A stretch of DNA of 64,000 bases from a virus, in the IMG/VR virus record IMGVR_UViG_3300021962_000032, one strand, 5' to 3'. The position numbers and the translations under genes were made by a program. The notes under the pieces were generated by a model. It had not been told where the DNA came from and did not search any database. It was given only the letters and a program-made list of their open reading frames with translations. Shown here piece after piece: positions 1 to 64,000 of this stretch; the first letter of the stretch is position 1; each line of letters begins with the position of its first letter.

Positions 1-33
1 TTTATACGTCACGTAGTCATCCTTTTGTATTAA

Positions 34-237
34 TTATTTATTTTTTAAAGATTTTACCCAATTCTTATAATCTTTAGGAACTTTACGAAAATCGACACTT
101 CCTTTCTTTTTGTTTCGGAATCCTAATAGAGGATCAAATCCGGCAGTTGGTCCTTGCGCTGGAGAAGATCCAGTAAATCCACCGCCTCCGACAACCATAT
201 TTTCCTTTATTATGGAAATCATTTTGTCTATCTTCAT
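34..237 (-). CDS. Small late protein carrying a copy of the gp23 N-arm motif (GPxAGFDP) and a basic C-terminus
   Basis: 67-aa ORF overlapping the upstream stop (ATGA); residues 16-38 match gp23 residues 73-95 at 14/23 identity. Confidence 0.75.
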   Translation of the reverse strand: MKIDKMISIIKENMVVGGGGFTGSSPAQGPTAGFDPLLGFRNKKKGSVDFRKVPKDYKNWVKSLKNK

Positions 238-614
238 GATTCTCCCAATCTAATTAGTTCTCCCATTATATTTTCATCTACAGGAATGTCATGAATATAG
301 CATCTTGGAGTTGGTGGCAATCTATTCATAAACACTATGAATGTTTTTATGCAACTCCAAAGTTCCTTTTCTGATTTAAAGAAAAACATTGGAGTTGCAG
401 CTTCTCCAAAAATATTATATAAAATTATAAAATGATTGATGAGTAGATTGCATCGTAATTCCCCAGTATTTTTATATCTTTTTAAGAGACGTTTAATATA
501 CTTGAAATGATTCAAATCTTTATAAAAATCCTCTTCAGTAACTGCTTGAGGGTTTTCATAATTTTTGATGGCAAAAATTAAAAAATTACTTTCATCTAAC
601 TCATCAAATAACAT
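234..614 (-). CDS. Conserved T4-like phage hypothetical protein
   Basis: 126 aa; 'FDELDESNFLIFAIKNYENPQ...DLNHFKYIKRLLKRY...LINHFIILYNIFG' is a family I recognise from T4-like cyanophages. Confidence 0.8.
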   Translation of the reverse strand: MLFDELDESNFLIFAIKNYENPQAVTEEDFYKDLNHFKYIKRLLKRYKNTGELRCNLLINHFIILYNIFGEAATPMFFFKSEKELWSCIKTFIVFMNRLPPTPRCYIHDIPVDENIMGELIRLGES

Positions 615-631
615 ATTATTATATTATACTA

Positions 632-1417
632 TTATACAAATGGATTTCCGTCATAAAGTGGAGCATTTCCGGTTTGAATTCCAGACATTGCTACTAATAC
701 TTCCTTTTTAACTCTCAATTCTCCATGGCAATCTACATAAGTCGTTACACCAACCCATCCAGCATGAGTTAACTCATACTTAGTTGCGTGTGCTGCGGTA
801 ACTCCAGCTCCAGCAACACCATAAACATCTCTACTATACCCACCAACATATCTCTTAAATGTAAGAGTTGCTCCTGTAGCAATGCCAACAGAAATTGTTG
901 ATGCAAGTCCGACATTTGTAGCACTAATGGAAGCAATACGAATATCATTTCCACCATTCAATAAAGTATCACCAACAACAATGTCTTTACCTGTTGTTAC
1001 CGTATAAACAGTGCTGTAACCAACAGGAGAGTTAGTTGTTGCAGTTCCAGTAACTCCAAAATTAGTTAAAGTTGGAGCAGAATCAAGAGCATTACTAAAA
1101 CTATAATCACCAACAGTATATTTTGGAAGTTCGCTGATTGTAAAGTTAGCTCCAGCAATAGCAGCACCACTCAATCCAGAAGTTGATGCAATAGAAATCT
1201 GTTGTGTTGAAGCAATAGATACGATTACAGCATCTCCAATATATGTACTATCACCTCTTCCAATTCTAATTACATCGCCAGTTTTTGCAGACCCAACTTG
1301 CCCAAAAAGAGTGCCCCATCCATTTACAACAACATTTCCATATACATCTGTTGTAACATAGTCGCAGGTTACAATACCTGCTGATGATACATTGTCATTA
1401 TTTCCCCAGAGTGCCAT
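632..1417 (-). CDS. Virion structural protein (MALWG family)
   Basis: 261 aa; MALWG N-terminus, C-terminal 'HAGWVG...RVKKEVLVAMS', G/T/S-rich beta composition; late promoter upstream. Confidence 0.7.
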   Translation of the reverse strand: MALWGNNDNVSSAGIVTCDYVTTDVYGNVVVNGWGTLFGQVGSAKTGDVIRIGRGDSTYIGDAVIVSIASTQQISIASTSGLSGAAIAGANFTISELPKYTVGDYSFSNALDSAPTLTNFGVTGTATTNSPVGYSTVYTVTTGKDIVVGDTLLNGGNDIRIASISATNVGLASTISVGIATGATLTFKRYVGGYSRDVYGVAGAGVTAAHATKYELTHAGWVGVTTYVDCHGELRVKKEVLVAMSGIQTGNAPLYDGNPFV

Positions 1418-1451
1418 GTTTCTTCTTCCGTAATTTTAGGATCTATAGAGA

Positions 1452-1459
1452 TATTTATA
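1452..1459 (-). promoter_or_regulatory. T4-type late promoter TATAAATA
   Basis: Exact consensus about 35 nt upstream of the ATG at 1417. Confidence 0.8.
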
Positions 1460-1489
1460 AAAAATGGGGAGTTCAATTATCTCCCCATT
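1459..1489 (-). terminator. Rho-independent terminator
   Basis: AATGGGGAG-N9-CTCCCCATT followed by a T-run on the minus strand. Confidence 0.75.
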
Positions 1490-1516
1490 AAATTATTTTT
1501 CTGTATTTATTTATTA

Positions 1517-1708
1517 TCAGTCGTTTGCTGTTGGATCGACAGCATCTTTTGTTTTGAGAAAATCTTGACCTTTCAACAATAAGAATGAAAGAATTCCATT
1601 TGCTTTTATAGCTGGAATAGCACCAAGAAATTCCGAGAGAATCAGAAGAATTGTTGCTACGGCAGCTTCATTTGCCATTACCCAAGCCCAGATTGCAGCT
1701 ACTGACAT
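1517..1708 (-). CDS. Small membrane protein (possibly holin-like)
   Basis: 63 aa, hydrophobic segments, strong SD (AGGAGG), own late promoter. Confidence 0.6.
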   Translation of the reverse strand: MSVAAIWAWVMANEAAVATILLILSEFLGAIPAIKANGILSFLLLKGQDFLKTKDAVDPTAND

Positions 1709-1746
1709 AATTTACCTCCTAAGATTTAAGTCATTACAACCAACTA

Positions 1747-1754
1747 TATTTATA
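1747..1754 (-). promoter_or_regulatory. T4-type late promoter TATAAATA
   Basis: Exact consensus upstream of ORF 1517..1708. Confidence 0.8.
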
Positions 1755-1760
1755 AATTAA

Positions 1761-4532
1761 TTATCTTAAACGAGGGTTTCTTTCTCTAGCACTTAAAGAT
1801 GGATGATCATCTAAACGACTTCTTCTTGGTGGATTTTCATCATCATACTCATCTTTCGATCTCGTTGCACCCTTATGAAGTCCAGTATCTCCGGGTGCTT
1901 TTTGTCTTTCCAAAGTAGCATCTTTTCTCAGTAGTTGAGCACTACCAAGATCACTTGCCTGAACTTCTTTTTTGGATCTGGTGCGGGTCAAACCTCCCCT
2001 TTGTGCCTCTCTTTTTTCAATTGCTCTTGCTGCCCATCCAAGTTTTGTTTCATCAATAGAATCACCTTCCATTTCGTAAGAAGATGTATCAAGTGGCAAT
2101 TTACCTTGCTTTACAAGATTCAATTCTAAATTTTGAGTTTGAGTTTTTTTGTTAACTAATTTTTTTTTTAATTCTGCTTGCTTTTTGGCAACAGGATCAA
2201 CTTCTTCATTTTTTGCCTTCCAGGCAGTGGCATATGCAATGGATTTTTCTTTATCACTCAAACCACCTTTTTTAGCATAGTTTTTTTTAATATGCTTTAC
2301 CATTCTTTCAAACTTTGCTCCTGGAGGTGCTTTTTCCTCAAGATCAACTTCTTCAGATTTCACACACTTATCTTTTCCATTTTTAGTTCCAGCATACTTA
2401 TATCCTTTCCAACAAGCTTTACCATCAGCACCTTGCTCTTTACCCTCTTTATTCTTTGCTTCATTGAGGAACATTTCCTCTACCATAAAGTTTGATTCAA
2501 ATACTAAGAAAGCAACATTTTCATCAAGATTAACTTCTTCAAGTAGTGCTTCCATCCACTCTTCAAATTCTTCTCTCTTATATGCTCTTGGACTTGATGC
2601 AGCACTTCCTCCCTTTGCCCATGCTTTATCAGTTTCTGGATTTCCAGACCATGGATCTCTTTCTGGAGTGTTTGGTTTTTTAATTGGAGTAGATGGTTTC
2701 TTTCTTTGTGGAGTATAAGGTGAATCTCCCGACTTCCCACTTGCCATTGCAGCACGATGGGCATCCATTCTCTGCTTAGCAAGTTGCTGTCTTTCAGATG
2801 GTTTTGGAGTAAGAAGTCCTCTCAAGGCACTTCCAATTCCTTCATCAAGATCTTCTGGAAGGTATGTGTCAATTAAATACCCCTCAGGATATTCGGATAC
2901 ATCATAACCTTCAGAAATTAATTCATTAATCCAAAGATCATAATCTTCTCTCATTTTCTTAATAAATGTTCCTGCAGCACGACCTGCCGCAGCAGCATTA
3001 CTCTTTCCAGCAACTTTAGAACCAATTCCTGCTCCCGCTGCTGCTACAGTTGCTTTAGCAGTTTTAGCAATTCCTGCCTTTACTTTTTGTCCAGCTTCAC
3101 TCTTACCAAACTCCTGACCAGCACGATGAACTGCTTTTGCAGCACCCACAGCAGCACCAGCGGCAGTTCCAGCAGCTCTTGCCACTCTTCTTTCATGCTC
3201 CTTCCCAACTTCCCTTGCAGTTTGCCATGACTGCTTCAGATGTCCAATAATACCCTTCTTAACTTCTTTCTTAGTTCCTTCTGAGGACTTATTGGATGCT
3301 GGTGCTTGTGATGATTTTGCGTTTTCAATACTCTTTTCAGTTTTTGCTTTTTTCAATCCAGAAGAAACCTTTGCTTTCTCAGATTGACTCTTAAGTGCTG
3401 CAGTCATTCCAGATGGTTTTGCAGCAGATGCAGATGATTCTGCTTCTCTTCTTTTTTCCTTTTCACCACGAAGACGCTTAATTGCTGCAGTTTTTGCACC
3501 ACCTTTTAATGATCCAACATCCTTTCCAGATTTTGTAGTTGGTTCAATACGTCCACTTCTTCTTGCTTCATCAAGATCAAGAATATAATCAACAAACTCA
3601 TCTACACCAATATCTTCGATGAGAATATTGATTCCATTTTCATTCAAACCTTCAGCATAAAAATATTCTGTTGCAAAATCAGCAACTTCTTCAATATAAT
3701 TTTCACCAAGATCTACAGATTCTACAAGTTCTCCACCAAGAGCATATGCAACTTCTTCCGAGTTTATTTCTGGATTTACATTTACTTTTTTATCTTTATA
3801 ATTATCAACTGATTTTTCTTTTATTTCTTTTTGCTGAATATCATTAATTTTTTCAACTACTTCACGAATTTCTTCTCTCCATGAAGAGAACGATTCTTTT
3901 TTAGTTCCTTTTTTAGACATTGCTTTTTTAACAGCATTGTCTTTTACTCCAGCATACTCATGACCATCTGGCTCTACAGTGCCATCCCTATCCTTATCAC
4001 CTACAGTATTTTTACCAGTTGCTGGACCATATTTTTTTTCATACTTTTCACCAGCACCGTCATAAGGACTTCCATGCTTAGTTACAGTAGTCACAATCCC
4101 CTTGTTCTGCAAACTATGTCTCTTTTTACGATCTTTTTCACTTGAAGGATCAAACTTCTTAACGTATGGCTTTTCTCCAGTTTTTCTACTTCTTGGATCA
4201 ACTCTCAAATAATGCTTTCCTGCGTCTGCTTCTTCTTTTACAGGTCCACCAGAAGCACCAAGACCCAGTTTCTCTCTGACTGCTGCCTTCTCATTAGCAG
4301 GCATCGAAGTATGAGACATGTACTGAGAATATGCCTGATCTACACCAATTTCTTCTCTTCTTGCACGATATCTAATATCATAAACAGCCTGCCTAATTCT
4401 CTTGGCAGATTGATCACCCAATGCCGGTGCTCCACCTTTTGCTTCACCACCACCATCTTCTTTTTTTCCTAATTGAGGTTCCATCTCGGTGAGATAGGAC
4501 TCATAAAGATCTTGTGCGATATGGGATAACAT
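1761..4532 (-). CDS. Large modular virion or internal head protein (alternating basic modules and acidic linkers)
   Basis: 923 aa; motifs RIRQAVYDIRYRARRE, ESFSSWRE, CWKGY, IAYATAWK; many [ILV]-x-E linkers; late promoter upstream. Confidence 0.65.
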   Translation of the reverse strand: MLSHIAQDLYESYLTEMEPQLGKKEDGGGEAKGGAPALGDQSAKRIRQAVYDIRYRARREEIGVDQAYSQYMSHTSMPANEKAAVREKLGLGASGGPVKEEADAGKHYLRVDPRSRKTGEKPYVKKFDPSSEKDRKKRHSLQNKGIVTTVTKHGSPYDGAGEKYEKKYGPATGKNTVGDKDRDGTVEPDGHEYAGVKDNAVKKAMSKKGTKKESFSSWREEIREVVEKINDIQQKEIKEKSVDNYKDKKVNVNPEINSEEVAYALGGELVESVDLGENYIEEVADFATEYFYAEGLNENGINILIEDIGVDEFVDYILDLDEARRSGRIEPTTKSGKDVGSLKGGAKTAAIKRLRGEKEKRREAESSASAAKPSGMTAALKSQSEKAKVSSGLKKAKTEKSIENAKSSQAPASNKSSEGTKKEVKKGIIGHLKQSWQTAREVGKEHERRVARAAGTAAGAAVGAAKAVHRAGQEFGKSEAGQKVKAGIAKTAKATVAAAGAGIGSKVAGKSNAAAAGRAAGTFIKKMREDYDLWINELISEGYDVSEYPEGYLIDTYLPEDLDEGIGSALRGLLTPKPSERQQLAKQRMDAHRAAMASGKSGDSPYTPQRKKPSTPIKKPNTPERDPWSGNPETDKAWAKGGSAASSPRAYKREEFEEWMEALLEEVNLDENVAFLVFESNFMVEEMFLNEAKNKEGKEQGADGKACWKGYKYAGTKNGKDKCVKSEEVDLEEKAPPGAKFERMVKHIKKNYAKKGGLSDKEKSIAYATAWKAKNEEVDPVAKKQAELKKKLVNKKTQTQNLELNLVKQGKLPLDTSSYEMEGDSIDETKLGWAARAIEKREAQRGGLTRTRSKKEVQASDLGSAQLLRKDATLERQKAPGDTGLHKGATRSKDEYDDENPPRRSRLDDHPSLSARERNPRLR

Positions 4533-4560
4533 GTTATTTTTTAATTATTTTCCTTGTATT

Positions 4561-4568
4561 TATTTATA
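4561..4568 (-). promoter_or_regulatory. T4-type late promoter TATAAATA
   Basis: Exact consensus upstream of the ATG at 4532. Confidence 0.8.
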
Positions 4569-4579
4569 AAATATTCAAA

Positions 4580-6130
4580 TTAATCTTCAATGAACGTAAT
4601 TCCAGAATCTACTCTGGTCAATTGAGAAGAAGAACTAATTGCCATTGCAAGTCGTACAGTTGGTGGTAATGCGATTCTTAAATCAGAAATATCAATAGTA
4701 ATTGGAGATCCAGAAGTTACACTAAACACAGCAATTGGTGTTCCCGTAAGTGTAGTATCCGTAACTGCATAAGATGACGCATTCCCAACTGACAGAAAAC
4801 TGGGAGTTGCTCCATTATAAGTTGGATTTATGTACAAATAAACTAAGCAAGGAGCAGATCCAGAAGAAACTGCACCACAAGTAATTTTTTTAGGTATAAT
4901 TTCTCTTGAATTGATCTTATTACTTGCTGCAAGATTTCCCTTAATTGTGAGCAGATGTGTAATAGTATTTGCAGATATATTTGTAGTTCTTGAACTATAT
5001 ACAGCAACTGGATAATCAATTGGTGAAATAAGTCCTTCAATAGCACCCAACATTGATGCTCCGCAAATAGTCACCCCTGCGCCAACATTTCCATTCAATT
5101 CAGCAGCAACATATCCAAGTTTTAATGATGGATTATCCAAATGAACATTATCATTTTGATTACTATAATGTTCATGGTGAATAAAAATCATATCTCCGTT
5201 AATTGGATTTTCCATAGCATAACGTATTTCACCAGCGCCCAACCAACGAAAATTAATTTGAAATACATTTAATTTTTGTGGATTGAGAGTAACTAAGGAT
5301 GGATTAGTAGTTCCGCCAACACCAGTCAAAGTATCAAGATTCCAATCTTCCTGATAAGTCCAATTTTCAGTTTGTATAACACCAACTTGAGCCGTTGATC
5401 CAGTTGATACAAGAGTCCCAGAACTTGTGATTGAAAATGATCCCGTTTTTGGTCCCAAACTATTGGCAAGAAATGTAATTATATTGTCTCTATAATCTGC
5501 TGTCCACCCAGAAAATGTACGGGATCCGATAGCAGCAGCATTTTCGGCAGTTGTCCCAGCACCAATACTAAAAGTAGTTGATAATCCAGCAAGAGTAACT
5601 GTTATTGTTTCAGTTCCACTCGATGCAGTATTAACAGTAAATTTATGAATGTGTGCCTTTCCACCATTTGCACGAAGGATTCCAAACTTTCCATTTGTAT
5701 TATACCCAACTTGAAGTGCCTGTTCTTGAGTAAAGAACCCTGCTCTTTGTGTATAACCAGTTCTTCCTTCATCAAATTTTGCGGTAAATCTTGCAAGAGC
5801 ACCTTGACCTGGACGATATCTTACAGATCTTTTAGAACGAACAACTCCATATCCATAAGCACCAGTTCCTGTTGATGCTTGAATTAAAATATTAGATGTG
5901 GTAATTCCAGTTCCAAAAGAATACGTTTCAATCTTATTTGGATCCAATCCATAAAGACCATCCAATTGAACAACTGGAGTTGGTGTAACCGTAAGTACTT
6001 CACCAAAAGCACTTCTAGAAGATGCACCATCATTTAAAATATTTCCGTATTGATCTGCACGAATATAAACCTCATGGATAGTCCTCTCTTGATTGAGGTA
6101 ATCCTGATTATTCTTATGCCACTGTGCCAT
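4580..6130 (-). CDS. Virion structural protein, beta-rich (lectin-like fold possible)
   Basis: 516 aa; 'MAQW...AFGE...YRPGQG...INFRWLGAGEIR' pattern, T/S/G-rich. Confidence 0.6.
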   Translation of the reverse strand: MAQWHKNNQDYLNQERTIHEVYIRADQYGNILNDGASSRSAFGEVLTVTPTPVVQLDGLYGLDPNKIETYSFGTGITTSNILIQASTGTGAYGYGVVRSKRSVRYRPGQGALARFTAKFDEGRTGYTQRAGFFTQEQALQVGYNTNGKFGILRANGGKAHIHKFTVNTASSGTETITVTLAGLSTTFSIGAGTTAENAAAIGSRTFSGWTADYRDNIITFLANSLGPKTGSFSITSSGTLVSTGSTAQVGVIQTENWTYQEDWNLDTLTGVGGTTNPSLVTLNPQKLNVFQINFRWLGAGEIRYAMENPINGDMIFIHHEHYSNQNDNVHLDNPSLKLGYVAAELNGNVGAGVTICGASMLGAIEGLISPIDYPVAVYSSRTTNISANTITHLLTIKGNLAASNKINSREIIPKKITCGAVSSGSAPCLVYLYINPTYNGATPSFLSVGNASSYAVTDTTLTGTPIAVFSVTSGSPITIDISDLRIALPPTVRLAMAISSSSQLTRVDSGITFIED

Positions 6131-6133
6131 AAC

Positions 6134-6451
6134 TTATAACCACTCTAATTTTCCTGGATGATATCTCTTGGTACTTGAAATGTTTACGTCTGTTTTTTGA
6201 ATTGCTGGATAAATCTGATGAACAATTGCTCCAGGATATTCGGTCTGTAATCTTTCTGCCAAATCCAATTTAGATGGCATTCCATTTGACACCAACTCTA
6301 ATCTATAAATGCTTCCTTCCCAAACAAAGTCAGCAACGTATTCTTCACCAACAGATCTTGTTTCAGGTTCAGAATTGTTGATATAGAGATTTCCATTAAA
6401 ATCTCCAGCAATATTTACAGCTTCAGAAATAAATTGCTGATAGGATTTCAT
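6134..6451 (-). CDS. Putative internal head protein with a T4-like capsid-targeting sequence
   Basis: N-terminus MKSYQQFISE resembles the T4 internal-protein leader MKTYQEFIAE; ATAAATA at 6480-6486 upstream. Confidence 0.65.
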   Translation of the reverse strand: MKSYQQFISEAVNIAGDFNGNLYINNSEPETRSVGEEYVADFVWEGSIYRLELVSNGMPSKLDLAERLQTEYPGAIVHQIYPAIQKTDVNISSTKRYHPGKLEWL

Positions 6452-7038
6452 TTGTTATCTGCCTTCTTTGCTTTGTACTTATTTATGAAATTTCTAATAT
6501 TCTTTACACCAACCAATCCCATTACATATTCTCTATATAAATCCGTTCCAACTAATCTTTGATCTGCAGGAACACCAGAAACTTTAGTCCACTCTACAAC
6601 ATCATGAATCCAAGGTTTGAACATTCGATCATCTTCCGTGACGCAAATTAAATAATTTGTACCTCTACGAATAATTTTTCCAATCATTCCATTTGATGTA
6701 CTTTCAATCCAATCACCTTCCAAAAATATTTCCTTTGCAATATATCTTTCTCTTATTTCTTTAATATAGGATTCAGTTTTAAGAGGATTATTTGGTTTAT
6801 GGTCAGAAGCAACATCATTAGGATTACGAGTTCCTCGTACTTGTTTTGGATCCTTCTTTCCTAATTGCTGCCCCTGATTATAAAACTTTAAATTTCCACC
6901 GTTTGTTTTTGCTACAAATTCTCCAGATTTTTTTCCATACCACCCACCATGTCCATCACCTACTAAATCCAATCGCTTTGCGTGGAATTTTGCAAGTGAG
7001 AACTTTGCTTCTGTTTGAAAATTAGAGAATTTTTTCAT
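6448..7038 (-). CDS. Homolog of the cyanophage 'cytidylyltransferase' virion protein, lacking the central catalytic domain
   Basis: N-terminal MKKFSNFQTE / GDGHGGWY..GEFVAKT and C-terminal GKIIRRGTNYLICVTED..MFKPWI are present; no HxGH nucleotidyltransferase motif; only 196 aa. Confidence 0.55.
   Translation of the reverse strand: MKKFSNFQTEAKFSLAKFHAKRLDLVGDGHGGWYGKKSGEFVAKTNGGNLKFYNQGQQLGKKDPKQVRGTRNPNDVASDHKPNNPLKTESYIKEIRERYIAKEIFLEGDWIESTSNGMIGKIIRRGTNYLICVTEDDRMFKPWIHDVVEWTKVSGVPADQRLVGTDLYREYVMGLVGVKNIRNFINKYKAKKADNK
6480..6486 (-). promoter_or_regulatory. Late promoter ATAAATA inside the 3' end of the upstream gene
   Basis: Motif about 30 nt upstream of the ATG at 6451. Confidence 0.55.
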
Positions 7039-7566
7039 TTATACTTTTAACAATAACTTAGTGTTTATGGACAAAACAATATCTAATTCATCCCTATCTA
7101 TTTTATAGAAATTACTTAGGACTCTGCCATCCTTTCCATTGTATTGTCGTATCATTCCAAGATGATGATTATAACCAAAAAATCTTCCTTTTTCTAATCT
7201 TGTAATTGTAGAAACAGGATGCATATCATAAATTAAATTTGGTGTCTTTGCAACATATATGAAAGTAAACGTGTCTCCAGGTTGAGGATAACCATACTTC
7301 CTATCATCCAAAATATCAATCAATTTATACATGTTATTTTGTGGTGTTTCTAAAGAAGAGTTTTTTTGAAGTTCTATCAACCTTTCCATAATATTGGAAG
7401 GTTGAGGATTATCTTCTTCAGAATCTATTTCACCAATAAATTCATTTATGCTTTTTTCAATATCCGTCGTTCTTGTATCACCTATATCATAAGAATCATC
7501 AGATTCATCAAACCAAGGATCTTCAATTATTTGTGAATCGAACCAAGGATCTTGGAAAATTGGCAT
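7039..7566 (-). CDS. Hypothetical protein, gp2 (DNA end protector)-related C-terminal domain with an acidic N-terminal extension
   Basis: 'GDTFTFIYVAKTP..YDMHP...FFGYNHH..IRQY' motif. Confidence 0.45.
   Translation of the reverse strand: MPIFQDPWFDSQIIEDPWFDESDDSYDIGDTRTTDIEKSINEFIGEIDSEEDNPQPSNIMERLIELQKNSSLETPQNNMYKLIDILDDRKYGYPQPGDTFTFIYVAKTPNLIYDMHPVSTITRLEKGRFFGYNHHLGMIRQYNGKDGRVLSNFYKIDRDELDIVLSINTKLLLKV
7511..7553. repeat. 13-bp direct repeat at 30-nt spacing, encoding DPWFD twice
   Basis: aaccaaggatctt at 7511 and 7541. Confidence 0.85.
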
Positions 7567-7601
7567 AAAACAAAAACCCTTTCTATTATTTAGAAAGGGT
7601 T
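7567..7601 (-). terminator. Terminator hairpin after mazG with a late promoter (CTAAATA, 7587-7593) embedded in it
   Basis: AACCCTTTCTA-AATAA-TAGAAAGGGTT followed by TTTGTTTT. Confidence 0.7.
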
Positions 7602-7618
7602 AAATGTGAATATATTAT

Positions 7619-8134
7619 TTATAGATCACCTTCTTTGCGATTTTCGGAGTAATGAACATCAAACTCACCGCCAGGATAACGTGCTTTGAGTTTATCAACA
7701 TTCATTTCCATAAGTTCATCAAAGTTAGTGTCGAGTGCCATACATGCTTGAGCAACATACCAAAGAATATCACCAAGTTCACGTTTCAGATGAAACACAT
7801 TATCTCCACTGTATGGCTTTCCTTGGAAAACCATCTTCTTAACAACCTCAGTGAACTCTCCTGCTTCAGCACTCATACCAAGAGAAGCAGTGAGTAGCTT
7901 TGGAACATTTGCATCTTGGACTTCAAGTTCAGTAAGTCGTTTAAGAAGAGTCGCAAAGTCAGTGCTTTCTGCGCTTGTTACAGCATCAACAAATTCAATA
8001 TATCGTTTTTGATCTACTTTTTGCTCAGTCATGGTAAATTTTACGGATTGATCTGATTGTACTTCTTTTGTGATCGTGATATTGGGTTCTGATGGTCGGC
8101 CACCTTGATTAAGTGCTTGTACATTCATTGGCAT
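7619..8134 (-). CDS. mazG: MazG-like nucleoside triphosphate pyrophosphohydrolase
   Basis: 'GMSAEAGEFTEVVKK...KRELGDILWYVAQAC...NVDKLKARYP'. Confidence 0.93.
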   Translation of the reverse strand: MPMNVQALNQGGRPSEPNITITKEVQSDQSVKFTMTEQKVDQKRYIEFVDAVTSAESTDFATLLKRLTELEVQDANVPKLLTASLGMSAEAGEFTEVVKKMVFQGKPYSGDNVFHLKRELGDILWYVAQACMALDTNFDELMEMNVDKLKARYPGGEFDVHYSENRKEGDL

Positions 8135-8136
8135 AG

Positions 8137-8466
8137 TTATTCTCCTTTAAATTCTTTTAGATCACTTTGATTTAATTTTTTAATTTTATCAATTATCCAT
8201 TCCTCTTGATGTTTTTTAAAAGATTCGGTTTCAATCGGAATATGAACAACTTCATTTGTAGGAAGTTGTTTTGGAATTTCAATATCAACCACTTGACCCA
8301 TTAGAAAATTATTTTTAGTAATAGTTCTATTACTGGGATCAAAAGATACCATCATAAGAGCATCTTCATGTTCTGCACAATCGCAAATTTTTCTTCCAGT
8401 TTTAATTTCAATAACTGAAAAATAATCTTCAGTTTTATATTTTTTACTCAAAACTAAATCCTCCAA
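8137..8466 (-). CDS. Hypothetical protein
   Basis: 109-aa ORF tightly packed between gp41 and mazG. Confidence 0.6.
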   Translation of the reverse strand: MEDLVLSKKYKTEDYFSVIEIKTGRKICDCAEHEDALMMVSFDPSNRTITKNNFLMGQVVDIEIPKQLPTNEVVHIPIETESFKKHQEEWIIDKIKKLNQSDLKEFKGE

Positions 8467-9832
8467 ATTTGCTTTTCATTGCCGAAATTGTTTTTTCTTT
8501 GTATTCATATTCTTCGTCATGCCCAGCATCATGAATTTCATTTTGGGCAGATTGTTCTACATCATACAACCTCATTTTAGATCTGTCAATTCCAACCATA
8601 AATTTTTTATACCAACCTTTATCATTGTCTCGGTTTTTAAGTTGTTTGACTGTTATCTGTCCCAACTGCTCCAACTCATCACTACTAATAAGAGCAAACA
8701 TAAGGTCAGCAGTAGCAGGCAATCCAAAGGATTCAGAAGTATCGGTAAGTTCAGGATCAGAGTTACCATAACCAGAACGAGTAGTTTGAGTAGCAGATAC
8801 GACTGGCACACAAAACTCACAGGCAAGTCCTCTTATTTCTTCTGCAATTGCCTTAACAAGTGTATACGTATTGACATTACTTCCCGCTTTATATCGAGAG
8901 GAGGCACAAATATTAAGGTAATCGATGAAAATAATATCAGGATGAAATGATTTTTTAAGTTCTAAATCATTAAGAAGAGATCTAAAATGTCCCGCATGTG
9001 CAGAGGCAGTTGGATACTCTTTAATTATGAGTGTTCCTTGCGTTTTTTTTGCTAAACTATTTACTTTATTTTCAAATACTTTTTTTGGCAAATCTTTTAA
9101 ATCTTGAAGTGCAACATTTAAAAGATTTGCGTCAATTCGTTCAGCAATTTTCTCTTCTGCCATTTCCATTGTAATGTAGAGAACGTTCCTCCCTTGGAGC
9201 AGCACGGAGCTAGCAAAATGGCACATGAATAAAGATTTGCCGACGCCTGTACCAGCAAGTGCGACAGTAAGAGTTTTTGGAGATAAACCACCTTTGGTAA
9301 TTTTATTAAAATATTCAAGATCAAATGGAATTTTCTCTTCTTTTCTATGGTGGAATTCATAACGTTGTTCGTAATCTTCTAAGTAATCATGTCCAATGTG
9401 GTTATCAAAACTGACTGCCAATGCATCTTGAACAATTGATGGAATAGAATCTCTTTTTTTACCTCCTTCGGATTCATAAAGAGTTACCGTTTCCATAATT
9501 GCCAAATACAAGGCACGATCTTTACACCACTTTTCTGAGGTATCAACTAGCCATTCAAAGTCAACTGAAATATCTTCAAGTGTATTAATTAAGTGAATAA
9601 CGGAATTAAATTGATCTTGATTTAGTTCATTCTTTGTTTCTATCTCTACACAAAGAACTTCTCTTGTTGGCAAAGAATTGTATTCATCTACGAAAGATTT
9701 AATTGTGGAAAAAACAATTTTTTGAGATTCATCTTGAAAATATTCTTCCTTTATAAAAGGTATTACTTTTCTTAAAAATTCTTCATTGAAAAGCAAATTT
9801 CTTAAAATTAAGTACTCAATTTTTTCCATCAA
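8444..9832 (-). CDS. gp41: Replicative DnaB-like helicase gp41
   Basis: Walker A AGTGVGKS, IFIDYLNI, SATQTTRSG, TSESFGLPATAD, QLKNR. Confidence 0.97.
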   Translation of the reverse strand: MMEKIEYLILRNLLFNEEFLRKVIPFIKEEYFQDESQKIVFSTIKSFVDEYNSLPTREVLCVEIETKNELNQDQFNSVIHLINTLEDISVDFEWLVDTSEKWCKDRALYLAIMETVTLYESEGGKKRDSIPSIVQDALAVSFDNHIGHDYLEDYEQRYEFHHRKEEKIPFDLEYFNKITKGGLSPKTLTVALAGTGVGKSLFMCHFASSVLLQGRNVLYITMEMAEEKIAERIDANLLNVALQDLKDLPKKVFENKVNSLAKKTQGTLIIKEYPTASAHAGHFRSLLNDLELKKSFHPDIIFIDYLNICASSRYKAGSNVNTYTLVKAIAEEIRGLACEFCVPVVSATQTTRSGYGNSDPELTDTSESFGLPATADLMFALISSDELEQLGQITVKQLKNRDNDKGWYKKFMVGIDRSKMRLYDVEQSAQNEIHDAGHDEEYEYKEKTISAMKSKFGGFSFE

Positions 9833-10377
9833 TAATAATGCAAATAGGTTGACATAATGTATTTTTTACCTGACGTAACTTGTTTCCCAATATGAGGGTA
9901 TTGCCAAGTAGGGGGGAATATGATTAAAGACCCCGTTTTTGGTTTGATTGCAAATTTTTGCTCAGGAAAAATTGTTTCTCCTCCAGAAAAATCTTCATTT
10001 AAATAATATAAAAATGAAAGGAATCTGATGGAAGAATTTTTATCTGTCACATCAACATGCAGATCAAATCGGTCTTTCCATTCAGAATTATAGCACTTGA
10101 TTCTGAATTCTTCAAGGCAAATTTTTGGAGGAAAGTATTTTGCAAATTGACTATATTGTTTTTTATATTGATTTAAATGATTTAAAACTGTTCCCGATAA
10201 TGGAGGCACCAAATTACTAATTTGTTTGTTTATATTTAATTGCGTAAAATTTGGTGCTCCTTCATTAACGATTCTTTCCGAATGGATATAATTAGATTCA
10301 AATAATTCAATTATTTTTTTGCAAGTATTGGTTGAAATTGCATCATCTATCTTAAGAATAAAATCTTTAGCTTCCAT
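9829..10377 (-). CDS. 2OG-Fe(II) oxygenase (prolyl-hydroxylase-like)
   Basis: HxD (LHVD), '[13 protein letters not shown]', 'FPPTWQYPH', KY; start taken at MEAKDF. Confidence 0.9.
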
Positions 10378-11371
10378 AAGAAAACTCTTTTTGTGCAATC
10401 TCATCTAAAGCTTGCATTACTTCAGCAGTAAAATATTCTTCAGGATTTGCAAGAATCTGTTTTGCATAGATCTTCTTACCATCCATTTCATAACGACCCG
10501 CTACATTCTTCCAGAGTCCACCAAGTTCACCAAGTTCCAGAAGACCATAGTAACGATCAAGGCCGCGCTCATCATAATACAGACGGACTTCAACATCTTG
10601 ATTCTCCTTGCTTAAACGCGATTTATGAGTCTTTGCCTTGATAATGTTTCCGATGACTTCAGTTCCGTCCTTTTCCTTTTTCTTGCTGAGATAGATGATA
10701 GTAGAAGCGGCGTACTTAAGACCACTACCACCACCCATTTCTTTTGTAGGAACATATGCGCCAATAACATCATAAGTGTGATTAGTAACTAACATGGGGA
10801 TTTTTGCTTGACCCAGTTTAAGAGTCAGCATACGGAAAGCACCTTTAATCAGTTGAGATTTGGTCATGTCCCGAACTTCTTTATCGTTCAGAGCATCATT
10901 AATCTCTTTGCTTGTAGAGAGCATCCCCAAAGAGTCTAGCACAAACATACAAGGACTGCGTTCTCCTTCAGGTTTCTTCATATACATATCAACTGCTTTC
11001 AATGCTTTTCCACGAAACTCCTCAACAGTTACGACATTGACAACCACCAAACGAGTTGTGTCAACTCCCCTACTTTCCAGAAGGGATTTTGTGATTGCTG
11101 CTTCAGTATCAAAATACAGACAATATCCATCAGGATTATTATCAAGGAAATTTTTAACGACGGCGAGAGAGAAGAAAGTTTTGCCGGTAGAACTTTCGCC
11201 TGCGATTGCAGTAATCTTATTCCCAGATACACCACCAAATATGCTGCCGGATACAAGAGCATTGAAAATGTACGAACCAGTATCCACAAAGGTTTCAGTT
11301 TCATTAATCTCTGAAGCAAGTTGGGTGTATTCTCCACCAATTTCTTTTACAATATCTTTAAGAAAGTCCAT
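10367..11371 (-). CDS. uvsX: RecA-like recombinase UvsX
   Basis: GESSTGKT P-loop, [24 protein letters not shown]. Confidence 0.97.
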
Positions 11372-11396
11372 ATTTCAAATTAAGTTAAGTTTGCAT

Positions 11397-13895
11397 TTAA
11401 ATATCAAAGGATATTCTTTTTTCGTGTTCCCATCCAATAGCATTCAAAATAATTTTAAGAGGTTCAAGGAATCCCTTTTCAAATTGAAGATCATAATCTA
11501 TAAATTTATTCAATCCCAATTCTTTAGGAAAATCTTGAATGAAAGAAATCACATTTTCATAAATTGGATTGGGTAATTTAAGATAGCAGTATTTAATTTT
11601 TTCACCATTTTGAATTGCTGAGTATTTATTTGTTAGATTATTTTTTTTGATATAATGATTGAAAAGAAGTGCTCCTCTTACATGAATTGGACATCCCTTT
11701 CCAGTATTTTTCAAATAAATTGTTGATGATGATCTCCATTTAACGACATCAGTTACGGATTTTGGAAATGAAATCTCTTCTGGTGAATACTTCCTAAATT
11801 CAGATCTGGACTTATCAATGAATTTAATAATATCATCTTCAGTGCCACTCATCATAAGTTTCAAAGCATCCTTAATCATCTTCCTACAAGGTGCAGGAGT
11901 AGAAGATTTGATCGCTTCAATTCCCTTGATTTTAAGTTTAGGTTCTTCATATTGAACACCTTCACTATTCCAAACACTTAGAATGTATCTCTTTTTGGCA
12001 GTCCATATTCCACGTTCAGAAATACATTCACGTTTCATGATCATTTTTTGATCATAAGCATTTACGTAGTCAGCCAATTCTTGGTAAGAACTTTCAATAT
12101 ATTTTTCAAATTCCACCTTACACACCTTATCAAGGAACGAAACAACGTCTTGAGTAATTTTCTCTCTTCCCTTGAATATACTTTCAACCAAAGGACCCAT
12201 ATTAATATACAAAGAGTCAGTATCAGAAGCAATAACATAATCAACCTCGTTTGTTTTGAGAACTTTATTTAAATAAGAATTCATCTTATTCATAATCCAC
12301 TGAATCGAGACCTGTCCAGACAGTGTGATTGCCTCAGCATTTGCCAGCTTGAAATAACGGAAATACTGATTACCAATGGCACCATAAGCAGAGTTGAGTT
12401 GAATCTTACGTGCCATCTGGATGTTATTGCATCGAGCAACTTCTTTCAGTAACTCTTTCTTCTTTGTTTTTTCATACTCTTGCTCTGCAATAAGCATCTT
12501 CTTCTTGAAGATCACACGTTCATTGTAGATCTTCTCCATCAGTTCGGGAAGGAATCCACGAACATCTTTACGATACATTGCTCCATTAGGACACACCGCA
12601 TAATTTTGATACTTTCCAAAGTCAAGATCTTGATTTAAGATCCTCTCAACATTTGCAGTTGGATGTCTTTCTTCCAAGAGGGTTTCTGGGGAGATGTTGT
12701 ATTGCATAATGAGGTGAGGGTAAAGGCTATTAAGGTCAAAGCTGACCACCCAATCATACACCCCAGGAATCGGTTCTTTGACATAAGCACCCGCATATTT
12801 TTCATCCTTAGAGACATTTTCCTTTGGAGGAATCACGATGTTTCGTTTCTTCAAATAGTTATAAATGATGCTATCCCACATGCGAACTTGATAGAAAACA
12901 TCGACAAAGTTTACCTTTGCGTCAAATGCCATCGTTACAGCAAGTTCAATGAGTTTCATCTTGTCTTCCAAACGGTCAACAAGTTCTACGTCCTTGATGT
13001 TATATTCTACAAACTTTTGCCATCCCTGAGTATAAAACTCCTTGAAAGTATCAAACTCCGAGTGATCAAGTTTCTTTTGCCCAAGTTCTACTTGAGCAAT
13101 GTAATCAAGACGGTAAGATTCCTGTGCAGAATAAGTAAACTTTTTATAGAGTGCAAGGTAGTCCAACTGAGTCAGACCGCCAACATCATAAGTAATCTGC
13201 TCTCTATTATTTGCAAAAACTTTGTTTTCACTTACAAGTCCCCAAGGTGAAAAACTTTTCATTCGTTTCTCACCAAGGACCCTTGCAAGTCGTCCACAAA
13301 TATATGGAATATCATAAAACTCAATATTCCATCCAGTGACTACTTCTGGAATATTATTTTCCCAGTAATAAAGAAATTTGACCAGAAGATCATGCTCACT
13401 ATCACATTGAATATATTTTACATTATTCTGCTTATTATTAAATGGACCATTTCCCCAAGTAATAATTTCCTTAGTAGTATAATCTTGAATCGTAATTAGA
13501 AGAATTTCTTCGATACAATCTTTTGGATCGGGGAATCCATTCTCTGAAGCAACCTCAATATCAATAGTGTAAAGTTTAATTTTACCAATATCAAACTTTA
13601 TTTCATCCTCTGGATACTTATCGGAAATATATTGGTAGATATACCGATCATTTCCATAAATTTTAAAATTGTCTACATCATCATATTTTTTATAAAATTC
13701 CCTACAATCTTTTACGGATCCAGGTTTAATCTCCTGGACATATTCGCCCTCAAGAGTTTTATGCTTTGTTTTTTTATTTGATTTTATAAAAAGAGTTGGA
13801 GAATACTCTTCTTTAAACATTACTTGTTTTCCATTTTCATAACCACGAACGAGAAATTGATTCCCGATCATTTGCACATTGGTATAAAATCTCAT
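11397..13895 (-). CDS. gp43: Family B DNA polymerase gp43
   Basis: Exo I DIEV, SFDLNSLYP, KIQLNSAYG, SDTDS, KKRY; no intein. Confidence 0.98.
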   Translation of the reverse strand: MRFYTNVQMIGNQFLVRGYENGKQVMFKEEYSPTLFIKSNKKTKHKTLEGEYVQEIKPGSVKDCREFYKKYDDVDNFKIYGNDRYIYQYISDKYPEDEIKFDIGKIKLYTIDIEVASENGFPDPKDCIEEILLITIQDYTTKEIITWGNGPFNNKQNNVKYIQCDSEHDLLVKFLYYWENNIPEVVTGWNIEFYDIPYICGRLARVLGEKRMKSFSPWGLVSENKVFANNREQITYDVGGLTQLDYLALYKKFTYSAQESYRLDYIAQVELGQKKLDHSEFDTFKEFYTQGWQKFVEYNIKDVELVDRLEDKMKLIELAVTMAFDAKVNFVDVFYQVRMWDSIIYNYLKKRNIVIPPKENVSKDEKYAGAYVKEPIPGVYDWVVSFDLNSLYPHLIMQYNISPETLLEERHPTANVERILNQDLDFGKYQNYAVCPNGAMYRKDVRGFLPELMEKIYNERVIFKKKMLIAEQEYEKTKKKELLKEVARCNNIQMARKIQLNSAYGAIGNQYFRYFKLANAEAITLSGQVSIQWIMNKMNSYLNKVLKTNEVDYVIASDTDSLYINMGPLVESIFKGREKITQDVVSFLDKVCKVEFEKYIESSYQELADYVNAYDQKMIMKRECISERGIWTAKKRYILSVWNSEGVQYEEPKLKIKGIEAIKSSTPAPCRKMIKDALKLMMSGTEDDIIKFIDKSRSEFRKYSPEEISFPKSVTDVVKWRSSSTIYLKNTGKGCPIHVRGALLFNHYIKKNNLTNKYSAIQNGEKIKYCYLKLPNPIYENVISFIQDFPKELGLNKFIDYDLQFEKGFLEPLKIILNAIGWEHEKRISFDI

Positions 13896-14179
13896 TTAGT
13901 AAGTTCTTCGTATTTTTCCAGTAATGTTGCTCTTGGTTTAAAAAGAGTAAGAATTTTATCAGAATGAATATCAAAATAAGATACACCCGGAGGAGTATAA
14001 TTATCTAACCAAGATGACATTTCCATATTGGTTTGATCAACCAAATATGGATTGACTAATCGACAATCTGGTTCCCCAAGTTCTGATGAAATCTGCTCAA
14101 CTTCAGATATCAGAAGTTGATTGTTCATCAACATTAACATCATTATCATTTTGAGATTCTGTTCCGTCTGTTGTTCCAT
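13892..14179 (-). CDS. Small Sm-like-fold family protein (paralog 4)
   Basis: Shares the L-x-x-[GN]-[EQ]-x-h-I ... NP ... W ... hhT-x-x-x-P ... Y pattern with three other ORFs in the window. Confidence 0.6.
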   Translation of the reverse strand: MEQQTEQNLKMIMMLMLMNNQLLISEVEQISSELGEPDCRLVNPYLVDQTNMEMSSWLDNYTPPGVSYFDIHSDKILTLFKPRATLLEKYEELTK

Positions 14180-14489
14180 TTCCTAATACCTGTTTATTAT
14201 ACATTTCTTCCAATTCTGGAGTCGGATTAACAAAGGTTACAACCCAATCCGAAGGAATTTCTACTTCTTCATCTTTAGACAAAGAAGGCCAAGGATATAA
14301 AGATACACTTAATTGATTAACTTTATTAAGTAATTCAGTATCTCCTTCTTTAATCTGAAATTCACCATTTATAACCACAGAACATGGTCTATTGAATTGA
14401 TACTTGACGAGTGTTTCTCCTGCAAATAATCCCATTGCATCGGTAATTAGTTGCTCACCACTCTTTAAAATTGCAATTTTAACTGCCAT
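14103..14489 (-). CDS. Small Sm-like-fold family protein (paralog 3)
   Basis: 'VKIAILKSGEQLI...PWPSLSKD..V.IPSDWVVTFVNP'; SD AGGAG spacing favours the MAVK start. Confidence 0.65.
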   Translation of the reverse strand: MAVKIAILKSGEQLITDAMGLFAGETLVKYQFNRPCSVVINGEFQIKEGDTELLNKVNQLSVSLYPWPSLSKDEEVEIPSDWVVTFVNPTPELEEMYNKQVLGNGTTDGTESQNDNDVNVDEQSTSDI

Positions 14490-14510
14490 AAATTTCATGC
14501 TCCTAACGAT

Positions 14511-14539
14511 ATTATATCAAGAAAAAAGAGGGGTGTCAA
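14511..14539 (-). promoter_or_regulatory. Consensus sigma70-type promoter for the DNA polymerase operon
   Basis: TTGACA (14534-14539), 17-nt spacer, TATAAT (14511-14516). Confidence 0.9.
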
Positions 14540-14590
14540 CTGGATTTTGCCAGTGTCCCCTCGGCCGACGATATTTGGGTAATCCCCAAA
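14521..14590 (-). ncRNA. Putative structured late small RNA ending in a terminator hairpin
   Basis: Late promoter at 14593-14600, hairpin TTTGGGG-ATTA-CCCAAA, long hairpin GAGGGGACACTGG-CAAAAT-CCAGTTGACACCCCTC followed by T6. Confidence 0.45.
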
Positions 14591-14592
14591 TT

Positions 14593-14600
14593 TATTTATA
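14593..14600 (-). promoter_or_regulatory. T4-type late promoter TATAAATA
   Basis: Exact consensus immediately after the FkbM stop codon. Confidence 0.7.
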
Positions 14601-15191
14601 CTAGTAGTTTAATTTTTCAAAAGCCCAATCATATGGATGGAGAGCTTGAACTTGAGTATACCTCATTCCATGAAGCATATTTCTTATAGGATCACCATAG
14701 TATTCTAAATGTATAAATTCAAATTCTATTCTTTTTATATCATATTTTTTCCAATCAAAAGTCAACATGACTTCACCATCCATCCCCTCAACATCAAGAT
14801 ATAACCAATCCAAATAATTTATTTTATGTTCCATCAATAAATTATCAAGTGTAATACACGGAGATTTAAAAGAATTTATCTCAGTATCACAACCAGGACA
14901 ATGCATATGTTTGTACAAATGCTCAATCTTAGATGATGCCTTTTCATAGGAGGAAATAGAATCTCCTTCAAAATAGAAGATTTCCATTTCCTCTTCTTTT
15001 TGAAGGGGAGTTTTTATAGCTCTCTGATCAAAAATGCAATTTTCGTACCTACTATAACATTCCTTTAAAGAATCTATAAGTAGGGGATTTGGTTCTACAA
15101 AAATTCCCAAGTCAATTTGTTCATAATTTGATAGCAAATAATTCGATAGATCATCGTAACCTTTATTTGCACCAACTTGCACTATTCTCAT
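14601..15191 (-). CDS. FkbM-family SAM-dependent methyltransferase
   Basis: 'IVQVGANKG', 'FVEPNP', 'ITLDNL', 'YLDVEGMD', 'IEFEFIH'. Confidence 0.88.
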   Translation of the reverse strand: MRIVQVGANKGYDDLSNYLLSNYEQIDLGIFVEPNPLLIDSLKECYSRYENCIFDQRAIKTPLQKEEEMEIFYFEGDSISSYEKASSKIEHLYKHMHCPGCDTEINSFKSPCITLDNLLMEHKINYLDWLYLDVEGMDGEVMLTFDWKKYDIKRIEFEFIHLEYYGDPIRNMLHGMRYTQVQALHPYDWAFEKLNY

Positions 15192-15218
15192 TTTTATTAA
15201 TAAAAAATAATTACCCTT

Positions 15219-15226
15219 TATTTATA
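15219..15226 (-). promoter_or_regulatory. Late promoter TATAAATA overlapping the hsp20 stop codon, upstream of FkbM
   Basis: Exact consensus. Confidence 0.65.
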
Positions 15227-15659
15227 GGTAATCTTTTCGTTTATGAGATTCTGGGACAATTTTACCAAGAACAACACTCAACAATCCATCCTCAAATTCA
15301 ACTGATCTAACTTCTGTGTCATCTGCGAGAGTCCAAGATCTGGTGAAGGATCGTTGCGCCAATCCTTTGTGTACGTAGGTGGACTCCGTTTCCTTGTCTT
15401 CTTTTTGCCCTTCCACAAAGAGTTTTCCGTCTTGCGTGTAGACAAAAACTTCCTTTTTCTTAAATCCTGCGAGTGCGATTTCCAAACGTGATTCGACATT
15501 GCTTAACGTAACTAAGTTATATGGGGGATAATTTGAAGTTGTTTCGTGAAGATTCCAGAATCTATCAAAAAAGTAATCATCAAAACCAATACCATATCGA
15601 TGAATCCTATCCATAAGGGTAGGAAGATCCGACGTAGTTAATCGTGCGAGATTAGTCAT
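15222..15659 (-). CDS. hsp20: Small heat shock protein Hsp20
   Basis: 'NYPPYN...LEIALAGF...HKGLAQRSFTRSWTL...FEDGLL'; SD AAGGAG favours the MTNL start. Confidence 0.95.
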   Translation of the reverse strand: MTNLARLTTSDLPTLMDRIHRYGIGFDDYFFDRFWNLHETTSNYPPYNLVTLSNVESRLEIALAGFKKKEVFVYTQDGKLFVEGQKEDKETESTYVHKGLAQRSFTRSWTLADDTEVRSVEFEDGLLSVVLGKIVPESHKRKDYL

Positions 15660-15760
15660 TATAGTAGCTCCTTTTAAAGCGAGTTTGTATTTTGTGGACC
15701 CCGAAGGCATCCTTTAGCGAATGGGGGGGTAGATCTACCTCTCACCCATCATTATTATAT
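15660..15760 (-). promoter_or_regulatory. Structured hsp20 5' leader with a TATAAT hexamer (15754-15759)
   Basis: Palindrome GGTAGATCTACC, cUUCGg hairpin (15696-15712), SD-pairing hairpin (15668-15683). Confidence 0.5.
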
Positions 15761-15772
15761 ATCACAAAGCAT

Positions 15773-15797
15773 AAAAAAAGGGAGTGTGGAACTCCCT
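15773..15797 (-). terminator. Rho-independent terminator after regA
   Basis: AGGGAGT-TCCAC-ACTCCCT followed by a T-run. Confidence 0.85.
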
Positions 15798-15803
15798 ACA
15801 AAA

Positions 15804-16241
15804 TCATTCGGGTACTACCCTTTTTTTAACACCGATATTATATTTTTGCTCAAGAATCCAATCATTCTTTTCTTTATAAGCAATAACTTTGATTTGATTC
15901 AAAGGTGCAATGTCCATTACTTTATCTTCGTTTACGACTTCAATTAATCCCCAATCGGAAAGGAGTCGAATAATTCTGTTTCTGCGTTGAACATCATTCA
16001 CAGTAAGATTTGCATGTTTGCCATCAAGAGCAAACAGTTCTTTGAAGTGAGTGATGTAATATCTTCCCTGCTTGTGAAGAATATGAGCACTTTGGTATAG
16101 CTTTTTTTCCTTTCTGGATGCTACACCAATTCTCGTAAGTGTTTCCCTTACTTTCAAGAAATCGTCTGGTTCCCTAAGGGTAACTTCCACCATCATATCG
16201 GGAGACCAATTTACTTGAGGTTCAATAGTTTGTGTTGTCAT
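15804..16241 (-). CDS. regA: Translational repressor RegA
   Basis: 'PDDFLKVRETLTRIGVAS...LYQSAHILHKQGRYYITHFKELF'. Confidence 0.96.
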   Translation of the reverse strand: MTTQTIEPQVNWSPDMMVEVTLREPDDFLKVRETLTRIGVASRKEKKLYQSAHILHKQGRYYITHFKELFALDGKHANLTVNDVQRRNRIIRLLSDWGLIEVVNEDKVMDIAPLNQIKVIAYKEKNDWILEQKYNIGVKKRVVPE

Positions 16242-16621
16242 TTTGTTCCACCAGTATCAAGTCGTTGTTTAATCCAATTAATTTGATCATTTCTAAGGAT
16301 CTTCAAAGCCTGGGATGCCTTTTCATTACTATAACCATAGTATTGCTTAACACATTCCAAATCCTTTACACTATCCTTACGGAGCCAGGGAGAAAATCTC
16401 TTCTTTTTCCTCAAAGTATTTAGCAGAAAAGAATATTGCATATCTTTGTCTAAGTCAGAATACTTATTCATTTCATTGACAAAAAGAACGCAGTCTATGT
16501 GTCCAGAAAGACATCGATTAATAATATATGGATTATATTCTTTTTTAAGAGATGGATCTTCCTCCATCAAATTCTTTTTTGAAGAATTAATTGAATTTAA
16601 CCAATCCTTAAGTTCAATCAT
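16238..16621 (-). CDS. gp62: Clamp loader small subunit gp62
   Basis: 'YNPYIINRCLS...NEMN...RKKKRFSPW...YYGYSNEKA'; synteny. Confidence 0.93.
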   Translation of the reverse strand: MIELKDWLNSINSSKKNLMEEDPSLKKEYNPYIINRCLSGHIDCVLFVNEMNKYSDLDKDMQYSFLLNTLRKKKRFSPWLRKDSVKDLECVKQYYGYSNEKASQALKILRNDQINWIKQRLDTGGTK

Positions 16622-17498
16622 AAAGTAATTTTTCTAATGGATTCTTTTCTTCTATAGTGTAATTAGTTACAAGTAATTCAGTTTTTAAATTATCATCTGT
16701 ACCCTTTTCACCTCTATGTGCCATAGAGTAACGAAGCTTCCATTCCTTGCAATTATAATCTTTATAGAGATCCAACAATCTATCATTAAGATTGTACGTG
16801 ATCATAAACTTATGGGGACAATCATAAACATCTTCAGCAAATTTGATGTGATCAAATCCTTTATGCATTTCTCTATTTTTGCCATAGAGAAAATCTTTGA
16901 TGTCATATGGAGGATCTAAGAAAACAAATACGTTTTCTCCATCGGCATTCATAACTTCGGAATAATCAATATTTGTGATCTTCCAATTTTTAATCAGACG
17001 AGAAAACTTTTTAATTTTTTCGGCACCCATTAAAGAGAAATTAGCATTTGCTGCAGTGACTGAGAATGTACTGTTTTCAGTAAGACCAGAAAAGCTGCAT
17101 TTGTTCATAATAAAAAATGCAACTGCCTTCTCAAGATTATCATAGGTATCAATTTCAATTTGATACCTATCAAATAATTCTTTGGCAAACTTATCCATTT
17201 CGTCTTGGGTTTCTTTGTCAAGCATATTTTGCTTTTCTTCTTTTACCCGTTCAGAAAGTTCTTCTCCATGATCACGAAGTTGAATCCAAAAATTGTAGAG
17301 AGGAACGTAGAGATCATTAATCCAAATAGGAACTCCTCGATATGCTTGTGCGGTATAAATTGCCATTGATCCACCACCAATGAATGGTTCGCGATATTCC
17401 TTAAATGAAATAGGATACCATTCAGAAAGTGTTTTTATGGCTTTTGATTTACCACCAGGATACCTTAAGGGAGTTTTTAATGGATAACGTGACGACAT
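16614..17498 (-). CDS. dam: Dam-family DNA adenine methyltransferase
   Basis: RYPGGKS, EPFIGGGS, INDL, DPPY. Confidence 0.9.
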   Translation of the reverse strand: MSSRYPLKTPLRYPGGKSKAIKTLSEWYPISFKEYREPFIGGGSMAIYTAQAYRGVPIWINDLYVPLYNFWIQLRDHGEELSERVKEEKQNMLDKETQDEMDKFAKELFDRYQIEIDTYDNLEKAVAFFIMNKCSFSGLTENSTFSVTAANANFSLMGAEKIKKFSRLIKNWKITNIDYSEVMNADGENVFVFLDPPYDIKDFLYGKNREMHKGFDHIKFAEDVYDCPHKFMITYNLNDRLLDLYKDYNCKEWKLRYSMAHRGEKGTDDNLKTELLVTNYTIEEKNPLEKLLYD

Positions 17499-17499
17499 A

Positions 17500-17793
17500 T
17501 CAAACGATTAATTTTTTATTAGGAGTCATGAGTTTACTGCCAAACATTTGATTATATTGTTCAACGATACCTTCGTCTGGATCAGCAACGTAAATAATAA
17601 ACTTTAAAGATACTTCAATTTCTTGATTTTCTTTACTCAAAAGTGGAGACCAAGGAGCAAATCCGATCTTTCCCATTTCAGATGGAAAAGCAACAATAGG
17701 ATTCTTGAATTTTAAGTAAGTATCTGTTTCTTCTACAATATTGGTGATTACATCTTCACCAGTGGAAAGACGAACCAATTTTACATTTAACAT
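17500..17793 (-). CDS. Small Sm-like-fold family protein (paralog 2)
   Basis: 'VKLVRLSTGEDVI...KNPI...FAPW...IIYVADP...QYNQMFG'. Confidence 0.65.
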   Translation of the reverse strand: MLNVKLVRLSTGEDVITNIVEETDTYLKFKNPIVAFPSEMGKIGFAPWSPLLSKENQEIEVSLKFIIYVADPDEGIVEQYNQMFGSKLMTPNKKLIV

Positions 17794-17802
17794 TTTAAAA
17801 CC

Positions 17803-18750
17803 TCATTTGAACTCACATTCTACCATGATTTCAGTCAATGCTGCAAGAAGATTAATTTCTTGGTCAGCAACAAAAGCAGATTGATATTGATATTTTGCAA
17901 TGATCAAAATTGCTGCTGGGACTGTATTTGGAGTTAGATATTGATAGCAGGCATCATAAATCTTACGAAGAATAATTCCCGAATCATTATCAAGATTAGA
18001 AACTACCCATTTACGAACATCATTAAACTTCTTCTCTTTAAGATTTTTAACCAGTTCATCTACAGCAACGTCAGAGAACATTGCAAGGATTCCCGTGTCA
18101 ATTTTACCACTGACAGAATACCTTTGGCATTCATTCAGAATCCTTCTCCAATCTGGGAAGTGACTATTTATGACTTGAATTAAAACTCTATCATCATATT
18201 CAATCAAGTTTTGATCCAGGATTGCTTTTAATCGTTCCATAAACTGAACTGCAAGTTTTGCCTTTTCCTTACCTTTGATGGAAAAGTCAATAACTGCACA
18301 TCGACTATGAAGTGGTTCAAGAATCTTATTCTTGTAGTTGCAAGTGAAGATGAACCTACAGTTATTACTAAACTGCTCGATGTTTGCCCTCAAAAGAAGT
18401 TGAACATCGTTTCCAGTATTATCAGCCTCATCAATAATAATAACTTTGTGCTTAGCATCTGATGTCATTGAAACTGTAGAAGCAAAATTCTTTGCCTGAT
18501 TCCTTACAGTATCAAGAAATCTTCCTTCATCAGATCCATTGATGTAATAGTAATCAACTCCCAGTTCTTCACACAATGCCTTTGCTACTGTGGTTTTACC
18601 TACACCAGGAGGTCCAGAGAGAAGCAAGTGAGGAATTTCACCCTTCTCTACGAATTGTTTGAATGATTCTTTTGTCTTTTCGGGAAGAATACATTCATCA
18701 ATAGTTTTGGGTCGATATTGCTCAACCCAAAGAAAATCAGTTTTGTTCAT
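17803..18750 (-). CDS. gp44: Clamp loader AAA+ subunit gp44
   Basis: WVEQYRP, GPPGVGKT, IIDEAD, SRC. Confidence 0.97.
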   Translation of the reverse strand: MNKTDFLWVEQYRPKTIDECILPEKTKESFKQFVEKGEIPHLLLSGPPGVGKTTVAKALCEELGVDYYYINGSDEGRFLDTVRNQAKNFASTVSMTSDAKHKVIIIDEADNTGNDVQLLLRANIEQFSNNCRFIFTCNYKNKILEPLHSRCAVIDFSIKGKEKAKLAVQFMERLKAILDQNLIEYDDRVLIQVINSHFPDWRRILNECQRYSVSGKIDTGILAMFSDVAVDELVKNLKEKKFNDVRKWVVSNLDNDSGIILRKIYDACYQYLTPNTVPAAILIIAKYQYQSAFVADQEINLLAALTEIMVECEFK

Positions 18751-18753
18751 AAT

Positions 18754-19266
18754 TTAGATCCATTCAGGTTTTCGTTGCGGCATACGAAGATAATTAGATG
18801 CAACCCAAGGTTTGGATGCGATATACATCTTGTAAGCAGTAAAAGTGTCAATGCTTGTATCAAATTTATACTCATCTGGCATAGCACGGGTAAATTCGGT
18901 TACTTCAGTGATCTTCCCCTTAGGAAACAGATAATAAGCATCCACAAGTGTCTTGTAGCAAGAATGAGTTTTTCCATAACGGAGTGCATATTCATCACAG
19001 AGATTCATTCCATGCTTGATCAACCAATAGGCATTATGAATACTTTCAAGTGCCCATTTCGTACATGGATGATTACGGAAAGCACCCTTCTCAGTTTTGT
19101 AGGGTGTATCATCAGATTTATAGAGATTGCCGTATCCATGCCCCCATTTGTCAGACGCAACAATGGAAAGCATTTGACAGCACTCCAGAGGCATCTTAAC
19201 GATATGCTTATCGGGCAGACAGATGGCAGATTCTGCTGGCCAAGGAGAAGTCACAAAGATGTTCAT
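18754..19266 (-). CDS. Pyrimidine-dimer DNA glycosylase/DenV-like protein
   Basis: 'MNIF...DKHIVKMPLECCQMLS...HPCTKW...EY..RYGKTH...AMPDEYK'. Confidence 0.75.
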   Translation of the reverse strand: MNIFVTSPWPAESAICLPDKHIVKMPLECCQMLSIVASDKWGHGYGNLYKSDDTPYKTEKGAFRNHPCTKWALESIHNAYWLIKHGMNLCDEYALRYGKTHSCYKTLVDAYYLFPKGKITEVTEFTRAMPDEYKFDTSIDTFTAYKMYIASKPWVASNYLRMPQRKPEWI

Positions 19267-19481
19267 AATGAAAGTTCAATGATTTTAGAGGCATCGATGA
19301 CTGAGAAGAATGCTTCCAGACCAACTACGTCCCATGCCCGTATCTTAACAGCAAATGGGATCATTGCCAAGTTCCCGATCAGTCGTGCAATGCATCCAAT
19401 CTTAACGTCAACATAAAGAATAAGGAAGTATCCCACTATAAGCAGGACACTTCCCAAAATTCTAAGAACAGTAGATGTCAT
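19263..19481 (-). CDS. Small multi-pass membrane protein
   Basis: 72 aa with about three hydrophobic helices; coupled to both neighbours by ATGA overlaps. Confidence 0.65.
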   Translation of the reverse strand: MTSTVLRILGSVLLIVGYFLILYVDVKIGCIARLIGNLAMIPFAVKIRAWDVVGLEAFFSVIDASKIIELSL

Positions 19482-20146
19482 TCAAATTCGCAATCTGGTT
19501 CCAAAGCAATATAATACATAAGATTCATATCTTTACTCTTAAAGCTTGAAATCAGTTTTTTGCCGATAACTACTTCATAAGAACCGGGAAGAATTTTAAT
19601 ATTCTCAACTTTAAAATTCAAAACAAATTTAGAGTCAGTTTCTCCAACAATGATTGAATATTCATTTGAAGTATCATTCTTTTTGTCACGGACAACAAGT
19701 TTTACAACACCAGAATCACCAACTACAGATAAATCTGGAACACTGTAAACATTAGATGCTTTCAGAAGTTTATCAAGTTGATCAGTTTCAAGATTGAAAG
19801 AAACAATTTCATCTTCAACAGAAACTTTTTTATCTGGATTTGGAGTGACAATTACATTTTCATCCGCAAAGAAAAATTTGGTTCTAGATTTTCCTTCACG
19901 AATTACCACATAACCATCATTTTCAAAATCAAACTCTGGATTCTTATAAAGGCTTATGCCAGAAAGAAATTGAGAAAGTTCATAGATTCCAAAGTTCTTT
20001 GGAATATCTTCTTCAATAACTGCTTCTGCAAGAATATTTTTCATTACGGAAACTGTACGAAGAGTATTTCCCTTTCTAAAAAGAATCGATTGATTGATAG
20101 TAGAAAAGTTTTTGAGCAGATTGTTAGTTTTTTCAGAAAGTTTCAT
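19478..20146 (-). CDS. gp45: Sliding clamp gp45
   Basis: MKLS..T..LLKNFSTINQSI, FGIYELSQFL, FKVENIKILPGSY, YYIALE; start at MKLS. Confidence 0.95.
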   Translation of the reverse strand: MKLSEKTNNLLKNFSTINQSILFRKGNTLRTVSVMKNILAEAVIEEDIPKNFGIYELSQFLSGISLYKNPEFDFENDGYVVIREGKSRTKFFFADENVIVTPNPDKKVSVEDEIVSFNLETDQLDKLLKASNVYSVPDLSVVGDSGVVKLVVRDKKNDTSNEYSIIVGETDSKFVLNFKVENIKILPGSYEVVIGKKLISSFKSKDMNLMYYIALEPDCEFE

Positions 20147-20813
20147 AACGGTCAGTAGTATTTTTGTGGAATCCTGCGAAGTGGTACAGAAGAATACCAT
20201 AATGGATAATCTTCAATGCGTCAAGCTTTGAAAAACCATTCTTTTTTCCAAACCTTGCGGAGTATTTGATAAGGTTGTCTCGACAAAAAGGAACCCCATC
20301 CCCAATTGCTTCAATGATGTCAAGAACTTGTACCTTTGATTCTTCGGAAGTATAGTGTTGATGATAAGTACTTGAAATATAATCTTCAGCTGCTTTTAAG
20401 GTCTTATCTTCATTAAATTTCCAAAATCCATTTTTATTATCACCACCATTCATAACATTATTATCAATTGCTTTGGGAGTTTCTGGTTTTTCATTTTTAT
20501 ATTTTTTGGGATCAAATTCATCCACTTTCATTTCCGTAGAGGGATAATTTTGATTGGCATATTCATTAAAATTCATTGATGCCGTTTGTTGACTTTTTGC
20601 TTTTTTAATTAGTTCTTGTACCTGAGCTAAAGATTGTTTTTGCTCTTCTGGGATTTGCATATAACAATCGGAACAGGAACTTTCGTCTTCCATATTTTGT
20701 TCCAAAAGTTTTCTCAAATCTTCTGGAAGTTGTATTGGAGATTGATCTCTTGTGGGCATTCCACTCATAAACATATTAATCCCTGGATAGGGCATTCCTT
20801 CATTTTGGTTCAT
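20133..20813 (-). CDS. Conserved cyanophage protein (DUF3310-like C-terminal domain) with a low-complexity N-terminal extension
   Basis: 'KFNEDK.L...DYI..TY.QHY...FCRDNLIKYSARFGKKNG...KIIHY'. Confidence 0.7.
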   Translation of the reverse strand: MNQNEGMPYPGINMFMSGMPTRDQSPIQLPEDLRKLLEQNMEDESSCSDCYMQIPEEQKQSLAQVQELIKKAKSQQTASMNFNEYANQNYPSTEMKVDEFDPKKYKNEKPETPKAIDNNVMNGGDNKNGFWKFNEDKTLKAAEDYISSTYHQHYTSEESKVQVLDIIEAIGDGVPFCRDNLIKYSARFGKKNGFSKLDALKIIHYGILLYHFAGFHKNTTDRYETF

Positions 20814-20846
20814 AAAATTTCAATAGAATAATTTCCATCTTAATTC

Positions 20847-20875
20847 ATTGTATCAAAGTTATTCGATTTAGTCAA
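20847..20875 (-). promoter_or_regulatory. Sigma70-type promoter
   Basis: TTGACT, 17-nt spacer, TACAAT (preceded by TG) upstream of the clamp/clamp-loader operon. Confidence 0.8.
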
Positions 20876-20881
20876 ATCGAC

Positions 20882-22591
20882 TTATGCAATTTGACTAAAC
20901 CCCTTGCACTTTTCAAATTTTACAACGTTTTCAAATCTATCTTCCATACCAACTTTATGGGAGATTATAAAAATATTTGAATCCTTAACAACATATCTAA
21001 TGATTTTGATGAATTCTTCCGTTCCATTTCCATCAAGAGAACTATCAAATACTTCATCCATAATCAAAAGATTTGTATTTGTTGAGTTTTTAAGTTTGGC
21101 AACTTCTCTCCAAGTGAAAAGAAGTGCCAAATCGATTCGTTGTCTTTCACCCTCACTAAAAGATCCATAAGTAAAATCTTCATGAATAGGAGATTGAACT
21201 GTTTCGTTGAACTCTTCGTCCAGAGAAAAATTAATATAAAAATCCATCATTTGCAAATATCTGTTTACTTGCTGATTAATTAGTGGGAGATATTTTTTAA
21301 TGATGGTAGTTTTTACACCAGAATCTTTTAAAAGACCGTAACAGAAATCGTAGTATGAAATTGTTTCTTTCTTTTCGGATAATTCCTCAAAGATGCTATT
21401 CAGTTTTTGTTTGAATTGAGCTAACTTCTCATGTTCAATATTCTCGTTTTCCAGGTTATTGGTAATTCTTTGAATTTCCTTTTCAAGATCTCCGATTCGT
21501 TTTTGGAATCCAGAGATTCTAAGATTATTTTGAGAAATTTCATGCGTTAGGTTAGTGACTTCTTTTGAAATTTTAAGAAAATGACTTTCTCTAATTTCTT
21601 CATCACGAATTGTCTGCTCAAGTTCTTTATAACCAGATTGCAGTTCTTTTGCCTTGTTTATGGCATCACTAATTCTATTTAATCTAAAAGATTCTTCTAT
21701 ATTTTGTGTGCAGGTAGGGCATACCGAATTATTACGGAAAAACTCATGCTCTTCAGTAATCGTTGCTACTTTTTGTGAGAGTTTACCTTTAATTGAAGCA
21801 AGTTTTTTTAACTTATCTTTAGAGCTGGATAAATCTTCCAGTTCTTTTGTATATGAAAATATTTCTTCTTCGTACTTATTATTATATCCAAAGCAAACTT
21901 CCACTTGACTATTAATCAAATTTATTTCTTTTTTGTTTTCTTTTATTTTAGTTTCGCCTTCATTTTGAATTTTTTGGATAAAATCTTCTTGCATTGAAAT
22001 TTTATCCTTCAAAGAATCTTTCGATAAGTCCAAAGTTTTAACTTGATCTTTAAGTTCTTTGATTTTATCTTTAACCAAAGAATTCATAGACGAAAATATT
22101 TTTATATCCAAAAGATCTTCAATAACTTCTCGTCTATTTGATGCACTTAATTGCATAAACGGAACAAAATTACTACTTCCAATAATTACAACTTGTGTAA
22201 AGGATTTGTAGTTCATTTTAAGAACGGATTGTTCAAACCATTTTTGTTGGTCCGTTACAGAGGATTGTTGATCTATTGCCTTTCCATTTCGTTCGATCAC
22301 AAAAATAGATGGTTTAATCCCACGAATTACTTTCCAAGAAACTGTTCCTATTTTAAATTCTATTTCTATAACACAATCTTTATCATTTGCAGAATTGATT
22401 AGTTGAGATTTATTAATTCCACGAAATGATTTTCCAAACAATCCGAAAGTAATCGCATCAAGAATTGTACTTTTTCCAGCACCATTTTGACCTATTATGA
22501 GGGTTGTTTTATTTTTTTCTAAATCAATTTCTATGAAATGATTTCCCGTACTTAAAAAGTTTTTCCAACGAATTTTTTCAAATAATATCAT
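20882..22591 (-). CDS. gp46: Rad50/SbcC-like recombination ATPase gp46
   Basis: GQNGAGKS, zinc hook CPTC, FSEGE, DEVFDSSLD, ISH. Confidence 0.97.
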   Translation of the reverse strand: MILFEKIRWKNFLSTGNHFIEIDLEKNKTTLIIGQNGAGKSTILDAITFGLFGKSFRGINKSQLINSANDKDCVIEIEFKIGTVSWKVIRGIKPSIFVIERNGKAIDQQSSVTDQQKWFEQSVLKMNYKSFTQVVIIGSSNFVPFMQLSASNRREVIEDLLDIKIFSSMNSLVKDKIKELKDQVKTLDLSKDSLKDKISMQEDFIQKIQNEGETKIKENKKEINLINSQVEVCFGYNNKYEEEIFSYTKELEDLSSSKDKLKKLASIKGKLSQKVATITEEHEFFRNNSVCPTCTQNIEESFRLNRISDAINKAKELQSGYKELEQTIRDEEIRESHFLKISKEVTNLTHEISQNNLRISGFQKRIGDLEKEIQRITNNLENENIEHEKLAQFKQKLNSIFEELSEKKETISYYDFCYGLLKDSGVKTTIIKKYLPLINQQVNRYLQMMDFYINFSLDEEFNETVQSPIHEDFTYGSFSEGERQRIDLALLFTWREVAKLKNSTNTNLLIMDEVFDSSLDGNGTEEFIKIIRYVVKDSNIFIISHKVGMEDRFENVVKFEKCKGFSQIA

Positions 22592-22850
22592 TTTCTTCAG
22601 GCGGAATCACAAAATCAAAAGAAGTAAACACTGAATATTCATAACCATTTTCTTTACATGCGTGTAAAATATCTTCATCATCTATTTCAACGACTCTCAT
22701 GGGAGGATATCCTCTATCAATTTCAAGCATCATAGCAAATCGTGTTGCATCATCTTCTTCTTCAAACATATAAAGTATCTGATCTCCATATTCATTTGTT
22801 ACACAATAAGCACCAGATTCTTCTCTATCTTTAATGGCGATGATAAACAT
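22578..22850 (-). CDS. Conserved acidic hypothetical protein between g47 and g46
   Basis: 90 aa, 'LYMFEEEDDATRFAMML...VIPP'. Confidence 0.75.
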   Translation of the reverse strand: MFIIAIKDREESGAYCVTNEYGDQILYMFEEEDDATRFAMMLEIDRGYPPMRVVEIDDEDILHACKENGYEYSVFTSFDFVIPPEENDII

Positions 22851-22851
22851 T

Positions 22852-23892
22852 TTACACCATTTCGCAAGATTCTTTGTAAAGATCCCTCATAATATTTTTA
22901 ATTTTTGTTTTATCCATAGTAATTTCTGAATCTTCAATATATCTATCCAATATAGAAACAGTATCTTCGGATTCAATTTCTTCAATTTCTTCTGAGAGAG
23001 TAATATCAAAATTTTCTACTATTTTAACTTCAGATACATTTGAACTGTAAAGTTTGTCTAAAAATTTTTCAAATTCAAATTGATTAGATTTAGTTTTAAC
23101 AACTACCTTGACAATTTTATTCTCATACTTAGAAAAATTAAATTTTTTAATCGAAGTATCATCATAATTAATAACTTCAAATATATTATATGGATTATCT
23201 ACATGAAAATGTTCAAGAGTTTCAGTATCTAAAATAGTAAATCCTCTCGTATCATTTACATCTGTCCAATATATTTCATAGGGATTTCCCAAGTAATAAA
23301 TTTTTCCGTCAGTTGATCTGGTGTGATAATGACCAGAGTAAACACGCTTAAATTTATCAAATGGTTTAGTTTCCAAACCATGCTCCATAATGATTTGTCG
23401 ATTAACTCGGAATCCTGCAAACTCAAGGTGCCCCATTGCACACTCACAAGTGCTCTTTTTAATTTCACTAAAAGTATTTTTTTGATTTTCCTCATTAATC
23501 CAAGGCAATAACAATACTTTAAGATCTCCAAGTTTAATTTCAGTTGGATCAGAATAAACTTTTACATTTGAATATTCTCTCAAAAGAAGATCAACTGCAT
23601 TTACTTGATTGGTATTTTTATAATAAGCAGTATGATTTCCAACAATAGTATGGACTTGTACTCCCATTTCTTGAAGTCGATCATAATAGTGATTTTTTGC
23701 CCAAGAAAGAGCTGAAAAATCAATACCTTTACGACTATCAAAAGTATCTCCCATGTCAACGACAGTGGTTATACTTTCTTTTTCTATGGTAGGAAAAAAA
23801 ATATTATTGTAAAAATTTAAAAAATGATCATGAAACAATTTGGAATTTTTTCTTGCTCCAAAGTGTTGGTCAGTAATAATTGCTATTTTCAT
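22852..23892 (-). CDS. gp47: Mre11/SbcD-like nuclease gp47
   Basis: DQHFG, GDTFD, GNH, SGHYH, YLGNPY. Confidence 0.97.
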   Translation of the reverse strand: MKIAIITDQHFGARKNSKLFHDHFLNFYNNIFFPTIEKESITTVVDMGDTFDSRKGIDFSALSWAKNHYYDRLQEMGVQVHTIVGNHTAYYKNTNQVNAVDLLLREYSNVKVYSDPTEIKLGDLKVLLLPWINEENQKNTFSEIKKSTCECAMGHLEFAGFRVNRQIIMEHGLETKPFDKFKRVYSGHYHTRSTDGKIYYLGNPYEIYWTDVNDTRGFTILDTETLEHFHVDNPYNIFEVINYDDTSIKKFNFSKYENKIVKVVVKTKSNQFEFEKFLDKLYSSNVSEVKIVENFDITLSEEIEEIESEDTVSILDRYIEDSEITMDKTKIKNIMRDLYKESCEMV

Positions 23893-24390
23893 TCAACCAC
23901 GAAGTTTAGAGTGAACGGAATCCTTGATCGAATTATAATCACTATAATTCATTCCGTCAATACCGGAATCATCATGAAAAACTTCATCATAACCAGTGCG
24001 CTCAAGAATTTTATTTTTAATCTCTAGTTGACGTTTTTCTCTTTGTATTCTTCTCAAAAATGCGTAGTGAATAATTTGAGTAAAATATGCAAATGGGTTG
24101 GTAGATTTTTCTGGATTGAAATTATGAATATATTGAATGCAATTTTCAATACCATCAGAAATCATATCATCCTTAAAAATATAATTTACGAAATTTGGTT
24201 TAAAAGACAAGTGTGTTGCTATTTTTAAAAAGCATTCCCCAATATAATTATTAATTCTTGGTTTTGGATCACCTCTTTCTTCAGATTCCTTTAATTGCTT
24301 TTTATATTCTATCAAAGCTTCTAAAAAATCTTTATTATTGACATAATGAACTGATCTCTTTCTTTTTGTCATGGTTGCAGTATTAAACAT
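23893..24390 (-). CDS. gp55: Late transcription sigma factor gp55
   Basis: HYVNNKDF, MISDGIENC, NPFAYFTQI, AFLRRIQREK. Confidence 0.96.
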   Translation of the reverse strand: MFNTATMTKRKRSVHYVNNKDFLEALIEYKKQLKESEERGDPKPRINNYIGECFLKIATHLSFKPNFVNYIFKDDMISDGIENCIQYIHNFNPEKSTNPFAYFTQIIHYAFLRRIQREKRQLEIKNKILERTGYDEVFHDDSGIDGMNYSDYNSIKDSVHSKLRG

Positions 24391-24416
24391 AATTTATTTT
24401 AATGTATTATGTAGAC

Positions 24417-24445
24417 ATTATAACATTTTCATTGATATTAAACAA
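24417..24445 (-). promoter_or_regulatory. Sigma70-type promoter for g55
   Basis: TTGTTT, 17-nt spacer ending TGT, TATAAT (extended -10). Confidence 0.75.
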
Positions 24446-24449
24446 CCTA

Positions 24450-24479
24450 TTGACAGACCAGTTAGATTGTGATTATAAT
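24450..24479 (+). promoter_or_regulatory. Divergent sigma70-type promoter pointing antisense into the uvsW operon
   Basis: TTGACA, 18-nt spacer, TATAAT on the plus strand. Confidence 0.65.
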
Positions 24480-24508
24480 AGGTTTGTTAACCGTAAAGAT
24501 AATTTATA

Positions 24509-24898
24509 CTAAGATTTATTGAATATCTTTTCAAGTAGTATTTTAGCATCGTTTATATTTGTTATGTATCCCATTTCTCTAGTTACATCATTTCTATTTG
24601 ATTTTGAATTATTAAATTTTCTAACAAAAGATTGATGTATTTTAATCATTTCAATATCATCGGTCTCAGATATTGTAATAATTTTTTCCATGTTTAAAAT
24701 AAACATGTCTTCTTTTGTTGTTTTTATCCATGGTTCTATTTTATATCCATTTGATCCATTTCTGGATTTCATTTCAGTTATAGTAATTGGATTTGTAACT
24801 AATAAATTTATTCCAGTTTTTTCTTCACAAGGAACAACTCTGGCAAATATTTCCTCACCACTAATTAATTTTATAGACGCATAAAAATCATCTTCCAT
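24509..24898 (-). CDS. Small Sm-like-fold family protein (paralog 1)
   Basis: 'IKLISGEEIFARV...TNPI...EPWI...KIITISE'. Confidence 0.65.
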   Translation of the reverse strand: MEDDFYASIKLISGEEIFARVVPCEEKTGINLLVTNPITITEMKSRNGSNGYKIEPWIKTTKEDMFILNMEKIITISETDDIEMIKIHQSFVRKFNNSKSNRNDVTREMGYITNINDAKILLEKIFNKS

Positions 24899-26372
24899 CT
24901 ATGGTTTCCTCTTTTTCTATATTAATTGGTATTATCTCATAGTTGAAATCTTCTTCCACATAAATTTTAATTCTTTCTATGAAATGATTTAATGTATAGT
25001 TTTTCTTTGAATTGTACGTTGCATCATCTGCAATATCATAAAGGGTAGCTGTATCTTTATTTTTACCCTTTCTTAAAACTCTTCCAATACTTTGAAGATT
25101 TCTTATTCTTGATTTACTGGGAGATGCAAAAATGATATTATGTAATCTTTTTATAGAAATACCTGTACTAAAAACACCATAAGAAGCAACAATAATCGCA
25201 TTATTTTCTTTTTCAGTAATTTGCCTTATTGCTTCTCGTTCTTCTGCATCCACTCCACCATGTACAAAGAAGATTTTTCTATTACCTTCTTTGCTATTAT
25301 TTATTAAATTAAATAGTATCTCACCATGAGTTTCTACTCTTGAAAATAAAATAAGAGTATTTCCTTTTAAACTAAGGGCTAAATTTTTTATAAATTTATT
25401 TCTTTTTTGACTTCTAATAATGAATTGAATTTCATCTTCATAGGTATCAAATTTTTGAGGTTTATGTTTTAATAATAAACAGAAAATATCTAATTGAGAT
25501 GCTCTTCCCTTCTCAATCATCTCAGATGTTCCTATTGTCTTATAAGAAGGTCCAAATAAACCACATACAACCCATTCATGAGTACTACTTCCAGATAAAG
25601 TTCCAGTAAATCCAAATCTATATTTTGCATTATGACACTTTTTCATAATGTCAATTAATGATTTAGATTTGGCAGTATGAGCTTCGTCTACAATTACGCA
25701 ATCAAAATCCTCAAAGAACTTTTTGGGAAGAGTATAAAGAGATTGCCATGTAGAAAGAGTAACGGGCATGTCAGTATGCTTTTCTCTGCCAGAATAAATC
25801 AAGTGGCAATTATTTTCAGCATCCCACCCATAATCACTGAAGTCATTAAACATCTGACGAACAAGTGATGTAGTAGGAAATACAATTAATATTTTTTTAC
25901 CTTTTGCAACATAATATCTTATGATCGAATAAATCATAAGAGATTTACCCGATGCTGTTGGACTCAATATGAGTTTTCTATTGTATCTGAGGCACTCATA
26001 AACACCGTTTATTTGGTAGTCATATGGATCATGACTACAAATAGATTTCATGTACTCTGTGACTCCTTCTGGACATATCTCCTCGTTCACTTCAAAAGGA
26101 AGTCCGTAGTACTTGTTTTCTTTGAATGTATAATCGTAATTATATGTTTTTAATTTAGCAACAACTTTATCAAGAAGACCAGCGTACACTTCTCCAGTAT
26201 GTGTACTTAATAACCTAATCTTCCCATCCCAATGCTTGTTTCTCATGTGCGGCATAAACTTTGCCCCCTCAACATCAAATGTAAAGTGAGGTTCAAGTTC
26301 ATACAAAACATGAGGTTCACATTCTAATTTAATGTAAACCTCATTCTTTTTAGTGATTGCCACATCAGTCAT
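24888..26372 (-). CDS. uvsW: SF2 DNA helicase UvsW
   Basis: SPTASGKS, DEAH, TGT, QSIGRVLR. Confidence 0.97.
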   Translation of the reverse strand: MTDVAITKKNEVYIKLECEPHVLYELEPHFTFDVEGAKFMPHMRNKHWDGKIRLLSTHTGEVYAGLLDKVVAKLKTYNYDYTFKENKYYGLPFEVNEEICPEGVTEYMKSICSHDPYDYQINGVYECLRYNRKLILSPTASGKSLMIYSIIRYYVAKGKKILIVFPTTSLVRQMFNDFSDYGWDAENNCHLIYSGREKHTDMPVTLSTWQSLYTLPKKFFEDFDCVIVDEAHTAKSKSLIDIMKKCHNAKYRFGFTGTLSGSSTHEWVVCGLFGPSYKTIGTSEMIEKGRASQLDIFCLLLKHKPQKFDTYEDEIQFIIRSQKRNKFIKNLALSLKGNTLILFSRVETHGEILFNLINNSKEGNRKIFFVHGGVDAEEREAIRQITEKENNAIIVASYGVFSTGISIKRLHNIIFASPSKSRIRNLQSIGRVLRKGKNKDTATLYDIADDATYNSKKNYTLNHFIERIKIYVEEDFNYEIIPINIEKEETIDGR

Positions 26373-26393
26373 GAAGTATTGCTATAACTGATA

Positions 26394-26400
26394 TATTTAG
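26394..26400 (-). promoter_or_regulatory. Late promoter CTAAATA upstream of uvsW
   Basis: Motif about 20 nt upstream of the ATG. Confidence 0.55.
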
Positions 26401-26405
26401 ATTTG

Positions 26406-26843
26406 TTATCCTAACCCACTCATGAATTTTTGATATTCAATTGCGTTTTTAATTTGATAAGTGCGATTATGAATTGTTTTAATTATGTCTTCCAAATAAC
26501 GAAGCATAATATCATAGTATTCTACTTTGAGTGAAACTTGAGCAAGGGTTTCATCCGCATCCAAATATTGTCGTAAAGTATCTTTATCACGTATTTTTTT
26601 AGGGAATGGATTCTCCACATACTCATCAGGATCCGCTTTTCCAGAATAATACTCATGACGATTTTTCCTTACTGTTCTTTTTTTGTTTTCTGCACTTGCT
26701 CTGAGAATTGTTACTTTATTATATAAATCAAAATATTTTGCATGTAGGACTGGAACATTTAAAGATTCCGTATGAAGATTATCTATATCTATTTTTGAAT
26801 CTTTTTCCCACATTGATTGTATTGTATCTAAATCAATTGCCAT
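26406..26843 (-). CDS. uvsY: Recombination mediator UvsY
   Basis: 'WEKDSKID...LHAKY...YYSGK...RTYQIKNAIE'; synteny. Confidence 0.92.
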   Translation of the reverse strand: MAIDLDTIQSMWEKDSKIDIDNLHTESLNVPVLHAKYFDLYNKVTILRASAENKKRTVRKNRHEYYSGKADPDEYVENPFPKKIRDKDTLRQYLDADETLAQVSLKVEYYDIMLRYLEDIIKTIHNRTYQIKNAIEYQKFMSGLG

Positions 26844-26846
26844 AAT

Positions 26847-27419
26847 TTAACTATATCTTCTTGGTAAATGTCTTCCTTCTTTATCTGTAATATTATACAT
26901 CATATATTTAAAACTTACAGTAGCTGTAAAGTATGCCTCATCTGTATTTGTGGCATCAAATTGAAGTTCCGACAATCTGTAGGGAAACATTCTTCTGAAT
27001 ACAACTTGGTAATTTAAATTTAAATTACTATTTAATATGAATAATGTTCCGTCAGAATATAGATTCATTTCACCACCTTGATTTACAACATAGTTGTCTG
27101 CATCAGATTGGTAATCGTATATTTGAGCAAGAGATTCTGGAAATCCAAGACCTCTCATCCAATTTTGTATTTCCATAAAGTTGGTCAAATCTTCATCAAC
27201 TATAAAATCCAATTCAAAATCTTCAAATACCATATTATCACCAGGAACTGGAATAGGATTTGTGAGATAGTTTGAATGGTTTGCAACTCCCAAAGTAATT
27301 CCTGGAACTACTGCCTTGTTTGCATAGAATGCAGTTTTGGGAGAACGATTTAAAATAAAAGTAAAACCTGTACTTGATAGATAATTTCTATTCTCTATCT
27401 GCCCTCTTCTTGTAGCCAT
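26847..27419 (-). CDS. gp3: Tail tube terminator / tail completion protein gp3
   Basis: 'NYLS...F...PG....G...F..F.VDEDL.N..EI.NWMRGLG...FPY.LS...FD'; position after g23. Confidence 0.88.
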   Translation of the reverse strand: MATRRGQIENRNYLSSTGFTFILNRSPKTAFYANKAVVPGITLGVANHSNYLTNPIPVPGDNMVFEDFELDFIVDEDLTNFMEIQNWMRGLGFPESLAQIYDYQSDADNYVVNQGGEMNLYSDGTLFILNSNLNLNYQVVFRRMFPYRLSELQFDATNTDEAYFTATVSFKYMMYNITDKEGRHLPRRYS

Positions 27420-27442
27420 TTATGGAAAGACCCTTATTGGTC

Positions 27443-27449
27443 TATTTAT
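27443..27449 (-). promoter_or_regulatory. Late promoter ATAAATA for g3
   Basis: Motif 23 nt upstream of the ATG. Confidence 0.65.
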
Positions 27450-27536
27450 CTATTGGTATGCATGTGTAAGACCCCAATAAACATATAACCCTATTGAAGA
27501 AAATAAGATTAAAGCATTTATTAATACCCTTGTCAT
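27450..27536 (-). CDS. 28-aa single-TM microprotein MTRVLINALILFSSIGLYVYWGLTHAYQ (NdhQ-like), not in the ORF track
   Basis: Translated by hand; fills the g23-g3 gap; TATAAATA 6 nt upstream of the ATG; W-x-L-x-x-A-Y C-terminus. Confidence 0.6.
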   Translation of the reverse strand: MTRVLINALILFSSIGLYVYWGLTHAYQ

Positions 27537-27542
27537 TATCGG

Positions 27543-27550
27543 TATTTATA
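27543..27550 (-). promoter_or_regulatory. T4-type late promoter TATAAATA for the 28-aa microprotein
   Basis: Exact consensus, downstream of the g23 terminator. Confidence 0.75.
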
Positions 27551-27572
27551 CTCATGTACATATTTTATGTAT

Positions 27573-27601
27573 AAAAAAAGACCCCCCATTCGGGAGGTCT
27601 T
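27573..27601 (-). terminator. g23 terminator
   Basis: AGACCTCCC-GAAT-GGGGGGTCT followed by a T-run. Confidence 0.9.
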
Positions 27602-27624
27602 GTATGAGAACCGTGACAATTAAA

Positions 27625-29082
27625 TCACATGAGGTTCTTAACAGCAACTCTTCTGTAGTAACGGTTGCTGTTTGTAAGAATACGTCCAAGACCCTGGCCT
27701 GTGCCTTCTGCGAATGGGTTTGCAACCATTCCATAACGGGTCTTAAAGCCGATCTTAGGCTGGAAAGTATTCTCTCCAACTGCACGTACCATCTGGAGAG
27801 GTACATATGGGCAGTAGAAAAGTCCTGCGTCATAAGGTGAAGAACCCTTATATCCAATAACATAGTATTGGGTTGCAGCATTATTTGCCGAATAAGGATC
27901 GATATAAACGCGGAATTTGCCCATCAGAACACCAGCAAAGGTGTTACCAGTGTCATCAACGTTCAGGTTTGCGTTGAGTGCTGGGGTGTAGTCAAGTACT
28001 CCTGCCATGGTCAGTGCCGAAGCAACGTCAGCAGAGCACATGATTACGTTGCCCTTTCCTCTACGAGTTCTTTGTGCAATCTGGTTCGCATCTCTTTCGA
28101 TTTGGAACAGAAGACCCTTGAACTTCTCAACTGACCAACGACCGTTGGAGTCAACGTCGAGGTCGAATACACCAGGAGTTGCAACGTTGAGGGTTGCACC
28201 CTGCTCAGCAACCTTGTAGATGGTTCTGATGACTTCACGGTTGATTTCAGCAAGAATCTCTGTTGAGAGAATGTTTGCTAATTCCGCTTCAGCATTCAGA
28301 CCATGGATTGCCTTCAGGTCTTGTGCAAGCTCAAGGCTGTATTCTGCCTTCAGTGCTCTTGACTTGGCTTCAACAAGAACCTTCTCGATTGAGAATGCCA
28401 TCTCGTTGAACTGATCGCCACTTCCAAGTGCCTCAGAAGTTGCGGTGTCCATTGCCTGACCAACTTTATAGTCAAGCTCACTTGCTGTTGCAGTTGGGTT
28501 CAGGAGACCTGGGTTATTTTGTGATCCACCAGCTGCGGGAGGAGCATCGGCAGTAGTACCCATACCAACAGAAGCACCGGATCCTGCTTCTCTGGTGTAC
28601 TGTCCAAGAGGACCATTGAATCCAGAATCTTGTCCGGAGAAAGATGTATCTGGCTCATTGAACAGAGCTTCTGCACCGTTCTGGTCATTGTAACGTGATC
28701 TCATTGCGAAGATGAGTCCTGTTGGTCCGTTCATTGGTTGAACGCCAGCAAGATCATATGCAACAAGGTTTGGCATTGAACGTCTGATCAATGAGATCAG
28801 TACGGGATCAAAACCTGCTACTGGACCTGCAGAATCTGCAGCTCCACCGAATCCAGGACCACCAACTCCATTACCACCTACGGCGCCGGAATTTGTATTT
28901 ACGGTTGGAGTTTCGGTGAGAAGACCACCAGCATTAAATGCTGATTGCTCTCTTAAAAACTTTTCTTGATTTTCTAACAGGACTGCGGTTACGGCTCTTC
29001 TGTGGGAATCATTGATTGGATCGCATCCTTCGTGATTCAGAAGAGGTGCCCACTTTTCCTGCAATCTTTCTGATTGAAACAT
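27625..29082 (-). CDS. gp23: Major capsid protein gp23
   Basis: KWAPLL, AGFDPVLISLIRR.MPNL.AYD..GVQPM, EINREV, FQPKIGFKTRYG. Confidence 0.99.
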   Translation of the reverse strand: MFQSERLQEKWAPLLNHEGCDPINDSHRRAVTAVLLENQEKFLREQSAFNAGGLLTETPTVNTNSGAVGGNGVGGPGFGGAADSAGPVAGFDPVLISLIRRSMPNLVAYDLAGVQPMNGPTGLIFAMRSRYNDQNGAEALFNEPDTSFSGQDSGFNGPLGQYTREAGSGASVGMGTTADAPPAAGGSQNNPGLLNPTATASELDYKVGQAMDTATSEALGSGDQFNEMAFSIEKVLVEAKSRALKAEYSLELAQDLKAIHGLNAEAELANILSTEILAEINREVIRTIYKVAEQGATLNVATPGVFDLDVDSNGRWSVEKFKGLLFQIERDANQIAQRTRRGKGNVIMCSADVASALTMAGVLDYTPALNANLNVDDTGNTFAGVLMGKFRVYIDPYSANNAATQYYVIGYKGSSPYDAGLFYCPYVPLQMVRAVGENTFQPKIGFKTRYGMVANPFAEGTGQGLGRILTNSNRYYRRVAVKNLM

Positions 29083-29132
29083 TGCGTGTTACCTTTTACT
29101 AAAGTGCGTTTTTTGTTTGACTAATATTGAAT

Positions 29133-30383
29133 TCAGTTTTTTGCAACTGATGAAAGAGTTCTCAGATATGATTCCATTGTTTGTGAATGGAATTCGGGAA
29201 CGATTTCTGTACCCTCTGAAAGAGTTTCAGTTGTTGCCGATGGAGATACTACTCTTGAAGGAAAATATGATTCCTTCAATGTCTCCAATTTTTCACGATA
29301 TTCTTCTTCACTTTCAAACTCAACACTTTCGGAAAGTGAAGCGAGCTTTTCCTTCTGAGAAAGTGCAAGACCCTCAGCTACATTATCAAAGATTCCTACT
29401 GCAACCGACTCTGCGAGACGCTTGTTTAAGGAGATATTTTTCTCAATTTGCTCGTTGAGTTTTGTCTCCATGTCATCAAGTTTTTCTACCATACTCTCAA
29501 GTACATCATATTTCTCTTCAGGGATTTCTACATAATGTTCTTCAAAAAGATTCCTCATTCCTTGAATGAAGGATTCTGTCATTTCTGTTCTAAGTCCTTG
29601 CTCAACTGCAAGGGCATTTTCTTCTAACCATTCTTGAGCAACGTACTCAAGATAAGCATCTGTTCTTTCTTCAAGAACAGACTTAATCTCGGCAACTTCT
29701 TCTACCAATCTTTCTTCATAATGTGCCTCAAGAGATTCACGAATCTCTGAAACTTTAGAACGAAGTGCTGCCTCAAAAATGATTTTTGCTTTTTCTTGGA
29801 ATTCTTCAGAGAGTTCCTCACCTTCAAGGAGAGCATTAACATCTTCTTCGATGTCAAACTCTTCCTTCTTCATTTCATCTTCATCATCTTCTTCATCATC
29901 TTCTTTCTTGGACTTCTTCTTAGATTCTTTTGAATCTTCCTTCTCATCCTCTTTTGAATCTTCTTCCTCTTCTGCTTCTGCAATTACTTCATCATACTCA
30001 TCTTCCAGTTCTTCCTCTTCTTTGACTGGATTTGCCATCTTCTTCATGGACTCACCAGCACTACGAGAAACTGTAGAACCTCCTGTTGTTGCATAGGCAG
30101 GAGCTTTCTTCATACCTTCAGCAGATTTTGCACCCTTTCCAACTACATCGCTTACTTTTTTAATTGGTGATGCAGCATCTCCAAGTTTTGCTGGTCCATT
30201 TGCATCATTTGTGTAATTGTCTGGTGTTGGTCCACCAAGATCCGTCCAACTTGTTGATTGACCATCAGGAATACCTGTGGTCAATTTGTGCATTGGCTCT
30301 GCTGCTTTTGAACCGGCATTGATAGCAGTTTTGGATTGTGTAGTGCCTGCTTCCATTTCCTGTAAATTTTTACCACGGGACAT
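29133..30383 (-). CDS. gp22: Prohead core scaffolding protein gp22
   Basis: Acidic coiled coil 'LSEEFQEKAKIIFEAA...YLEYVAQEW...KESYF'; synteny. Confidence 0.93.
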   Translation of the reverse strand: MSRGKNLQEMEAGTTQSKTAINAGSKAAEPMHKLTTGIPDGQSTSWTDLGGPTPDNYTNDANGPAKLGDAASPIKKVSDVVGKGAKSAEGMKKAPAYATTGGSTVSRSAGESMKKMANPVKEEEELEDEYDEVIAEAEEEEDSKEDEKEDSKESKKKSKKEDDEEDDEDEMKKEEFDIEEDVNALLEGEELSEEFQEKAKIIFEAALRSKVSEIRESLEAHYEERLVEEVAEIKSVLEERTDAYLEYVAQEWLEENALAVEQGLRTEMTESFIQGMRNLFEEHYVEIPEEKYDVLESMVEKLDDMETKLNEQIEKNISLNKRLAESVAVGIFDNVAEGLALSQKEKLASLSESVEFESEEEYREKLETLKESYFPSRVVSPSATTETLSEGTEIVPEFHSQTMESYLRTLSSVAKN

Positions 30384-30423
30384 TTGAACTCTCCGTTAAA
30401 CTATATTAGTAAATAACTATATT

Positions 30424-30431
30424 TATTTATA
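30424..30431 (-). promoter_or_regulatory. Late promoter TATAAATA (g22-g23)
   Basis: Exact consensus. Confidence 0.85.
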
Positions 30432-30441
30432 AATTAATTAA

Positions 30442-31086
30442 TTACAACGAATTTAAAAACTCGTTGAAAAGATTAAGTTTATGCTCTTCAAGAGCACGTT
30501 GACTTACAAATCTTTCGACTTTGGATTGTAAAATGTGAACTTTTTGTTCTAAAACGCCATTATTCCAAATCCATTCAACACCTTCCATGATCCCGTTTAC
30601 GAATGCATCGGGAGCTGAAGGATCTGCAACAATATCTGCTGCAGTTGCTAACATAAAGTCATCATTAACAACTTTTACTCCATTTCTTTCGACGAGAGAA
30701 CCAACTCCTCTTGAAGAAACCCCGAGTTTTACACCTTCACCAATGAGTGATGATGCAATTTTTCCCATTGGAGTATCAAGAATTTTTGCTTTTCCTACAA
30801 AATTATTTCCATCTTCTTTTAAAGATGTAATCATATGTGAAACCCTATCCAGGTTTACTGTTGGACCATCTGGATGTCCGAGTTCACCAAGAGCTCGTCC
30901 TTTTTGAATATAATTTTCATTGTATCTTTGTACTTCTCTTTGCAGAGTTTCCATTGGATACATACGACCATTACGGTTCTTTATATTAGCTTGAAGAAAA
31001 GTCCCTTCAATATGAAGAGATTTTTTGCCATCCTTACCTTCAGTAATAAAATTTACTGATTCTATTTCTTCTGTGATTAGTTTCAT
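30442..31086 (-). CDS. gp21: Prohead protease gp21
   Basis: MKLITE, NRNGRMYP, GELGHP, GVSSRG.GS, DIVADPSAPDAFV. Confidence 0.97.
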   Translation of the reverse strand: MKLITEEIESVNFITEGKDGKKSLHIEGTFLQANIKNRNGRMYPMETLQREVQRYNENYIQKGRALGELGHPDGPTVNLDRVSHMITSLKEDGNNFVGKAKILDTPMGKIASSLIGEGVKLGVSSRGVGSLVERNGVKVVNDDFMLATAADIVADPSAPDAFVNGIMEGVEWIWNNGVLEQKVHILQSKVERFVSQRALEEHKLNLFNEFLNSL

Positions 31087-31090
31087 GAGA

Positions 31091-31366
31091 TTAGTTAGTA
31101 AATCCTACTTGTGATCCCTTCACTGCAGCATTTGCAGCAAGAATGCAATGGGATGATTGCTTTTGTAAATATTCTGTAGTTCCTCTCATAAGAGTAAAAG
31201 ACCCAATTCCTGGACCACTTTGAGATTCAACAACAGTCACCAGATAATCATCGGTGGTAGAAGTGTTAACTAATCTAACAACAGTTGCCGCACTAAAACT
31301 GGTTGCAGTTCCAGTTGAAGTTGGTAAAGCTGCTTCTGACCCAAGTATTTTGATTCTATACGACAT
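31091..31366 (-). CDS. Conserved small structural-region protein
   Basis: 91 aa between g20 and g21, preceded by late promoters. Confidence 0.7.
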   Translation of the reverse strand: MSYRIKILGSEAALPTSTGTATSFSAATVVRLVNTSTTDDYLVTVVESQSGPGIGSFTLMRGTTEYLQKQSSHCILAANAAVKGSQVGFTN

Positions 31367-31381
31367 TATTATATAAGATAA

Positions 31382-31400
31382 TATTTATATTAATATTTAT
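31382..31400 (-). promoter_or_regulatory. Tandem late promoters (ATAAATA 31394-31400; TATAAATA 31382-31389)
   Basis: Consensus motifs. Confidence 0.7.
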
Positions 31401-31549
31401 CAATCGTTGGAATTAAAGAAACTTGCTGCAATTTCTGGCTTTACAGAATCTACTTTTTCTGCAGCTTTTGCAAAAAGAAGGTCTTTAATTTTATCACTAA
31501 CTTGCGATGGTGATTCATCTGAAACAATTAAGTCAATAAGTTCTTCCAT
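31400..31549 (-). CDS. 49-aa protein downstream of the portal (position of T4 prohead core gp67), not in the ORF track
   Basis: Manual translation MEELIDLIVSDESPSQVSDKIKDLLFAKAAEKVDSVKPEIAASFFNSND*; fills the gap after g20. Confidence 0.75.
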   Translation of the reverse strand: MEELIDLIVSDESPSQVSDKIKDLLFAKAAEKVDSVKPEIAASFFNSND

Positions 31550-31560
31550 AGTTTTTTCTA

Positions 31561-33276
31561 TTATTTTTTGCTATTTATACCATTCACTGGTTTTGTTGTT
31601 GGAGGTTCTGCAACTTTTGCACTAAAATCTGGAGGTGTAGAATCCAAAGGGACTGTTCCAGAAGCACCATTAATTGCATCACCTCCAGTAGGAAGAGGTA
31701 ATCCAGTTTCTGGATCAATTGGTGCATTTGGATCTGGTATTTTTCCAGATTTAATTTCTTTTTTAATTTTTTGATCTTCTTCTATAATTTCTTGATCTGT
31801 TTGATGAAGAATCTTACTTCTGACATATTCTTGAGAAAAATATTTGCCAATATAAGGTTCTGCAGTTGCAGCAAGATTTAATCTTTCCGTCATAAGTTCT
31901 GCATCCTTAAGTTCAGAGAAGTGATTATCATAAAGAAAATCATATTGTATATGTTGGGACATTTCTTCCCAATCTTCAGGAGTGATAATGTTCTTAAGAA
32001 CTAATTGTGTTTTTAATAAATCGTGAAAAAGATTTGAAAATCTTTTTCTAAGACGACCTACAAATTTAGTAAATTTAAGTTCATCCCTTAAAATTTCTGA
32101 AGATCTTCCAAGATTGAATCCACCTTCACCTTCCATTCTTGAGGGAGGAACATTTAATGATCTATAAAGTTTTGCTTGAAAATATTTAATATCTGTAATT
32201 TCTCCTAAATTTTGTCCACCAGGAAGAGTTGTAATTTCAGTTCCACGACCACCTTCTCTACGAGGTAACCAGAAGTCCTCAAGCATACTCATGAATTTTT
32301 TATCGTCACGAATTTCTCCGGTGTTTGCATCGTACACCATTTTATTTCTATAACGCATCATTACATCACGAAGGTATTGCTCGGCTTTCATTTTAGGAAG
32401 ATTTCCCACATCGATGTAAAAAATTCTTCTTTCTGGCGCTCTTGATAATCTATAAATGACAAGAGAATCCTCAATCATGCGAAGTTGATTGAGAGATTTA
32501 ATTGCTTTATTCAGATAAGACAAAACAATTTTTTTATTTCTATCTACTAATCCTGAAGTACAATAAGCTACAGCATCTCTAGCAATCTTTATTCCAGATT
32601 TTGATGCTGAATGCATGTCCATTATTGTGGCATTTCTTCCAGCAGTCCCTTGTCCGGGAGTATATAAAAAATATTCATAAATTTCCGGAAAAGGATAATT
32701 TAATGGATTCTCTTCTTTTCCTGGTGTATTAGTTGGTATAGATGCTCCAGAAGCATCTCTTTTCTTTTTTTCCTTTCTAACATAACGAATATTCATGGGA
32801 TCAATATATCTTAACTCTTGAATCCCATCTTGTGGTCTTTTAAAATCAATTACTTTATGGTAAAAGATTCTTCCATCTACATACCAACTTCTATAAATCT
32901 CATGACACTTCTTATCAAAATCCAATAAATTTAAAATATGTTTAAATTCTTCTCTAATTTTAGTTTTAATTCCATCACTTGCTTTCAAATTTGATAATTC
33001 AATTTGAACTGGCGCATCATTAGAATCTGAAACAATAGCTTCATTAACAATATCTTCAATGGCACTATCCACCTCTGGATGAAGTGCCATCTCTCTATAT
33101 CTTTTAATTAATTCAAATTCATTTCTATATACGCCTTCAATATCTACATAAGAACCAAAAAATCCAGACGTTAAATAATGATCAACCCCATCCTCGTTGT
33201 TGACGGGGACGGGGGATAATGCAGATTTTGGTAATTTATTATCGTCTTCAATAGAAAATCCGAACAATTTAGTCAT
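31561..33276 (-). CDS. gp20: Portal protein gp20
   Basis: LFGFSI, HPEVDSAIEDIVNE, RAPERRIFYIDVGNLPK, EDFWLPRREGGRGTEI. Confidence 0.99.
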   Translation of the reverse strand: MTKLFGFSIEDDNKLPKSALSPVPVNNEDGVDHYLTSGFFGSYVDIEGVYRNEFELIKRYREMALHPEVDSAIEDIVNEAIVSDSNDAPVQIELSNLKASDGIKTKIREEFKHILNLLDFDKKCHEIYRSWYVDGRIFYHKVIDFKRPQDGIQELRYIDPMNIRYVRKEKKKRDASGASIPTNTPGKEENPLNYPFPEIYEYFLYTPGQGTAGRNATIMDMHSASKSGIKIARDAVAYCTSGLVDRNKKIVLSYLNKAIKSLNQLRMIEDSLVIYRLSRAPERRIFYIDVGNLPKMKAEQYLRDVMMRYRNKMVYDANTGEIRDDKKFMSMLEDFWLPRREGGRGTEITTLPGGQNLGEITDIKYFQAKLYRSLNVPPSRMEGEGGFNLGRSSEILRDELKFTKFVGRLRKRFSNLFHDLLKTQLVLKNIITPEDWEEMSQHIQYDFLYDNHFSELKDAELMTERLNLAATAEPYIGKYFSQEYVRSKILHQTDQEIIEEDQKIKKEIKSGKIPDPNAPIDPETGLPLPTGGDAINGASGTVPLDSTPPDFSAKVAEPPTTKPVNGINSKK

Positions 33277-33302
33277 TATTAAATATTTTTAGAATTTTCT
33301 AC

Positions 33303-33309
33303 TATTTAT
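33303..33309 (-). promoter_or_regulatory. Late promoter ATAAATA (g20)
   Basis: Motif in the intergenic gap. Confidence 0.65.
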
Positions 33310-33318
33310 TCAACTAAA

Positions 33319-34020
33319 TTACACTACTCTATTGTTAGGAGCTTCTCCACCAACTGTTTCATTTGGTGCGTCAGCATCGTCAATTTCAAACCAGTTGACT
33401 TGGAATTCAACTGTGAATTCTTCAATTGTGTCGCCAGTGTCATATGACAAGTCAATCTGAGAAACATTGGTTGGGAAGATGTCGTGCATCTTATATGCTC
33501 TCAGAACTGGTGGATTATATGCACCATTATTTGGTGGAGCATCATTTCCAAGGAAAGAAGTTGAAGTGATAACTTCAGTACCATTTCTTGAATTTGATCT
33601 TCCAAGTTGTCTTACGATTGCATCAGTCATGTAGGACTGTGGATTTACAGCACCAGAAGCATTATCGAGCTTAGAAATGTGGTTCATCCACTGTTCAAAT
33701 GCATGTCTGAGGTTGAAGTCCTCATCGTTGATGATGGTAACTGTCCAGGTGTCAAATGTTCTGTCACCAGCAACTTTCAAGATACGTCCTCTAAAAGGAA
33801 CGTCAATTGGTGCTACGTTTGATGCAGGCAGAGCTGCTGATTTGCACAAGAAGTTGAAGTCGGTAACATCATTATTTCCCCAATATTCGGTGATATTTGT
33901 TGGGAAACTTGGGATGGTTACTTCAAACAGATTTGGTCTTGCACCGCCACCACGCAATCTATTTTTAAATTGCGAGATATTCTTTAATTCTGGTCTATTA
34001 GCATTTGCAAAAGCTGCCAT
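33319..34020 (-). CDS. gp19: Tail tube protein gp19
   Basis: GGGARPNLFEV, FRGR.LK.AGDRTF..WT.T..NDEDF, IEEFTVEFQV. Confidence 0.97.
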   Translation of the reverse strand: MAAFANANRPELKNISQFKNRLRGGGARPNLFEVTIPSFPTNITEYWGNNDVTDFNFLCKSAALPASNVAPIDVPFRGRILKVAGDRTFDTWTVTIINDEDFNLRHAFEQWMNHISKLDNASGAVNPQSYMTDAIVRQLGRSNSRNGTEVITSTSFLGNDAPPNNGAYNPPVLRAYKMHDIFPTNVSQIDLSYDTGDTIEEFTVEFQVNWFEIDDADAPNETVGGEAPNNRVV

Positions 34021-34061
34021 TGTTAGGTCCTCCGTTGTTTGTTATTATTTGGTTACATTAA

Positions 34062-36749
34062 TTAAACAGTTCCGGCAACTTCACCGAAGCTTACTCCAGT
34101 TCTTGTCGCAACGAAGGTCAAGGTTACATAATTAATTGACTTAGTTGGCTTGAGGTAAATGTCAGCTCTAAATTCATTATTATCAATGAGGTCTGGAGTG
34201 TTGTTTGATTCATCGCAAACAATTAAATAACCATAGAGTCCTCTCTTAGCTTGAATTTCGGCAAGGAAAGGATCAACGAGAGATACAAAGTTTGCTCTAG
34301 TAATGTTATCGTTGATTTCAAAGAGTTGTGCATCTGCAAGTTTTTGCAGTGATTGCTCAACATAGAGGAACAATCTTCTAACATTAATTCTATCGAATGC
34401 AGAAGCATATCCAAGAGCAGTTTTATCTCCGAAGAGAAGAGTTCCAAGTCCAGGTTGAGTGATGATTGGATTTACTCTTGCTGTGTACAGAGAATCTCTT
34501 TGTGCCTTATTTGGATTGTATGCAAGTTTAACTGCGTTGTTCAGAATTCCTCTTTGCTGTCCAGCAGGTGAATACCATGGATATGCTTCAAGAGATGTTC
34601 TAACCATCAGACCAGCAACGTCTCCGTTACATGGAATGTATCTGAATGCATTGTTGAATCTATCATACATGTACTTGTATCCACTATCAAATACTGCATA
34701 AGAAGAGGATGCAAGAGTGCTGAAGAACTCTACAACGTTATCCGTAATGTCATCAGTGCTAACGAATCCGAGTCCATCACCAAGAACATCTGTTCTGTGT
34801 GGTGAGATGCAAGCAATGCAATCTCCTCTGTCTTCGGCAATAGCAATCAGGTTTTGTGCTTTTGCTTGTGACTCTTCCTTATCTTCAAGTCCTGGTCCCA
34901 TCAGCAAGAAGTCGATTGCAATTTCGTCCTTATCAGCAAAGTAATCATATGCATTAAGAACTTGTCCCAATGTTGCCTTCAAACTTCCTGTTGTGCTTGT
35001 TGATGCCAAACTTACAGTTGCAGCATTATTTACCGCAACAATTTGAGCTTGTACTACTGGATCAGCAGATGATGGAGGAAGTTCTGGAGTATAATCCTTA
35101 CCCCCAGTTAACTTATAAAGTTTTGGTCCAACGACTGCAAAAGTTCTTTCTTTTCCTTCTTGGAACCAAAGTCCATCTGCAGCTGGAACTGGAATCCAGG
35201 TGTAAGTTCCATCAGCATTTACTACAAATCCTGAAGCATAAGTTACTTCATTATTTGAAATATCTGATGGGTTTGCACCAGCAAAGATATACTCAGAGTA
35301 AACTGCAAGATAATCTTTGTAGAATAATCTTTGTGGGGGATTTATTGCAGAAATTGCATCAAGTGACTTGGAAAGTGATGTGTGCTTCTCAAGAAGATTT
35401 CCCTTAATTCCACTTACTGTTCCGAGATCATCGAAAATTGCAATGTGGAGGGCATCATTTCTTCCCTTTCTATCAGCAACCCACTGGTTGGTTGTTGGCT
35501 TCTGTGCGATTGACTTCCAAGAAACTGAACCAGTTTCAAGAGCAATAAATTGCTCATTATACCAGTCCTTAATATCACTTCCTTGATCCAATGTTACCGT
35601 AGCAACTCCAACACCAGAGGTGTTGCGAACTACAATTTGGTTTCCTGGTTTAAATGATGCGTGTCTTGATCTGTTCTTATATTCGATTGGTGTCTCTGCT
35701 CCATCCGAATCAACTTTTGATGTAATTTTAACGTCAATTGTACCAAGAGTTGCATCTTTACCAGTAACGATTGCTTTCAGATAACCGTTTTCGGTAAAGA
35801 ATCCACCGCCCTGATCATTTCTTCCAGTTCTTCTAACTGGTCTTCTAACTTGATCGATTGATACAGTAACACCAAATCCAACTTGAGCAGCAGTTGCAGC
35901 AACTCCACCTACATTGAGAATTTGGTCTGCCTTGTCGTCAATTAAAGCAATAGTTAAATTATTAGACCATGTTCCTGGATTCTTTCCAGCAAACATATAC
36001 GGGATTACATCACCTTCTGTTCCAGCATAGTCATTGAGATTTTTAATCTTTAAATCTGGATCAGCAACGACGGAATCTGCAGCATCTTGAATTCCATCTA
36101 CAATAATTCTGATTGGATTATCATTTGCAGTATTTCCTAAAATACCATCATTAATGTAGATAATGTCATTAGATTCGTATCCTGAACCTCCATTAATTAC
36201 ACTTAAAGAAACAATTTCTCCAGTGGTTCCAATTCCAACAGAAATAATTGCACCAGATCCTGGAGATGAAGTTCCATCACTAGAAGAAACGGTAAAACCG
36301 TATCCTACTGCAGCAGTTGATGCTAACAGTGATGCAGCGTTTAATTGTGATAATTGATAAACACCTTCTGTTCTTGCACTGTCTGCAACATATTCTGTAG
36401 GACCACTTCCATATGCCGCAGTAATGGAGGTGAGTTCATCTTCTTGAGCGGTTCTTGTGCTGGAGTTTACAATTGTCTCTCCATCTGTTCTCACAACTTT
36501 AACTATTCCACCGTATGAGAGGAATGAGGATGCGGTCATCCAATACTCATACTGACCATCAGTACTTTGGGGTTTTCCAAAAACCCGAATTAACTCTTCT
36601 TCTGTTTCAATAGTAACAGGATCTTCTACCGGACCTTTTACAAATGGTCCAGCAATAGCTCCGATGTTATCTACGATGTTGTCGATCCTTCCTACCGTTA
36701 AATCAACTTCCCTGATTAATACACCAGGAGATAATTGAGGAGTCGCCAT
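34062..36749 (-). CDS. gp18: Tail sheath protein gp18 (long, with insertions)
   Basis: SPGV..REVDLT, PW.SPAG..RG, FDRINVRRLF, KP..SIN...L.FVATRTG. Confidence 0.97.
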   Translation of the reverse strand: MATPQLSPGVLIREVDLTVGRIDNIVDNIGAIAGPFVKGPVEDPVTIETEEELIRVFGKPQSTDGQYEYWMTASSFLSYGGIVKVVRTDGETIVNSSTRTAQEDELTSITAAYGSGPTEYVADSARTEGVYQLSQLNAASLLASTAAVGYGFTVSSSDGTSSPGSGAIISVGIGTTGEIVSLSVINGGSGYESNDIIYINDGILGNTANDNPIRIIVDGIQDAADSVVADPDLKIKNLNDYAGTEGDVIPYMFAGKNPGTWSNNLTIALIDDKADQILNVGGVAATAAQVGFGVTVSIDQVRRPVRRTGRNDQGGGFFTENGYLKAIVTGKDATLGTIDVKITSKVDSDGAETPIEYKNRSRHASFKPGNQIVVRNTSGVGVATVTLDQGSDIKDWYNEQFIALETGSVSWKSIAQKPTTNQWVADRKGRNDALHIAIFDDLGTVSGIKGNLLEKHTSLSKSLDAISAINPPQRLFYKDYLAVYSEYIFAGANPSDISNNEVTYASGFVVNADGTYTWIPVPAADGLWFQEGKERTFAVVGPKLYKLTGGKDYTPELPPSSADPVVQAQIVAVNNAATVSLASTSTTGSLKATLGQVLNAYDYFADKDEIAIDFLLMGPGLEDKEESQAKAQNLIAIAEDRGDCIACISPHRTDVLGDGLGFVSTDDITDNVVEFFSTLASSSYAVFDSGYKYMYDRFNNAFRYIPCNGDVAGLMVRTSLEAYPWYSPAGQQRGILNNAVKLAYNPNKAQRDSLYTARVNPIITQPGLGTLLFGDKTALGYASAFDRINVRRLFLYVEQSLQKLADAQLFEINDNITRANFVSLVDPFLAEIQAKRGLYGYLIVCDESNNTPDLIDNNEFRADIYLKPTKSINYVTLTFVATRTGVSFGEVAGTV

Positions 36750-36782
36750 GTTTTTCTCCTAAGACTCAGTTTATCTAAAAAA

Positions 36783-36789
36783 TATTTAT
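36783..36789 (-). promoter_or_regulatory. Late promoter ATAAATA (g18)
   Basis: Motif in the intergenic gap. Confidence 0.65.
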
Positions 36790-36812
36790 TAAAATAATGT
36801 TTTTCAGAATGA

Positions 36813-38468
36813 TCAACTTATATAATCCCACATATATTCCATACCACCATATTCATCAACGTGCCATCTATCCCCTTGCTTGTCTACAAAAGAGTGTTCC
36901 TCGCTTATTCCATCAGTAATAAACCCAAATGGAGACATGTCTTGCTCTATTTGATTTTTTTGTTCTTCGTATAATCTTTTTCTAATATCTTGGTCCGTTA
37001 GTTCTCTAAAATAATCTTGTTGTATTAACCAAGAATAAATTACAAGGCACATCACAAGATCATCGTTCCTTCCTTCTTCGGCTTCAAATGAATTATTTTT
37101 TTGTATGAATGTAGTCAGTTCCGAAATAGTATCAAAATCAGAAATTAAAAGTTTGTCTTCTTCAATCAATGCTTTTAAATTTAAACATCCAACTTTTTTG
37201 GTTGCTTTAGACATCTTAACTCCCAACTGACACTTTTTGCCAGAAAATCCTTGACCTAAAACTTGACCAGCTCTTCCTCTCATTGATGACATAAGAACAT
37301 TTTCATATTCAAGGTCATAATGAAGGCCTGCCGCCACTTGATCTCCAACATCGTTTACTTCACATAAAACATAAGCTTTGTTGTAATTTACGGCAACTTC
37401 TTTTATTGTCTGTGGAAATACAATTGGTCTTATTTGATTATTTTTATATTTTGCTACCAATCTGTGCGGAAATTGTGATATGTCTATAACTGTAAAAGCG
37501 GAATAATCTTTTTCAACACCTCTTGCAACATCGACTGTTATTACATAACTATGATCTTCTTGTGGATATTCATATACATCCAATCCATTATGAGATTTTG
37601 ATGGAGTGTCAAATGCAAGTGTATTTAATTTTGCTCCAGATATTAAAGTATCTGTTGATCCAAGAAACTGACATTCAAATTCTTGTCTCCACTGAGATTC
37701 TGAAGTATTTGCAATTGTAGTTGCTTTAAACTTTTCATCTCTACCAGGAACATCAGTCCAATGGACATCTGTGGGAACGTAACTATTTTTTTGCTTTTGT
37801 GCATCATCCCAAAGTTTATAAAAATGATTCATTCCAAATGGAGTAGAAACAATTATAACTTTTGATGATTGTCCAGAAGTTATTGTTGGATATACTGAAC
37901 TGAAAAAATTATCAGCAACAGTATTTGGAACGAACGCAAATTCGTCTAAAAAGATAATATTGAAAGTGCTTCCTCTGACAGATGATGCAGATGTTGAGGC
38001 AGCAAAAATCCTTGATTTATTTTCTAATTCTAAAGAACCTTTATTCCAAGATAAAACTCCCTGCTGTAACCATTTTGGAAGATTTTCATATCCTGTTTGT
38101 AATCTTTGAAGAAGATCCCTTGCAGTATTTGCTTTGTTTGCAAGAATTGCTATATTTACATTGTCATTAAAAATGGCATAATGCAATAAAAATGCACAAA
38201 CTGTGGTGGACTTTCCAGATTGACGAGGAAGTTTACATATATTAAAACGGTTATCATGAAACCGCCTAATCATTTTCTTTTGAAAGGGATACATTTTGAA
38301 AGGTTGTAATCCTTTATCAATAGTTACAATTTGCACATAATTTTCGGCAAAATATAGAGGATCATCATAACATTTTATGATTTCATCAATTTGCTCTTGA
38401 GTATATTCAATTGATATATTTGCTTTTTTTAGTAACGGATTACCAAGATAATGTTCATCATTACTCAT
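36813..38468 (-). CDS. gp17: Terminase large subunit gp17
   Basis: YLGNPLLK, RQSGKST, FLDEFAF, VSTP.G.NHFY, DVARG, DDLVM. Confidence 0.98.
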   Translation of the reverse strand: MSNDEHYLGNPLLKKANISIEYTQEQIDEIIKCYDDPLYFAENYVQIVTIDKGLQPFKMYPFQKKMIRRFHDNRFNICKLPRQSGKSTTVCAFLLHYAIFNDNVNIAILANKANTARDLLQRLQTGYENLPKWLQQGVLSWNKGSLELENKSRIFAASTSASSVRGSTFNIIFLDEFAFVPNTVADNFFSSVYPTITSGQSSKVIIVSTPFGMNHFYKLWDDAQKQKNSYVPTDVHWTDVPGRDEKFKATTIANTSESQWRQEFECQFLGSTDTLISGAKLNTLAFDTPSKSHNGLDVYEYPQEDHSYVITVDVARGVEKDYSAFTVIDISQFPHRLVAKYKNNQIRPIVFPQTIKEVAVNYNKAYVLCEVNDVGDQVAAGLHYDLEYENVLMSSMRGRAGQVLGQGFSGKKCQLGVKMSKATKKVGCLNLKALIEEDKLLISDFDTISELTTFIQKNNSFEAEEGRNDDLVMCLVIYSWLIQQDYFRELTDQDIRKRLYEEQKNQIEQDMSPFGFITDGISEEHSFVDKQGDRWHVDEYGGMEYMWDYIS

Positions 38469-38475
38469 AAACTAC

Positions 38476-39879
38476 CTACCATTTAACTTTATCTGCCCAA
38501 TAAGCCGCACTCATTTTTCCTTTTGCAATATTTTTCGCATGTCTCGATTTAAATCTTTCACGACGATTTGCATATTCGTCAGATTCACCTTTTTTCTTAG
38601 GTGATCCTTTTACTCCAAGTTGACCAAATCGTATAAGTTTCTCTTTACCATTTGCACATGCTTTTACTACATGTGACTTGCCTTGTTCACCAGAACCATG
38701 TGCTTGTGATTTTGGTTTATTGCAAGGCATCTCGGACTTTTTTGCTTCCTCTATTTCAACCCCCTCTCCAACTACTTTATTATTTAAAAGATAGTTTTTT
38801 GATGGAGTATTGGAAATTTGAATAAATGGCTCACCTGGATTTAATTCTGCAATTTTATATGCCACTACTCTTGAGTTTGGATATATTTTCTGAACTTCAA
38901 ATGATACTTCTTCTCTTGATGGAAATTTTGATTGAGGGAAGAACATTTGAACATAATAATATTTTCCTCGCCATGATAAAGTCACAGCAACAATATTTCC
39001 AGATTGTGCTTTTATTCTTGTTGCCTCTGTCACGCTTTTTTTGGATTCTACCTTTTTCAATTTTGTATAATAATCCGGAACTTCATCTAAATGTTGAAGT
39101 GCTGTAATTCTAGCTGAAGTTTTATTGGAAGTATGTTCTCCTTCAACCTTTATTCCAATTTCAAGTTGTTTTTTTATTGATTCTGGAGAAACTTTGTGCT
39201 TTTTTGCAATTTCTTCTGGGGATTTGTATGGTTGAACTGGACCTTTTGGATCCTTTTCCTCACTTACAGGACATGCCTTTTTCCCATGAACGGAACATGA
39301 TTCACCTTCTTTTGTGTGGGAACATTTTTCTCCGGATTTAGTCCCATCAACATTTTTGCCAATTCCAACTTCAGTTGGTTTTTTTGATTGTCCTGGAACA
39401 TCAAATCCCTTTGGCATTGGTTTGCATTTTTTATCTGTATTGCACCAATACATTCCTTTACCGCACTTCTCTTCGCCAAGAATTTTTTCTACTAAAGATA
39501 CTTCTTCTTTTTTTACTGACGGTAAAGATACAGATGCTGCCTTTTTCTTTTGAAGTTCTACTGCCTTTGATCCAAGTTGTTTTGCCGCATCCGGTGTCAA
39601 TGCACCAGCACCAGAAGATTTTTTAATTGCAAAACTTGGATCTTTTCCCTCTTCAATTCCTTCATCACTTTGAAGATACTCTGCTGCCGTATCAATAAAA
39701 TCTGCTGCTCTTGTAATTTTTGATTGAACCCAAGCGGGAAGTTGGTGATCTGATGTTTTTATTACTGTACGAAGTTTTTGAATAGATCTTTCAATTTGAT
39801 CTAATTCAACTCTTGCCATATACCCTTCATCATCCTTCTTTTTGCCAGAAGCAACTTCTTTATGATCTTCGTTTAACAT
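38476..39879 (-). CDS. Modular hypothetical protein between g16 and g17 (putative processed head cargo)
   Basis: 467 aa; discrete modules (PAWVQSKIT; Cys-rich; GIKVE.EHT..A.QHL.E.PDYY; W.G..Y domain; RFG...SA.YW) separated by E-terminated linkers. Confidence 0.65.
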   Translation of the reverse strand: MLNEDHKEVASGKKKDDEGYMARVELDQIERSIQKLRTVIKTSDHQLPAWVQSKITRAADFIDTAAEYLQSDEGIEEGKDPSFAIKKSSGAGALTPDAAKQLGSKAVELQKKKAASVSLPSVKKEEVSLVEKILGEEKCGKGMYWCNTDKKCKPMPKGFDVPGQSKKPTEVGIGKNVDGTKSGEKCSHTKEGESCSVHGKKACPVSEEKDPKGPVQPYKSPEEIAKKHKVSPESIKKQLEIGIKVEGEHTSNKTSARITALQHLDEVPDYYTKLKKVESKKSVTEATRIKAQSGNIVAVTLSWRGKYYYVQMFFPQSKFPSREEVSFEVQKIYPNSRVVAYKIAELNPGEPFIQISNTPSKNYLLNNKVVGEGVEIEEAKKSEMPCNKPKSQAHGSGEQGKSHVVKACANGKEKLIRFGQLGVKGSPKKKGESDEYANRRERFKSRHAKNIAKGKMSAAYWADKVKW

Positions 39880-39902
39880 TTCTATTAAAAAATCTATATA
39901 AT

Positions 39903-40337
39903 TTATTTAGCGTCTCCCTCACTTTTCTGCGATTTGATAAATTTAGTAAGTTCTGCTGTCGATCCAATAAATAACGAATTATTTACAGTAGATGGTCCTT
40001 TTATTTCCCTTACTTCTTCTATATCTTTTAATTTTTTTTGCAAATCTAAAAGTTTTTCGGTAGCATCGGCAACATTTTTAATTAATTGACCAGTTACTTC
40101 ATAAGCTCTTGGAGATTCAGTTTCTCTTGCCAATTCCAGTGCTCCATTAATTGCATCTTGACCTTTTTCTATGATAGAATATATGTTGGATCTACTATAT
40201 TTGTAATCTTTTTCTATATCTCTTTTTATATCTAAATCACTTGAAGAATCGATAGATTTAATATCTACAGTTTTTTGAATTGCAGTAATATCAGAATCTT
40301 CGATATTAAAAATAGAATCTAAATTATTATTTTTCAT
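39903..40337 (-). CDS. gp16: Terminase small subunit gp16
   Basis: DYKYSR.N.Y..IEKG, PRAYEV.GQLIK, FIGSTAEL. Confidence 0.95.
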   Translation of the reverse strand: MKNNNLDSIFNIEDSDITAIQKTVDIKSIDSSSDLDIKRDIEKDYKYSRSNIYSIIEKGQDAINGALELARETESPRAYEVTGQLIKNVADATEKLLDLQKKLKDIEEVREIKGPSTVNNSLFIGSTAELTKFIKSQKSEGDAK

Positions 40338-40342
40338 AAGAA

Positions 40343-41362
40343 TTAAAATAACTTCCCATCAAAACCAAAATCATCTCCCGGTTGAATTAAATCATTGTCA
40401 GCCTGAACAACCTTTTCTACTCCAGTTCCAGAAACATGATCTGTTGCTTTTGTTTTATAACTTCCTCTTACAACGGTAACAGTTTTTTTGTTTGAATCGA
40501 TATAAGTGACTTTTAAAGATTCAGAATTTATTGTTATTATTGATCCGACAGAAATATTACTAATTTCATTTAAACTCAACACGGTATCACTTCTTAAAAC
40601 ATCTTTTGTTAGATATGCAACTACTGTATCACTGTAACTCTTTGTTGCAGTTGGAGTAACTGAATATGTTGCGTCTCTTGTTATAGCATCTGGATTATCT
40701 GACGTAGTTCCAGCAACAAATCCAATTGTACTTTTTCTAATAATACCATCAGTAATTTTCTTAGTAGGACCAAATAGATATGTTTTTGCAGTAAATTTAA
40801 TAGTATATATTAAAGCTCTTCTTGTTTCAAAATTTCCCTCATAATCATCTTGCATTGTTATTCCTTCTATTTGAAAAGGAATGTCTTTCTTCTCACCAAT
40901 TTCTTTTTGCAAATCTATTGTAAGAGTGTATGCTGGTTGAAAATACGGAAGTATTTGTTCTATAATTTGGAGAGCATCATCGTTTATCTTTGTCATTATA
41001 TTTAACTCAAATGCCATATTATATGGAACGGGAATAAATGTTTTAATCACAGAATTTGGATTATCTTTATCTTTAACAGTAAAATATTCTGTCGTGGTTA
41101 ATTTTCTATCTTGATCATAAGTTAATCCATTAAATTCAAATGACATCCTTGGCAATGTAATTTGAACTGGATTATTAAGATCTTTTGGAGCTTCATTTAA
41201 TCTTGCTAAAAACTTTTGTTTTGGTCCATAAGCAATAGGAACTTTGACAACAGATGTAACTATCCCTTCTGCATTTGTTTTTCTTAATTCGATACTATTA
41301 AATAAAGTTCCAAATCCTATTACAACTTTTCTAAAAATTTCAAAGTAAAAATATTCAAACAT
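40343..41362 (-). CDS. gp15: Tail sheath stabilizer/completion protein gp15
   Basis: FG.LFN.I, VPIAYGP.QKFLAR, LPRMSFE, QI.EQILPYFQP, DDYEG.F..RR. Confidence 0.95.
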   Translation of the reverse strand: MFEYFYFEIFRKVVIGFGTLFNSIELRKTNAEGIVTSVVKVPIAYGPKQKFLARLNEAPKDLNNPVQITLPRMSFEFNGLTYDQDRKLTTTEYFTVKDKDNPNSVIKTFIPVPYNMAFELNIMTKINDDALQIIEQILPYFQPAYTLTIDLQKEIGEKKDIPFQIEGITMQDDYEGNFETRRALIYTIKFTAKTYLFGPTKKITDGIIRKSTIGFVAGTTSDNPDAITRDATYSVTPTATKSYSDTVVAYLTKDVLRSDTVLSLNEISNISVGSIITINSESLKVTYIDSNKKTVTVVRGSYKTKATDHVSGTGVEKVVQADNDLIQPGDDFGFDGKLF

Positions 41363-41372
41363 TTCCCTTTAC

Positions 41373-42818
41373 CTATGGTGTTCCAAATGGATTTTGCTCT
41401 GAAAAATCTATTATTAAATTTGCTTCTTGTTGAATGTTTTTGTTGTCGGCAAAAACGTCTTCCTTATTATCTTTAAATTGATCTTGTGGGTCTGCAAGAT
41501 TATCAGTATTTATAATTCTAACAGTATATCTAGCTCCAGATTCCTGACCAACGAGAACATCACCGTCTATAAATTTCCCATTAAGATTGCCAACTTCAAG
41601 AAGATAATTATTAATATTCCATCTCTTTACTCTTGCAGTTGTACTACTAATTGTTCCAACAACAACTTCATTAAAATCATATGTACCAGTTCCGCCAGCA
41701 GATGGTGATCCAATAATTATTTGCGGTGTTGTTGAATATCCAGCTCCGGCATTAGTGATATAGATTCCTTCTATAGATCCACTTGGAGTCAATCTTACCG
41801 TTGCTGCCGCAGATACTGTGGTTCCTCCTCCAACAAAGGTTATAGAGGGTCTTACGGAGTATCCAGACCCCGCATTTGATAATGTTATTATTCCAATAAT
41901 ACCATCCTTTAAATATGCTTTTGCCGTAGCACTTTCACCGCCACCATCAAGAATTGAAACTGATGGAGTTTGTGTATATCCATATCCGGGATTTATTAAA
42001 TCAACCCTAACAACCTTAGATTTATTAGTGTCCATCTCACAAAAATCTGGCAGGTTTTTTTCAAGAACTGCTGTCGCAATTCCAGTTCTTCCTGCTGGAA
42101 TAAATGTTGGATATCCCGTTCCTGGGAATGCAGAAGATATAGCCACTGTTGGGACAGATGTATAACCCCTACCCATATTAGTGACTTCAATATATTGAAT
42201 TCCATCATTTACAATTGATGTGTATGCAGTTGCCGTCACTGCAATTCCAATCATTTGTAAAGTTTGGATGTATCCAGCATCTATCAAATTATCATCAATT
42301 TCGTCAATACTTGTATCAACAACTTCTCCTTGCTCATATCTGTAAAGTTCACACTTTAATTCATAAGTGTAATTTCCTTTTAATGGATAGAAAGGTTGTT
42401 CGTGCTCTACAAATTTTATTTCAAATAACCTATCTCCCAATGGGAACCAAATTAAATCTCCTTCCTTAGGTCTATCCGGTAGTTTAATATTTGGAAGTTG
42501 TTTTATTAATGGAACTATGTACGTTTCAAATCTTTCCCTTGATATGGTTAAAGTGAGATCATCCATATCTTGGAGACCAAATTTTGATAAAATGGTTCCT
42601 TGTCCTCCATACCCTTCATAGTCATTTACATATGCTTCTAATGGGTATGCGTTTTCAAATTCTGATTCTACTACTTCTTTAATTATTGTATTTTCTTTTT
42701 TAAATATTCTTGGAATATAATATACTTCAACGCCATACATTCTCAACTGTTCGTTGATTAAATCTTGAACAAGTCCTTGCTCTGCTTTAGTTCCGTTGAG
42801 AAAAAATGGATTTAACAT
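41373..42818 (-). CDS. gp14: Neck protein gp14
   Basis: LNPFF.....EQ.LVQDLINEQ, RPKEGDLI, DFSEQNPFG. Confidence 0.95.
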   Translation of the reverse strand: MLNPFFLNGTKAEQGLVQDLINEQLRMYGVEVYYIPRIFKKENTIIKEVVESEFENAYPLEAYVNDYEGYGGQGTILSKFGLQDMDDLTLTISRERFETYIVPLIKQLPNIKLPDRPKEGDLIWFPLGDRLFEIKFVEHEQPFYPLKGNYTYELKCELYRYEQGEVVDTSIDEIDDNLIDAGYIQTLQMIGIAVTATAYTSIVNDGIQYIEVTNMGRGYTSVPTVAISSAFPGTGYPTFIPAGRTGIATAVLEKNLPDFCEMDTNKSKVVRVDLINPGYGYTQTPSVSILDGGGESATAKAYLKDGIIGIITLSNAGSGYSVRPSITFVGGGTTVSAAATVRLTPSGSIEGIYITNAGAGYSTTPQIIIGSPSAGGTGTYDFNEVVVGTISSTTARVKRWNINNYLLEVGNLNGKFIDGDVLVGQESGARYTVRIINTDNLADPQDQFKDNKEDVFADNKNIQQEANLIIDFSEQNPFGTP

Positions 42819-42819
42819 A

Positions 42820-43665
42820 TTATCCTATCATGTCTAATGGTGGTAATTCATAGGTAGAAGACATTTTTTCAATTAAAGTGTCTATTTCTCTTTGTGCATC
42901 ATCATACATTTGTCTCCCATTAAATTCTATACCTCCAGGAAGTTTAACTCCTTGGAATTTAATTAAATTCTGACCCCACTGCTTTTTAATCAATGATGTT
43001 GTATACATCTTTAAGAATGAATCATTCCAAACTCTTGAATAATCATTTGGATCTAATAATCGATCACAATCAATTACTAAATATTGCCCAACTGATAATG
43101 ACGACCAATCAATATCCAAATAAAGCCTATCTTGTCTCTTATTGAATCTTATTTGTTTTTGAGTAGAAAGTAGCCAGTCGATATCTTCCAAATAAGTTTT
43201 TACCATCGAATAGGTTAATAAATCAACGGAACTCCAATAATAAACATCATTTAAAAATAGTTGATATTTTAAACTAAACATTCCGCTTGCAACGGAATTG
43301 GAACCTTCAAATGAAAATATTTTTCTTATTCCTAAAATGTGAGGTGGTATTGGAATATAATTTCCGGTCTCATAAAAATTAAAAGAAGTTGTTCCAATTC
43401 CAGGTATATTTGTTGATGTAGTCATTGTGCTGACACCAACTCCATTTGGGTTTTTTGCTCTTCCCCTATCAATATCTTGTTGAGTTATTTTATATTTTAA
43501 AAATGTTTGAAATGAACCATCAAAGCATCGTTCTTGATACAGTTGTAAGGCATCATCAACCAAATCCTCAATTTGCTCTTCGGCAACGTTAATTTCCAAA
43601 ACAGGCGCACCAAGTTTTCGTAAACAATAATCTATAAATTCTTGTCTAGTAGATGGTTGTGCCAT
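42820..43665 (-). CDS. gp13: Neck protein gp13
   Basis: YCLRKLGAPVLEINV, K.QWGQNLIKF, LPGG...NG, PP.DMIG. Confidence 0.95.
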   Translation of the reverse strand: MAQPSTRQEFIDYCLRKLGAPVLEINVAEEQIEDLVDDALQLYQERCFDGSFQTFLKYKITQQDIDRGRAKNPNGVGVSTMTTSTNIPGIGTTSFNFYETGNYIPIPPHILGIRKIFSFEGSNSVASGMFSLKYQLFLNDVYYWSSVDLLTYSMVKTYLEDIDWLLSTQKQIRFNKRQDRLYLDIDWSSLSVGQYLVIDCDRLLDPNDYSRVWNDSFLKMYTTSLIKKQWGQNLIKFQGVKLPGGIEFNGRQMYDDAQREIDTLIEKMSSTYELPPLDMIG

Positions 43666-43691
43666 AAAAATACTCTTTATTAATATCTATA

Positions 43692-43919
43692 TTATTTTGA
43701 TAACAAAGATTTTAATAAATCTTTTATCTCATTAATGTCATCTTTTATTTCATTGAGATCATTTTCAAGAGTTTCTACACGTTTTAATTCTTTGGATTTT
43801 TGTTTATATGCCTCAATATAAGCATTATATGATTGAACGTCAGTATTTACGATTCCATTTGTATAAGAATCTCTCACCAAATTGTCTTTTCCATGAACTG
43901 GAATATATCTATCATCCAT
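43692..43919 (-). CDS. Conserved small coiled-coil protein upstream of g13
   Basis: 75 aa, 'LVRD..T.GIVNTD...Y...EIKDLLK'. Confidence 0.75.
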   Translation of the reverse strand: MDDRYIPVHGKDNLVRDSYTNGIVNTDVQSYNAYIEAYKQKSKELKRVETLENDLNEIKDDINEIKDLLKSLLSK

Positions 43920-43922
43920 AAT

Positions 43923-46900
43923 TTATATCTGCGGTTTAAGAGTTGCAATTGCTCTTAATGATTTGATCAACGGTGGCTTTGCTTGATTTTTTGAAGCCAT
44001 GATAATTTTGATTGCATAAGCATTAAACTCTGGGAGATTATCTACAGTATACTCAAGTTCGTCAAAAACTTCCTCAGATGTTGAAACTATTTTTCTATCT
44101 GAAGATCCATCATTTCTTGATGGATCAATAACACGTTTTACTCCCAAAGAATCAACTTGATAATTTGAATATCCGGGGAATAATTCAAAATTACTTACAT
44201 CTGAATTTGAGTCGGTTCTTATCAATTTATATAAAACTCTAATATCACTATCCTCATTAGTAAATCCTTTCATTAAAACTTTTAATGAATTTGCTGGAAG
44301 TTTTAAAGATATTGGTTTTGAGATATAAACGCATTCATGCTCATCATTTGAACCTCTTACGTATTCAACATCTGCAAAAGTAGAATTTTCTTTTACTCCA
44401 GCTGGAGCATTAATTATATTAGAGGTTAAAATTATCGAAGTTGTTACATCATCTATTACTGGAGAAACTCTACTATCGTTTGTAGTCATATTCAACTCTA
44501 TGGTCAAACTTCTATTTCCAGGAGAACCCTCTATCAATCTCGATTCATTAACAGCAGATGCCACCAATCTTGGGGAATCAAATTGCTTTGTAGTTTCTAA
44601 AGAAATATCATCATATCCTTGATCTTCATACGAAGTTTCATCTCCATCAATACTTGTTCCACTAAAAGTTCTAACTCTTGCGGATAAAGATGTCTCACTT
44701 GGAACTATTGTTGCAAAGTTGGGAGTAATTAATTCAAATGGAATGTTATTTGATACCAAAGTTCCAGATTCTCCAACCGACTTGGTATTTTTGAAATTGA
44801 TTGCACTTCCTCTAGAAAATCCTATTGGATTTGATTCAAAATCATCACTTCCTGATTCAATTTTTACATGGAAAGAATTGAATGTTGTTGGGTGAATTTC
44901 TTCATCTACTGCTAGTAATGAATGAACCTTGTTGATTCTTCTTAAAGAAATTCCATTAAGTTCATATTTGTATACTAAAATTCCAGAATCATAAGCTTGA
45001 GATTCTGATCCATCAATACCTCTCTGAATACTTTGAGAAAGACCTCCGAGAGTAGTTGAATTGGAAACAGTAGTATAACCAACAACCTCAGATCCAATTA
45101 TTATATATCCTGGGTTACTTTCATCTACATTAAATCCTTCAAATTGTTCAAATCCAATTGTACTATCAACGTTTATTGATGTAGTTTCGTTAGATGATAA
45201 TGGTTGAATCAACTTTGTATTTAATGAATCACGCTCTGGTCTCAAATTACTAATTCTAACGTAATTTTGACTTGAATGCATACCATGATTTAAACAATTT
45301 ATTTTTAAATGCTGTCCGTCGTAATAATTATCGGAAATAATCTGTGTTGGAACTGCAAATGTTGAATTTTCCGTGCTAACTCCTACTTGAGAAGAAATTC
45401 CAACTTCATTAATATACAGAAGTTCCACTCCAACACTAAAATCAGATTCAATTACAGTAATGTTATCAAGGAACAACGTATTTTTAAATGATAAATTAGA
45501 TACCGATACTTTAGCACCAAAACCAACATCTTGCCCAACATTGGGAACTAATAATGAATCGCCAATTTGATATCCAAAACCACCATTAACAATATTGACT
45601 CCAGATATTATTCCATCAGTGACAACGATATCTGCAATTGCGCCACTTCCCAATCCAGTTTCAGTAATAAGAACTTTATCTTCAAATGTATATGTTCCAG
45701 AGGCTGGAGTATATCCAGTTCCAACACTAGAAATTGTCACTCCAAGTCCTGTAGATATACTTCCACCAATTCCTATTAATTTGCCTTGAGATCTATTATT
45801 TTGATAAATTGTTACTCCCGGAACAACATTTGATTTAGGTTCTATATTTGTCTTTAATGCAAGTTTTTTAGATAATAATTGAATTTGATTTTCACCCAAA
45901 ACACTAACTTTATTATTCTTTAAAGACAGAACCGGATTAAAATATCTAACAACACCTTGATTTGCAAAATCTGCTCTATAAATTTTATACTTTAAATCTT
46001 GCAATTGAGATGGAGTCCAGGTAGTGCCATTTTGTGATTTAAACAAACTTCCTAAAGTTGGTTGTGATCCAACTTTTATGTTGGTTAATATATCATTTTC
46101 ACCCAATTGGGCAATAAAAACTCTATAGTTTGCACTATTGGATAAAAGAACAATTGCATATTCTGCAGTTTGCTCACTTGCAATAGGGGCTCCTCTAACT
46201 TCTTGTGGCTTAGGTCCAGGTAAATATACTGGTGAACTAAATCTAAATCTGGTTGGAAGTATTCCATTAGTAGAAACATTTATTTCATCTGGAACCAAAG
46301 TAACTTCAGAAAATGGAATAACAACATTACTTGGAACTCCAGCAATCATTGTGCGAATTTGAAGAGTAACTGGAATACTATCATCTACAGATTCAAAATA
46401 AACATCAACTCCAGTTAAGAATATTCCAGTTTCGTCTGGAACATAGAATGACTGCGCTAATGGATCCCTAACCTCCCATCTGTTGACAAAATTAGTTTGG
46501 GTAGTTGATTGAGTTACTGTGGTAGTATTTGTAGTCGTATTTGTTATTACTGTAGTATTGACATTTCTTGATGGAGTTATATTATAATTCCTTGTAGTCA
46601 ATATTGTTTTTTCAGTTACATTAGTATTTGCAGTTGATGTAAAATCTTTTTCTGCGGAGCTTTCATTTATAACATTTTTATCATTTGAAGATACTGATGC
46701 AAGAGAAGGAACATCAATAATGGTGAATGTGTTTTCTCCATTAATCCATTTTGGATTTCCTGGTATTTTCGGATCTGGAATGAACAAAGATCCAATCAAT
46801 CTACCAACATTATCTGAAATTAATCTATTAGTTTTAACTCTTGCAACTGCTCCAGATGTTTTTCCAATAATTTTCATATCCACAGAAATTTGACCATAAT

Positions 46901-49900
46901 AATCTACTTCACTGCTCAACTCTAAAGATCTTGTATCTACGTTTAAATAACTTGAAGATTCTGTGTAATTATCTGGGGGTGATTGTTGTGTATATGGTAT
47001 AAGATTGAATTTTTCTACTGGCGATGCAAATGGTCCAGATTTATGATTTGGCTTACAAACTCTAAATCTAATTTTACTGGCAGTAAAATGAGGATCAGTT
47101 TCTACCGTCTCTCCAATTTCAAACCTTCCAGATATCATATCAATTTCCAATAATTTTGGAATAATATATGAACTTACATCAATACCTTCAAAAAATGAGT
47201 AAAATCTTGTTCTTGGTCTTAATCCCTTAACATCAAATTCTATATTTCTTGATCTTAAATATCTTATAGGTTCAGTAAAGTTTGAAACTGATTCTGAAAC
47301 TGAATCTTCTCCTACTGTTATATCTGGTGGTATAGTAGTTGTTGTTGTATTGCTGACTGTCTGAACTGATGTGGTTGTTGAAGAATCTGTAGTGGTTGTT
47401 GTAAAGTTTGGAGAAAATTCCAAGAAAATTGCTTGATTTACTCCACTACTTTGAACTTGAGTGATGTAACTATTTGCAATATCTTCTGGCAATACGGACC
47501 TTAAATAATTTTGGTCTGCAGAATCCAATCTTTTCCTAAATGCCCTGAATCTAACAACTCTTCTTCCATTGGATGTGACAATTGAACTATTTAAAGCACT
47601 ACTATTTCTTGTTCTAAAACTATTCCACCATAAATTTAAAGATGCAACACTTGATCGATTAGTTATCCAAATATTATTTGCTACTCCAGTTCTAGTGTTG
47701 ACGTTTTCTCTAAAAACTACCTTATTTTCTACAACGTCATTTGTTGTTGATATATTAATATCAGGAAGAGCATTTAATATATTATATTTTTCATTGGATA
47801 ATCTATTAACAACCTCCCTTTCTTCTACCCAAGAATCAAGTGGTGGACGCAATTCAATTGTTCCAGTCCAGTACTTCACTAAGAATGGAGTAACACTTTC
47901 AGTTCTTGTTGCATAGGGTTGTTCAAAATATAATACATCCGAATAATTTAATGTGATCAAATCTCCGGTTTTTCTAACATTAATTGACCCCAAATTTGTA
48001 ACAAAATCATGATCTTTTGATTGATCGAACTCATTTGAAATTCCTAATATAACTTCAGACCCCAACTGCATATCTAACGCAGTTGTATAATGAGTTGGTC
48101 TTAATGTTTTTAATTTTGTATCTATTGATACTTTATTATTTGGGTCTGAAAAATCTTGCAAATCCGTATTAATAAAGCTATCGGCAAAAAATCCACATTT
48201 AAATCTATCTAATCCTGTTTCTGCGTCTTTTAACGTTAAGTTTTCAGTTTGAGTTTCTAATGAATTTAAAATAGTATACTCTTCAAGTTTTCTTATTCTA
48301 TCTTCTAATGAAGATATATCTTTCATAGTATATTTTTTATGTTTTGTGACATCAACTTCAATGCTATTGATATTAAAAATATATGGAGGAAGATTAATAG
48401 TTGCTACATCTAAACAATTATCTGATAAAGACGGGGCTAATGGTAAAGTTGATGGTACTCCTTGAATTACTTCAAATGAACCATTTGGCTTTAAACATAT
48501 TTTATCGATTCTTCCAAGATAATGCTTATAACATACTTGTAAATTTTCTCCTGGAGCTAAGATATATTTTGAATATTGACCATCTCCAGTAAAGTTTCTC
48601 TGATTAAATTCAAAAGGTGAATATTGATTTAAAGTATATGGAGAAACTCTAGGTCTTATATCAATGTAATCCGATACTCTTGAAGAGTCGAATGTTGGAA
48701 TATCATGCTTAAATCCTGATGTTGAATAACTATTGATTGTAAAAATTTCTCCAGTATCTGAAGAATCAACTGTGTAATTTTGAAATACTACTTTAATTTT
48801 TCTTTCTGGTTCGTTTGAATTTTTCTTTTTAATTATTCTTGAATAATCATAATAAGTGCTTCTTTGACCATTATCAAATGAATAATTTTGAGTGATATTT
48901 TTATCAGATTGAAAAATATCAAGTACACCCATCAACTTATTCGATTCTTTAAATACAACATTTTCACCATTTTGCAAAGGAAAAGAATTTAAATAAACAT
49001 ATTCAATTAAATCTGTTCCTATTTTTTTAACGACCAATCCAACAAATCCAGATTGTTCTCCTACAAATTGCTCTCCTACAATAATGTCTGAAGTATTCTG
49101 ATTGACTTGAATTCTTGGCAATTGTGGATCATTTGTGCTTGTAGATTCATATATTGCTAAAACACGTATTGCATCTGGCACATTTAATGAAATTTCTTTA
49201 TCTTGAACTCTAGTTCCATAAACTCTACTATAAGTCAATCCATCATCTTTTGTGCCATCACCCGTACCAGAATAATCATATTTTGAATTTGATACAGTTA
49301 AAGTTGATACTCTATTTAATTTTTTAATTTTTGAATTTGGTTTGTAGTTAATTACGGTAACTATTACATCAGCAAATCCACTTGAAGATGGAGAATTTGT
49401 CAGGTCTACAAAAGTAACTCGTTTTCCATTATTACTTACATTAAATTTATCAAATCTAATAATTTCTTTTTTCCCATTAGAATATGTAATTACATACCTA
49501 TCTTCATCGAAAGATGCAAAATAAACATCAGTATCTTCTGGATTAATGTCAACATTTAATGTTCGATTGCTAAATGCAACATTAGTAAATAATCGTCTTT
49601 GAGTTAAGGTATTATTTTCCAAGTCCAAAGATGCTACGTTTGGATAGGATAATCTTGTCATAAAACTTTCACTATTTCTAGATCCATAGACAGATGGTGA
49701 AATTTTAATTATATTCGTTGAATCATAATAATCAGATGGATTTGATATATTTGTATATAAAGCACCATCAGCAACTCCAGAAACAGTTGAAATTGCTACA
49801 ACTTCAATTTCTTTTCCGTTAACATTGACCTTAGAAACTTTATTATAAGTTGGTAGAGTATTAGAAACTTTAAATGGATTGCTATATGAAATAATGTCGC

Positions 49901-52280
49901 CTTCCTTCAAAAATTCTGCAAAATTAAAAAATGTTGAAGAGCTAATTGTTGAAACGCCACTTAGTCCATTTGTGATTCTAAAAATAGTTCCAGGAGGAGC
50001 TATTGATGTTACTTTTGCAAGTTCTAAATCAGCCGCAAATGTAGAAATTCCAACAACAGAATCTGAATATATTGATTTTATATCTGAAATTGAATAATCT
50101 ACAACTTCCTTTAAAATTCTTGAATCATTATCCAATCCATTAAAGGTTAATAATTCTCCTTTTGTAAATCTTCCAGAAACCTGATACAACCTTATTGTTG
50201 ATATACCAAGAGTTGCATCTCCATTAACTGCAGAAACGGGACCATTATAATAATTTAAAGCAGTTACTCCATTTAACCTAAAAGTATTTCCGCTTAAATT
50301 TGTTACAATAAAATTGTTATTGAACTTGATATTACTTGTATTTTCAATGTAAACTTCATCTCCAGTTTTAAAGGGATGTCCAGTTGAATTTACAGTGACT
50401 TGTGCTGTTGAATTTGTAAAGTTTCCCAATCCAATTATTGTACTTGGATCTTCAGGTGCTACTCCACCGGGCAATTGAACTGTAAATGCCGTTCCATTTG
50501 GAACAGTTGATGTGGTTGCTATTCCAAGAGAGACATCAAAATATGGAACGACTACACCAGTTGTTGAAAGTACAGTAAATGTTCCATTATTTTGATAATC
50601 TAATAATTCTTGCCCAGTGCCACTTATAAAAACTTTATCATTTACGTTAAGTCCATGTGCTACTTGACTAGCAGTAATAATAGTTGCTATTCCGGACAAT
50701 GACTCCTGATCAAAATATATTGTTCCTATTCCGGTTGTTGGAAAGGTGATCGAATCTATTTCATTATCTAAAGAATAATCTAAAGAGTAACCAGAAGCGT
50801 TTGATTTCTTGCCCTCAATATAAGTTGGTCTTTTTATTGCCGCACTTTTAGTAAATGTTAATGTAGTATATGTTTGTATATCATATAATCTCAAATGCAT
50901 CCTACTGGATTCATTTTCATAATTACTTTCTGGAATATAATCATATACTCTTGCAACTCCAATTGTAGTTCCAGTAGCAACTTTATTCGTTGATAATCTT
51001 GAATCCAATAAACTAACAGTAGTATCTGTTCCCAATCCAATATATGGAGATCCCAGAGTGTTATTTAAAACAAATAAATTTCCAGCATTATAAGGCAATA
51101 ATTCTTTAATACACTCATTAGTTGTTCTTGGTTTTGGCGCATCTAATAATCTGGCCGAAGTTGTTTCTACCTCATAACCATTAACGTAAGCTTTTCCTGG
51201 TCCTATTTGATATACAAGATTATCTTCTGATGGGGTGTTGCCTAAAACTGTGGTTTGATTTTCAAAATATATTCCATCGGTCAAAACTCTATCATTTAAA
51301 CTATCTCTAGCATAAACAGTAAATGGTTTTATATAAAAATCTCCACTTGAATCCGCTAAACTTTTTGCTACTTCATTTTTAACTACATTATATGGCTTTG
51401 TTTCATTCTTAATTGGAAATTCTGGAACTCCATTTGTAACTCTCATCAATTCTACAAAGTTATCAATTTCTACTTGATTGATATCTTTTTTACTTAGAAT
51501 TAATTCAATTTTAAATCTATCTGCTCCAGGTGAAGTGTAATTTGAAAAACTTCTTGCATTGTCATATAAAGAATCGTCTTCATCCGCAGTTACAACTCTC
51601 TCTAATATATCAAATCCAATTTTATATGAAGGAGAAGATCCATATTGATCTAGAATTAAAGTTTGATTTTTTATATTTGCAAAAATTCCACGAACAAACG
51701 CAGTACCTTCACTTATTGAAACTGCCGAACCTTCTGATGAAGAATTTACTGGCAATGTATTTGCAAATCCTTGATTTTTTTGAACGGTAAATCGTAAATT
51801 TTCACCATATGAAATAGTATCTAGTAATATTAAAATTTCTCCGTCTTGAAATCTTTTTATATCAAAATTATCTCCACCACTTTCTAAGTATTTGACATAT
51901 AAAGTATAATTTTTTCTTTCAGATTCTTCGTTGTTAAGTATTTGAATTATTTCTGCTGTTACTCCACTTTGAGATCCTTTTATCTTTTTAAATCTCAATG
52001 AATTAAAATATAAAGATATCGGCAATCCATTAAATGTTGGTTCAATTTCAACCGCATAAATTGGATTTTCATAAGCTAAAGTTCCAGGAATTACTATTTC
52101 ACCATCCTTAAAAAATTTTTTACCCAGTTGCTCAACTTGATTTTGTAATATTGATTGCGATGTAGTTAATTCTCTAGCTTGAACTGGTAATCCAGGCTTA
52201 AAAAGAACTCTATAATACTCTTTATCTTTATCAAAATCATCAAAATAAGGAGATACGTTGAAATTAGTTTCCTGTGGCAT
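43923..52280 (-). CDS. Large baseplate-associated structural protein (VrlC/DUF4815-like)
   Basis: 2785 aa; PYFDDFD, VLFKPG..VQARELT..QSILQNQ, PGADRFKI, DPLAQSF; position after g8. Confidence 0.88.
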   Translation of the reverse strand: MPQETNFNVSPYFDDFDKDKEYYRVLFKPGLPVQARELTTSQSILQNQVEQLGKKFFKDGEIVIPGTLAYENPIYAVEIEPTFNGLPISLYFNSLRFKKIKGSQSGVTAEIIQILNNEESERKNYTLYVKYLESGGDNFDIKRFQDGEILILLDTISYGENLRFTVQKNQGFANTLPVNSSSEGSAVSISEGTAFVRGIFANIKNQTLILDQYGSSPSYKIGFDILERVVTADEDDSLYDNARSFSNYTSPGADRFKIELILSKKDINQVEIDNFVELMRVTNGVPEFPIKNETKPYNVVKNEVAKSLADSSGDFYIKPFTVYARDSLNDRVLTDGIYFENQTTVLGNTPSEDNLVYQIGPGKAYVNGYEVETTSARLLDAPKPRTTNECIKELLPYNAGNLFVLNNTLGSPYIGLGTDTTVSLLDSRLSTNKVATGTTIGVARVYDYIPESNYENESSRMHLRLYDIQTYTTLTFTKSAAIKRPTYIEGKKSNASGYSLDYSLDNEIDSITFPTTGIGTIYFDQESLSGIATIITASQVAHGLNVNDKVFISGTGQELLDYQNNGTFTVLSTTGVVVPYFDVSLGIATTSTVPNGTAFTVQLPGGVAPEDPSTIIGLGNFTNSTAQVTVNSTGHPFKTGDEVYIENTSNIKFNNNFIVTNLSGNTFRLNGVTALNYYNGPVSAVNGDATLGISTIRLYQVSGRFTKGELLTFNGLDNDSRILKEVVDYSISDIKSIYSDSVVGISTFAADLELAKVTSIAPPGTIFRITNGLSGVSTISSSTFFNFAEFLKEGDIISYSNPFKVSNTLPTYNKVSKVNVNGKEIEVVAISTVSGVADGALYTNISNPSDYYDSTNIIKISPSVYGSRNSESFMTRLSYPNVASLDLENNTLTQRRLFTNVAFSNRTLNVDINPEDTDVYFASFDEDRYVITYSNGKKEIIRFDKFNVSNNGKRVTFVDLTNSPSSSGFADVIVTVINYKPNSKIKKLNRVSTLTVSNSKYDYSGTGDGTKDDGLTYSRVYGTRVQDKEISLNVPDAIRVLAIYESTSTNDPQLPRIQVNQNTSDIIVGEQFVGEQSGFVGLVVKKIGTDLIEYVYLNSFPLQNGENVVFKESNKLMGVLDIFQSDKNITQNYSFDNGQRSTYYDYSRIIKKKNSNEPERKIKVVFQNYTVDSSDTGEIFTINSYSTSGFKHDIPTFDSSRVSDYIDIRPRVSPYTLNQYSPFEFNQRNFTGDGQYSKYILAPGENLQVCYKHYLGRIDKICLKPNGSFEVIQGVPSTLPLAPSLSDNCLDVATINLPPYIFNINSIEVDVTKHKKYTMKDISSLEDRIRKLEEYTILNSLETQTENLTLKDAETGLDRFKCGFFADSFINTDLQDFSDPNNKVSIDTKLKTLRPTHYTTALDMQLGSEVILGISNEFDQSKDHDFVTNLGSINVRKTGDLITLNYSDVLYFEQPYATRTESVTPFLVKYWTGTIELRPPLDSWVEEREVVNRLSNEKYNILNALPDINISTTNDVVENKVVFRENVNTRTGVANNIWITNRSSVASLNLWWNSFRTRNSSALNSSIVTSNGRRVVRFRAFRKRLDSADQNYLRSVLPEDIANSYITQVQSSGVNQAIFLEFSPNFTTTTTDSSTTTSVQTVSNTTTTTIPPDITVGEDSVSESVSNFTEPIRYLRSRNIEFDVKGLRPRTRFYSFFEGIDVSSYIIPKLLEIDMISGRFEIGETVETDPHFTASKIRFRVCKPNHKSGPFASPVEKFNLIPYTQQSPPDNYTESSSYLNVDTRSLELSSEVDYYGQISVDMKIIGKTSGAVARVKTNRLISDNVGRLIGSLFIPDPKIPGNPKWINGENTFTIIDVPSLASVSSNDKNVINESSAEKDFTSTANTNVTEKTILTTRNYNITPSRNVNTTVITNTTTNTTTVTQSTTQTNFVNRWEVRDPLAQSFYVPDETGIFLTGVDVYFESVDDSIPVTLQIRTMIAGVPSNVVIPFSEVTLVPDEINVSTNGILPTRFRFSSPVYLPGPKPQEVRGAPIASEQTAEYAIVLLSNSANYRVFIAQLGENDILTNIKVGSQPTLGSLFKSQNGTTWTPSQLQDLKYKIYRADFANQGVVRYFNPVLSLKNNKVSVLGENQIQLLSKKLALKTNIEPKSNVVPGVTIYQNNRSQGKLIGIGGSISTGLGVTISSVGTGYTPASGTYTFEDKVLITETGLGSGAIADIVVTDGIISGVNIVNGGFGYQIGDSLLVPNVGQDVGFGAKVSVSNLSFKNTLFLDNITVIESDFSVGVELLYINEVGISSQVGVSTENSTFAVPTQIISDNYYDGQHLKINCLNHGMHSSQNYVRISNLRPERDSLNTKLIQPLSSNETTSINVDSTIGFEQFEGFNVDESNPGYIIIGSEVVGYTTVSNSTTLGGLSQSIQRGIDGSESQAYDSGILVYKYELNGISLRRINKVHSLLAVDEEIHPTTFNSFHVKIESGSDDFESNPIGFSRGSAINFKNTKSVGESGTLVSNNIPFELITPNFATIVPSETSLSARVRTFSGTSIDGDETSYEDQGYDDISLETTKQFDSPRLVASAVNESRLIEGSPGNRSLTIELNMTTNDSRVSPVIDDVTTSIILTSNIINAPAGVKENSTFADVEYVRGSNDEHECVYISKPISLKLPANSLKVLMKGFTNEDSDIRVLYKLIRTDSNSDVSNFELFPGYSNYQVDSLGVKRVIDPSRNDGSSDRKIVSTSEEVFDELEYTVDNLPEFNAYAIKIIMASKNQAKPPLIKSLRAIATLKPQI

Positions 52281-52286
52281 GACTTT

Positions 52287-53858
52287 TTAAAATTGCAAAA
52301 TAACTTTAATATCTTCTTTTTGATTTTGAGACCTAGTAATAGGTGGTCTATTATCAATATAAATCAAATCCCCAGAAAATTTTTCTACTTCGGGATTTGC
52401 TAACCCATTTACAAAAGATTGTCCAAGATAGTATGTTCTATTATTTATTGTAGTAGTTATACCCGGATTTATTGCGGTTCCAAATTGAACATCTATTGGT
52501 GCGGCATCTCCACTTTCACTTACAATATCAAGATTTCCCCCAATACTTGGAGATGATGTAAATTTTAAGACAGTATAACCATAAGTTGATGATATTTGTG
52601 ATCCATCATAATCATATCCATAACTGGACCTGTCTTGCCAATATTTTAATATGCCTGTAGTTTTATCATATGATATAACCCTTCCAACAGCTGTAGAACC
52701 CAATCCAACAGTTTGGAAAATATTACTATCCGCTGAAAATGAGATGTCTTGAAATCCAGTTCCTATTTTAATGGAGGATACGGCACTTGCTTTATCTTTG
52801 GTTAAAATTTCATTTGTCCCATAAAATTTTGGATTTGCAAGTATTCCAATTTGAGATATTTCATTTCCAATTATAAAATCTGGGTCTTGTACGTCATTTT
52901 CAAATCTTGAATATATTAATAAATTAGTAGCTCCAAGCTCTCTATAAATATCGAAACCATGTCCACCTTTGGGAGGAATAACAACTTCAAATTGTGGCAA
53001 TCTTGTTACTCCAGTTGTAGGAAAGGAGCTATTTTCAAGATCAATACTTGCAAATGAATATCCTTTTCCTCCATTTGCAATTGTTATACTTTCTATTCTT
53101 GAATCATTATTGACTATGATAGTTGCTTCCGCACCGTTTCCATCACCTTTTATTGGTATTCTATTATATACTTGATTTGGAATTCCTAATCCTTCTCCTC
53201 TATCTTTAATTACTATAGTTTTTAATTGACCACTTTCAGAAGCATTCTCTCTAATTGTTGCAACATCAACATTTGTACTCCAATCTCTAGGTACGGGAAT
53301 ATATTGTGTGGATTCAAATTTTATAACATCTGCTGGTGATATTGTATACAAATATTTCCAAATATATCCATCATCACTATTTCCAGCAGTTCTTGGCTCT
53401 AAATCTGTAAATCTTGGCTCATCCAAAGATGGTTTTCCGTTTGGATTTTCTGGATTTTCTCCATTCTCTAAACAAATATAAACTCTATAGTCACTTGTTA
53501 CAACATAATAATTTGAAGCATATAAACTTGTAGATGAAGATTGATTTGATAAATTATCTCTATCTATATTATTTCTGTACCTATCGTATATTACACCAGA
53601 AATCCAATCTATTTTTCTTACAACTTGTTTGACATCACTACTATTAATTCTTTTCAATGATATCATATTATCCCAAGTCAAATTTTCTTGGTCAAAACTA
53701 TCTTTTGGCGATGGTGGGTTAACATCCCAATTAGGATCATAATCAAATGGATTTGCCAATCCAACAAAAGTATAATATGAGTTTGAAGGATTAATTATAT
53801 CCGACAAAAAATTCTTTGCATTCAATATTCTTAATTGATCAGTAATAATTGCTGCCAT
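52287..53858 (-). CDS. gp8: Baseplate wedge protein gp8
   Basis: MAAIITDQ.RILNA, YYV.TSDYRVY.CL, DGYIWKYLY, IYIDNR..ITRS.NQKEDIK. Confidence 0.93.
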   Translation of the reverse strand: MAAIITDQLRILNAKNFLSDIINPSNSYYTFVGLANPFDYDPNWDVNPPSPKDSFDQENLTWDNMISLKRINSSDVKQVVRKIDWISGVIYDRYRNNIDRDNLSNQSSSTSLYASNYYVVTSDYRVYICLENGENPENPNGKPSLDEPRFTDLEPRTAGNSDDGYIWKYLYTISPADVIKFESTQYIPVPRDWSTNVDVATIRENASESGQLKTIVIKDRGEGLGIPNQVYNRIPIKGDGNGAEATIIVNNDSRIESITIANGGKGYSFASIDLENSSFPTTGVTRLPQFEVVIPPKGGHGFDIYRELGATNLLIYSRFENDVQDPDFIIGNEISQIGILANPKFYGTNEILTKDKASAVSSIKIGTGFQDISFSADSNIFQTVGLGSTAVGRVISYDKTTGILKYWQDRSSYGYDYDGSQISSTYGYTVLKFTSSPSIGGNLDIVSESGDAAPIDVQFGTAINPGITTTINNRTYYLGQSFVNGLANPEVEKFSGDLIYIDNRPPITRSQNQKEDIKVILQF

Positions 53859-53876
53859 TGGTATTGTTTTTATATG

Positions 53877-53883
53877 TATTTAT
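53877..53883 (-). promoter_or_regulatory. Late promoter ATAAATA (g8)
   Basis: Motif just upstream of the ATG. Confidence 0.6.
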
Positions 53884-56800
53884 TAATTATTTTGAGTGTA
53901 TCCTAATGCCTTTAATTTATTTTCTCTAATAACTGTTGCGGATGTTGAAAGACCTAAAATTCCATTCTTATAATAATTAAATTGCTTTAGTTGAGTTCTC
54001 TTTAAATCACTTATCCTTCCCCATGAAAAATCACCAATATATTGTCCATATATATAACCCGAATTTCCACCAATTGTTCCTATATTTCCTCCACTAGCAA
54101 TGTCTAGACCGTTATATGAAGCAACAGGAACAACAACCCTTACAATTTCTGTTCTTCCGAGACCAACTGATAATCCTGGAACTTCAGTAATTGCTACTCC
54201 AACAGATTCTACATTATATATTCCATCCAAATAAGAACTACCAACTGAAATTACACTACTATCATTGACATCTAGAGAAGATACTCCAAAGACAGAATTT
54301 CCAATATTACTATTACTTATTTTAAAGTAATATCCTGGAAGTATTCCACTTTTATCAATTGGAATTCCATATGCAGATTCTCTAAGATATGAATTTTCTG
54401 GAATATATAATTCAAATACAAAATTTGTATTAAATCCAACTGTTGATGTTGTTCCTATTCCAGTTACCCATCCAAAATCCCCCTCATAATTGACTTGATT
54501 AATTTTTTCATATGCTATTGTTGGAGGACCAACATGAACTTTGGTAATATCAGTTGTTGTATATCCATATCCAGGATTATTTAATTGAACTGAAGAAATG
54601 GATCCAAATGAATCAATAGAGCATGTTATTTCTGCTCGATTATTTGTTGTAGTTCCAATTCCTGTAAATGATGGGTATGATACTGTTATATCAGGTGGAT
54701 CGGAGTATCCGAGTCCTTTATCTATTATATTTACTGAAGAGATTCTTAAATTATTTCCTATAGAAATAGATACCTCGGCTTGTCTTATGGCATCATTTGA
54801 AACAATAACAATATTTCTTTGGGAATTTTTTAAAATTCCAATTGGTTCATATTCGTCGTCACTATCAAAAAATATTTTTACATTCTCCACAAATATTGAT
54901 TCGGTACTTCCTATTCCAACACTTTTAATAATTTGTGTTTTGGGATATATTTCTGGCTCGTAAATTTCTCTCGATTTTCCTACAACATTTCCGTCAATAA
55001 TTTTATCATACAATTGCTTACACCATGTAACAGGTCTTTGTAAGTTTGGATCGTTAGTAACACCAGTGTTTTGATAGACATTTGTTTCAACAATATCAGT
55101 GGCGATTATATCTGTCACTGTTCTTGATGTTTGCTGCAAAGAAAGTAAATTTGAATTTAATGTTATATTGTCTCCTATTTTTATAGTTTCAAGTATATCA
55201 ACATTTCTTGTGTCAACTTCCTTAGTTCCGTAATAAAAAAGAATTACACATTTATCTCCTTGCTTTGGAGGTTCTAAAAATGTTATAATACTTCCTCCAC
55301 TAAAAGTATATGATTGATTCGGTACTTGGTAAATATCATTTATGAATACAATTAAATTATATTCAAGTTCTAAAGTGGATCCCGGTCTTGCTCGTAATGT
55401 TGTTTGTAGTCCTCCCAACTTTAATGGAAACTCAACTCTCTTCCCATTAAATAATCTATCGAAACTATCAAAGACAACTAATTCACCAAAAACATAACCA
55501 GAGAATGAATCGGTAAATGTTTGGTCAATTGTTACCTGGAATTCATCAAAGGAAGAATTTCTCTCAAGATCAAAAACTGACACAACTCCAGATGTACCTA
55601 TTCCCGTAGTAGTAAATGAATCATATTGAGAACCAACAACCAATGATGTTCCGTTTGAAGGTAACTTAACGGAAGTTCCAAAATTATCATTTAAATTTTT
55701 AGCATAAATTCCAGTTTGTATGCCGATGTTTACATAATCTGATCCAAGATAATTCTCAGTAATACGTTCATATAGATAAACAATTCCACTTGAATCTTCA
55801 ACTCCTGGATATTCATCTTCCTTTGTTCCAATGGCTATTAATTTACCATCACTTGTCATAGAAATTGAAGATCCAAAAGCATCGTCAACATTATTTGCAT
55901 ACAGACCATTAAGTATTTGTATGATATAGTACTGATTTTCAATTTTTTCATAAACATATACAGTTCCGGATCTTGCCCCACCTATACCACTATTATCATT
56001 AACTGCGCCAATAGCCAATATTTTCCCATCGTCATTAATTTCAACAGAATATCCAAATAATGTCGTTTGAACTATATTATTTGGATTTGGTCCTGTTATT
56101 ATCCCAACTTGAGTCCAATTTGATGATATATTTTGATATACGTACACTACTCCCTGAGATTCATCATTTGGTGCCCCACATATCAAAAATTCACCATTAG
56201 AACTCAATGCAATTGAACTACCAAAGTTATCTCCACTGTTATAAGCATAAAGTCCGGTTATAATTCCTACAGTATTAAACCCAATTGTTGGACTATTTTG
56301 TCTTTCGTAAACATATACGACTCCACTAGATGTACTTGCATTTAAACTTGGATCTTCATCTCCAATAGCAGAAACTGCTATTATATTTCCATCATAACTT
56401 GTATCAACCTGCCATCCAAATGTATCAAATGCCCCAAATGCATAAGCACCTGTAATAATTCCCACATTTGTGAATGTAGGTCCTGAGGATCTATCAAAAA
56501 CATATACAAGACCACTTGATCCTGGGTTGCCAGGATACTCATCATATGGAGCTCCGACAATAATTTTTGTTCCATCCCCACTTATAGCAACAGAATATCC
56601 AAAATTATCATCAGCATTTGACGCATACAATCCAGTTAAAATTCCAACTTGACTATATCCAATTCCAACTTTGTCAAATAGATAAACTAATCCAGATGAA
56701 GATCCTGAGTTTGGATCCTCATCATATGGTGAACCAACAACTATAAAATTCCCATCATCACTTGTCGATACTGAAAAACCAAATCGATCATTAAATGTCG

Positions 56801-59800
56801 ATAATGAACCAGTAAATATTCCTACTTCGTTGGTAATATTTTTAACAACCAAAGAACTAAATGTTGGTATGCCAGTTACTCCACCAGTTTCTATAGTTAA
56901 TATCTCACCTTGTCCATACGAACTTCCAAGAGATTTTAATTCAAATTGAGAAATTGTCCCATTATTTGAAACTACTAAATCACATTTAGCATAGCTTCCA
57001 ATACCTGGAGATGATTCGTTACTATAAATTAAATCGAGATCAAAATAAGAATTTGGACTATCTACTATAAGATCTAAAGAATCATACCTACGAACAATTA
57101 CTTCAGATAGTGCTGGAGATATATTTTGAATTGTAATTGGTTGATTTATAGTAACTTCATTAGTTTTATAATCAATATCAGTTATTTTAACGTCAGTAAT
57201 TGCAGCTCCAACAACAGTGATATAATCTGTATAACTATTAATTCCTGCTATTGATCCCAGTTGAATAGACGTATCGGTAGATTCAATCTCTTTTTGCAAA
57301 TTGGTATTTAAAATTGTTATATAATTTGTAAATCCAGCTCCAACATTAGTAATTTCTGGTTCCAATAAATGTCCATTTGAAATGGTAGATATTCCAATAT
57401 GAACTGGAGTTTTTCCTCTTGTTATATTTTTAATAGTTCCACCATTAACATAAGTATGTTCAAAAATAGTTTCCCCTACGTATATTGTAAATGTATTCTC
57501 ATGAGTATATAATACTTCAAATTGATACCCCAAGTTACCTGATGGAAATTCTAATGTAGCTAAGACAAGAGATCCCGATGAACTTAAAATACTAAACGAT
57601 GGTGGTGGAACAGAAAGTTCATCAACATTAATTGTAAATGCGTTTACATTAGATCCAAAGGAAATTGGTGTTGACAACACAGTAAATACCTTGTCATCTA
57701 AAAATGTAGAAGTATTTTTAAATAAAACAAACCCATTTGTTGTTAATGTATTATTAACATCACCATCTGTGGTTATTGTTGTAATTCCCGTAGAATATCT
57801 GACTTGATTTGATCCAGATGGAACAAAAGTATGTGGAGAAGTATTTGTTCCGGCAGACCCAACATTAACTACAATTGTTGTCGCAGTGGTTGATGCTATT
57901 CCTACAGTAGTATTATATGCTGCATCACCCGATCTTGGATAAAATGTTGTTGTACTATTTCCATCAAGAGTGCAAGTAAATCCAAGTGATTCTGGCTCAA
58001 TTAAAATTTTTCCTCCTATTGGCAATGAGTGAGATCCAATAGTTAAAGTGGAAATTCCAGATACTGGATCATATGTTGCGTTAGTGACAGTAAATAATTT
58101 TCTATTTACTGTTATCGATGATATTCCTATACTTTTATTAAATGTTGGAGAAGGATCACCAGAAGTTCCACCACTATTACACTTATAAACTAACCCTCTT
58201 ATTTCAACAATTTCTCCTGGTGAAGTGAAAAATTGATCAGAGGTTATTGTAACAATTCCAGTAGTATGAGTATATGTTGCATTCTCTACTGGATATTCTT
58301 TTAATACGTTTACATATATATTTGCAATTCCTACTACTGGATTCTTGACTTCTACATATACAATATCATTAACATTGGTCTGATCTATACCAGATTGGAA
58401 TCTCTTAATAACCGCGGATGTGTTGTTAACATATCCATTAGTAGTTGGAGTATCTAATATGAATAAGTTATTAATTTCATCAACATCAATTATTTCAATA
58501 TTTTTAGCTACTGTTCCTATGCTTAAATAATATGGAGCTGATGTAGAAGTTGTATCAATTCCAGAAACACTGGCAACTTCAATTATATCTGTTGATATTC
58601 CAGAAGCACTAGTTATACTTGTAGATTTAACAAATACAAATCCACTTGAATCATCGACTTCTATCCATGCATCAACTGGATTTGCTATTTGAACATAATA
58701 TCCAGTTTCACCATATCCAACTGATGTTATTTGATTAAATCCATTATTCTCTATTCTATTTCTTCCGATACTATTTTTAACCAATAATCGACAATCCGAT
58801 TGTGAATACAAATAATTTAATTTGTTCCTAATACCATTTATGTCTTTTAAATAAAATGTTCCGCCATTTGGACCAAATGATGGAGATGATATTTCCGTTT
58901 CAAACGTATAATCGTTTTCTGCTCTGTATCCGGATCCAGTATAACCAATAAAAATTGATTCTATAGTCCCCCCATAAGACACTTTAGCAGTGCCTCCGGC
59001 AGCAACTAATGGTTGATATCCTAATCCTGGTTTGGTGCCAACAGAAACGATTATTCCACCTCTTGGAATTGATGCTGTATTAATATCTTCCGGATTTGAA
59101 GATGGGGAACCAGTAAATTTAATAGTAGTAATTCCAGCACTTTCAGATAATCCATAATCAATAAAATCCGGAGTTTGGAACACATTGTTAATTAAAACTA
59201 ATGCATTTCCTGTAGAGAATCCTGCAATATTTTCACCTCTTTCCGTTAATACTGCTTGGGTAGATATTCCCGTGAACTGTTGAGATATATCATCCAATAA
59301 GAAATTATAATCATATGGACCAATAGAACTATCTTCAAATCCAGATCTTAAAAATACCCTTGCATCAAATGTAGAAAAAGTTTCTAATCCAACGTAATCT
59401 CTATCTTCCGGATCCGTTCTTTCAAAATCTGTGGTTGGACTTTTTTCAAATGGGGGGACGGGGAAATATATGGTATTTTCAGAAATTTGATAATTGCCAG
59501 ATAATTTTACAACGTCTGATCCAGATTGATGATCAGCTAATTTTGAGCCCAACATGGGTCTTCTGACAATAAAATTATTATTACCTGCAAATTTTACATA
59601 ATTTATTCTCATTATTTCATTGTCAATTCTAATCAAATCTCCACTAAAAAATGATGTAACACCAGTAACATTTATTAAATCTTCAGCTCCAGATAAATTA
59701 TTAACTAATTGAGTTTTTATTGTACTATCAATAGTTGGCGATTGTACTACGTTATCAATAGTTACGAATGTTCTTGTATTTTGCTTTTCTCCTATAAATT

Positions 59801-60218
59801 TATGAAACGTTCCAAATCCTAATCTAGTTAAATCTAAAACATCAGGTATTCTTTTTAAAGCACCTTCTTTTGTGGCAGATAATTTGATAAATCTGTCGTT
59901 TAATTTTACGGCATAAACTGTTGAAGGTAAAACTGAAGAAATTCCAATATTTGGAATACTTGTAGATGCAATACCTATAGCATTATTACTACTTGTCAAA
60001 AATCCATCATATTCATAAGTCAATTCCTCACCAGTTCTAAAAAAATGATTAGGTAAAAAAATTGTATTATTTGAAAGATCTACATCACTGTCCGAACTAC
60101 CCAAAAAGAATTTCTCAAAAATAGGTTGGCTTCTATGTCTAAGCTCCGCACTTAGTTGAACGTCAAATCTTCTTCCTACATAATCTCCAGAACCGCTATT
60201 AATGATTATTTCTGCCAT
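53883..60218 (-). CDS. Baseplate wedge initiator gp7-like protein, C-terminal part (contains an FG-GAP beta-propeller)
   Basis: 2111 aa immediately upstream of g8; 'HFF.TGEEL.Y', 'DN.VQSP', 'PRGG.IVSVG...GLGY.PL', 'GDFG..TGI', 'FSWG'. Confidence 0.75.
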   Translation of the reverse strand: MAEIIINSGSGDYVGRRFDVQLSAELRHRSQPIFEKFFLGSSDSDVDLSNNTIFLPNHFFRTGEELTYEYDGFLTSSNNAIGIASTSIPNIGISSVLPSTVYAVKLNDRFIKLSATKEGALKRIPDVLDLTRLGFGTFHKFIGEKQNTRTFVTIDNVVQSPTIDSTIKTQLVNNLSGAEDLINVTGVTSFFSGDLIRIDNEIMRINYVKFAGNNNFIVRRPMLGSKLADHQSGSDVVKLSGNYQISENTIYFPVPPFEKSPTTDFERTDPEDRDYVGLETFSTFDARVFLRSGFEDSSIGPYDYNFLLDDISQQFTGISTQAVLTERGENIAGFSTGNALVLINNVFQTPDFIDYGLSESAGITTIKFTGSPSSNPEDINTASIPRGGIIVSVGTKPGLGYQPLVAAGGTAKVSYGGTIESIFIGYTGSGYRAENDYTFETEISSPSFGPNGGTFYLKDINGIRNKLNYLYSQSDCRLLVKNSIGRNRIENNGFNQITSVGYGETGYYVQIANPVDAWIEVDDSSGFVFVKSTSITSASGISTDIIEVASVSGIDTTSTSAPYYLSIGTVAKNIEIIDVDEINNLFILDTPTTNGYVNNTSAVIKRFQSGIDQTNVNDIVYVEVKNPVVGIANIYVNVLKEYPVENATYTHTTGIVTITSDQFFTSPGEIVEIRGLVYKCNSGGTSGDPSPTFNKSIGISSITVNRKLFTVTNATYDPVSGISTLTIGSHSLPIGGKILIEPESLGFTCTLDGNSTTTFYPRSGDAAYNTTVGIASTTATTIVVNVGSAGTNTSPHTFVPSGSNQVRYSTGITTITTDGDVNNTLTTNGFVLFKNTSTFLDDKVFTVLSTPISFGSNVNAFTINVDELSVPPPSFSILSSSGSLVLATLEFPSGNLGYQFEVLYTHENTFTIYVGETIFEHTYVNGGTIKNITRGKTPVHIGISTISNGHLLEPEITNVGAGFTNYITILNTNLQKEIESTDTSIQLGSIAGINSYTDYITVVGAAITDVKITDIDYKTNEVTINQPITIQNISPALSEVIVRRYDSLDLIVDSPNSYFDLDLIYSNESSPGIGSYAKCDLVVSNNGTISQFELKSLGSSYGQGEILTIETGGVTGIPTFSSLVVKNITNEVGIFTGSLSTFNDRFGFSVSTSDDGNFIVVGSPYDEDPNSGSSSGLVYLFDKVGIGYSQVGILTGLYASNADDNFGYSVAISGDGTKIIVGAPYDEYPGNPGSSGLVYVFDRSSGPTFTNVGIITGAYAFGAFDTFGWQVDTSYDGNIIAVSAIGDEDPSLNASTSSGVVYVYERQNSPTIGFNTVGIITGLYAYNSGDNFGSSIALSSNGEFLICGAPNDESQGVVYVYQNISSNWTQVGIITGPNPNNIVQTTLFGYSVEINDDGKILAIGAVNDNSGIGGARSGTVYVYEKIENQYYIIQILNGLYANNVDDAFGSSISMTSDGKLIAIGTKEDEYPGVEDSSGIVYLYERITENYLGSDYVNIGIQTGIYAKNLNDNFGTSVKLPSNGTSLVVGSQYDSFTTTGIGTSGVVSVFDLERNSSFDEFQVTIDQTFTDSFSGYVFGELVVFDSFDRLFNGKRVEFPLKLGGLQTTLRARPGSTLELEYNLIVFINDIYQVPNQSYTFSGGSIITFLEPPKQGDKCVILFYYGTKEVDTRNVDILETIKIGDNITLNSNLLSLQQTSRTVTDIIATDIVETNVYQNTGVTNDPNLQRPVTWCKQLYDKIIDGNVVGKSREIYEPEIYPKTQIIKSVGIGSTESIFVENVKIFFDSDDEYEPIGILKNSQRNIVIVSNDAIRQAEVSISIGNNLRISSVNIIDKGLGYSDPPDITVSYPSFTGIGTTTNNRAEITCSIDSFGSISSVQLNNPGYGYTTTDITKVHVGPPTIAYEKINQVNYEGDFGWVTGIGTTSTVGFNTNFVFELYIPENSYLRESAYGIPIDKSGILPGYYFKISNSNIGNSVFGVSSLDVNDSSVISVGSSYLDGIYNVESVGVAITEVPGLSVGLGRTEIVRVVVPVASYNGLDIASGGNIGTIGGNSGYIYGQYIGDFSWGRISDLKRTQLKQFNYYKNGILGLSTSATVIRENKLKALGYTQNN
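55570..56826 (-). repeat. Seven FG-GAP (integrin-alpha-like) repeats
   Basis: Seven copies of D-x-FG-x-S-[VI]-x(3)-DG-x(2)-h-h-h-G-[AS]-x(2)-D...G-x-VY-h-[FY]. Confidence 0.9.
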
Positions 60219-60230
60219 TTTACTTTTCGA

Positions 60231-63200
60231 TTAGAATCGTCCAATGTTTACTTGAATACCTTGTATTTTAAACTGTGTGAATGGTGATGGTTTAAATAGC
60301 AATTTAGTTAAAGATCCCTCTAACCTTGATGAAAAAGTTCCAACCCCAACTGTACCAATTCCACTCGTTTCTGTGGGAGTGGGAACTACCAACTTTCCAT
60401 ATTCCGTAATATATGAATTGGCTTGATTATTAATTAATTGAATTTCTTGTGATACATATTGTTTATTTATTTGTCTTTCAGTAAAACTACTTGAAAAACC
60501 TAACATTTCAGTTTCTGCGTTGGCGCTATCATTAATAAACAATGCAAATGGATTGTTTCCTTCAAATTTCCACAAATTGGCACCTCCAGCAAAATTGTTC
60601 GCAGTTCCAGAGAGCTCTGCAGCATTTCCAAAAAATGTAAGATTAACTCCAAATCCAGATGTTCCAGATCTATACGCACTATCTGGGGTTTCTATTGAAG
60701 TGCCATTTAAATCATGCTGTTCACCAAGAACCCAAGAACTTCCATTCCAATATGAAACTCTAACTGTTGTATTTGGATATGGGGCGATTAAAGCATAATC
60801 CGACAAAGTTTCTCCATAAGAATAAGTATTTGAAATATATTCTATTGGAATACCTTGTTTCATATCGGATCCAGATCCATCATCAGTTTCAACAGATATG
60901 ATTGTCTGCTGATTGAAAGCAGAAACTGCGGTATAATCTGAAACTGACAATGGTTGATCATAAGCTGTGCGAATTCTATCAACTCCAAGTCCAGTAAAAT
61001 ATTTGGTCATTGTCGAATTATTAATAGAAATTGCTGGACTTAAAAGACCTTTATCTAAAATAGGGGATGAATCTGCAGAATCATAATAATATGTTGTCAT
61101 AATAACTGGACTTGTTGATGTAAAAAATACCCAATCATCATAAGTTGTTGTTGTAAGCACACCAGATTTTCCTGGTTGAATTGTTACTGTTGTGACACCT
61201 ATTCCAGTAGTGTTTCCAATTCCCATAGTATTACCAAATCCTGTCTGGTTTTGATCATACAAAGTAACAATAACATTATCATTATTTTGATTTGGAAGAG
61301 CAAAAATATTAAAATAAGACACTCCAGTTTCTGTTGGTATTCCAACTGAACTTCTATCTGCAATATAATGTCCAAATGTGGTTGATGCATAAGAAACTGG
61401 CGATATTCTATGCTGATTTCCTGGTTCAATAAAATGAATAGGTTTGTTTGCAAAATATCTACTTCCCGATGTTATAGAAATAGTCCCTCTCTGTGGGTTA
61501 GATCCAGTGGTTAAAAGAACATTTTCAAATCCATCATTTGTGACTTCAATTAGTTTAGTATTTGGATATATTGCCGAATATGTTGCAGTTCCATTTTCAA
61601 ACGCATACCAATCAGAAATTCCATGATTTTGTGGTCCGGCATCGTATGCAAGAACATTATCAGTTTTTACCCCAACAACGGTAAGGAATACATATGCACA
61701 TTTATATTGGGTACTATAATTCAATATTTCTGTGAATGATGGTATAGTTGTTCCTATTCCTACCTGTTCAAATGATATCACTTCTCCGGTGTCGAACCCT
61801 AAATTATCGGTCAATGAATAATCTGTATTTGCAATGGAAACCGTAACAGCTTTTATATTATAATCATCTTCCAAAGTATTATATGGTGTCATTACTATAT
61901 CATAAGTTGTTCCGCCTATTCCCATTCGTGCTGAGTATGAAGCTATACCAGAAACAGATCTATCTGGAAAATTATCTTGAGTTTTAGTTATGAGTTCACC
62001 ATATTCCAAAAGTCTTATGTCATCAGAATCATCATGAATTATTGAAAGTTCATTTATTTCATAGTATGAGGTAGTTGCAGATCCAACCAAAATGAATATC
62101 TTACTTGCTCTATATGTGGAAGCTATTCCCACAACAGCAGTTCCAATTCCGGGAAGAACTCCAGAAGTTAAAATTCCAGTTTGATTATAAATTCTACCAA
62201 CGTCTCCAAGAGCAACATCTTCAAGTTCTTCGGGATCATCACTCATCTCAAATGAAACATAATCTACTATATAATTGTTAAAGTCAAATTTTGTTGGGAA
62301 AAATAAAACATTTTGATTTGAACCTATAATTTCAGATTCAAAAGATCCAAGATCAGATGCAGTTTCTAGCCTTCCATACTGACCACAAAAAACATCAGTA
62401 TCATCATGTACTGTGGTAAGTATTAACATTTGTTTTTCATTAAAGAATCTTCTATCTTGAATATAGAAGAAATGTTTTCTTGCTCTAATTTTTGTAGATG
62501 GATTTCTTGATACGATTGAATAAGTAGTTTCTCTTGGAAGTGGGTTGAAATTTTTACTAATATCATCTATACTTAAAACTCTATTATCGATAGATTCAAT
62601 ATAATCTTGAAGTATTCTTGAATTAAAAATTACCTGATTTGATTTTAAAGTATTGTTTGAAAGGAATGATAACTCTCTTGCCAAATCAAAATCATAAGTG
62701 CAGTTTACACTTGCAGAAGATATTAAATCGGTAATAGGAGTAACTGCCCCATCATTTTGAGATGTGGAGATTCCTGAGAAATCTTTTTGTCTTGAAATAA
62801 CTTCTAAATTTGAAAATCTTTTAAATCCTGCGGTATGATTTAATGTTGCTACCGGATCATCCCATTTATTAATAGGTACTTCCGACTTCAATGAGTATGA
62901 AAAATATTGATAGTAATCACTATCATGAATTCTTTGAAGATCGAGATTAAGTTTTCCAGTATCTTTAGTCCACCCTTTATTAACAACTGATGTAGAATCT
63001 ATATTGTAAAATGCATCAAAATTTATTTTTTTAAGTATTATCGCTTTCGTTTTGCTCGATTCTCCAATAATTATATCACCAACATTAAAATCTTCAAATA
63101 TTCCAACTTTTAAATAATCATTTGCAGAATCCCATTGATCCACAATTCCACGACCAGATAAAATATCACTTTCATTTCTAATAAATTCGTCTTCGGAAAA

Positions 63201-64000
63201 ATTATTTTTTAATAATGTAATAGTGTATTTTGGAAAATATTTAACTGGAACTATTCTTGCAGCTTCAGATAAGAAGTCATCAACTTTATATGAATCACTG
63301 TCTTCGGGATTTTCTACATCTGGATCCAAATATCCTTTGAAATCTAAAGTAACGGATGCACCAGCACCACCAATATTTGGATCTCTTCTAATAACTTTAT
63401 AAAATGCAAATCCATTAGATTGAGAATTGAATCCTTTAGATTCCAATCCTTGAGATTCTGCTATAGTTACAACATCCTCTATGAAAACAAAATCGCCTAA
63501 CTGGAAAGGAAAATCATATATTGTACTATACTCAGTTTTTAAAAATACTTGTATTGTTGGTAAATTACTAAATTGAATGCTATCTGGGAAATTATATTCA
63601 CTATCATCAGCATCTTCACTAAGTAAGGCATTATCTATTCCATTAACAACTTCTTGTGGAACAGCATTATTATTTACATCAAGAATTATAATATCTTGCT
63701 GATTCAATAGTAATGGTATTGCATTGCTATTATTAATTGGAACTAATCTTGGCTCTATACTTGAAAGATTTTTTGTATTTTGATCTATTGTTACAAAGTT
63801 ATCGCCAAGATTATATCTTAAAACAACGTCATCAACAATTTTTCCTGTTTTTTTATCTATAACAACAATATTTGGTGCAGTTAAATAATTAATTCCAACA
63901 CTGTCAATTCTAATTCTATCGATAGAATATAAAGGTTCAACTTTAAATATTGTAGGAAGTTTTGCAATTGGTCTTATAGATAAATCAGAAGAATAGTTAA
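60231..64000 (-). CDS. Baseplate wedge initiator gp7-like protein, upstream part (5' end outside the window)
   Basis: The frame stays open from the track's TTG at 63707 to the window edge (NYSSDLSIRP...); 'QRIHDSDYYQYFSYSLKS...LNHTAGFK.F' motif. Confidence 0.8.
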   Translation of the reverse strand, partial: NYSSDLSIRPIAKLPTIFKVEPLYSIDRIRIDSVGINYLTAPNIVVIDKKTGKIVDDVVLRYNLGDNFVTIDQNTKNLSSIEPRLVPINNSNAIPLLLNQQDIIILDVNNNAVPQEVVNGIDNALLSEDADDSEYNFPDSIQFSNLPTIQVFLKTEYSTIYDFPFQLGDFVFIEDVVTIAESQGLESKGFNSQSNGFAFYKVIRRDPNIGGAGASVTLDFKGYLDPDVENPEDSDSYKVDDFLSEAARIVPVKYFPKYTITLLKNNFSEDEFIRNESDILSGRGIVDQWDSANDYLKVGIFEDFNVGDIIIGESSKTKAIILKKINFDAFYNIDSTSVVNKGWTKDTGKLNLDLQRIHDSDYYQYFSYSLKSEVPINKWDDPVATLNHTAGFKRFSNLEVISRQKDFSGISTSQNDGAVTPITDLISSASVNCTYDFDLARELSFLSNNTLKSNQVIFNSRILQDYIESIDNRVLSIDDISKNFNPLPRETTYSIVSRNPSTKIRARKHFFYIQDRRFFNEKQMLILTTVHDDTDVFCGQYGRLETASDLGSFESEIIGSNQNVLFFPTKFDFNNYIVDYVSFEMSDDPEELEDVALGDVGRIYNQTGILTSGVLPGIGTAVVGIASTYRASKIFILVGSATTSYYEINELSIIHDDSDDIRLLEYGELITKTQDNFPDRSVSGIASYSARMGIGGTTYDIVMTPYNTLEDDYNIKAVTVSIANTDYSLTDNLGFDTGEVISFEQVGIGTTIPSFTEILNYSTQYKCAYVFLTVVGVKTDNVLAYDAGPQNHGISDWYAFENGTATYSAIYPNTKLIEVTNDGFENVLLTTGSNPQRGTISITSGSRYFANKPIHFIEPGNQHRISPVSYASTTFGHYIADRSSVGIPTETGVSYFNIFALPNQNNDNVIVTLYDQNQTGFGNTMGIGNTTGIGVTTVTIQPGKSGVLTTTTYDDWVFFTSTSPVIMTTYYYDSADSSPILDKGLLSPAISINNSTMTKYFTGLGVDRIRTAYDQPLSVSDYTAVSAFNQQTIISVETDDGSGSDMKQGIPIEYISNTYSYGETLSDYALIAPYPNTTVRVSYWNGSSWVLGEQHDLNGTSIETPDSAYRSGTSGFGVNLTFFGNAAELSGTANNFAGGANLWKFEGNNPFALFINDSANAETEMLGFSSSFTERQINKQYVSQEIQLINNQANSYITEYGKLVVPTPTETSGIGTVGVGTFSSRLEGSLTKLLFKPSPFTQFKIQGIQVNIGRF

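Follow-up and report, generated by a model that had tools for sequence, protein, structure and literature searches.

The window analysed here is a stretch of 64,000 nt, given as a single strand, from the IMG/VR virus record IMGVR_UViG_3300021962_000032. It covers the structural region of a T4-like cyanophage: the large genes all lie on the minus strand, and those for the portal, the protease gp21, the scaffold gp22 and the major capsid protein gp23 are recognisable. At 34..237 on the minus strand lies a small gene, a real open reading frame of 67 aa, whose product is composed of a leader, a mimic of the gp23 N-terminus and a basic tail. The leader (residues 1-12; 202..237, minus strand) ends in I-K-E, a site of the gp21 type ([LIVMF]-x-E) at which cleavage is predicted, and its amino acids are conserved across the homologues of the protein. 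The tail (residues 39-67; 37..123, minus strand) carries 11 Lys/Arg and 2 Asp/Glu in its 29 residues, as anticipated by the preliminary description, which had noted a Lys/Arg-rich end; the putative mature peptide has a pI of 10.4. Within this tail, the positions of D-F-R-x-V-P and Y-K-x-W are nearly invariant in our alignment of metagenomic homologues (alignment A1). No Pfam family matches the small protein, T4 gp61.1 or the long form of the family discussed below.

The gene order in the contig is DUF7207, small gene, DUF7201 (152 aa), primase (322 aa) and nrdA. The ATG of the small gene (237-235) overlaps the TGA (236-234) of the upstream DUF7207 gene (234..614, minus strand; phrog_407) as ATGA, an arrangement that suggests translational coupling of the two. 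The nearest upstream T4-type late promoter box, TATAAATA, lies at 1452..1459 (minus strand) before the gene 632..1417. The total count of such boxes in the window is not above the shuffle expectation; their strand bias is strong, since 11 of the 12 are on the minus, coding strand, where most of them closely precede a structural gene. No terminator-like site was found on the minus strand between 1417 and 34, and the small gene would thus be co-transcribed from the late box at 1452..1459. A sigma-70-like promoter match (11/12; 265..292, minus strand) is located inside the DUF7207 gene, about 28 nt before the ATG of the small gene. Early transcription from it could cover the small gene as well as the replication genes that follow. 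Since shuffled sequence yields as many such matches in total for this region, we treat this one as a lead.

The mimic segment of the small protein (residues 16-38; 124..192, minus strand) aligns with residues 73-95 of gp23 (28798..28866, minus strand), a protein of 485 aa encoded at 27625..29082 on the minus strand (phrog_138, E 8.5e-168). As first read from the sequence, 14 of the 23 residues are identical and the alignment has no gaps. The Smith-Waterman score of the small protein against gp23 is 78, while 5,000 whole-protein shuffles of the small protein reach at most 54. The glycine-rich composition of the motif was addressed by shuffling the 23 residues alone: in 20,000 trials against the gp23 arm the maximum score was 58, and the best ungapped identity count was 11. 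The real score lies beyond all shuffles, so low complexity does not explain the match. With composition correction, BLASTP of the core of the small protein against gp23 gives E = 6e-4. The motif occurs at just two sites in the 91-kb contig, the small gene and gp23; gp23 matches only itself and the small gene there, and no gp24-like paralogue of gp23 was found in this contig, which is about 48% complete.

T4 gp23 and the gp23 of the window share the same numbering around Arg100-Arg101 and Pro104-Asn105-Leu106. The copied segment is thus the counterpart of the T4 N-fist (gp23* 66-91) and of the beginning of the N-arm, at about T4 residues 73-95 in the structures PDB 5VF3, 7VS5 and 6UZC. In the window protein this fist and arm segment is free-standing, whereas in T4 gp23* it carries an HK97-fold body; that body (PF07068; P domain, A domain, E-loop) is absent from the 67-aa small protein, whose likeness to gp23 is confined to residues 73-95. 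Beyond gp23 residue 95 the next residues differ, and further on Lys43-Lys44 of the small protein sit, without gaps and as read by eye from the sequences, opposite Arg100-Arg101 of gp23. The predicted maturation cleavage site of gp23 is LLTE at residues 53-56 (28915..28926, minus strand), opposite T4 FLTE at Glu65; in all 26 cyanophages gp23 has [LIMF]-x-E there, with A or T as the next residue. By analogy with T4, the gp23 of the window would be cleaved at LLTE, presumably by the prohead protease gp21 encoded at 30442..31086 (minus strand; phrog_207, E 1e-85). A gp21-type site had been proposed to precede the motif in both proteins. Both sites are present, IIKE at residues 9-12 of the small protein and LLTE in gp23, but their spacing to the motif differs, at 3 and 16 residues, respectively.

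In the unexpanded T4 prohead, the residues of gp23 that precede Leu106 are disordered and point towards the core. Upon expansion the N-terminal segment of gp23* is externalised, touches four subunits and contributes to the Soc site, and the N-fist segment is disordered in the five portal-facing subunits. Variability across 40 cyanophage gp23 sequences peaks in residues 57-89, with a majority-residue fraction of 0.43-0.54 compared to 0.83 for residues 107-485, and residues 90-106 are almost invariant.

This variability bears on one alternative, in which the small protein is a cytoplasmic decoy: it would mimic the exposed N-terminal segment of gp23 and soak up a host sensor or protease, and would play no part in the head itself. 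A contested surface would be expected to vary, and no part of gp23 varies more than the copied segment. On the other hand, the preliminary description had pointed to the Gol region, which we take from the Lit/Gol literature to be approximately gp23 residues 93-122, and what the small protein copies is instead the N-fist and the start of the N-arm, upstream of Gol. A Lit-type decoy is therefore not supported, and we rejected the specific version in which the small protein mimics the peptide that activates Lit.

We then asked how widely the gene is distributed. The small protein matches phrog_696 ('major head protein') with E 3e-12, over the first 43 of 263 profile positions only, and its second PHROG match is phrog_3286. 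With tblastn, 343 phage records match, all of them cyanophages or marine viruses, and a profile built from 26 metagenomic homologues retrieves 159 representative clusters (50% identity) at E<=1e-3. Leader, mimic and tail are all conserved in these 26 homologues. A word-index search for longer relatives gave none, and a mixed alignment yielded no conserved stretch usable for a locus search.

Among 24 cyanophage isolates whose neighbourhoods were read, the best match lies between DUF7207 and a DUF7201-type gene or primase gene 61 in 22, namely S-SCSM1, S-ShM2 and 20 further cyanophages with the order seen in the contig; the DUF7201-type gene is missing from a few of the 24 neighbourhoods. The two exceptions are S-T4, in which the DUF7207 gene is not annotated, and S-CREM1, in which the best match is gp23 itself. 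The annotation of the gene itself varies. In P-RSM1 a homologue is present at about 901-990 of the extracted locus (L105) and is not annotated, and in S-SCSM1 (L001, 3995-4033) and S-T4 (L119, upstream of 937) the gene is annotated from an internal Met, which cuts off the conserved leader. The RefSeq cyanophage proteins grouped as T4-GC 426 or phrog_696 and named 'major head protein' are orthologues of the small gene. This name is misleading, as they have about 25-40 residues in common with gp23 and lack the Pfam capsid domain, and each cyanophage genome that carries such an orthologue encodes its true gp23 elsewhere.

Family members from isolates are 60 to 286 aa long, and those from metagenomes reach 401 aa. 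In every cyanophage member the mimic is located at or near the N-terminus and is followed by a Lys/Arg-rich stretch. What precedes the mimic differs: among 26 cyanophage orthologues, 14 have a leader of 12-26 aa ending in [LIVF]-x-E(E), six begin with a four-residue M-x-x-E start, and the remaining six are leaderless long forms whose first residue lies no more than about 2 positions from where their own gp23* begins. The start of these six forms at about this position suggests that the mature N-terminus is the conserved feature. One long form, P0131, contains a conserved domain of ~75 residues (residues about 50-129), for which a fold of a beta-hairpin, two helices, a strand and a long helix is predicted with a pLDDT of about 90. 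A Foldseek search of this domain against the PDB gave no match at E <= 0.001, and the domain thus provides no clue to location.

These N-terminal variants are relevant for a second alternative, that the small protein, with its copy of the sequence on either side of the gp23 site, competes as a substrate of the prohead protease or acts as its timer, modulating the timing of the cut. In favour of this reading, an x-E(E) site stands immediately before the mimic in 20 of the 26 cyanophages, and in T4, Berthold, 44RR2.8t and AS-zj (see below) the stretch aligned to gp23 runs across the cleavage site in every case. The six cyanophage long forms, however, have no site at all and start at a mature-type N-terminus, which indicates that the cleavage site is not the conserved element. 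Moreover, a role as timer accounts neither for the basic tail, which is conserved, nor for the long extensions at the C-terminus. We consider it quite unlikely.

To measure whether the mimic follows the capsid protein of its own phage, we paired the small protein with the gp23 N-terminus of the same phage in 26 cyanomyophages. The seven long IMG/VR contigs that carry gp23 lack the small gene and added no pairs. Own pairs have a mean score of 87.7, compared to 73.2 +/- 2.0 for permuted pairings, and none of 100,000 permutations reaches 87.7; the test proposed in the preliminary description, whether motif and gp23 N-arm co-vary from phage to phage, is thus positive. In nine phages, the highest-scoring gp23 of the 26 is the phage's own. 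Lineage-specific strings and a length difference are common to both genes in S-T4, DSL-LC02, P-TIM68, ACG-2014d, P-RSM3, S-MbCM6 and S-B64, so the features shared by a small protein and its own gp23 include an insertion or deletion. In five of the 26 phages (S-SM1, S-RIM2, S-RIM12, P-RSM1 and P-SSM7) the motif type is mismatched with the own gp23. Tracking of the own gp23 is also what a decoy would have to do.

Such a match could in principle be functionless, if repeated gene conversion from g23 kept a short fragment of the small gene alike. The pooled fraction of identical residues encoded by the same codon is slightly raised, at 0.414 for own pairs compared to 0.371 +/- 0.019 for permuted ones (268 of 20,000 permutations reach it), and the identical DNA runs in S-RIM8 (16 nt) and DSL-LC02 (14 nt) exceed the 95th percentile of between-phage pairs. 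The longest identical run between the small gene and the own g23 nevertheless averages 8 nt, with a maximum of 16. The strongest matches at the protein level, in S-T4, ACG-2014d, S-CRM01 and S-TIM4, have same-codon fractions of 0.22-0.33 and runs of 7-9 nt. As these best matches are at or below the between-phage codon baseline of 0.37 and their identical DNA runs are short, the matching is kept at the protein level. Recent gene conversion as the main cause was rejected on the synonymous-site and identical-run tests, and the conservation of frame, N-terminal position and tail from T4 to the cyanophages also argues against a functionless resemblance, which we regard as very improbable. Occasional short gene conversion may have occurred in a few lineages.

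A gene of the same design is found in T4. Gene 61.1, directly upstream of primase gene 61, encodes a 54-aa product (NP_049649, 'hypothetical protein', phrog_1823). An ungapped alignment of 37 residues joins this product to T4 gp23 57-93 and spans the Glu65 site; its score of 82 is reached by none of 5,000 shuffles. The only PDB matches of the product are gp23 chains (E 0.007). With gp61.1 as query, tblastn retrieves 1,389 phage records, most of them in the 61.1 position and a few with gp23 itself as the best match. A 61.1-type gene adjoins the primase gene in Acinetobacter phage Berthold and in the Aeromonas phages 44RR2.8t and AS-zj, and in all three the product aligns to its own gp23 across the cleavage site. 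In Berthold (L164) and AS-zj (L166) the gene has an extra domain of ~100 residues before the cleavage-type site, and the mimic peptide would come off the C-terminus of a larger precursor in these phages. In the Straboviridae, what follows the site is a uniform peptide of 41-45 residues without cargo.

The window protein resembles T4 gp61.1 in several respects. Both are encoded by small genes near primase gene 61 (one gene off here), both have a leader ending in I-x-E followed by a copy of the own gp23 from the site through the N-fist, and in both the mimic is followed by a polybasic run opposite gp23 Arg100-Arg101. On the other hand, the two proteins belong to different PHROGs and have no detectable direct similarity: they score 43 against each other, far below the 78 and 82 against their own gp23. 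Such divergence would follow if each copy keeps pace with the gp23 of its own phage. Scores of each protein against the gp23 of the other clade are likewise low (37 and 42). Homology to T4 gp61.1 is thus not proven, and the case for it rests on position and architecture and not on detectable sequence similarity. There are also differences: T4 gp61.1 has a leader of the type found in the T4 internal proteins, whereas that of the window protein has 12 aa and is of another type; the tail of the window protein is longer and has its own conserved motif; and the DUF7201 gene that sits between the small gene and gene 61 in the window phage and other cyanophages is absent between 61.1 and 61 in T4. 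The upstream neighbour differs as well, being AdfA in T4 and the unrelated DUF7207 in cyanophages; DUF7207 was not matched in T4-type records, in a search without a positive control. T4 gene 61.2 (4133-4759 of locus L150) encodes this anti-DarT factor AdfA (PF23813, E 1e-135).

We found no paper on the function of gp61.1 or on the cyanophage family. The T4 head structure papers examined, including two 2026 portal-neck papers, do not mention gp61.1. Several near-atomic structures of the T4 head and portal vertex exist, yet gp61.1 is not a chain in any PDB entry. Its absence from the deposited head structures makes an ordered, high-occupancy site on the T4 shell unlikely.

The leader of T4 gp61.1 is a capsid-targeting sequence (CTS), nearly letter-for-letter that of the internal proteins IPI, IPII and IPIII. 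A degenerate pattern for the first 8 codons matches only four sites in the T4 genome, which are the starts of ipI, ipII, ipIII and 61.1. Residues 4 and 7 of the CTS are reported to govern targeting, and residues 8 and 10 processing (PMC9026906). T4 gp61.1 retains the CTS residues at all four positions. The window protein resembles the T4 internal proteins in its short putative propeptide ending in [LI]-x-E, its basic mature part and the variable cargo of its relatives, but the internal proteins contain no copy of gp23.

The window contains two further open reading frames whose first ten residues are near-identical to the T4 CTS, end in x-E and are followed by Ala. They encode 105 aa (6134..6451, minus strand) and 196 aa (6448..7038, minus strand), and judged by sequence both are candidates for packaged internal proteins. 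Given these two near-copies of the T4 CTS, the window phage most likely uses CTS-type loading. The C-terminal part of the longer one matches phrog_395 and phrog_4808. The leader of the small protein, 12 residues ending in I-K-E, is unlike the T4-type CTS of these two proteins, and the targeting and cleavage of the small protein are putative. Elsewhere in the window, a gene at 1761..4532 (minus strand) encodes a protein of 923 aa, rich in Lys, Glu and Ala, in which residues 14-16 form an L-T-E site; the gene has its own late promoter box at 4561-4568, and a packaged polyprotein is its likely product. A Cys module (C-W-x-G-Y ... C-V-K) is common to this protein and the long form P0092 (E 5e-5).

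With regard to the virion, the closest isolate orthologue of the small protein is SSCSM1_97 (gene 97 of cyanophage S-SCSM1), which is 59% identical and annotated as 'virion protein' in its record. According to the S-SCSM1 paper, the virion protein labels come from mass spectrometry of CsCl-purified particles; the product of gene 97 is not listed in the text of the supplement. The record annotation thus indicates that the S-SCSM1 orthologue is present in the virion. A complex prediction for two copies of gp23 96-485 and residues 13-67 of the small protein gave a score of 0.01, which weighs neither way on binding.

These observations also bear on the decoy. In its favour, the T4 neighbour of 61.1 is a counter-defence gene, and at the window locus the sigma-70-like match lies just upstream with replication genes downstream. 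However, the same locus and design recur across T4-like phages of enterobacteria, Acinetobacter, Aeromonas and marine and freshwater cyanobacteria, while counter-defence genes are usually patchy. In addition, a cytoplasmic role does not fit the capsid-targeting sequence of T4 gp61.1 or the listing of the S-SCSM1 orthologue as a virion protein. We therefore consider a decoy unlikely.

Taken together, the observations are that the small protein mimics gp23 and evolves in concert with it, that its gene keeps its locus, and that T4 gp61.1 carries a targeting sequence of the IP type. A design matched to each phage's own capsid protein suggests that the small protein is probably an overlooked minor head protein. 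Specifically, we propose that it is the cyanophage counterpart of gp61.1, a minor head protein that is targeted to the prohead, trimmed by gp21 and presents a gp23-like N-terminus, and we give this reading a probability of about 0.5. The small protein would enter the prohead, where gp21 would trim the leader in those members that have one. Trimming would create a free N-terminus like that of gp23*, consisting of the N-fist and the first N-arm residues, followed by the polybasic stretch. Because it would present the same surface as the gp23* N-terminus, the small protein should engage the partners of that N-terminus, which in T4 are the scaffolding core before expansion and the inter-capsomer sockets of the shell after it. 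The basic tail would be left free to touch DNA or acidic surfaces. For the window phage, packaging, cleavage and the binding partner are inferred.

The core-binding capacity of this segment might also be its entire purpose. In such a scenario, the copied gp23 segment would be a handle for the scaffold, a loading signal for variable cargo with no role in the mature shell. This would agree with the T4 segment before Leu106, disordered and facing the core in the unexpanded head, with the very different C-terminal cargo of the members (60 to 401 aa), and with the long form that has the Cys module of the putative packaged 923-aa protein. However, members with a long leader would then have two loading signals, and the constant after-site product of the Straboviridae has no cargo to load. 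We find a pure loading handle improbable, though not strongly so.

A more specific version of the minor head protein reading assigns the peptide a place in the mature shell as a surrogate N-fist. After the gp21 cut, the peptide would follow the gp23* N-termini on expansion and would dock in sockets that lack a neighbour's fist, around the portal or next to special vertices, with its polybasic tail staying on the DNA or portal side. A leader-trimmed surrogate N-fist in such fist-less sockets would be a co-evolving rivet in all T4-like heads, including that of T4 itself. This extension is speculative, and we hold it to be unlikely as formulated.

The analysis also bears on the annotation of these phages. 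The label 'major head protein' is wrong in dozens of RefSeq cyanophage records and other relatives are called hypothetical, while some records lose the leader (S-SCSM1, S-T4) or the whole gene (P-RSM1). The mimic segment could also serve as a ready-made capsid-addressing tag. T4 head assembly is among the best-studied pathways, yet gene 61.1 has remained without a described function. The occurrence, in phages of enterobacteria as well as in marine ones, of a free-standing gp23 N-terminus matched at the protein level to the own capsid protein implies that its partner is conserved and that head maturation has an unrecognised step or component.

What the first reader, a model, noticed from the sequence alone, without database searches (positions are those of the whole stretch)
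27450..27550. Hidden 28-aa NdhQ-like membrane microprotein with its own late promoter, between g23 and g3
Seen in sequence: MTRVLINALILFSSIGLYVYWGLTHAYQ*, below the ORF-track cutoff. It is insulated from g23 by a terminator and begins 6 nt after TATAAATA, implying a leaderless late mRNA. From memory, the single-TM NdhQ subunit of cyanobacterial NDH-1L ends in a similar segment (..ISAVLILG.I..LI.W[AG]L..AY.), matching the I-x-A...I...W-G-L-x-x-A-Y pattern; this is unverified. Inference: a phage mimic of a photosynthetic complex I subunit that tunes cyclic or respiratory electron flow (ATP supply) during packaging, which would be an auxiliary metabolic gene inside the capsid module.
Basis: partly seen in the sequence, partly recalled or inferred. 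Interest (0 to 1): 0.75.

Follow-up and report, generated by a model that had tools for sequence, protein, structure and literature searches.

The report
Unannotated phage copy of NdhQ
A never-annotated 28-codon gene between the capsid gene g23 and the tail gene g3 of this T4-like cyanophage is a real, shortened copy of the host's NdhQ. NdhQ is a one-helix subunit that helps hold the photosynthetic NDH-1L complex together, so the phage probably props up that energy complex late in infection.

Summary
The ORF MTRVLINALILFSSIGLYVYWGLTHAYQ* lies at 27536..27450 on the minus strand. A strong terminator hairpin follows g23, and TATAAATA ends 6 nt before the ATG.

The NdhQ reading is supported. A profile of canonical NdhQ picks this frame out of 1660 window frames (E 5.7e-5). 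A profile of picocyanobacterial NdhQ does so at E 2e-8. Profile-profile comparison gives 96% probability (E 3.5e-9), far above 300 shuffled controls. The host family is named NdhQ in some GenBank and UniRef records.

The gene is under purifying selection (dN/dS about 0.15 among syntenic copies). At least 251 viral contigs carry relatives, and 49 of the 80 kept have ndhP within 2 kb downstream.

What is special here is the position. Only this phage and its three closest relatives carry the gene in the g23-g3 spacer, as an inserted late-promoter-plus-ORF module.

Binding to NdhD1, stabilisation of NDH-1L and the leaderless mRNA are inferred, not shown.

I found no paper reporting a phage NdhQ. 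Earlier notes of this scan describe the same gene in at least 7 other phage genomes. I class it as a new member of a known kind (cyanophage NDH-1 auxiliary genes).

The parts
27625..29082 (-). g23, major capsid protein gene (upstream neighbour)
   Evidence: Pfam PF07068 Gp23 E 5.6e-151. megablast hits to major capsid genes of Synechococcus phages.
27568..27601 (-). Intrinsic terminator after g23: 10-bp stem AAGACCTCCC/GGGGGGTCTT, 4-nt loop, U-tract
   Evidence: Terminator scan. Fold -17.1 kcal/mol, z -3.1. The stem is conserved and the loop varies in 3 related contigs.
27543..27550 (-). T4-type late-promoter motif TATAAATA, 6 nt upstream of the ATG
   Evidence: 11 of the 12 TATAAATA sites in the window are on the coding strand. 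TATAAAT and the 6-nt spacing are conserved in L176, L177 and L178. Promoter activity was not tested.
27450..27536 (-). 28-codon gene for a shortened NdhQ homologue (one TM helix plus C-terminal WGLTHAY), stop codon included
   Evidence: Translation. NdhQ HMMs E 5.7e-5 and 2.1e-8. hhalign 96%, E 3.5e-9 with shuffled controls. dN/dS about 0.15. Syntenic orthologues.
27443..27450 (-). Second late-type motif GATAAATA, overlapping the stop codon, 23 nt before the g3 ATG; probably g3's own promoter
   Evidence: Sequence. ATAAATAG is conserved in all 4 related contigs. Relatives without the ORF have CTAAATA or ATAAATA at the same distance from g3.
26847..27419 (-). g3-like tail tube/tail completion gene (downstream neighbour)
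   Evidence: phrog_45 'tail tube' E 2.4e-33. The gene after g23 is annotated gp3 in S-SSM7 and 'tail tube protein' in S-SCSM1 and DSL-LC03.

Best explanation
The ORF is a functional phage gene derived from the host's ndhQ. NdhQ is the one-helix, oxygenic-photosynthesis-specific subunit that, together with NdhP, clamps NdhD1 (and NdhF1) onto the NDH-1M core to form NDH-1L.

The phage version keeps the transmembrane helix and the C-terminal W-G-L-x-H-A-Y motif. It has lost the short hydrophilic N-terminal tail: it is 28 aa, against 37-40 aa in picocyanobacteria and 45 aa in Thermosynechococcus.

In this phage lineage the gene was inserted, with its own TATAAATA late-type promoter, between the g23 terminator and g3's own late promoter. 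It should therefore be made together with the structural proteins.

Inferred mechanism: the peptide inserts into the thylakoid membrane and occupies the NdhQ site on NdhD1. This keeps NDH-1L assembled while host protein synthesis fails, and so sustains cyclic and respiratory electron flow and ATP supply late in infection.

Shown: the gene is real, conserved and under selection; it is homologous to NdhQ; and its relatives in other phages are linked to ndhP.

Inferred: transcription from TATAAATA, leaderless translation, membrane insertion, binding to NdhD1, and a stabilising effect.
For: Homology:
- A canonical NdhQ HMM (25 sequences, no picocyanobacteria) scores this frame at E 5.7e-5 and 19.3 bits among 1660 window frames; the next best is 0.31.
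- A picocyanobacterial NdhQ HMM scores it at E 2.1e-8 and 30.2 bits.
- hhalign of the phage family (A5) against canonical NdhQ (A4) gives probability 96.1%, E 3.5e-9 and score 38.8. It aligns phage residues 4-28 to NdhQ 21-45, end to end at the C-terminus.
- 300 column-shuffled controls gave mean scores of 9.0 and 9.5 and a maximum of 25.6.
- The peptide is 54% identical to a Synechococcus NdhQ over the aligned columns. Several hosts carry exactly WGLTHAYP.

The host family is NdhQ:
- T. elongatus NdhQ, and the canonical profile, hit this small ORF as the best whole-genome six-frame match (E 4e-6 to 2e-4; 4e-8 to 5e-4 in 5 of 5 genomes).
- Some records name it 'NADH dehydrogenase subunit NdhQ' (UniRef100_A9BBN7, Synechococcus RS9915, A18-40, A15-28).
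- It is present in 222 of 251 genomes of that family.

Coding:
- dN/dS is 0.16 (window vs L176; pS 0.39, pN 0.08) and 0.15 (L176 vs L177). The median is 0.33 over 581 viral pairs.

Spread and linkage:
- 251 viral contigs were confirmed by tblastn.
- Complete in-frame ORFs lie in unannotated gaps of S-SRM01, S-MbCM7, S-CAM9 and S-SCSM2R.
- An ndhP-like gene lies 0.3-2 kb downstream in 49 of 80 viral loci.
- S-SCSM2R also carries ndhD and ndhP (PMC12801897).

NdhQ function: NdhP and NdhQ sandwich NdhD and contact NdhF, lipids and beta-carotene, and deleting them disassembles NDH-1L (PMC6992706, PMC7021789, PMC11794437).

Insertion module: relatives with g3 at 77% identity or less have a 70-100 nt spacer made of terminator, late motif and g3 only.
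Against: - The phage profile does not recover the T. elongatus NdhQ chains from the PDB at E<=10. Scored directly, that NdhQ gets only 6.4 bits, although other canonical NdhQs reach 25 bits. The link therefore rests on profiles and on picocyanobacterial intermediates.
- The invariant canonical N-terminal motif NRGIMKF..GAD is absent. It is also absent from the picocyanobacterial hosts' own NdhQ.
- All similarity lies in about 25 residues of a hydrophobic helix.
- No expression, localisation or binding data exist. TATAAATA counts in the window are not above chance overall (12 found, 8.9 expected).
- With only 6 nt between motif and ATG, the late transcript might start at or past the ATG.
- No ndhP was found in the 91-kb record, which is 48% complete.
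Confidence: 0.7

Rival explanations
1. The peptide is an NdhQ-derived decoy. It occupies the NdhQ site on NdhD1, but because it lacks the N-terminal tail it weakens or remodels NDH-1L instead of stabilising it. For example, it might free NDH-1M, or build a phage-specific complex with phage NdhD and NdhP.
For: The N-terminal tail present in all host NdhQ sequences is missing in every short phage form. The phage family has its own conserved signature, LF[GS]SIGLF.YWGLTHAYP, distinct from the host's LLGGIG.FIVWGL.NAYP.
Against: Co-occurrence with ndhP in 49 of 80 loci, and with ndhD in S-SCSM2R, fits supply of NDH-1L parts better than sabotage. Known cyanophage photosynthesis genes mostly sustain host function (established knowledge). 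The missing tail is only about 9 residues relative to the actual hosts.
Confidence: 0.12
2. It is a real small membrane protein of NdhQ ancestry that now acts on another target. One possibility is another thylakoid complex. Another is a late membrane function such as lysis timing, in keeping with its late-promoter context.
For: Its position in the late structural module is unlike all other family members. There are weak, non-significant PHROG hits of relatives to a holin family (E 0.066) and of profile A1 to PetM (E 1).
Against: The C-terminal motif shared with NdhQ is strictly kept (W, G, A and Y invariant). The syntenic copies are clearly the same family as the ndhP-linked copies. No significant match to any other family was found.
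Confidence: 0.08
3. The ORF is not translated in this phage. The stretch would be a g3 leader and promoter region, or a decaying relic, and its conservation would reflect RNA or promoter function.
For: No Shine-Dalgarno sequence. The promoter motif is only 6 nt from the ATG. The exact peptide is absent from a 15-billion-protein collection, so it has never been called as a gene.
Against: Substitutions between syntenic copies are mostly synonymous (pS 0.39-0.77 against pN 0.08-0.15). The frame is intact in all 4 contigs. NdhQ HMM E 2e-8. Relatives lacking the ORF manage with a 70-100 nt spacer.
Confidence: 0.05

Closest known systems
Picocyanobacterial NdhQ (37-40 aa; e.g. Prochlorococcus MIT 9211 P9211_13181 / UniRef100_A9BBN7; Synechococcus RS9915, A18-40, A15-28)
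   Same: A single TM helix ending in VWGL-x-[NH]-AYP. About 50-57% identity over the shared 27 residues. The phage HMM scores these at 29-44 bits. Some hosts have the identical WGLTHAYP.
   Different: The host proteins carry about 9-11 extra N-terminal residues (MENGGS[DE]ST). The phage peptide starts one residue before the host's internal Met. The host gene is chromosomal, lying between thiE-like and ribF-like genes in G375.
Thermosynechococcus NdhQ, chain Q of NDH-1L structures 6HUM, 6KHI, 6L7O, 6NBY (45 aa)
   Same: The TM helix and C-terminal W-x-L-x-x-A-Y are in the same register relative to the C-terminus. This is the experimentally placed subunit, which contacts NdhD1, NdhF1 and beta-carotene.
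   Different: Only 7 of 22 residues are identical. The phage peptide lacks the invariant N-terminal NRGIMKF-x-GAD segment. Direct HMM similarity is weak (6.4 bits). It is not recovered in PDB searches with the phage profile.
Cyanophage NdhP (P-TIM68; S-SCSM2R ORF226) and other phage NDH-1 genes (ndhI, ndhD)
   Same: A phage-borne copy of a one-helix NDH-1L-specific stabiliser. In 49 of 80 viral loci ndhP lies 0.3-2 kb downstream of the NdhQ-like gene. Same class of auxiliary metabolic gene.
   Different: A different subunit with an unrelated sequence. NdhP is annotated and published in phages. I found no paper reporting a phage NdhQ. No ndhP was found in this 91-kb record.
PetM, cytochrome b6f subunit VII (1VF5_F)
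   Same: A small one-helix thylakoid subunit with an FVGWGLG stretch. It was the best small-subunit hit of the first 5-sequence profile.
   Different: The match is not significant (E 1) and disappears with the 20-sequence profile. In PetM the WGL lies mid-helix, not at the C-terminus.

Membership tests
NdhQ (NDH-1L subunit Q) | Significant sequence or profile similarity to bona fide NdhQ | tested here: met
   Canonical HMM E 5.7e-5 and picocyanobacterial HMM E 2.1e-8 among 1660 frames. hhalign 96.1%, E 3.5e-9. The real score of 38.8 compares with a shuffled maximum of 25.6. Caveat: the phage profile does not retrieve the T. elongatus chain from the PDB.
NdhQ (NDH-1L subunit Q) | A single transmembrane helix followed by a C-terminal W-[AG]-[LV]-x-x-A-Y motif 1-6 residues from the end | tested here: met
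   Hydrophobic stretch V4-L23, then WGLTHAYQ*. W, G, A and Y are invariant across phage and host alignments. The register matches NdhQ residues 38-44 of 45.
NdhQ (NDH-1L subunit Q) | Conserved hydrophilic N-terminal segment (canonical MSDLNRGIMKF-x-GADSP; picocyanobacterial MENGGS[DE]ST) | tested here: not met
   It is absent: the phage peptide begins about 20 residues before the W. The canonical NRGIMKF motif is also absent from the hosts' own NdhQ. I therefore read the peptide as a truncated member, not a full-length one.
NdhQ (NDH-1L subunit Q) | Physical association with NdhD1/NdhF1 in NDH-1L | not testable with these tools
The host NdhD1 was identified (L260, E 6e-241 to 6HUM_D) and alignments A5 and A6 were prepared.
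NdhQ (NDH-1L subunit Q) | Loss destabilises NDH-1L, and the protein complements an ndhQ mutant | not testable with these tools
   This needs genetics and BN-PAGE. The published phenotype is in PMC11794437.
T4-type late promoter | TATAAATA on the coding strand, upstream of a late gene | tested here: met
   The motif lies at 27550..27543. 11 of the 12 sites in the window are on the coding strand, most of them 27-49 nt before gene starts. It is conserved in relatives. Activity and the start site were not tested.
Cyanophage auxiliary metabolic gene | A host-derived metabolic or photosynthetic gene in a phage genome with the host homologue identified | tested here: met
   The window is a T4-like cyanophage. 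The host homologue is present in 222 of 251 picocyanobacterial genomes.
PetM / PetN (cytochrome b6f small subunits) | Significant similarity to the PetM or PetN chains in the PDB | tested here: not met
   PetM reached E 1 with profile A1 only. Nothing appeared with A5 or with the single sequence.

The most novel reading that the evidence does not exclude
The phage peptide is not a simple spare part. It would be a late-expressed, leaderless, tail-less NdhQ that remodels the host NDH-1L. It could act alone as a dominant competitor of host NdhQ, or, in phages that also carry ndhP and ndhD, as part of a phage-specified NdhD/NdhP/NdhQ distal module. Its relocation under a late promoter in this lineage would then retime that remodelling to the assembly and packaging phase.
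Probability: 0.15. Interest if true: 0.75.

Novelty: new member of a known kind. Interest (0 to 1): 0.55.

Why it matters
Cyanophages are known to carry ndhI, ndhD and ndhP. A phage NdhQ completes the pair of one-helix clamps that make NDH-1L, the complex for cyclic electron flow and respiration.

The gene is widespread: 251 viral contigs were confirmed and it is present in several cultured phages. Yet it is unannotated everywhere I looked, because it is under 30-45 codons. It is therefore a concrete example of a missed phage microprotein with a testable host target.

This window adds a variant context. Here the gene is a self-contained late-promoter module inside the capsid/tail gene block. 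That suggests selection on when NDH-1L is supported, and it offers a natural comparison (AMG-cluster copy against late-module copy) for experiments.

Tried and rejected
- Single-sequence and profile searches of the PDB with the phage peptides found no NdhQ at E<=10. The top hits were an ND5 helix fragment (E 0.03), PetM (E 1) and ATP synthase subunit i/j (E 0.38). I treat all as chance.
- Pfam, NCBIfam and PHROGs gave only sub-threshold hits: MnhF-like, TIGR03758 and a holin family.
- tblastn with one host NdhQ found nothing, because of the low-complexity filter. A DNA search with a host locus was a wasted call.
- The weak T. elongatus NdhQ hits in four small genomes had internal stops and were discarded.
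- I asked whether window ORF 19266..19481 might be ndhP. It is not: it is a two-helix protein of phrog_2318.
- ndhP searches in this record and in four related records were empty. All of these records are partial.
- Complex prediction (peptide family against host NdhD1) was unavailable.
- Structure prediction does not accept proteins under 30 aa.

Full report
**Setting.** The window is part of a 91-kb IMG/VR record of a T4-like cyanomyovirus, estimated 48% complete. All genes run on the minus strand. The finding is flanked by g23 (27625..29082, Pfam Gp23 E 5.6e-151) and the scaffold gene g22 upstream. Downstream lie a g3-like tail-tube family gene (26847..27419, phrog_45 E 2.4e-33) and uvsY. 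The nearest cultured relatives by g23 DNA are all Synechococcus phages of the Kyanoviridae.

**Observation.** On the minus strand the sequence after the g23 stop reads as follows:
- a 10-bp GC-rich hairpin with a U-tract (27601..27568);
- TATAAATA (27550..27543);
- the six bases CCGATA;
- ATG (27536) opening MTRVLINALILFSSIGLYVYWGLTHAYQ, with stop TAG at 27452..27450;
- GATAAATA, overlapping that stop (27450..27443);
- 23 nt further on, the g3 ATG (27419).

The hairpin is a good intrinsic terminator. It folds at -17.1 kcal/mol with z -3.1, and the scan found 4 terminator-like sites where 0.1 were expected. TATAAATA occurs 12 times in the window. That count is not above chance (8.9 expected), but 11 of the 12 lie on the coding strand, mostly 27-49 nt before gene starts.

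**Is it a gene?** tblastn of the peptide against 50,697 phage records returned only Synechococcus phages. In S-SRM01, S-MbCM7, S-CAM9 and S-SCSM2R the matches are complete ATG-to-stop ORFs of 26-34 codons. They lie in unannotated gaps between same-strand genes and all end in WG[LV]x[HN]AY.

A pattern-plus-tblastn scan of IMG/VR found 547 matches to F[IV]xWGLx[NH]AY, of which 251 were confirmed. The 80 loci kept hold 41 distinct peptides.

Among 80 loci fetched through the g3 protein, only the three closest carry the ORF in the g23-g3 spacer (g3 identity 96%, 86% and 86%), with HMM E about 1e-9. Their DNA alignment shows an intact frame, a conserved terminator stem, a conserved TATAAAT with the same 6-nt spacing, and a conserved ATAAATAG after the stop.

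Substitutions are mainly synonymous. Window vs L176 gives pS 0.39, pN 0.08 and dN/dS 0.16. L176 vs L177 gives 0.15. The median is 0.33 over 581 pairs of viral copies. This is a protein-coding gene under purifying selection.

I recovered the full 45-aa gene from a Thermosynechococcus genome. Searching 401 cyanobacterial genomes with it found canonical NdhQ at E 1e-10 to 1e-16 in the large genomes. In small picocyanobacterial genomes it gave only weak hits.

One of those weak hits is a 43-codon ORF ending VFIVWGLTNAYPGSVI. That ORF defines a family present in 222 of 251 genomes of the same family. The canonical NdhQ profile picks it as the best whole-genome six-frame hit in 5 of 5 genomes tested (E 4e-8 to 5e-4). 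Some GenBank and UniRef records already call it 'NADH dehydrogenase subunit NdhQ', for Prochlorococcus MIT 9211 and Synechococcus RS9915, A18-40 and A15-28. Others call it hypothetical. Several hosts have exactly WGLTHAYP.

Results for the phage peptide:
- A canonical-only HMM scores its frame at E 5.7e-5 and a picocyanobacterial HMM at E 2.1e-8. Both are against all 1660 frames of the window, where the runners-up are at 0.3-0.5.
- hhalign of 20 phage peptides against 19 canonical NdhQ sequences gives 96.1% probability, E 3.5e-9 and score 38.8, aligned to the C-terminus.
- 300 column-shuffled controls averaged 9 and peaked at 25.6.
- The honest weak point is that the phage profile does not find the T. 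elongatus chain in the PDB. That sequence scores only 6.4 bits, whereas other canonical NdhQs reach 25 bits and picocyanobacterial ones 29-44 bits.

**Anatomy relative to NdhQ.** The phage peptide equals the host NdhQ minus its hydrophilic N-terminal tail. That tail is about 9-11 residues in picocyanobacteria and 17 in Thermosynechococcus, where it includes the invariant NRGIMKF-x-GAD motif. Many viral homologues have an in-frame upstream extension (MNSLKNHLLTRMKKM...) that could give 43-47-aa forms. The window's copy cannot, because a stop lies three codons upstream of its ATG.

**Context and mechanism.** In other phages the gene sits in AMG clusters near petE, PTOX, gnd, zwf and talC. In 49 of 80 viral loci an ndhP-like gene lies 0.3-2 kb downstream on the same strand. 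S-SCSM2R carries ndhD and ndhP, plus the unannotated NdhQ-like ORF at 182744..182848. None of 43 distinct upstream regions in those loci has an ATAAATA motif within 60 nt.

Relatives lacking the ORF have a 70-100 nt g23-g3 spacer made of terminator, CTAAATA or ATAAATA, and g3. So in this lineage a promoter-plus-ORF module was inserted between the terminator and g3's own late motif.

Published structures place NdhP and NdhQ on opposite faces of NdhD1, contacting NdhF1, lipids and beta-carotene. Deleting them disassembles NDH-1L into NDH-1M. The most likely mechanism is therefore that the peptide occupies the NdhQ site and keeps NDH-1L assembled late in infection. This is inference.

From my knowledge of T4 late promoters, transcription starts about 6 nt after the motif. 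That would make this mRNA leaderless or give it a 1-nt leader, but nothing here tests that.

**Novelty.** Papers in the searchable library report phage ndhI, ndhD and ndhP. NdhQ appears with phage terms only in the title of a cited reference. The exact peptide is absent from a 15-billion-protein collection.

Earlier AI notes of this scan describe the same phage NdhQ in at least 7 other genomes, usually bracketing gnd or PTOX with ndhP. I formed my reading before seeing them. I re-tested their main claims here: the homology, the NdhQ naming of the host family, and the ndhP linkage. What is new in this window is the late-promoter module inside the structural gene block.

**Not available.** Complex prediction and sequencing-run look-ups could not be used.

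Noticed in passing
window 19266..19481 (-): A 71-72-aa two-helix membrane protein (phrog_2318, E 3e-21, function unknown) lies between a denV-like glycosylase gene and gp45. Homologues lie 1-2.5 kb downstream of the NdhQ-like gene in 17 of 80 viral loci.
   Followed up: partly
L096-L175 (viral loci), upstream of the short-form start: Many viral NdhQ-like ORFs have a conserved in-frame N-terminal extension (MNSLKNHLLTRMKKM, MSYLKNLQLTRTKKM) that would give 43-47-aa forms. S-SRM01 keeps the same residues with no upstream Met, so the true start is unclear.
   Followed up: no
L177, L178 around 1365-1385: In these relatives TATAAATA has become TATAAATG. This weakens the consensus and creates an upstream in-frame ATG (MRIMTRV...).
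   Followed up: no
window 27428..27443: A small hairpin (AGACC-AATAAG-GGTCT) lies between the second late motif and the g3 ATG. It is present only in the window's copy, not in L176-L178.
   Followed up: no
window, 12 TATAAATA sites: The strand bias is 11:1 towards the coding strand, although the total count is at chance level. The sites at 1747-1754, 31382-31389 and 31572-31579 have no long ORF close downstream and might precede other small genes or RNAs.
   Followed up: no
L043 1483..1614; cluster 1: The host ndhQ of a marine Synechococcus lies between divergent thiE-like and ribF-like genes. In Synechococcus KORDI-49 and KORDI-52 the 39-aa NdhQ is named 'thiamine-phosphate pyrophosphorylase', apparently an annotation carried over from the neighbouring gene.
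   Followed up: no
DSL-LC03, S-SSM7, S-SCSM1 g23-g3 spacers: The g23-g3 spacer is a variable insertion site. Other cyanophages hold unrelated hypothetical genes there (228 aa, 324 aa, or 104 + 57 aa).
   Followed up: no
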